NCBI GenBank assembly: GCA_977030845.1
Contig: OZ365115.1
Location: 30,008,001-30,072,000, forward strand
Length of the DNA stretch: 64,000 bases
Source: Fimbriosthenelais zetlandica
Lineage: Eukaryota
Direction of reading: 5' to 3'
The notes beneath the pieces are model-generated. The model saw only the letters and a list, made by a program, of their open reading frames with translations, had not been told where the DNA came from and searched no databases. Position numbers and translations under genes: made by a program. Shown one piece after another: positions 1 to 64,000 of the stretch (positions are counted from its first letter, which is position 1; every line of letters begins with the position of its first letter).

Positions 1-410
1 ACGTATGAGGACCTTTAGATTTATCTTTATTTGGTGAAACAAGTTGTGGGTTGATTTTCATGTTTTCAAGGATAGGTAAAGTTATAATGGCACTATCTGT
101 GGGCGGCAGTCCATGGCAAACTTGAACAGAAAATGTAGTGTCTTAAACTTCTGCTTGGAATATGTGGAACACTTATTATGAAAAGAGGAGATTTATTGAG
201 TCATATCCTGGCAAATAGAGAAATTTCTATGTAAAATTAAGCAATTAGGGCAATTTAATAGGTCCTCACTTCCGTATTCGTCACCCCATATAAAGTATGT
301 TATAAAGAGAATGAAGGTTGAAAAATTATCAATTGGGAACAAAAGACCATACAGCCCTGGGTACCCTTGTTCTGACTCTGCCTCTTGTTGGTTGGTGCTG
401 TTTCCTGCAG

Positions 411-32030
<31,620 letters not shown>

Positions 32031-35000
32031 CAGGAAGCGGTGACCAGGGCAAGCAGTAGCGACCTAGTCGCATCATGCTCAGCAAAACTTTGTTGATGTT
32101 GGACCAGAGAGCTCTTAATGCTACTTCGACCAAGAACTAACTGCAAACAAAAATTATTATTAATTACTCAAATAAACTAATCAACCAAATCCAATCAAGC
32201 ACTCAGGTCATAATGGCGTATCAGTTCCTATACTAAGAGGATAGAAGTGCATGCCACTATAATAATAGAGGAAGTGAGTAGGTAATAAAATGAGGGCGAC
32301 GGCATCATCATGTCATGCTGCTGCCGTCGTCATGATCTAGGGCAACAAGTCATTACATCGGGTGTCGCTAGATTCTTTATGGACAAATGGTTTAAGTGAT
32401 CCATGTGGTTTAAGGAAAGAAGTTTACTATGTGAAATGGAATTGTAGTGTATCGGTCACTTCAATACATTCTAACTGTGGCAGTATCGCCACAGTGTTGT
32501 TACTTTTGAGGCCACACTAGTGCTCCATGTGTGATTGTCTTTAGCGTTTAGTGCTCCTCGGTTGAGTGGCAAAACATGTAGATCATTTAATGGTTATTCC
32601 TATTCAACCAGATAAGAACTAGTGTAAATACTCAAACCTGCACCTTTGTAGTTTATGTTGGGCAGCAATGTTGGCGCTATGATGATTTGCCTTGCCCAGG
32701 TTAACCCACCTGGACTCACCTTCCCAAAATGTTACACTCAACTATAATATAAAGTAACTTGTAAAATGACCCTAGTTTACATCATCACACCATAGCCACA
32801 CTGTCTCGACCATTGAATGTGATACTGTCAGACTTGTTGTATAAAGTTGTTATGCAAGCACGTGAAAATACAGAACAAACAAAAGAAGATCCACTCAGTA
32901 CCTATAGACTGTGGAACTTATTTGTGATGATAAGAGTGACAGGTCAACCTCTGTGAGGCATTAGTCTCTTCTCTCTCTATTAAGCTATTTTCATAAACGA
33001 TTTTTAGTGTCTGCAACTGACAAATGTATTCACATTAACTTCATTTGTTGAAAAATTCTTATGTTCCTTTTAGATCCATTAGGGCTACTCTTTTTAAATG
33101 AAGCAAATCAGCACAAAGCAGTCGCAGAAGAGTAGAATATGTAGGCTGTATTTAATATTGTTCAAACTTTATCTTCTCTTCATTTTGACAATTGTTTGAT
33201 TGGATCAGAGAAGTGCCATACACAAGGACAGTTGTGCCACAACATGGGATACCTCGAACCTAAGGTAGACCTCATGCATATATTTTGCATTATTTAAAAC
33301 TGCCACACTTTGTCCTTGAGAGCTCATCTTGTCTCTCGCACTTCGTCATCACTTCTTTTAGTAAAAGTGACAAACGTGCCAAACAAAATCGTGCAGTCTT
33401 CTCTTTTTAACTCTTGTTTCCCTATGGGAAAATACAGGAGATGAGAAGGCTTCTACTAAGGGCAGATAAAAAACAAGCTTCTCCCAAAATATATCTGACG
33501 TTATCCCTTTTTTCAGTTTTAGTTCTTCAGTTTCTGGAAGAAATTGTATTAAGAGGTTTTGCAATGTGAACGTGAATTGTTTCTAGTCTGCCCTTAGTGT
33601 TACTAAAATAAGGGTTTATTCAAGTGCCATACATGATCGTTGTGAACTGAGCAAAACAGCAGTCAGTAATGGAAGAAAGACATAAACACAGACGTACACC
33701 AAAACAAATTCCTGATCACCTCACATTTTTTTGGTCAAAATAACCAATTTTGATGACTTCTACTTGTTACGATATAATCAGTCTTGATTTTATACCATGG
33801 GCAATGTTTCAATGATTTGCCAGTCATGTGAAAAGTCCCATGTTTTATTTTTAAAATGTTTTATTAAAATTATTTAGAGCGGTTCCTTGTTTCTGGGACC
33901 TTATGATAGCCCAATTATCTGTGCATTCCATCAGACAGTGGTTTGTACTGGAGGCTGCTGCTGTAAGTCCCAATTCTTTTTTCCCTAAATTCATTTTTAT
34001 GAATAACAGTACACACATATTACATAATCATCAATCCAAGTCTTCTGATACAGATATCATTCCAAAGTCATAGAACAATGCATTACTGCTGCTCTCCCTC
34101 AGACTTGGCACAGCCAGAAGATAAAAACTTACAGTTCTTCCAAAAGTCTGAAATGTTCTCCCAGTATATTATACAGGTCATACCTGTCCTGTCGGATATT
34201 GCAAAACTCACGGCAAATATCATCTATGTGCGGCGCAACCCTCTGTCTTTTCTGTTCTATGAGAAATTACATTACATTAGTCAGTGTGTTTAGTTGTCTA
34301 GCTGCTGCTATTGCTGCTGATGCTTCTATTTATTTGTACTGTTCTAACAGTCAGTCAAAACAGATCATAATTGAAGTGAGTGAGTTCTGAATAAGTTGAG
34401 AATTTGAAATCCCTGTAGCAATAAAATCCACATTCATCACGCTGTAACTGATATAAATTGTGACAAATTGTGAAATCTATGATAGAATTATTTAGCAAGA
34501 TGGCCGAAGGAGGATCATGAAATACTTGTGATTTGGTCAGTTGGTCGGTAAAAGAGTTTCCCAGGCAGTGTAAATGGTTGATAAATTTGAGATCAGACTG
34601 CCCGGTGACTAGCCCTGGATAGTTGGATGGAATTTGATCTCGTACCCAAAGCAATAGAGCTGGGTGTTAGAAAGTATGAGTGATCATATACCAGCTACTA
34701 TGGTCAGCTCCTGGTGTGATTTCCTCTGTGTAACCCTGGTATGGTAGGACTTCACAATTCATTTTTTCCCCTTCAATCTAGTGTTCTGTTTCTTCTTTGT
34801 TAAATCTGTTGTATATAGACGTACTTTATACAGGTTCGTGGCAGTTGGTGCTGAGGTGGCCAAAAGAAAACAGGGTGTTAGAAAAATCACTGTCATGCGG
34901 CCTCTGTCTGTATGGTTATTAAGGCAAACTAATAATTGTACTTGTGTGTGTATATATAATGATATATATTAGGGTGAAAAATTAATCTGAGAAATAGAAT

Positions 35001-38000
35001 CAAAACTGCGATATTAATACCACAAATAATGCGCATCTCCCTCGACATGTTTTAATATATTGAAAGGTTGTTTGTGGCTGGGTGGGTCAAGTGTTTTATA
35101 AAGTTATCCTAATACTTCTTGTGGTGTTTTCAAAGCAGCAGTCAATATGTGCACAGGTTCGTTATACAATAGTGGTTCATTGGTTCAATCTTTTTGTTCA
35201 GTAACTAAACAAGTATGGCACAAAATCAAAAATATCAAAACAAGGGAACAAAAGGGATTTGCTGATTTATGTTGGCCCTGATCTAATAGGAAGGTGTACA
35301 AAAACTTTACATTCAGAAATGATAATTTTGAGATGCGATTCAATGTCACTCGAGTCACTATGTATATTTCTTCATGTAGCAGGCCAGTGACCCAAAGACC
35401 TCAGTAAGAAATGCAGTCAACTTTCAGTTGGAAAATGAAAGAGTCTAAACAGATAGCCCACCACATGGATCCTCAACTAGGTGATCTCTTAAAACAAAAA
35501 GTTACTATAGGGTTTTTGATTAAGAGCTGATGGTAGGCATTGAGGTAGTAGTGTCAGGAAACCAAGACCGTTGAGCATGCCTGCTGTGATACAAGAATAT
35601 CATGTGCCTCCTTCCATGCGATAGTTCACTTAGGCGATTAAAACCTTTGGCAAGAGCAATACAAATTACCCAGTGTTAACATGTTCTAGGTTTGTATGGC
35701 TATTACAAACTCATTTGCTGGCTTGAGTTGCTTAGACACTGTTGGTACAAGTGGGAGAAGAATGCCCTGTAAATGATAAAGAATGGCCGACTTAGGGCTT
35801 GCTTTGTATTCAATGGAAAGATCTCAGAATTAGACATAAGGTAATTATTATCACTGATGCCTCTTGCAGAGGACTGGGTGAGCATTATTCATTTGGGTAT
35901 TAGTGAGTGACAGTTTTGCATTTTGGCAGCATGAAGCTCCACTGTAATTCCTCATAAATCAAGTGTCATATATCTGAATATCATCATGATCGTTTGAGAT
36001 GAGTACAAGTGGACATTCTGTAGCACAAGTGTCACATCTGATTGATTGTAGTAACGGCCCCAATGTTCCGAGAATACAAATTGAAAGTCTTGGTACTCGT
36101 TGCTGCTAAATTTCTGCCAGAAGTCCAAGCACAAATCATCATCCTTGTTCTGCACACAACTTCTGAAAGTGAGGATATTCTAATTCATAAAGCAAATGGA
36201 AAGTGCTTCAGATGCACATGAGAAAATTTCAAAGCATGCTGTCTGAAAGTGTCATGAAACAAAAGATATTTGCATTGCTCACAATAATGTCCCTGGGTGG
36301 TTGGAGAAACTATTGGTGAATCTGAACACTTCTTAAAGATTTAAGCCAAGTCAATGCCATCTGTTCAAACACTTCTAATTTTCTTTCTCTGCTGAATCAC
36401 AGTTAGAATCCATCTTTACCCCTTGTCTTTGTACTCTTGTTCATGTCTGAGCTTTGTTTCACATACTCATAAAGAAGCAATAGTATGTATAAATATACCT
36501 GTATGTATTGGATATATTCAGTCGGTATATTTATATAAATAGAGAATCTTCTGTGACCTTGTGTTGACCTGGTATTTTGCAATTTTCACTCCTAAGTGTC
36601 TTAGCTGAAATTGGTATTGGCGCACAGGTGCCCATATGTTCTGATACTAGTATTGACTCTGCCCTTCAGTTTTCATAACGCCATAAAGAATAGCACTGTC
36701 TTGTATGATTGACCTTGAGGATAGTTTGAACAGACCTGCTATAGGGACAGTCTGTCCCTTGTGTTTATGTCTCTGTAGAACCAAAGAGGAAAAAGCTACC
36801 AACAAGATGATAAACCTAGAGCACTGCATGTGATTGAACAGTGATCTTCAATCCTTACTCAAATATTATCAAGTGTTGCTCAATTCTGAAGAAAACTATG
36901 GAAAAATCTCCCTTTACAAGGAAGAGAGCTACCTAACTAGAGTAAAGGATGATGTACGTAGAGCGAAATAAGGATCTAGGGGCGCTAGTGCACTGGTTTA
37001 TTTCCAATTACACATTGTAATGTGTAAGGAGGTCTGCTTTAGCACACCAGGACCATGACACAACACAAGCTAGCTGATCATTAGTAAATTATTACTAGTT
37101 CATCCCAATTAAGCATTTGGAAGATTGAAAGAAGTGTAAAAGTATACAAGTTGGTATTGGTAAAGTAGGCCTTAGCATTGTATATACGTGTACATTTGAA
37201 TGTACATTGTAGAACCGTTACCTAGGACTTGTGTACAATTGGTGTACAGTGTTGTACAGTTGTCACTGTTATGAAAAATACAACTTCTCTCCTCATGTCC
37301 TGACCAAAAATCACAACATACCCTAGTTATCGGGGGCTTGCACTATTCTTTCTCCTAGTGTAAATTGTAGTTTGAAATTGGTCTATTTTGTTAAACGAAT
37401 TGGTGTCTCATGCACTTGGTGTACATTCCTCTTCGGTATATTCATCTCTGCTCAAAGAAGGAAACTAGTGGATATCTATGCTTTAGAGGTTTGACCAAAA
37501 CGTGGACCATTCCATCACCTGTTGATAGTTGCAGTGACTGGAAGGAGCATTACTGTAGTAGTACACTGCCATGCTAAATATTAATAATTATATTGTAATA
37601 TAATGGGTCATGTTCCCTCTTTTTTGGCGCTGCATATTCAGCAGCATTGAGTTTGGTATAAAAGTTGGAATGGATGGAATCAATCATGATGTCCCTCATT
37701 GTAAGTAAGTCACCATCATTCACCATGGAAGGATTGGCAGAGTGAAAGGCATTGTGGTAGTTGACCCAAGATTTTTCTTTTTAACTATTAAACAAAAAAT
37801 AATTGTTTAACACCATAACATTGCAACCTGCACACTGTAGTAGTTCTCTTGTTGTAGAGATATTGGGGAGGCTGTTATCCCTGGACTTCTGGTTGTTAAC
37901 TGAGTGAATCTGTAACTGTATTCAGATGTATGTTGTATCACATAACTGAAGGTTATGATCAAGTAAAGGAAAGCTTTGTATATATTCACGGGCGCACTAG

Positions 38001-38495
38001 AGGAGAGGGAAAGAATGGAAAATGTTTGTCTATTTAAAGAAAGTACTACTACAATAATATGAGGACAAATGGCAATGATATTCATAATAGGGTCATTTTG
38101 AATTGTATAAGTCAATCAAAAGTTTTTACTTTATGATGTGTATCTGATCGGTGAAATGCAGTTGAATCACTCAATGAGTCAAACCACGTGTACTTCTGTA
38201 TAATGACGGTAATAATGATAATATTGATAGTATGATAGGCCAGTCCCATCCCATTGGTAGTTGGACAGATTATACCTGTTCAGATCATTCACCCCATTTG
38301 AGATTCTCGTCATCATTAATTGATAAAAAAAAAAATGCATGATGCAGTGCCCGCCTGAAACACCTTGTAGAGCTAGCCAATGAGCCCACTAGGAATTTCC
38401 AAAGAAAGACAATAAGAACTAAAACGTTCATCGTACACTTTCCACCCACGGTCCACTGCCATTATTACCTCTCCGTCAGGTCATGGTCTTAAGGT

Positions 38496-38541
38496 GCTGC
38501 CATCTAGTGGTGCAACAGGCGTGTGCTGCCACCTGGTATGG
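38496..38541 (-). promoter_or_regulatory. Tandem CTCF-like motifs between liprin-alpha and Dispatched
   Basis: The minus strand reads gcaCCACTAGATGGCAGc (38513-38496; matches CCASYAGRKGGCRS) and ccatACCAGGTGGCAGc (38541-38525; partial match). Confidence 0.5.
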
Positions 38542-40061
38542 TCTCAAAAAGTACCAGGTGTCACTTTAATAACAGGCGGTGCTGCCCTTAACAAGGCAAG
38601 CAGCGCAATATCACTAAGTATACTACTAATGGTGTATCGTGTGAGTGTTGACTCGTAATGTTTCTTCTTGATATGTTTTAGCTAGTCCTGGTAAAGTCAG
38701 GGGTGCAGATTAATGAATTATAGAAAGAGGACCATACATGTATGTGTGGATGCATGAATGTATTTCTACTTGCCTGCAGAACGGTAGGATCGGTGTGAAT
38801 GGAAGGGAACACAAGATTGAATGAATGATAAAGTATATCATTGTGGCCCAACTACACAGTGTTAATTAAAGCAGGAGGTGTATCTCCTGAAACAGTCCTG
38901 AGTGACTGGTTTATATATACATATAAAATATATATATAACTTGAGAGAAATAAAACAGTAAGTTATTTCATACATAACGTTGTTGTCGTTCATTAAAGGG
39001 ATAAATGGGAGTTCAATGAAAATTAAACGAATCACAATATCTAATTTAAACTGTCAGCAGAGACAGACATTTATCCCTTTAAATTTTTGTTTAACATAAT
39101 AATTTTTATTGAAAGACCTTATTGAGCATTATTATGGGATATCTGAAGGTTAGTCGAACAAGAGAAAAATTATTATAATGCTGACTTGGTCACAAGAGAT
39201 TAGAGTAATTAGCAATTCGCCAATGATACCAGTAAGCCTAAAATGCAAGCCGGAAAGCTTCTTCTCTTGATAAGTTAACTAATTAACTAATGCTGCTAAA
39301 ATAAAAAAAGTAATATCATTTCCCCATGGTATTATATTGTTTACATTGATAATACATTTGCTCCTATCGTATTTGAGCACAATCATTGAATTCGTGTTCA
39401 TCATTGACGTTTAAACGCAGTTTATCATTGACCTTGTTATATTGGCTTGGTACACCTGTTTGAAAATGGCGCGTCTGCAAACACCCTCCCACCACCTCCA
39501 ACCCACATCCCTGACCTACAATGTCTACCTTCCTGTTCCGGTGAAGTGGGTGTATACATGTTTTGTTGACATCTACAGGAACAGAGGTGGTGAAACACCA
39601 TAAGAACCAAGGCCCAACAACACCTTTTAATTCGAATATCTGTGGCCAGTTACTTTGATAAAATTTACCTGACTAGATCTGATTTGCTATAGATAATTCC
39701 TGATTGCCTGGTGTACATATGGATTAAGGATTTACTACGTTTCAGCCCATGCAGGATCCAAGGGCCAGTTGATATTTCTAGTCATTCGAACGTTATTATC
39801 CTTCTTCGGATTATAGTTCCTGGTGATGATCTAATCTTCTGACATTCAAATGGTTATAATGATTCTCTTCAGGGAGAAGAGTTTAAATATCTGCCATATT
39901 ATTTAAGGTTATTATTTATTAAAATATTGTTAGTACCTATTTTTGTGCACACAGCAGATCTGACTATAAAACCTGTAACACAGTTAAGCACCTTTAAAAT
40001 AACCTGATTCAGTCAGGCCTTCCTGGAATTATAATAGTAGGCCTACTGAAGACAAGGCAGC

Positions 40062-40201
40062 ATGGATTTAGATGACAGAGCTCTCCTTCGCAGCAGCAGA
40101 CCAGACAATGGTACCTCTTCACTTGCATCTACTCCATCAAATTCAGATGAGAGTTTGCTCAGTTTAGATGGAGGTTTTGTACGGTACAAAAAACCCAACA
40201 T
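40062..40201 (+). CDS. DISP: Dispatched-like coding exon 1, MDLDDRALL...KKPN (phase 2 end)
   Basis: agcATGG with an upstream in-frame TGA (40047); AT|gtgagt. Confidence 0.8.
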
Positions 40202-43200
40202 GTGAGTTCTTTACATTTTAATTTTGCCTAAGAACTTATTGGGGACTTTTATAAGAAGAAATCCATTTAAGATTATTAAGGAAGTTAATACAATTAATCA
40301 TTTATGTCTGTTGCAATTAAGCCTTTGACTATTGCTTATAGTATTTGGAGGAGGTTGAAGGGTCCCACCAGCTAACAAAGCTAAAATTTAATATACCTTT
40401 AAAATGATTTTCTTGTTTTTTTTTGTTTTCAGAGTAGTACAGATGTATGCTCGTTTCTACTGGATCGTGGCTCTGTTCTCGGGTTGTATTGGTGTTGGCT
40501 GTATACTAATATCAATATTCGCCATTCCAATGCCGTCCTTCCTGGATGAAGGCAGTGATCCAACAGCGGTAATTAAATATTATGGTATATTGGATATCTC
40601 TGCTTTTTACATTAGTTTCTTAGAAGATTAAAACTTTTGTCTGTGACACTAGTCCATTATTTCTGGCAATATATTTTACACTTTTCAGGGCTTTCAAGCA
40701 CGACACACGTATATCAGTTTGAGGCATACAACCTTTCTTGCGTTGCTGGCTTCACCTATGACTGATTTGCCCCAACAGTCGCAGCCTACAGCACTTAAGA
40801 GACGTGCCGTAGTGATTGCAAACCATGATACCAGCTACTCAGCAGCTAATACTAGTAATATTAGTAGTAGTAAGAGTAGTAGACCTACTACTACTACTAC
40901 TACTACTACTTCCACGACTTCTACTACTACTACTAGGCCTAGTAGTAGGCCTACTACTACGACAACTACTTTACATCCACCAGTGGGTAAGTGAACCAGA
41001 ACCTAGATAGCATTACGTATTTTTACAATAAATTCTGTACACTTAAAGGAAGCATATTATTTTCATGATAATTGCTAATATCACCAGTGAATATGTTTGT
41101 CTAAGAGAGATTTTATATCAGTCTTTGTTTGTATAACATAGAGATTGGAAGCCGTCATACAAACTACCCTGGACCAGCCTGTTTAGATCCACAAGTGAGT
41201 AAGTCCGGTAAGTGAACCAGAAACTAGACGGATCTAACATTACATATTTACCATAAATTCTGTAAATCAAAATAGGAGGAAGCATGTTGAGGGGAACATG
41301 ATTCCCTTTGTGAAAATAGCCAGTTTTTAGCCAAACACCAGTGAGGCTGCCCAAGAGAAATTTTATATCACTCTTTTGTTTCAGATATTCGGAATCGTCT
41401 GAAGTTGGTCTTTGAGTCAAATGAACCTGACAGGGACCTCTTCAACCTGCACAGCTTCCAGTCTATTTGTGATATTGAGAATACTTTCATCCGTCCATCG
41501 CTTCCTCGTTCCATTGTGAACTACCCCTGCCCCTACATGATCTCTCTACCCACCATTACTGCAGCATATAGTAGAAAAAACTGCAAAGACATGACTGAAC
41601 AAGATGTAACCAACATGAAAAACCTCCTAGCTGACTGCTACCCTTATTATAAGAAAACACATTCGCTGTTGGGCACACGAGCACCAGCAAAATGTACCAG
41701 CACAGTGAACACAATTTTCTATTATCTCACAGATGTTAACTTCAAACCATCTCATAACGCGAGTACTAAACTAACGTATACCACAATGATCTACAGTTGG
41801 ACTAACACAAGGACGGACTATTTCAAGAGGGTGTTTGAAGGGAAGCATATATCTCATGGATCTGTGAAGCTAGTGTCGGTCTATGGGAATTTAGATGAGA
41901 AATTCGAGCTGTTTGAGGACTATCTGCTTTCAGATTTGGAGTATTACATTGGTGCTTTATCCTGTAGCCTTATTGGAATCGTCATGTTCCTTTACCTTTT
42001 TTCCTTTGTATTGGTAGTGGCCTCCTTTATCAACGTCATTTTCTCATTTGCCACAGCCTATGTATTTTATTACTACGTGTTTGGTATTCATTTCTTCCCG
42101 TTCATTAATCTTCTGGCTGCTCTAATCCTTGTGGCCATTGGAGCTGATGATGTTTTTATTTTCTATGATTCATGGAAGCAAGCAAAGAAGGATGACTCTG
42201 ACGTGCCTTTAGAAAACAGGATTGGGAGAGCTTTCAGCCATGCTGCTGTCTCTATTGCTGTCACCAGCCTTACTACTGCAGCCTCTTTCTTTGCAAATTA
42301 TAATACCAAGATTGTCTCCATCAAGTGCTTTGCCATCTTTGCAGGTTTTGCTGTGCTTGCTAATTTCTTTTACATGCTCACCTGGACTCCGTCCATTATT
42401 GTAGCAATTGAGGTGGTGGAAAAGTCTATGAAATATTTACTCCAGGCCCTTAAACGTGCTTTTCATGTTGTTATTGCCTGTAGGACAAATATTTCTCGGG
42501 TTATATTCAACCAAGCACTGCCTTGGTTAATAGAAAAAGCTTGGTTCATATGGATCCCCCTCTTCTTACTAATCGGTGTTGGTGGCTTTGTCATTGTACT
42601 CTATAAACCTGGATTGCAACTCCCCAAATCCAAAGAATTCCAGCTTTTCAGCTCCAATCAGTTAATGGAACACTGGGATCAAACTACAAAGATGCAGTTT
42701 ATGTTTGAAAGAGACAATGTTGACAGACAGCTTATCGGACTTCATGTGATCTGGGGTGTCTTGCCCCGTGATAATGGTATGTGGTACAATGTAAGCGACA
42801 TAGGAACATTAGTGCCTGACAAAGACTTTGACATGTTTGCCCCAGAATCACAGCAATTCATGGTGGATTTTGTTAACAGCACTCTCTATTCTGACATAGT
42901 GGACGTTTCTGACTATATGAAGAAGAATAAGCTATCCATTTTTGAAGCTATTCAGCTTATGTTATATAATTGCAAAAATCCTCCCGGGAAGGACACTGTC
43001 TTTGATTCTTACAGAAATGAGATTTGTGTTGAAAATGAGACCGAAATACCTTTCTCTAGAGCCTATCTCCAGCAGAACTTTGCTAAGTTAGTTACAGTTG
43101 TCCAGCAATTTGTCGATAAGCAACGAATCATTGGTCAGCCTAAGTTCAATAATGCCAGCCTTGGTTGCTTCATCATATCTATAAGAAGTAATCAATATTT

Positions 43201-44008
43201 CACTACTTCCTATGATGAAATGGACGAGTTCTATAAAAAGATGGATGCCTTTATCCGGAAATGGAACATGCGTGCGCCAGTTGGCCTCAGTCGAGGTTTT
43301 GTTTCAGGCTATTGGGACTTTACTTTCTATGCCTTACAAAAAGCCCTAGCCGATGGGACCTACTATTCTATTATGTGGTCACTAACTGGTGCTGGTATTT
43401 TGATGCTTCTAACTTCCCTCAACCCACTCTTGACAATCTATGCCATGGTGACCATCACTCTAGCCATATCTTCCACTATTGGCAGCTTTGTTTTGCTTGG
43501 TTGGCACTTGAACATTATCGAATCTATTACCCTGTCCCTTGCTGTAGGGCTTTCTATAGATTTCACCATCCACTATGGCATGTCTTATCGCTTATCAAAG
43601 GAAAAACACAGGCTGGCAAGAACAAGGGAAAGTTTCTCTCGAGTTGGCTCAGCCATTGTCATGGCTGCTTTTACCACTTTTGTGGCTGGAGCTGCTATGA
43701 TGCCCACCAACATACGACCTTACTTTCAACTAGGGGCTTTCCTTATGGTGGTTATGTCCCTCAGCTGGCTCTATTCCACCTTCCTCTTTATGTCCTTGTG
43801 CAGGATCATTGGACCTAATGGGAACACCTGTCAGATTCGATTTCCTTGTTGGAAAAAGAAGAGAAATGATGAAGAGGAGCGTGAAGAGGAGGAAGAAGAA
43901 GTGGCCGGTATATACCAGTCCCCGTTTAGTACGAGTGATCCCACCCTGCAGTTAAACTCACTGGATCACAATGTGGCACCCATAGATGATTTCATGATCG
44001 TTGCTTAG
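40062..44008 (+). CDS. DISP: Dispatched-like RND/sterol-sensing-domain membrane protein, about 1087 aa, 5 coding exons
   Basis: Many hydrophobic TM segments; FFPFINL and AIGADDVF (TM4), GLSIDFTIHY (TM10) and TTAASFFANY match Dispatched; large final exon. Confidence 0.93.
40433..40568 (+). CDS. DISP: Dispatched-like exon 2 (TM1, ...PSFLDEGSDPTA)
   Basis: gttttcag|A...GCG|gtaatt. Confidence 0.9.
40689..40986 (+). CDS. DISP: Dispatched-like exon 3 (GFQARHT..., Thr/Ser-rich tract)
   Basis: cttttcag|GGC...GTG G|gtaagt; DPTA-GFQAR parallels the DPLLGFEPR motif of Dispatched. Confidence 0.9.
40987..41384 (+). repeat. Two homologous introns (40987-41141 and 41208-41384) from a tandem duplication
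   Basis: Shared blocks: gtaagtgaaccagaa.ctaga, cattac.tattt, ataaattctgta, aggaagcat, caccagtga, aagaga.attttatatca.tcttt. Confidence 0.85.
41142..41207 (+). CDS. DISP: Dispatched-like small exon 4 (E)IGSRHTNYPGPACLDPQVSKS, phase 1/1
   Basis: gtataacatag|AG...CCG|gtaagt; second in-frame donor at 41199; supplies a Cys upstream of the LKLVFES motif. Confidence 0.75.
41385..44008 (+). CDS. DISP: Dispatched-like last exon (2624 nt)
   Basis: ttttgtttcag|AT; long ORF ending in TAG at 44006-44008; AATAAA at 44566. Confidence 0.96.
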
Positions 44009-45276
44009 GTTCATGAGCTGAAATGTTAATTCTTTGTATCTCTCTTGTTCCATTCTCTGCTTTTGGAAAGGTGGTGGGGTTTGTCTTGTTCTGAAATTAA
44101 TCTCTGAATGTGAAATGCCTTTGCCTTTGAAATAATGTTCATAATTATGCTCTATCTTCTATAAGATTGTTTTAATTCGCTGGTCGAATTTTACACTAGG
44201 TTATGTTAGGCATACACGTACTTTTGTTTCTGTTATTTTCGTGTTTTGTAGATTATCTTATAAATACCTCTACATGTTGGCCTACAAGTTATAATTAAGT
44301 TAACTGCGATTTCGTTACATAGTGTTCTCTTAGTTATATGATTATAAAAGTTATATCTTTTTTCAGATCTGATATATATTTTTTAATTTACATATCTTTT
44401 ATATGTGACTATGCAAGATTATTTCGTCCATTTTTGTATTAACTTGTGTGAATTAATTAATGTATGTGGGACCAGTGCATTTATTCAAGAGAATTAACGG
44501 GTGTGCTACTAGTGATACATTGTTTTGCCGTACAGTGGAGAGTCGAATACGAATGTTGAATTCACAATAAAGTAAAGTATGAGGGACCAGTGAATTTAAT
44601 GAAGATCATATAAATATGTCTACAACCGTATGTTCATAGATGGGTTGTTCAGGCAGTAAGAATACAGAAGGGAATAGATGGATATATTTCCATCACTCTA
44701 GCATGGTACTGAAAAGATTGATGACCTACTTAGATGCGCTGTTATTATTAAATTATAACTGTAAGCATTGTGACCATACAGGTCGTGTTGATCCTTAATA
44801 TAATCTTAGTGTGTACATTTTACCATTGCTGGCACTCTAACAGAGCGTTTAGCACGATTATAAATTATATTGTGGACATATTGGGCTAAGCATATATGAA
44901 TTGTGTAGATGCTATTTTCCATGGTGTAAATTTTCTCTGCGTAATTAATATATATTCAGGAAAATGATCTGATATAAGCTATTGTGAAAAGAAGACTCAT
45001 GTCTTCAACTTACCAAAATATATAACTGACATATGAAGGCAAGTTTGTCATCGTGTACTTCATGAAAATTGGATTACAGGAATAATAAATGTTGTGAATC
45101 TCTGTATCCTCCTGAATTTCCTCTTCTGTAGCGTGGACCACTGTAATATATATTACCACCTATAATACTGTATAGGATTAACAGACACCAGCTGGAATAC
45201 GACCAGACACAATCAATGATTGTGATTGTATCTTCAATTGAACCATGGTGATCCCATGTTTCAATGTACTCATTAC

Positions 45277-49304
<4,028 letters not shown>

Positions 49305-49336
49305 TTTATGGATTGAGGAGCCTAGCTGTTAACTTC

Positions 49337-49579
49337 TTATCTCCAAAATAACTTTCCTCCGATGACTTTTAGGGCAGGTTTATTCTTGATGAGGGCCTCT
49401 CGTCCAAACTGTGTGCTACACTGGGGACAGGAGCCTTTGTCTTTGGTGAAATCTTGCACAATTTTATGAAGGTGAATTTTCACAAGTTGTCCACTGCCTC
49501 CCTTGCGATATGTTAGAAGCAGATTTTGGCATGTGCGACAAAAGACGCTTATTGTTCTTGGTCGCAACGGAGGAACCAT
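49337..49579 (-). CDS. Intronless 80-aa putative Zn-ribbon protein (C14xxC17...C51xxC54), MVPPLRPRTISVFCRTCQ...YRKGGSGQLVK...CPQC...KVIGGKLFWR
   Basis: Strong acceptor tttcctttttttctgtag| at 49593; gatATGG start; two CxxC pairs; resembles from memory a bacterial hypothetical family (not verified). Confidence 0.8.
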   Translation of the reverse strand: MVPPLRPRTISVFCRTCQNLLLTYRKGGSGQLVKIHLHKIVQDFTKDKGSCPQCSTQFGREALIKNKPALKVIGGKLFWR

Positions 49580-49799
49580 ATCATATTCGATTCTACAGAA
49601 AAAAAGGAAATAAAAAATATTCTTAGCGGTAGGCCTATAATTGACCTTCTGCTGGCCTTGGAAATTCATCCAGGCATAGGCCTATAAAGGTAGGGCCTAC
49701 CGGTAGGCCTATTCATATTTATTAAATATAGCCTACTCGGTAGGCCTAGCCTGAATCATCATTTGGAATGGCATAATTTCTAAAATATCATACCGTTAC

Positions 49800-50200
49800 C
49801 TATAGTTTATTTACAGTAAGCTTCTCAGTTATCAGAAAACAGTAAATTACGTTTGCGAGGCGGGAACACTCCGAGAAGCGTACAGATCTGCCACCACGTG
49901 TGAAAAGACGGAACTAAAGTGCCAGTCGTTAGTTCACGGTTTTCTCACTAGGTGACAGCGCTGTTTCGGCTCGAGAGCAAGAAGCGAAGAGACCATCGCC
50001 CGTTGGCCTAAATACTACCACAGGAGTGAGTTAACGCAAGGAATGCTTCCGTAATAAGCTTATCCCAATGGAACTAACAAAGATAGTCATCCTTCCACGG
50101 AATAATTTGTGTGTTACATACCCAAAAAGATTGAATTATAGGTGAAAGGCTTCTCACGCTTCTTACAGACAACATGGACGCCGCCATCTTGTTTTATGCT
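49800..50200. promoter_or_regulatory. CpG-rich bidirectional promoter and first-exon region
   Basis: Minus-strand donors at 49799, 49793 and 50166; plus-strand donor GA|gtgagt at 50026; CACGTG E-box (about 49895); CTCF-like tcactaggtgacag (about 49945); YY1-type cgccgccatcttg (50179-50191). Confidence 0.6.
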
Positions 50201-50794
50201 GTTACCCAAAACGGTGGACGGGTACGAAATGATAAAATTATTTCCATAAGTGACTCAGAAATAATAGAAATACGAGACGAAAATGTATATACAAATGTCT
50301 TAAAATACCTCTTCGAAAGTTGGTATTAGTTTTTTTGTGGGGATAAATCCGTTTTGAATCTTTAATTAACTTAAAGCGTGATGCACCGTAATTTTCACGG
50401 AGCACATGGTCTAAACTCTGCGCGCACCTGCCGAGGGAGGATGTTCTGCTATGTAAACAGCTTGACGTCATATCTGAGATCTGGAAAGTTTACTAAACTC
50501 GGAGCGATGGAACGACACTTAAAATCAATGATATCTTAATGTTGGATAACCAAAGATGACTTGAAGGATATCCCTCTTATTCCCTGCATTTCATTTTGAA
50601 GACAAGTTGACGCTGGGTTTTTAACCAGACATCCCGCTGGTGGAATAGCACTTTCCTGACCCAGTTTCTAAGTTCAAGGGGTAAGCCCAAGGATCGGACC
50701 AGAGGGAACTTTTCCTACTTGTGTGTGTGTATTTTCTTGGGATAAACTCTAAAGAACTGGATCAAAATGTTGTAGGACATGAGGTCCGTACATC

Positions 50795-50837
50795 ATGGAT
50801 GTACTAGGTGAAGATCAGGCCTTACAGGCCAATCTAG
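50795..50837 (+). CDS. Probable first coding exon of an unknown + gene, MDVLGEDQALQANL (phase 1 end)
   Basis: atcATGG context, upstream in-frame TGA (50780), CTA G|gtaagt; likely UTR exons ending at 50025 and at 50602-50680. Confidence 0.55.
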
Positions 50838-51308
50838 GTAAGTCTGATAAACTTGTCTGAAAGTTTTTTCCACAATCTCTGATCCGTGTTGTCGGTGATT
50901 TCATGAACTTAACGTCAAAATGGCCTCCCTCAGGCGATGCCATTGAATCAAGATTTAGATCCCGGCTACCTGTGTAAATTGTTTTAGGTCGGCTATAGAA
51001 ACATGAATTCAGTCTTAGTTAAATGATAACAGTTTGTTAAGAATATTGAATTGTCATTGGACATGTTATTCCATCATAACAAATCTAGTTCAGCCCTGGG
51101 GTAGCAAGTCCTGAGGCACTACTAGTACTAAAGTGAGTAGAGGTGTCTAATGCAACACACCCCATGTCAGTGCCATATTATAGGCCGAGCTTGCATGTCT
51201 CCAGTTCATATTATAACATATCTTCTTCACAATTTGGTACTTTCACCGAAATGTAGGGGTCTTACTTCTTTACAGAGAACTTTCAATAATCTTTATAACT
51301 TTCTTTAG

Positions 51309-51337
51309 CACTGCCTGTGTGTCAGAGAATGACAACA
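51309..51337 (+). CDS. 29-nt exon (A)LPVCQRMTT of the unknown + gene (phase 1/0)
   Basis: ctttataactttctttag|CA...ACA|gtgagt; phase matches the previous exon. Confidence 0.55.
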
Positions 51338-51941
51338 GTGAGTTAGCCTAGGCTATTGTGTATTCGATTGTTCAATCAATTAGTAGGGCCTAAGTGAATC
51401 AAATTATACCTGTAATGTTATTGTAGATAGAAGGAAGATTATGTAGCCTTATTTTGAAATTCAGTAGGCCTATATTAATCCAGAAAATCGCACTAAGTAG
51501 GTCCAATGAATTTTAATAGGCCTAGATTTCATTAAGCCTAGATCAGGCTATCTACATTTGCTATCTATAGCCTAGTCCTTATATAATACTAAAGTAGGAC
51601 TACCGATATTCTTTTTAAACAGTCTAAGTAGGCTATATTATGAACAGGAAATATGTGCTCTAATAATCAAAATTTTCTCATTTAATTAATTCTTACAGTC
51701 ACTCTGTTCTTTAATTAATACCTACCATCCCTATTATTATCATATATACACTATAACAGGTACCTCCAGATATGTAGGCCTCGCATATTTAAATGGATTC
51801 ATGACCCAATCTTGAGTCACTAACAATATGGCTGTTTAAAGACTACAACCTCAGCCCATCATTATATATTATATTGTACTCACTCACCCTCTTACAAACT
51901 CCCACCCCTCCCCTCCCGCCCCCCACCCTTTGCCTATCTAG

Positions 51942-51975
51942 TCCACTCTACTCCCTAATCGCCAGGACAGTCACG
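51942..51975 (+). CDS. Candidate 34-nt exon STLLPNRQDSH (phase 0/1)
   Basis: Long C-rich tract, ctatctag|TCC...CACG|gtaatg. Confidence 0.35.
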
Positions 51976-52409
51976 GTAATGAGCAAATGACCATATGAAG
52001 TCTTGATGACCATTCTATCACCAAGGTGGTGCGCCTACACCTCCATGCTGCATGAGATCGTGACTGGTCATGCATGGGTGGCTCTAGGTGAGCGGTGGTG
52101 GTAGCAACGTGACAGGTTGTACCAGGGTGGCTCCCTTTATAAAATACAGTTACCTGAAAATCCCCACTTTTTCATACCTCCTCATCGACTATTTATTTAT
52201 TGCATGATCATTGCGTAAACACTGATTTGTTTATAAACAAAGTACCTTATTATAAACCAGCTTTGGGCCACCTAAAGTAGTTAAAATATGTCAAGTCAAG
52301 TAACAATATACATGTCTTATTGATATAAAAATAAATGTTCAAATTGTGAGGAATTTGTATATCTTTAGGCTATTACTCCTGTTATGTTTTCTGACATCTT
52401 GTTCTCCAG

Positions 52410-52453
52410 TATTAGACCAAATTGATTCCTACAAAGTCATGCAGATTGAACCT
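52410..52453 (+). CDS. Candidate 44-nt exon (V)LDQIDSYKVMQIEP (phase 1/0)
   Basis: catcttgttctccag|TA...CCT|gtaaaa; open in the required phase. Confidence 0.4.
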
Positions 52454-54437
52454 GTAAAACATATGAACATTTAACTTATTATATATTTGCTTTAAGTTTT
52501 AACCAAAGTAGCCGTCACGAATGGATAGCTGTTCAAGTGTGGACTTGATCCCTTTTCCTGTGTATAAGATGTAACGTAAAAGCCTGAATGACTTGCATAA
52601 AACGGGGAGATAGTGTGTCTCTGGGTTAAATGTCATTTAAATAAAGCTTTCCATTTGCGAGGTTTGTATAAGAGCCTATATAGTCTAAACCAACCACCTA
52701 CACATGGACACGATTCTTAGATGTTTCATGACCGAACAGGATGCAAATAATACAATATATGAGGACAAGAAAAACGTATGTAAGACAGGTGGAAAGAGTG
52801 GTGGACCCCACTCTACTATAGGATAACATGAAAAGGGAGGGGTCAAAAATGAGAATTCTCAATAGATGTATTGTATATGAAATGGGCCATCTATTTTAGG
52901 GTTATTTATCTCAGATAGAGTGTATTAGAATCTACAGACTGAGAGTAATTTATTGTTAGTTCTAGAATTTGGTTAGGTACATCTATCTGTGACATCCATT
53001 GTTAAAAAGTAATTTTTAGTGAAAATAAATGGTTGATTACACCTAGATTGGTAGATTGGTATAGGCCGATAAAACAGGGACAAGATAGAGACTGGGTGGT
53101 GAGCAGAATTTTGGTTTTTGAATGTATCATTGTTACATCGATATTATAGGATAATTAGATGATGCGTGATTTAGGTTATTAGTTGCATGCTGAAAATGTC
53201 ATTAAAATTAATGGTGATCACTTCCCATGGAAATCAGGCAAGATCATCTATTTATTAAATGAGAACATCTGTGTCAGTATACACGTGCTTCTGGATGAAT
53301 ACAAGCTGATCAATGTCGGTATAGTAGTCCTATCCGAATGTCCCTTCTCTGAGTGTTCTTGCACCTCTTCCTCAGGCTCTGCTTCCTTCAAATCCCCCCC
53401 CCCCCCTTCCTCTCCTCCCTGCTCCTACATTTCCCCTTCATTCCTTCATCTCTGGACCATATGGGAAATGAATCTATTTCGAATCATGACTGATATTTGC
53501 ACTTCCACAAGTCCATATCCAATAGCACATAACACACAAACATCACTCATTGCCTGCTTTTACACCCCCCCCCCCCCCAGCCTCCCGTGGATCAATTTGT
53601 AATAGTCTATAGATTGTTCTCCCCCATATCATTCAGTAATTGATTATTTGCAACTTTTCCATTAGCCATTGCTGCCTCTGCTGTGAGCAAGACCTATATG
53701 GTTGTCCGATAGTCCGGGCTCCCCTTTTACCGTACCACTTGCTGCGTGATACCGTTCATAGGGCATTCATCAACGCTCGGACAATTATGGCACAATTATA
53801 GATCAGTTTATTACATGATACATTTCATAGCCATAGTTGTCATGTCATGAAAGTGCGATGGCGCGCGCTACATGTATACTGAACGCAGTCTCCTCCCAGT
53901 CCACTCATCCGCGCTCCAACCCTTCTATACATCATCATTCAATAATGCCAATAATAGATCCAATACCAACAAATTAGTGGCTAAATGAAGCAGGACTTTT
54001 GAAGCAGGGTAATTGAGTGGGAGATGGGGCACTGTGGACACTTATTGGCAGAATCATGGATGGTTGTCACTTGATGGTAGTGTATCCATGACACTGATTG
54101 TCATTCTGTGCTCTGAAGGCAAAAACACATGCATATTTACCATTGTGCTCTCCCCTGTATTTGTTATGTGTTCTACTCTAATGCTGGGTCAAAATGGGAA
54201 GAAAAAAGATGAGAGATGACCTGAATTACTGATGACATGAGGGGATTTACTCAGAGTTGGTGACTGATACAGCTAGAATAATCACTATTTATGTGAGGGC
54301 TTAAATGTCCCTACATTTCTAGGGACAAATGCATCTTCAACATTGAATTATAGATCATATATTGATTCAGTATTGAACTTTCTTAAATCTCTCGTGACAG
54401 ATGTACCTTAAGTCCTTTACGGAAATGAATTAATCAA

Positions 54438-54610
54438 TTTCCCTTCCACTTCTTCTTTTTTCCTTGCTTGCTTGCTTCCTTTCTATCCTTTCTTCCTTCA
54501 TTCCTTCCTTACTTGAGCACTTCCTTCCTTGCTTCCATCCTTCACTGATCCTTCCCTTTCTGACCCCGCCCTCCCTCCTTCCTTTATTCCTCCCCCTCCT
54601 CCCCCTTCCT
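54438..54610. repeat. Polypyrimidine low-complexity tract (CT-rich)
   Basis: Almost entirely C/T (ttcc, cctt units). Confidence 0.85.
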
Positions 54611-55299
54611 GGTTACCTTACCTAAGTCTCGAGCACCTCTTTGTGGCGTCCAGAGCAGCTCTCTTAATACAAACCAGACGCTACTAGGACTTTGATATGG
54701 TCTCTCCCTCACTGAGGTCTTCTTACTCAGTGGCTTTATTTTGTCTGGGCAAAAATGTTTATTTGAAACTCTCCAAGCTATACTGGCTTCCCCACGAGTG
54801 AACCTGCAGACTTGGCCTCCACCTATAGCTGTAGAGGCGGCAGTTCTCAGTGATTGTGGTGGTGAGGGAGGGCAGAGGAACATGGGCGTGACATTGCATG
54901 GAAACCCGCTGAGCAAAATCAAGCTCTCAATGTATGGGTTACTTGAATGAAGGGCATTGACCAACAATTGTTAGCCATGTTATTGGGACTCATCTCAAAT
55001 TCAGTATTTTAATATGTAGGCCTACATCAGTGTGAAGGAATTTTGAGCGAATGTGGTGGACAACTAGAGAATTTCACACATGTAATCAGTCACGAGTAAG
55101 ACAGTATAATATCCTATCTGCAGGAGTTTCAGTGAAAAAAGTTATTCAAGGCTTACCTACTTACTTTAAGAAGAGTGAGGGTATTGAGAAAGAGCTAGGT
55201 CGAGAACAAGAACATAAAATGAGTGATACCCGGAGAAAGGGAAATTGTAACAGAAAGATATTAGGAGTGAGTCCTGAGGACGATCGAGGGCATAAGAAG

Positions 55300-55380
55300 T
55301 AGAAAGTTATAGAGAGGAGAGAGAGAAAAAGGTGGGAGAGAAACGGTGAGAGGGGAGAGATAGATAAAGAGGGGAGAGAA
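55300..55380. repeat. Polypurine GA-rich tract
   Basis: gagaggagagagagaaaaaggtgggagag... Confidence 0.8.
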
Positions 55381-56545
55381 AGCGTTTGTGAGCAGCTCAC
55401 ATTAGCTGGGTGTTGAGGGCTTAGAGCAGCTTCCTCCTCGCCTTTGAGTGAGGCTGACAGGTTAAGTTATAAGTTTAGAAAGATGAAAGAGACAGGGGTT
55501 GCAGCAGCTAAAGGGAAACCAGCTGACCGCGCCTCTCTCAGCCACTGTGGTCCGCCTTTGTCTGTAAAACTGCTCATTTTTGCAACATTTCATGAGGCCA
55601 AAGCGAGAGATTTTCTTGTGTATCAAAATTAATTTGAAAGCCATAAAAATGAAGAAATTAAAATAAAGGTGGGAGAGGGAGTGGGAGATGAAATGAAATG
55701 ACATTTTCCTTTTGGAAAGGAAAGGTAGCATGGTGGATTGTTTTATGGTACAGATCTTTGTTCCCCGGAGGATGTGAACGTTTGAAGATATGAGTGGTAG
55801 TGGGAGGTGGGTGTGGATGACGGGGAGGGGGGTCGGGGTGCAAGAATCCCAGCATTCGCTAAAACAGGGATTTATGAGAACCCCTCACGAGGAAACAGAA
55901 AACAGGGAATCTCTGTCTGAGCAACTGGAATATGGCGCCGCCGCGGTGTTTGTTTTCCCAACCATCGGCGGAGCCAAAGAAAAGAAAGAAAAGAAAAAAT
56001 AAAAGAGAAGAGAAGGAGAAGGGGAAAAAAGAGCTGCCAAGAGAGAAGTCTCCTTTAGCTAGCGATGAAGCAGGTGATCTGAGGAGCTGGAGTCATACTG
56101 ATCCGAGTCAGGTGCTGAGCACTTTTTTCTCCACACTACGGCTCCATAATTTGTGTATATTTGTGGTATGCCTTAGGTCTAGTGGGTATATAGATTCTAT
56201 AGTCAAATGCTTGAACGTGGGTTCACGATCCTATTTTCATATCGGAAATATAGCAATATAGAGTTTTTTGAGTTGACTGGTGGGGATTGAGGGAGGAACA
56301 CTCCCAATATGTAATTCCTCCCCTAGAATATTTCTAGGTTAAATACTTTCTAGATATACCCACATTCTTCCCCCAAAGTCACGCAATTCCTCTGAGTGAG
56401 AAAGAAATCCCATTTTCCCCTTCCTCTAACCACTTCTTGAGCATAAATTCATATTGAAAGATTTTCCATTCCCTTTTTACTGATGTAAGATATACTTTCC
56501 AATCTTTTTGGACAAGTTTGATCAACTTCCTTTTGTATTCAACAG

Positions 56546-56572
56546 GCTCGTTTACCGAGGACCAATCTCAAG
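56546..56572 (+). CDS. 27-nt symmetric microexon (ARLPRTNLK in phase 0, or GSFTEDQSQ in phase 1)
   Basis: cttccttttgtattcaacag|GCT...AAG|gtagga. Confidence 0.5.
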
Positions 56573-57847
56573 GTAGGATTGTCAACTTCAGCAATAGAGA
56601 AAGCCAATAACTAGACAATCCAGCAGATTGTTACCAAATCCATGATTCATCTATGAATGCAAATTTAATTGTTAGGCCATAATATAAAGAATTTCATATT
56701 AATAATTTCTAGACAGTGCGCTGAGTCATTGTCGAAGTTTTAGGAAGAGAAAATATGTTAAAAATATAATAAGAAGAAAATTTACCTTAAATCATCTCTA
56801 GCTGCTGGATTGTATGAGGTCATTGAGCTCTGCCTATAGGGAAGTAAAATGTAGGACTGGTACATGTACATAGTCATGATTATAATTATTGCACCTTTCC
56901 GTGGATAAACCCCTCTATATAAGAAACCTTTACATGTTTAGAAGTTTAGGGTTTTGGGTACGGTACAGCTATCTTTTAAATTTGATCTTCTCTTGGCCCT
57001 CCCTTTTTCTTTTTTCCTGAATATATTGGTTCCTAATATATTTTTTAACATATAAGTTGACGCTTGATTATTTTATTTTTGAGTCCAGAATTACTGACCC
57101 ATTCGACTTTTCTCACACATATTATTTTTCAAAATGTATTTTCTTATTTATGATGTCTCATTTTATCAGTGGTTCAATCTCTTATCTTATTTGGGGCATT
57201 TTAAGAAGTTACTCCAGAATTATGTATGAGGTACTGCCATTGTAATGTTGCCTTGAAGTTGAATGTGTGTGAAATTTGAAATGTAGATACCATCTCTCTA
57301 TACCCCGAGGCCTTCCTGTTGTAGTTAGATTAGTGGGTGTTTTGTTGCATGGGTGTTATTGGTGCGAGGAGAGCGTCTTGACAGTTGCCAGTTCCTTGTT
57401 TGGCACCTGTCACACTCACTCTATTATATGAACACCTGGAAATATTAATGTACTATTTACATGTTCATATAGATTCCTGGTTCTTACAATATTAATATTC
57501 CTTTGATGCTTATATGCATCTATTGAAGGACATAACAAATAACAAATAACAATGCTTCTAGATTTTTATGAAACAATTATATTGATTTATAATATATGTT
57601 ATATATTATGAAATGCATATTGGCTAGATAACCTGCATCAGTTTGGTACTAGCCAGCAATATTATGTTTGTTTATGGCTGGGTTATAGATTAGTTTGGCT
57701 CCAACAAGTCCTAGTTTTCACCACTAGGAACCGTGACCAGCCTCCAGTGTGTATAGTTCTGCCGGGTAGAATGTGTTTTAGATGGTGTTGCAGCGATTGC
57801 TGCTATTTGTACACTTACCCTTGACAGGCCTGATGCCCTTTACTCTA

Positions 57848-57908
57848 ATTGACCAATCAAAGGCCAGCAGGCCCGCAGCGAATGCTGATTCCTCGGTGAT
57901 TGGTCAAT
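57848..57908. promoter_or_regulatory. Inverted pair of CCAAT (NF-Y-type) boxes
   Basis: attgaccaatca (57848-57859) and its exact reverse complement tgattggtcaat (57897-57908), with a 37-bp GC-rich spacer. Confidence 0.5.
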
Positions 57909-60074
57909 GGGTTAGTGGGCCATAAGGGGTTTTTATTTTAAAATTTTACTTGAAACTGTGAAATACATGTGTGATACGTTTAATTATGTAAGACAACTTT
58001 ATCTGGTTCATTTTCTGAGCAGTTGAAATCAGTCTTGGATCTATCTTGAAGCTAAAGTCATTGCAGCTTTAAGGAATGATCCAATCTGTATGTATTATTC
58101 TAATGTATCTTATCAGCAATCATTCTGTACTCATTCTGGTCTCATGTCTGAGTTAATCTTACATGTGGAGTTTACACTTTAGAGAAGTGTAACCTGTTCT
58201 TGCCGCATCTAAATGCAGTTAGATAGTATATGACTATGACCTGTTTCACCACTATCTATGACTGAATCAACCAAGCATAGTACCCTCTCTTTATACTATG
58301 TCTACATTATATATTATACACTTGTTCCATACTTCCCATTTACTATCTCCCTTGATGCATGCTTATAAACCTCAATAGTGAGGAAACGGCAACATATGAA
58401 TGAAAAAACTCATTTTTCCCTTCCATAGTCCCATGTCTGGTACGTGGGAAATGAAAAAAAAGGACAAAGAGCCAAAACCAAGTCTGGCGTGCAGTTTGTG
58501 CTTTCTTCTCTCTGAGCAACCTCATTCTCCAGCAGGGGCAAAAATAACATAGGCAAACACTAAAAGTGGGTTGAGCTGAATTTATTACCGAGCCTGTTCA
58601 CAGACCTTCTGGCCTAATATTCATTAGGATCCCGCCTCTATATCAGTCCACCGTCTCAAGTGGAAAATTGAAAAGAAAGGACATGGGAAAAAATGTATTG
58701 ATACGTGTCATTAAGAAAAATGACGTTCAGTAATGCCATGGCATGGGAATTAATAACATTCAAATGGTAATTCAGCCCTTTTTCCTGAATCAGTGCTACA
58801 TTCCAAATGTCAGTATATATATATGTGTGTTAGTATATTCCTCAATAAATCTTACGATAATTAATCGTCATATGTAGCAGGTGCAAAAGAAAGAATTTTA
58901 GTAGAGTATCTGAATGGAAATCTACCATACATGCATGTGATCCAGGGCCAGATTTGGTAGTGGAAGAAGGGAATATTTTACTGAAAAGAGTTTTGTGTGT
59001 ATAGCATACATTCATATTGACATAACCCTCGCCTTGCATTAGAAGATTTACCCATTTGAGGTCTGGCATATTATTCTGGTCTTACAAGATGTTCACATTA
59101 TCTTTTATCCATGAAGTACATGTACTACCAATTTTACCTGTACATGAGTGGAATGGCAAACATTATTTAATGATTTCAGAAACTATTTTGAAAAGTATAA
59201 AATTCAAGACTAGTGTATAAATTTGGACTTTTATTTGTATGGAGATCAGGTTTGTAAATAAGTTTTCTTGTGAATCTTTGACCAAGGACTGAATATAATG
59301 TAGGTTGCGTGAGGTGTTTGTAGACATGGTGCATTGCCACATGCATGTTAAAATGACTCATACAGGTAGTTTCCTTTATGTGCCTTTCAGCATGTCACAA
59401 TAGACTACTCTAAGGTAGTCTGGTCCAGCCCAATTAACTGTTAGATATATGTAATTATTCCTTCTCGCCCTATTAATAAGCATTAGGGTCTTAGGTCAAA
59501 CCCTTCCCATGTGTTTCGCGGAATATCCCAGACAAACTGGGGCAGAGTTTTATACAGAATTCTGTAATGAGTTTAATGATGTATAACTTAATGTCATGTT
59601 AGTAACATTAGGTAACAAAATATGACATTTTTGGGGTCCAATTTTGACCTGCTTCATGGAGAACGACCATGAAATAGTTGATAAGCTAAGTGGGGATTTT
59701 TCAGTGACAAAAATCATGTACAAATGACCACAACAAATTGGGAAATTTGTACTTAATCTGTCAAAATACATTAGATTGGGCGGGGTTATCCCAAACAATT
59801 GTTTTTGGGCATATATGAAACTGTGGCCTTTTGTGTCAACTCTGTGTGATCCCCAGTTAAACACAGGTTGGTGTAGAATGTATGGGTAGCATCATACATC
59901 AGCCGCAGACTGGGTGGTCCACATCTACTGCACAATGCACTCAGATTGTCTGTTTGTCCCCAGCAAAAACATTAATGTCACCACTGGGTGTGATGTGTTT
60001 AGGCCCAGCACAAAGTTTGGGTGTGAAATGACTGGGGCGACACAGCACTTACACAATCAATTTTCTATTGTTTC

Positions 60075-60179
60075 TGTCCGTCTCCCTCTCAGATCTCTAT
60101 TGAGAGAACTGAGAGGAGTCTCTCTCTCTTCTCTCTCCATGTATCTCTCCTCTCTATCCCTCTCTCCGAGTGTCTCTCT
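60075..60179. repeat. Degenerate (CT)n microsatellite running into the gap
   Basis: tctctctctt ctctctcc... Confidence 0.8.
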
Positions 60180-60316
60180 NNNNNNNNNNNNNNNNNNNNN
60201 NNNNNNNNNNNNNNNNNNNNNNNNNNNNNNNNNNNNNNNNNNNNNNNNNNNNNNNNNNNNNNNNNNNNNNNNNNNNNNNNNNNNNNNNNNNNNNNNNNNN
60301 NNNNNNNNNNNNNNNN
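60180..60316. other. Assembly gap (137 N)
   Basis: Run of N. Confidence 1.
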
Positions 60317-61007
60317 CCTTAGAGTAAAATGATCATTTTACTCTAAGATACAGCTGATTATGCTTATCACATAAACCACTTGTCTCTATATTTAACTGCC
60401 TCATATCTCTCCGGGTTTATCCAGCAGCATGCCCTCTCTTCTACTCAACTTTATATTGAGTTAATTAGCACGGTTTTAATTGAGCTTTCTCTGAATCTCC
60501 AATTAGGAAATGAAACATCACATGTTGTCGTTTCATGCTACTTATGATCAGAGATTTATAGATCATTCGATTGTATGGAATGCCAAACATTCTCAACACA
60601 TATCAATCAAAAACCACCTCTCTATACAAGTGCTTATACATCTCCTATAGGCTTGCCTTACATTTGTCATAGGACTTTCCCCACCCTTGTGTTAAATAGT
60701 TTCAGGGTAAAGCCAAAAAGGCGTAAAAGGACCCTATGTTTTCTAGCACCCTCGCGCATATCTGCAGGCGATTATCTTCATCGTTTAAAGATAAGAGGTC
60801 GTCCACTTGATGTATATTTATCAACGAGGGAATATCGAGTCACTCCTCGGTATAGCGCCCCTGGCCAGGGAGTTGACTGGGCTGCTCTGTAGGTGACATT
60901 TTCAGGGTTGTGCCCCCATTCTCGTTGACAGATGAGTCAGATAGCAGTCAAATTTGATATCGCATCTTGTCAAGATAGCTCGACCTCGATGATAACTAAA
61001 AACACGG

Positions 61008-61021
61008 GTTGCTATGACAAC
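61008..61021. promoter_or_regulatory. RFX X-box-like site
   Basis: GTTGCTATGACAAC versus the consensus GTTGCCATGGCAAC, in a CpG-rich patch. Confidence 0.35.
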
Positions 61022-62675
61022 GGACATGGATGACGGCAGTTATAATGGGGGTACCCCCTTTTACCCGGATAGAGCCCCACATTCCTTAATTCCCCTTTAT
61101 TCAAGAAGCTGGGTCGTAGGAAACCGGGGGCTGAAATGACCATGCCTCCAATACACATCCGCACCCCAAAAATGTGTTGCTATATTGAAATAACTTTTAA
61201 ATGGACAAATATTCTCAATCCCAAATTCCATAAACCTTCCATAATCCTACGCCCCAGAGCAGTTCATTGATACATTGAAATCCTATGAAAAACATTTTTA
61301 AAAGTCCACACTTGGACCAAGTGCGGGTTTCAGCAGCTCCCGTCAGTTGAGCTTCTCATTCATGCATTGAGGAGCTCGCACCTGCTCCCGGGGAGTGGGG
61401 AGAGACTCAGAGATATGCTGAGCTAAGATGTGAAGTATTTCTCACCGTGATATCATTAGAGTTGTCCTTTGATGTCTCAACTTCCAGCTGTGGCTATTAG
61501 TCCTGGCCAAGAGCCAGTTCAATGGTTTTTTTTTCAACATAAATTTATTGACACATCAACGTTTATGTGTGTAAGTAAGCACTAAAAGAAGTCCAGATTA
61601 ATTTCAGACTTAACTAGGAATGACAATTTAAACCCCAAAATACATGGTTACCAGCCATCCAAAAAAAACTGGTCAAAGAAATATCGGGTTGTGGGTTTCT
61701 AAAATTGGGGAAATTTGGTAATTTGACATGTTCATGTTAGTAATTGTACATGTACCTAGGTTTATAGCACTCTTCACCGATGGTCATTTAGTCAGCACTG
61801 TCCTCTTTGAAATATTATTACATTCCCATTAAAATAATAGACTTGTCAAAGATGAATGTATCATTAGGGATTGATAGCAAGTCTATCGTCCTCTTTTGAA
61901 AAATTGCCTTGCGGATGGTATATATACATTGGGAGCCTAGGGCCTTACCTGCATACATTCATATTCATGCTATCGCTACCAGCATAGTGGGCCTGGCCCC
62001 AATGTCCATCTAAACCGTTTCATGAACGATACCAACTTATTCCTTTATAATAACATATGGTATTGATCGAATAGACGATTATCAGTCCAGGTAGCACATG
62101 ATTTAAGATGTGGTAGATAAGCTCTGCTCATGTAGTCTGATTAGTGATAATCTTGTCTGGTAGCGTCCTTGCTCTTTAGACTTTAGATCGAGGTCCCCAC
62201 ATGGGACACACGCTCGTGTCCAAAGATCATTGAAGTCCTAATGGCTGAATAGTGAAACGGACCGTGTTTAATCATGTCAATGCAACAGGACACAGCATAG
62301 AGAGAGAGGACCAGAGGAGAGAATGAGAGAGGAGGTGGTGGTGGTTGTGGAAGTGGCCATTGGTTATGCAGATCATATGTGAAGTCTAGGAGAAGAGGAT
62401 TCTGTATATGAACTCACTGACACTGGACTTGAACCATACTACCACATGATAAACAGTTACCTACTCGCACCACTTATGTAAGCCTCTCCAGGTTAATTTC
62501 TGTACTTCTATAGGAGTTCAATAAGTGATAATAAGGACCTGTGAGGAAGCTAGCTCAGCTGCTCTGGTTTGAGATGTGTAGGTATGGAGGTATGCTAGGA
62601 TGGAGTACTAATAACAATATTGCTGATTCAGCACATAACCTTACTGACCAGTGATTACCATACCTTCCACATTAG

Positions 62676-62699
62676 GATTTAAACACTTTTCAATGGAAG
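62676..62699 (+). CDS. 24-nt symmetric microexon (DLNTFQWK in phase 0, or FKHFSME in phase 1)
   Basis: ataccttccacattag|GAT...AAG|gtaagt. Confidence 0.45.
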
Positions 62700-64000
62700 G
62701 TAAGTCCTGAATTTGAACAATTTTCTCATTTAATCACTGACATATTGGTAGCATGCTTCTAATATGATCGTACCTGCCGTCAGTGTAAAGGTATCTGAGA
62801 TGCCGGAGTCTGAGGAGATAAGAGATTGTTACCAGGTATGTTTGTCGTGTCACCCATATGGTAGATTTCACCTGAGTCTGCAAAGAACCAGCCTCAGGGG
62901 TTTTCCTGGTGCATAAATTTGTATTTTCACTTTGCCGTTGGCTTTTAAAGGACCAAGGGTCATTTAATCAAACACAATTGATATATTTCTTGAAGCTATA
63001 ATAATTGTTGTAATAATTAAATCTGCACACGACTTCATACTTGCAGTTACTCCAATTTTAATTTAATCTGGGCCTTATTGTATTCATATCATTCAAGAGA
63101 ATATATTTAGTTGTCTTTTAACCTGTATAACCTAATCTTTGCCTTATGATAAGCTTATAAATCAAATCAAAAGATTTATCTGACCAGATATAAGAGAGAC
63201 ATTAATTAACATAGAATAGTACGGCTCACCCTGTTAGCTTACAAGAGGTTAGTCCCTAGATCTGAGTGTTGATTTATAGCATTGACACCATAGGGCCACA
63301 ATGCATATTGTACAGTGTTTTTTGTTAAATAATTAACTAATTTACCCATTAGTGCTCCCATTGTATCCCTTGACACATCCTTACTTGAAGGTTAGGAGTA
63401 CAAGGGACGCATGTTTTAGACATCAAATATAAAATGCATTCCTCCCCCTTGAGATATTAATATTATTATCATATATTTATTTTCTTCCACTGTTTGCGTT
63501 ATACAATGTTTCCCAGAATTTACGTCAACTTACTTCAGATGATTTTAACCATCTTTTTTAATTTTAAATTTTGTGTTAGTCTCTGGAGTTAGATGCCAAT
63601 AACTGACAATCAGACTGGAAATAAAAGATTTTAAGAAGTCTATGTAAAAAAGAAATCCGAAAAAGGTGGGAAATTGTACATATTTGCCAAAATTGTCGAG
63701 AGTTCCTCTAAAGTATCCATTGGTGGGGAACTGAAGCCGTGAGTGTTGCTGTGCCATGAATACTCCCCATCACACCTCTACCTCTTTTCTTGGTGTGGGC
63801 TGTGGTCGGATTTGGCGCCATTCCCAATCTTGGTTTTGATTGTTCATGGGATCTGTTGGCTTAGTTAAAGAGTGGCAGGTTTTTAAACCACAGAAAACAT
63901 GGCTTAACTTTCTCACTGTATCTCACACCACAGTATTTCTCCATTCCTTATTGTTCATCTCTATAGTGTATTGAGCTGAGTGAGCAGTAAAATTATCATT

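Follow-up and report, generated by a model that had tools for sequence, protein, structure and literature searches.

The locus analysed here raises the question of whether a single exon can serve two unrelated proteins, a small cysteine-rich protein and a DNA-repair helicase, and, if so, how ribosomes would reach the second of the two start codons. We addressed this in a 64,000-nt stretch of DNA from Fimbriosthenelais zetlandica (hereafter the window), starting from an original prediction that a complete 80-codon ORF and the start codon of RECQL (RECQ1) share one exon and are only 32 nt apart. Comparison with related contigs, analysis of the small protein as a family and assessment of competing explanations lead us to the view that two unrelated proteins are most probably translated from the same mRNA.

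Anatomy of the shared exon

All features of the locus lie on the minus strand. The shared exon spans 49298..49592 (295 nt) and follows the 3' splice site of an upstream intron at 49593..49610, which is readable as a 16-nt pyrimidine tract (49610-49595) and an AG (49594-49593). The small ORF begins 13 bases into the exon with an ATG at 49579 (context gatATGg) and occupies 49337..49579 including its TAA stop codon (49339-49337). Translation, homologues, selection and an AlphaFold2 model together indicate that its 80 codons specify a conserved, predicted Cys4 zinc-binding small protein of all-beta structure, with CxxC pairs at residues 14-17 and 51-54. An intercistronic spacer of 32 nt (49305..49336) separates it from the RECQ1 start codon, an ATG at 49304 (context aaaATGg) in another frame. 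This ATG and the four bases that follow it (ATGGCTG, 49298..49304) complete the exon, which ends at a phase-1 donor (gtaggt, after 49298). The intron behind it is short (88 nt, 49210..49297, gtaggt...ttcag) and contains no AATAAA, so the small ORF would have no mRNA end of its own.

The exon was originally described as having a strong acceptor at 49592 and a phase-1 donor at 49297/49298, and every one of these sequence statements is correct to the base. We likewise confirmed on the minus strand that the whole CxxC..CxxC ORF, the 32-nt spacer and the RECQL ATG at 49304 lie within this one exon, and that this ATG is in frame with the exon beginning at 49209, the joined tail of exon 1 and exon 2 giving the 11-residue sequence that had been predicted. 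A readthrough fusion of the two products had been excluded, and rightly so, since the two ORFs are in different frames and the stop is double: a second in-frame stop codon (TAG) lies four codons past the small-ORF TAA.

Only four ATGs occur in the whole shared exon, at 49584, 49579, 49532 and 49304. The first opens the short out-of-frame uORF that had also been noted, which is indeed there, with 11 codons plus a stop (49549..49584), and overlaps the small-ORF start codon. The third, which is the sole ATG between the two start codons, has a weak initiation context (cacATGc); the ORF beginning there shares the RECQL frame and runs for 22 codons (49464..49532). This ATG derives from conserved Thr-Cys codons just before the first Cys pair and recurs in relatives.

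The exons downstream identify the second gene as RECQ1 (RECQL), which is the nearest among the RecQ paralogues. Exon 2 (49033..49209) encodes the N-terminal coiled-coil region; the helicase core begins, with its GGGKS motif, in exon 3 (48732..48911) and continues as far as the DEVH box in exon 4 (48243..48548). Among solved structures, exon 4 matches human helicase Q1 best (151 bits, E 7e-44), followed by BLM (85 bits) and RECQ5 (65 bits), with WRN also well behind helicase Q1. In a relative (contig L002, discussed below), the N-terminal 226 residues of RECQL match the Pfam DEAD domain.

We also considered whether the small protein is extended at its N-terminus by an upstream exon, and rejected this possibility: contig L002 carries an in-frame stop 9 nt upstream of the small ORF, and the MVPP start of the protein is conserved. 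A candidate upstream exon at 50187-50122 has phase 0, and its reading frame would meet a stop codon. A search for further copies of the small ORF in the window found none.

Elsewhere in the window, a large Dispatched exon lies at 41405-44008. Its closest named proteins are from annelids (Capitella, Lamellibrachia, Paralvinella), followed by proteins from Haliotis and a nemertean, which marks the genome as that of a spiralian, probably an annelid-like one.

Linkage of the small ORF to RECQL in relatives

We searched the contigs around homologues of the small ORF with the RECQL N-terminus. The same layout, in which the small-ORF stop codon is followed after 1-75 nt by a RECQL ATG, recurred in eight further, deeply diverged loci, nine with the window, a positive answer to the proposed check of whether the 80-residue protein stays immediately upstream of RECQL in related genomes. 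Six of these are genomic loci (L001, L003, L007, L012, L014, L028) that repeat the entire arrangement of the shared exon: an acceptor, the small ORF, a short spacer, and ATG-NNN-G followed by a GT donor. Two of the six (L007 and L012) were counted on layout, their contigs being too short to show RECQL exons. In every genomic relative, the small-ORF ATG is preceded by a splice acceptor at a distance of 2-37 nt. Since homologues of the small ORF reach an E-value of 1e-41 in sequence and profile searches and the layout recurs in eight other loci, both the ORF and its placement are far beyond chance.

The spacer itself varies widely, measuring 1 nt in L028, 2 nt in L003, 4 nt in L014, 7 nt in L007, 18 nt in L001, 19 nt in L012, 32 nt in the window, 54 nt in L006 and 75 nt in L002. 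In L014 the small ORF is split by a spliceosomal intron of 129 nt, and in L006 the RECQL ORF continues after the ATG without an intron. The next exons of L001 and L014 continue MAD... in frame. The comparison of these contigs establishes the position of the small ORF, directly before the predicted RECQL start codon, as old and conserved.

The most direct view of the mature mRNA comes from L002, a Logan contig of 1043 nt. It holds the small ORF at 44-289, a spacer of 75 nt and then 226 uninterrupted RECQL codons starting with ATGGCTG, and these codons cross intron positions that are common to the window, L001 and L006. Because no introns stand at these positions, L002 represents a spliced molecule that carries both cistrons; in this relative, the two ORFs lie on a single spliced transcript. 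L002 and a further contig, L013, are assembled contigs whose library type is not given, and that they are cDNA is deduced from intron absence only. From the matching layout we infer that both ORFs are also co-transcribed in the window species.

Contig L013 resembles a full mRNA and places the small ORF in front of another gene. Here the small ORF is followed, after a spacer of 32 nt, by a complete CEP44 ORF of 389 codons (Pfam E 9e-41). CEP44 was found beside the small ORF in no locus other than L013. Because the same small ORF precedes CEP44 in this contig, its pairing appears not to be specific to RECQL. Additionally, a sub-clade of animal sequences that is well supported in the phylogenetic tree (L004, L008-10, P0170 and P0171) includes loci in which no RECQL was found within 6 kb of the small ORF (the L004/L008 clade). 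Two other contigs, L005 and L027, are too short to place the small ORF relative to RECQL. Taken over these loci, the small ORF seems to behave as a habitual upstream cistron whose partner is usually, and not always, RECQL. A functional coupling of the small protein to a DNA-repair helicase, which the original prediction had proposed, is unproven, and is weakened by the CEP44 partner in L013 and by the clade that lacks RECQL nearby.

The small protein, its family and its predicted fold

A first search with the small protein returned seven homologues of 77-83 residues with 57-75% identity. Profile searches extended the family considerably, to 339 members at E<=1e-3 among 1.84 billion cluster representatives and to 276 members at E<=1e-18 in a collection of 5.8 billion sequences. 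The family ranges over animals, choanoflagellates, algae, protists and marine Gammaproteobacteria. ENA, Logan and JGI assemblies are the only sources of its closest members, which we take as animal, and none of the animal members is named or has an NCBI or UniProt source. The named relatives are all uncharacterised. They comprise PTSG_04487 of Salpingoeca rosetta (84 aa, 56% identity), proteins of Helgoeca nana and of the green algae Chloropicon and Asterochloris, and 83-aa 'Zn-ribbon motif proteins' of marine Gammaproteobacteria (44-52% identity). The last of these, from Alteromonas, Photobacterium and Pseudoalteromonas, and PTSG_04487 belong to the same family as the window protein, with 44-56% identity over about 90% of the length, and share with it the Cys4 pattern and a C-terminal IGGKV motif; unlike the animal members, they are annotated as proteins listed on their own. 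Many protist members carry an N-terminal extension of 30-160 residues that resembles a transit peptide, which the animal members lack.

Searches of Pfam, NCBIfam and the PDB with the small protein gave nothing above threshold. The best Pfam zinc-ribbon match (among Zn_ribbon_4, Zn_ribbon_RPB9 and others) reached 17 bits against a gathering cut-off of 30.3, and the bacterial and algal members likewise had no Pfam or NCBIfam match. The term 'Zn-ribbon' is therefore best read as a description of this protein and would not amount to a family assignment.

The pattern of substitution suggests that the protein product itself has been maintained. Animal members are 55-76% identical; across all 66 pairs of 12 animal-type sequences, pN is 0.16-0.36 and pS 0.7-1.0, and dN/dS is 0.02-0.25 where computable. 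A dN/dS comparison had been suggested as a check on the 80-residue protein, and its outcome is clear: the ORF is conserved as a protein while its synonymous sites are saturated. This saturation places the related contigs far apart. There are 21 invariant columns among 8 animal sequences, and among 65 homologues the four cysteines of both CxxC pairs are invariant, together with about 15 other residues that are invariant or nearly so. These data indicate strong purifying selection on the predicted protein over deep divergence and mark the small ORF as a real gene, as judged from its coding sequence across the family.

A maximum-likelihood tree places the animal clade (support 97/86) next to the choanoflagellates, and a branch with support of 96/95 splits off bacteria, algae and protists. 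This tree position favours vertical descent within Holozoa as the probable origin of the animal copies. A recent transfer from bacteria into animals was considered and is not favoured, as the animal clade groups with choanoflagellates and one animal copy, that of L014, bears an intron.

An AlphaFold2 model built from 65 homologues is all-beta with a pLDDT of 90.3; it replaced a first model from 8 sequences, which was poor (pLDDT 61). The best structural neighbours of the model are beta-tent zinc domains, namely Mis18/Yippee, the CULT domain of cereblon, the C-terminal domains of RIG-I-like receptors, MsrB and STEEP1. These matches are weak: with VIA Z scores of 5-5.9 and a Foldseek TM-score of about 0.5, they do not reach the level at which true relatives can be told from common arrangements (Z under 8, E at least 0.19). 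Fold searches of Swiss-Prot and the PDB gave weak beta-tent matches at most, and the AlphaFold DB clusters gave only uncharacterised homologues. Like the modelled small protein, these beta-tent domains are all-beta and pinned by two CxxC knuckles; they differ in having no sequence relationship to it, and at 80 residues it is smaller than any of them. The model is confidently all-beta, and its weak beta-tent matches are consistent with a beta-tent-like zinc domain. Our best guess from this model is that the small protein may be a zinc-stabilised module that binds a ligand or a partner.

Translation of the helicase and known bicistronic genes

How RECQ1 would be translated from such an mRNA is the remaining question. 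The original prediction offered three routes: reinitiation, leaky scanning, or a switch between the two proteins by means of a weak splice acceptor in the spacer. The last of these does not hold as a conserved mechanism, since four lineages have spacers of only 1, 2, 4 and 7 nt, too short for an acceptor to have been kept there; the first two stand. Among the routes that we compared, leaky scanning is the likeliest, termination-reinitiation ranks second, and separate monocistronic transcripts are unlikely.

Evidence on this point comes from the scarcity of ATGs between the two start codons. Over eight RECQL-linked loci, 11 ATGs occur in 2128 nt, or 0.52 per 100 nt. The corresponding densities are 1.74 in the ORFs of bacterial homologues and 1.48 in animal copies without demonstrated linkage; the coding sequences of RECQL (L002) and CEP44 (L013) have 3.1 and 2.9, and the whole window has 2.2. 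The stretch between the start codons thus has 3-6 times fewer ATGs than the controls, with Fisher P values of 3e-4 to 4e-8, whose significance is overstated because the compared loci are related. Such scarcity favours leaky scanning. It is realised through the protein sequence: internal methionine makes up 0.70% of residues in 20 animal members and 1.42% in the other homologues, about half as much, and a hand count of the nine RECQL-linked sequences found a single internal methionine. No depletion beyond amino-acid constraint was found, with 11 ATGs observed and 12.3 expected under synonymous reshuffling.

We found no sign of an IRES, since the exon has no Rfam match at E<=1 and its folding energy is no better than that of shuffled sequences (z -0.22). 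The spacers of 1-7 nt in relatives were also counted against an IRES-driven second cistron.

On this evidence, we consider it probable that the locus is a conserved bicistronic RECQ1 gene, in which RECQ1 is produced by leaky scanning past the small-ORF AUG. In the mature RECQ1 mRNA, at least one non-coding 5' exon would be joined by splicing to the exon at 49592-49298, which would encode first an independent 80-residue Cys4 protein and then, 32 nt on and in another frame, the start of RECQ1. The small-ORF AUG lies in a good context, and most ribosomes would initiate there; RECQ1 would come from the minority of 40S subunits that pass this AUG, a route made easier by there being hardly any further AUGs before the second start codon. 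The short overlapping uORF may also carry some ribosomes past the small-ORF AUG. With a single promoter, the two products would be made in a fixed ratio, with much small protein and little helicase. Two observations speak against this route. Nearly all loci have a purine at -3 of the small-ORF AUG, usually with a G at +4, and, with 80 codons, downstream initiation would be inefficient by either route; moreover, the shortage of ATGs does not exceed what the amino-acid sequence imposes.

The same bicistronic mRNA could instead yield RECQ1 by termination and reinitiation, either after the small ORF or after the 11-codon overlapping uORF. We regard this as a tentative second reading. Its attraction lies in the stop-to-start distances of 1, 2, 4 and 7 nt in several lineages, which have the geometry of coupled termination-reinitiation, and in the strong context of the small-ORF AUG. 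Overlapping out-of-frame uORFs are present in the window (11 codons), L012 (13), L013 (13) and L002 (47), and 40S subunits reinitiating after such a uORF would be led by the ATG-poor stretch to the RECQL AUG; these uORFs, however, are visible in 4 of the 8 loci with at least 10 nt of readable leader, which is not beyond chance. Reinitiation becomes far less efficient as a uORF lengthens, and an 80-codon uORF is a long one. The spacer length is not conserved (1-75 nt), and a TURBS-like UGGGA motif shows no conservation: of 10 small ORFs, only 4 have TGGGA within their final 100 nt, and its position differs among them. AUG scarcity near the stop codon is compatible with reinitiation as well (discussed in PMC11892635).

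A more doubtful alternative is that the two ORFs share DNA and are expressed from separate monocistronic mRNAs, with RECQL served by an internal promoter or by an alternative 3' splice site located within the small ORF or beyond it. Two AG dinucleotides in the window spacer (aacag, ctag) would suit the latter, and alternative first exons do resolve other apparent bicistrons, such as MOCS2. Against this, the L002 transcript contig holds both ORFs, the small one complete and RECQL over 226 codons, and a conserved acceptor, together with its pyrimidine tract, would not fit into spacers of 1-7 nt. Nor does the 88-nt intron after the RECQL ATG offer a poly(A) signal, and the depletion of ATGs between the start codons would go unexplained if the ORFs never shared an mRNA.

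We consider it very improbable that the mRNAs arise from an operon-like precursor by trans-splicing of a spliced leader to an AG close before the RECQL AUG. Some invertebrates do have spliced-leader operons whose cistrons are separated by very little sequence, and every locus has an AG in the 10 nt or so preceding the RECQL ATG, frequently as part of a stop or Lys codon; such an AG is nevertheless expected by chance in about 40% of cases, and no pyrimidine tract precedes these AGs. A conserved poly(A) signal is also lacking, AATAAA appearing only where Asn-Lys codons spell it, about 55 nt before the stop. Spacers down to 1 nt and the spliced yet bicistronic L002 argue in the same direction, and we know of no trans-splicing in annelid-like spiralians. 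Weakest of all is the idea that the small ORF is a mere translational brake on RECQL with a functionless peptide. An ORF placed there, with a strong AUG context, would indeed hold back translation of RECQL. However, its amino acids are conserved despite saturation at synonymous sites, the four cysteines and about 15 other residues are invariant or nearly so in 65 homologues, and bacteria, algae and choanoflagellates appear to have the family as a gene in its own right. The fold is also predicted with confidence, and the same ORF precedes CEP44 as well.

Beyond the preferred reading of a bicistronic RECQ1 gene with leaky scanning, a broader and more speculative view can be put forward, with limited confidence. 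In animals, the small ORF may encode an ancient zinc-binding protein without an mRNA of its own, which survives only as an upstream cistron in the leaders of host genes, mostly RECQL and in one lineage CEP44, and would for that reason have been missed by annotation across phyla. Its product may work with co-expressed genome-maintenance or centrosome proteins, and its AUG-poor coding sequence may have been shaped by the passage of ribosomes to the host gene.

The arrangement has several implications. Helicase dosage would be tied to an upstream ORF of 80 codons, and RECQ1 output should depend on start-codon selection. The locus uncovers a protein family that is absent from animal annotation despite 339 cluster representatives and a reach into bacteria, and gene prediction that assigns one CDS to each mRNA would systematically lose such genes. 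Spacers of 1-75 nt and a second host gene, CEP44, further provide a natural test of leaky scanning against reinitiation.

Conserved bicistronic mRNAs with a protein-coding upstream ORF are already known; the RECQL locus would be a further member, well supported by the comparisons above, and its small-protein family is unannotated in animals. In the literature on RECQL/RECQ1, we found no report of a bicistronic arrangement, a coding uORF or this protein family. Vertebrate bicistronic mRNAs include MIEF1-MP/MiD51, ASDURF/ASNSD1, PYURF/PIGY and SNURF/SNRPN. Like the RECQL locus, these combine a conserved upstream ORF of 70-115 codons, encoding a folded protein, with a longer and unrelated main ORF. 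None of them involves RECQL or the small-protein family, and the RECQL locus differs from them in that the main start codon lies in the exon of the small ORF, with a conserved phase-1 intron directly after it.

The closest animal parallel is Drosophila sloth1-sloth2, in which two frameshifted ORFs lie 5 nt apart on one mRNA without an IRES, their linkage is kept across many animals, and reporters showed that the downstream ORF is translated by leaky scanning (PMC9681215). The short gap between the ORFs, the shift of frame and the conserved linkage are all shared with the RECQL locus. The sloth ORFs, however, encode paralogous small proteins of the same complex, and the Kozak context of sloth1 is weak (PMC9681215), whereas the products of the RECQL locus are unrelated (an 80-aa zinc protein and a helicase of roughly 650 aa) and its upstream AUG context is good. 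In green algae, the conserved bicistronic loci TOM22, OST4 and REX1S/REX1B have a short ORF1 and a short gap (e.g. 14 nt), AUGs are under-represented in ORF1 and the spacer, and ORF2 is translated by leaky scanning (PMC11892635). The RECQL locus shares with them the AUG-poor short ORF1 and the short spacer. It differs in that the algal ORF1 start codons stand in weak Kozak-like contexts and the loci belong to Chlorophyta (PMC11892635), whereas the RECQL case is from animals, in which few conserved examples are known; to this short animal list it would add a deeply conserved and comparatively well-supported bicistronic gene.

The small ORF in other animals

L013 (positions 1-1606), a contig from another animal, carries the same ORF that encodes the 80-residue zinc protein in the window (the small ORF); a complete CEP44 ORF begins 32 nt after it, and the two look as if they are carried on one mRNA. 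CEP44 is a second host gene for the small ORF as an upstream cistron. In the genomic contig L014, a 129-nt intron (within 1860-2223) interrupts the small ORF between ...DFTTTQ and GFCPQC..., whereas one exon encodes it whole in the window and at all other animal loci examined.

Upstream ORFs and a candidate RECQL first exon

Out-of-frame uORFs overlap the small-ORF AUG at four loci: one of 11 codons in the window (from 49584), two of 13 codons, in the genomic contig L012 (from 307) and in L013 (from 31), and one of 47 codons in L002 (from 3), a spliced transcript contig linked to RECQL. Their starts lie 5-41 nt 5' of the small-ORF AUG, and three of the four have A at -3.

Farther upstream, window positions 50122-50197 (minus strand) comprise AAGATGGCGGC followed by a 22-codon ORF (MAASMLSVRS...), ending at a GTATGT donor. 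This segment is possibly the first exon of RECQL together with its transcription-start region. If it is spliced to 49592, the acceptor side of the bicistronic exon, the junction would create a 25-codon uORF.

A palindromic octamer and neighboring genes

The window contains 15 copies of the palindromic octamer TAGGCCTA against 0.93 expected, with sites at 49630-49748, 51465-51524, 31030-31769 and 40934-40953, and four copies cluster in the ~210-nt intron directly upstream of the bicistronic exon. The octamer may serve as a binding motif, or it may be a short dispersed repeat. The window also contains a Dispatched homologue encoded by a single 867-codon exon (41405-44008, plus strand), whose best named relatives are annelid proteins, and, between Dispatched and RECQL, a 234-codon ORF with abundant Ser, Lys, Asp and Glu (45277-45981, minus strand).

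A repeat array in RECQL of a related locus

In the genomic contig L001, 53 repeats of a 45-bp unit (94% matches) span 13232-15610. The array begins within a RECQL exon, and its unit copies the last 31 nt of that exon plus the GT donor, so that the intron contains about 50 decoy copies of an exon end with its donor; these copies encode a 13-residue peptide sequence.

What the first reader, a model, noticed from the sequence alone, without database searches (positions are those of the whole stretch)
49337..49579. Intronless bacterial-like Zn-ribbon microprotein, possible horizontal transfer or patchily retained family
Seen: 80 aa, basic, two CxxC pairs 33 residues apart, motifs YRKGGSGQLVK and PALKVIGGK, and no intron although RECQL next to it is intron-dense. 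From memory (unverified), this matches ~80-aa hypothetical proteins of marine gammaproteobacteria and some protists (pattern C..C....YRKGG.G.LVK...CP.C...F.R...I...PA.K.IGGK). I know no vertebrate or insect counterpart or function. Inference: a bacterial gene domesticated by insertion into the RECQL 5' UTR, borrowing its promoter.
Basis: partly seen in the sequence, partly recalled or inferred. Interest (0 to 1): 0.75.

Follow-up and report, generated by a model that had tools for sequence, protein, structure and literature searches.

The report
Conserved zinc microprotein ahead of RECQL
The 80-residue reading frame is a real, strongly conserved small zinc-binding protein from an unstudied family shared by marine bacteria, algae, a choanoflagellate and invertebrate animals; in animals it is an old resident gene encoded just upstream of the RECQL helicase, apparently on the same messenger, not a recent bacterial import.

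Summary
Window 49337-49579 (minus strand) encodes an 80-aa protein with net charge about +12, two CxxC pairs and both quoted motifs.

They are 83-aa "Zn-ribbon motif" hypothetical proteins in at least 563 bacterial species (Vibrio, Shewanella and others), and proteins of green algae and other protists. No Pfam, NCBIfam, PDB or Swiss-Prot entry covers the family.

Recent gene transfer is not supported:
- The ten animal-like sequences form one clade (100/97).
- Their nearest named relative is a choanoflagellate.
- Synonymous sites between copies are saturated, with dN/dS about 0.1.
- Base composition matches the RECQL exons.
- One relative has an intron inside the frame.

The frame shares an internal exon with the RECQL start codon, 32 nt upstream of it. 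Seven other contigs show the same layout, with spacers of 2-75 nt, and two more may. One of the seven is an intron-free, cDNA-like contig carrying both reading frames. In one further lineage the downstream gene is CEP44.

Function is unknown. No RNA data could be obtained for this genome.

The parts
49337..49579 (-). Small ORF: 80 codons plus TAA stop. Zinc-binding microprotein with CxxC at residues 14-17 and 51-54.
   Evidence: Homologues. AF2 model with pLDDT 90.
49580..49594 (-). 13-nt exon leader (49580-49592), preceded by the 3' splice-site AG (49593-49594) and a T-rich tract.
   Evidence: Read. An equivalent acceptor lies 2-37 nt upstream of the ORF start in L001, L089, L090, L006, L095, L096, L097 and L099.
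49305..49336 (-). 32-nt spacer between the ORF stop codon and the RECQL start codon.
   Evidence: Spacers in relatives are 2, 4, 7, 18, 19, 54 and 75 nt.
49296..49304 (-). RECQL start codon plus 4 nt (ATGGCTG, 49304-49298), then the donor GT (49297-49296). The intron is phase 1.
   Evidence: The same ATG+4 nt|GT junction occurs in L001, L095, L096, L097 and L099.
49033..49209 (-). Next RECQL coding exon, encoding the N-terminal coiled-coil region.
   Evidence: translation and tblastn match to the RECQL N-termini of L089 and L092.
48733..48909 (-). RECQL exon carrying helicase motif I (GGGKS).
   Evidence: One search gives 69% identity to the L089 exon.
48247..48546 (-). RECQL exon carrying the DEVH box.

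Best explanation
The ORF is a genuine protein-coding cistron of an ancient, unnamed family of ~80-residue, very basic, single-zinc, all-beta proteins. Two CxxC knuckles pin a small beta-tent-like fold. The most conserved motifs are YxKGGxGxLVK and PAxKxIGGK.

The family occurs patchily in bacteria, mainly marine gammaproteobacteria. It also occurs in algae and other protists, often behind an N-terminal presequence, in a choanoflagellate, and in a set of invertebrate animals.

In animals the gene was inherited vertically and has no promoter of its own. It is the upstream cistron of an internal exon of RECQL. That exon consists of an acceptor, a short leader, the 80-codon ORF, a 2-75 nt spacer, and the RECQL ATG plus 4 nt before the donor. 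One mature mRNA would therefore carry both proteins.

Shown here: conservation, purifying selection, the fold class, the exon layout, and one cDNA-like contig with both ORFs.

Inferred: ribosomes translate the microprotein first and reach the RECQL AUG by reinitiation or leaky scanning. The small ORF would thus both make a protein and limit RECQL output. The protein itself probably binds nucleic acid, or another anionic ligand, in the cradle formed by its two conserved motifs. I put nucleic-acid binding at about 40%.
For: Family and conservation:
- 232 representative hits, 43 at E <= 1e-10.
- A profile search found Vibrio, Photobacterium, Shewanella, Idiomarina and Ferrimonas 'Zn-ribbon motif protein' at E ~1e-30, plus Chloropicon and Asterochloris.
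- At least 563 bacterial species loci.
- 14 strong matches (E <= 4.4e-28) plus 9 weak ones (E 1e-8 to 1e-6) among 401 evenly sampled genomes of the Vibrio phylum, which shows patchiness.

Vertical descent in animals:
- In the careful ML tree the 10 animal-like rows form a clade at 100/97.
- That clade sits inside a 91/85 group with the choanoflagellate Helgoeca nana.
- Forcing animals and gammaproteobacteria together costs 33.6 lnL, AU p 0.057.
- dN is 0.18-0.42 with dS saturated; dN/dS is 0.08-0.15 where computable.
- ORF GC is 44.6% and GC3 41%, within the range of the RECQL exons.
- L099 has an intron inside the ORF.

Shared exon with RECQL:
- Window, L001, L089, L095, L096, L097 and L099.
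- L092 is intron-free across at least three intron positions. It carries the ORF at 44-289 and 226 aa of RECQL at 365-1042.

Fold:
- The model has pLDDT 90 and seven strands.
Against: - No sequencing run could be listed for this genome. The shared transcript is therefore inferred for the window from splice signals and relatives.
- The library type of the run behind L092 could not be checked.
- None of the animal-like contigs carries an organism name. 'Animal' rests on RECQL or CEP44, intron structure and earlier notes.
- The tree has only 80 columns and its backbone is unresolved. The AU test does not quite reject animals plus gammaproteobacteria (p 0.057). The group with the choanoflagellate also holds unlabelled sequences.
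- In L098 the same ORF precedes CEP44, not RECQL. In L006, L093, L094 and L091 no RECQL was seen downstream. The link to RECQL is therefore not universal.
- A codon-aware control shows no selection against internal AUGs.
- The complex prediction gave no answer.
Confidence: 0.72

Rival explanations
1. Recent horizontal transfer: a gene of a marine gammaproteobacterium was inserted into the RECQL 5' UTR of this animal lineage and domesticated there.
For: Bacterial homologues of 41-52% identity exist, with the same length and motifs. The ORF has no intron in the window. No annotated animal homologue was found.
Against: - The animal clade is monophyletic and lies outside the gammaproteobacterial clade.
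- The nearest named relative is a choanoflagellate.
- The same exon layout occurs in seven other contigs with saturated dS.
- L099 has an intron in the ORF.
- Composition is like the host exons.
- The closest sequences are eukaryote-like, not bacterial.
Confidence: 0.03
2. Ancient inter-domain transfer: the family moved once or a few times between bacteria and eukaryotes, in either direction. Examples would be transfer into an early eukaryote or holozoan, or from algae into marine gammaproteobacteria. It was then inherited vertically in animals.
For: - Distribution is patchy in bacteria: 14 strong and 9 weak matches in 401 sampled genomes of one phylum.
- The gammaproteobacterial clade grouped with a green alga and presequence-bearing sequences in the quick tree.
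- The mature N-termini of algal proteins resemble the bacterial N-terminus.
Against: That grouping has weak support and dissolves in the careful tree. No root is available. This reading is compatible with the best explanation for the animal part and differs only on the deep origin.
Confidence: 0.3
3. The ORF and RECQL are adjacent but not truly dicistronic. Separate mRNAs would arise by an internal promoter, by an alternative 3' splice site near the ORF end (the conserved ...TGGAG / TGGAAG before the stop), or by early polyadenylation, so each protein has its own message.
For: An 80-codon upstream ORF with a good start context (purine at -3 in 4 of 5, G at +4 in all) would strongly reduce downstream initiation. 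About one out-of-frame AUG lies in each ORF. AG dinucleotides lie near the ORF end in several lineages.
Against: L092 carries both ORFs on one intron-free contig, and L098 likewise with CEP44. With spacers of 2-7 nt in L095, L096 and L099, an internal promoter or acceptor would have to lie inside the ORF.
Confidence: 0.2
4. The frame is only a regulatory upstream ORF. Its translation matters for RECQL control, but its peptide has no function of its own.
For: Its position in the 5' leader of RECQL.
Against: Homologues are free-standing genes in hundreds of bacteria and in protists. The fold prediction is confident. Selection is at the protein level with dS saturated. The same protein occurs upstream of a different gene in L098.
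Confidence: 0.03

Closest known systems
83-aa 'Zn-ribbon motif protein' / hypothetical proteins of Vibrio, Photobacterium, Shewanella, Idiomarina, Ferrimonas and Alteromonadaceae (UniRef/NCBI labels; no Pfam or NCBIfam model)
   Same: Same family by sequence: 41-52% identity over about 73 residues, profile E ~1e-30. Length, both CxxC pairs, and the YxKGGxGxLVK and PAxKxIGGK motifs are shared.
   Different: The bacterial genes are free-standing with no conserved neighbourhood across genera. They keep a conserved MAKPNKKGP N-terminus and internal Met residues. The animal copy is an upstream cistron inside RECQL and forms a separate clade. None has a known function.
Beta-tent fold domains (Lupas et al. 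2015, PMC4287342): Yippee/YPEL, Mis18, cereblon CULT, RIG-I/MDA5/LGP2/DRH C-terminal domains, MsrB, Mss4, GFA
Animal dicistronic genes with a conserved upstream protein, e.g. Drosophila mei-217/mei-218 (PMC6778797); from my own knowledge also SNURF-SNRPN and MIEF1 microprotein
   Same: Two conserved proteins are encoded in series on one mRNA. The upstream one is small. In mei-217/218 the downstream partner is also a genome-maintenance factor.
   Different: Here the upstream protein has bacterial and protist homologues and predates the arrangement. The pairing with RECQL was not found in the searched literature. In one lineage the partner is CEP44.
Small zinc-ribbon ribosomal proteins (eS27, eL43, bL33), which IMG auto-annotation assigns to some members
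   Different: Matches cover only about 45-55 residues and fall below the beta-tent hits. All NCBIfam and Pfam scores are far below cut-off.

Membership tests
Unnamed ~80-aa 'Zn-ribbon motif protein' family (bacteria, protists, animals) | Significant full-length sequence similarity to the bacterial and protist members. | tested here: met
   phmmer gave 43 representatives at E <= 1e-10. Profile hits to named Vibrio, Shewanella and Chloropicon proteins at E ~1e-30, 41-52% identity, 88-91% coverage.
Unnamed ~80-aa 'Zn-ribbon motif protein' family (bacteria, protists, animals) | Two CxxC pairs about 33-37 residues apart, plus Y-x-K-G-G-x-G-x-L-V-K and P-A-x-K-x-I-G-G-K. | tested here: met
   Alignments A1-A3. 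Invariant or nearly invariant positions: C14, C17, L21, Y24, K26, G30, L32, K34, C51, C54, R60, K71.
Beta-tent (Mss4-like) fold | Two antiparallel beta-meanders at roughly a right angle, pinned by a zinc ion at the apex through two CxxC motifs (PMC4287342). | tested here: inconclusive
Beta-tent (Mss4-like) fold | Hairpin insertion between beta2 and beta3 that forms the ligand cradle with the C-terminal sheet. | tested here: inconclusive
   Short strands at residues 34-36 and 40-43 follow beta2 (20-26) and carry the most conserved motif. The spatial arrangement was not verified.
Pfam Yippee-Mis18, CULT, MsrB (SelR) or GFA families | HMM score above the family's gathering threshold. | tested here: not met
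   No such hit for the window protein. Among 63 family members, only one sub-threshold GFA hit at E 4e-4.
Classical zinc-ribbon Pfam/NCBIfam families (Zn_ribbon_4, Zn_ribbon_RPB9, TFIIB ribbon, DUF1610, S27e) | HMM score above the curated cut-off. | tested here: not met
   The best score is 17 bits against cut-offs of 25-30. Bacterial members score 12-18 bits against cut-offs of 36-80.
Recently horizontally transferred bacterial gene in an animal genome | Nests inside a bacterial clade, is absent from related eukaryotes, and has foreign composition. | tested here: not met
   The animal clade (100/97) lies outside the gammaproteobacterial clade and groups with a choanoflagellate. AU p for animals plus gammaproteobacteria is 0.057. 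Composition is host-like. Seven other contigs share the exon layout.
Dicistronic eukaryotic mRNA | Both complete ORFs lie on one mature, spliced transcript. | tested here: inconclusive
   This is met in a relative: L092 is intron-free with the ORF plus 226 aa of RECQL, but its library type is unknown. For the window itself only splice signals are available, and no RNA run was listed.
Dicistronic eukaryotic mRNA | The downstream cistron is translated from that mRNA by reinitiation, leaky scanning or an IRES. | not testable with these tools
   Only indirect data: spacers of 2-75 nt and no AUG depletion beyond what the protein sequence imposes.

The most novel reading that the evidence does not exclude
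The microprotein is a detached, RIG-I-CTD-like beta-tent module. It would recognise a nucleic-acid end or structure and work in trans with the RECQL helicase. The two would be made from one mRNA so that their ratio is fixed. This would be an ancient helicase-plus-sensor pair that vertebrates and insects lost and that genome annotation has missed.
Probability: 0.08. Interest if true: 0.85.

Novelty: new variant of a known kind. Interest (0 to 1): 0.62.

Why it matters
A protein kept at 55-76% identity across animal lineages whose synonymous sites are saturated, and shared with bacteria and algae, has no name, no domain model, no structure and no paper that I could find. In animals it was not seen in any annotated source. 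This is probably because gene predictors do not call a second protein in a 5' leader.

Its fixed position directly in front of the RECQL start codon means two things. RECQL translation in these animals must pass through, or around, an 80-codon ORF. And a genome-maintenance helicase is co-expressed with an unknown zinc protein. Both points are directly testable.

The finding also supplies a clean case for separating 'bacterial-like' from 'horizontally transferred'.

Tried and rejected
- RNA evidence: the look-up of sequencing runs failed once and then listed no run, for 2.3 kb and for the exon alone. Read laying could therefore not be used.
- Binding to RECQL: complex prediction with the L092 microprotein against the first 226 residues of L092 RECQL scored 0.00, 'no answer'. 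This is not evidence either way. Full-length RECQL could not be submitted because it is spliced.
- Bacterial gene neighbourhood: Vibrio has an SgrR-like regulator upstream, and CutA1, DUF2238 or a TonB receptor nearby. Shewanella has penicillin amidase and LysR. Nothing is conserved across genera, so there is no functional clue.
- AUG depletion as a sign of leaky scanning: mononucleotide shuffles suggested depletion, 8 observed against about 23 expected. A synonymous-codon control removed it, 9 against 9.8. I rejected it as evidence. Only the lack of internal Met in 8 of 9 RECQL-linked copies remains.
- Family and structure searches found nothing above threshold: Pfam, NCBIfam, PDB sequence and Swiss-Prot structure searches. 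The C2H2 zinc-finger hits are repeat-summed motif matches, not homology.
- Literature: nothing on 'Zn-ribbon motif protein', or on RECQL with bicistronic or dicistronic.
- The search for related loci with the broad alignment A2 failed for lack of a conserved stretch, so it was redone with A3. One genome search had a wrong 'of' argument and was corrected.
- CEP44 was not found downstream of the ORF in any locus other than L098.
- The species or phylum of the window and of the related contigs could not be determined. The closest unlabelled outgroups could not be named.

Full report
**1. The observation**

On the minus strand, 49579-49337 is an ATG-to-TAA frame of 80 codons.
- The protein has Cys14/Cys17 and Cys51/Cys54.
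- It carries the two quoted motifs at residues 24-34 and 68-76.
- It has 15 Lys/Arg against 3 Asp/Glu.
- The longer mechanical ORF (110 aa, from 49669) is not the gene. A T-rich tract and AG at 49593-49594 mark a 3' splice site 13 nt before the ATG, and the orthologues share the MVPP start.
- The gene is single-copy in its 447-Mb genome.

**2. The family**

- No Pfam or NCBIfam model reaches its threshold for the window protein or for 63 relatives.
- A word-indexed search found seven close relatives at 55-76% identity.
- An exhaustive phmmer of 1.84 billion representatives found 232 hits at E <= 1e-3.
- A profile of 63 members retrieved dozens of 83-aa 'Zn-ribbon motif protein' or hypothetical proteins. 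These come from Vibrio parahaemolyticus, Photobacterium, Shewanella, Idiomarina, Ferrimonas, Alteromonadaceae and others, at 41-52% identity to the window protein. The green alga Chloropicon primus also appeared.
- EukProt entries place further members in Asterochloris (green alga) and Helgoeca nana (choanoflagellate).
- Many unlabelled members have 25-120-residue N-terminal extensions rich in Arg, Ala and Ser. These are followed by a sequence that resembles the bacterial N-terminus, as expected of organelle-targeted protist proteins. This last point is inference.
- A scan of one genome per bacterial species found at least 563 loci.
- An even sample of 401 genomes of the Vibrio phylum had 14 strong and 9 weak matches, so the family is patchy in bacteria too.

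**3. The fold**

- AlphaFold2 on the 63-row alignment gives pLDDT 90, pTM 0.72 and seven strands.
- Foldseek finds family members in AlphaFold DB at E down to 8e-9. Beyond them it finds only weak hits to Mis18, Yippee, FAM72, E3D and cereblon.
[quoted passage not shown] The scores are nonetheless in the range where the tool warns of mere common arrangement.
- I therefore call the protein beta-tent-like, not a member of any named beta-tent family.
- No Swiss-Prot model and no PDB sequence is a credible relative.

**4. The genomic setting**

- Thirty-two nucleotides after the stop codon lies ATGGCTG followed by GTAGGT (49304-49292).
- Joined to the next exon (49209-49033), this reads M-A-D-P-W-A-E-L..., the coiled-coil N-terminus of RECQL.
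- Helicase motif I and DEVH exons follow.
- The downstream protein of the orthologous contig L092 matches human helicase Q1 best, E 3.5e-71 against 6e-46 for BLM.
- One internal exon (49592-49298) thus holds a complete ORF and the RECQL start codon.

The same architecture is seen in seven other contigs:

| Locus | Spacer | Junction or note |
|---|---|---|
| L001 | 18 nt | ATGGCAG\|GTAAGT |
| L096 | 7 nt | ATGGCAG\|GTAAGT |
| L095 | 2 nt | ATGACCG\|GTGAGT; coiled-coil and motif-I exons on the same 921-bp contig |
| L097 | 19 nt | ATGTCAG\|GTAGGA |
| L099 | 4 nt | ATGGCAG\|GTGAGT; the small ORF itself is split by an intron between its two halves |
| L089 | 54 nt | No intron after the RECQL ATG |
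| L092 | 75 nt | See below |

- L092 is intron-free across at least three positions that are split in the genomic contigs. It carries the ORF and then 226 residues of RECQL open to the contig end, so it looks like an assembled mRNA.
- L090 and L006 show compatible but unverified junctions.
- In L098, an intron-free contig, a 68%-identical copy is followed after 32 nt by a 389-aa CEP44 ORF (Pfam E 9e-41).
- L093, L094 and L091 show no downstream partner in the short sequence available.

**5. Transfer or inheritance**

- Pairwise dN among the animal-like ORFs is 0.18-0.42. dS is saturated in most pairs, and dN/dS is 0.08-0.15 where it can be computed. The copies are therefore very old and under protein-level constraint.
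- In a careful ML tree (92 rows, 80 columns) the ten animal-like rows form a clade at 100/97.
- That clade lies in a 91/85 group with the choanoflagellate and six unlabelled sequences. The gammaproteobacteria form their own clade (96/90) elsewhere on an unresolved backbone.
- Forcing animals and gammaproteobacteria together costs 33.6 log-likelihood units, AU p 0.057. This is suggestive, not decisive.
- The ORF's GC (44.6%) and GC3 (41%) fall within the values of the RECQL exons.
- Together with the L099 intron, this excludes a recent insertion of a bacterial gene. It favours an old holozoan gene that many lineages lost or that annotation missed.
- The deep origin, including any ancient exchange between bacteria and eukaryotes, is unresolved. 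In the quick tree the gammaproteobacteria grouped with a green alga, but not robustly.

**6. How it may work**

Shown: the exon layout and the co-linear cDNA-like contig.

Inferred: one mRNA yields both proteins.
- The small ORF has a purine at -3 in four of five lineages and G at +4 in all five, as does the RECQL ATG. Most ribosomes should therefore translate the microprotein.
- Spacers of 2-7 nt in three lineages suggest termination-reinitiation. Spacers of 54-75 nt in others fit ordinary reinitiation or leaky scanning.
- An apparent lack of internal AUGs disappears under a synonymous-codon control.
- An alternative acceptor or an internal start that would give a RECQL-only message cannot be excluded.

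On biochemical function:
- The charge, the zinc-pinned beta fold and the concentration of invariant residues in two motifs point to a ligand cradle. The motifs follow beta2 and sit in the C-terminal strands. Nucleic acid is the most likely ligand.
- Bacterial neighbourhoods give no clue.
- The complex prediction with the RECQL N-terminal part gave no answer.
- The CEP44 case argues that the habit of riding in a 5' leader may matter more than RECQL as such.

**7. Novelty**

- No paper was found on the family or on a bi- or dicistronic RECQL.
I verified that independently here.
- Dicistronic animal genes and beta-tent domains are known kinds. This family, its hidden presence in animals, and its pairing with RECQL were not found described.

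**8. Limits**

- There is no RNA data for this genome.
- No organism names are available for any animal-like contig.
- The alignment is short.
- The structural scores are modest.

Noticed in passing
L098:56-283 and 316-1485: In another, unlabelled lineage a 68%-identical copy of the microprotein ORF is followed after 32 nt by a complete 389-aa CEP44 ORF (Pfam PF15007, E 9e-41) on one intron-free contig. The same small protein is thus the upstream cistron of a different gene.
   Followed up: partly
L099:1866-2223: Here the microprotein ORF is split by an intron of about 120 nt between its two CxxC halves (after ...TTQ). It is still followed 4 nt later by ATGGCAG|GT and the RECQL exons.
   Followed up: yes
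window 49630-49748 (also 31030-31769, 40934-40953, 51465-51524): The palindrome TAGGCCTA occurs 15 times in the window against 0.9 expected. Four copies lie within 120 nt of the intron just upstream of the ORF exon. It is probably a short dispersed repeat or MITE-like element.
   Followed up: partly
window 50180-50190 (minus strand): On the RECQL strand this reads AAGATGGCGGC, a YY1-type core-promoter motif (from my own knowledge). It lies about 600 nt upstream of the ORF exon and is a candidate region for the shared transcription start and non-coding exon 1. No RNA data were available to check it.
   Followed up: no
L001:13318-15584: The intron after the DEVH exon of RECQL holds a tandem array of roughly 50 units. 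Each unit still translates like the last 10-13 codons of that exon (...SQWGHDFRP), so the minisatellite seems to have been seeded from the exon end.
   Followed up: no
L009-L088 (Vibrio loci), e.g. L009:2293-4008: In most Vibrio species the bacterial homologue lies on chromosome 2, directly after and slightly overlapping an SgrR-like regulator gene (SgrR_N plus SBP_bac_5) on the same strand. This is not conserved in Shewanella.
   Followed up: partly
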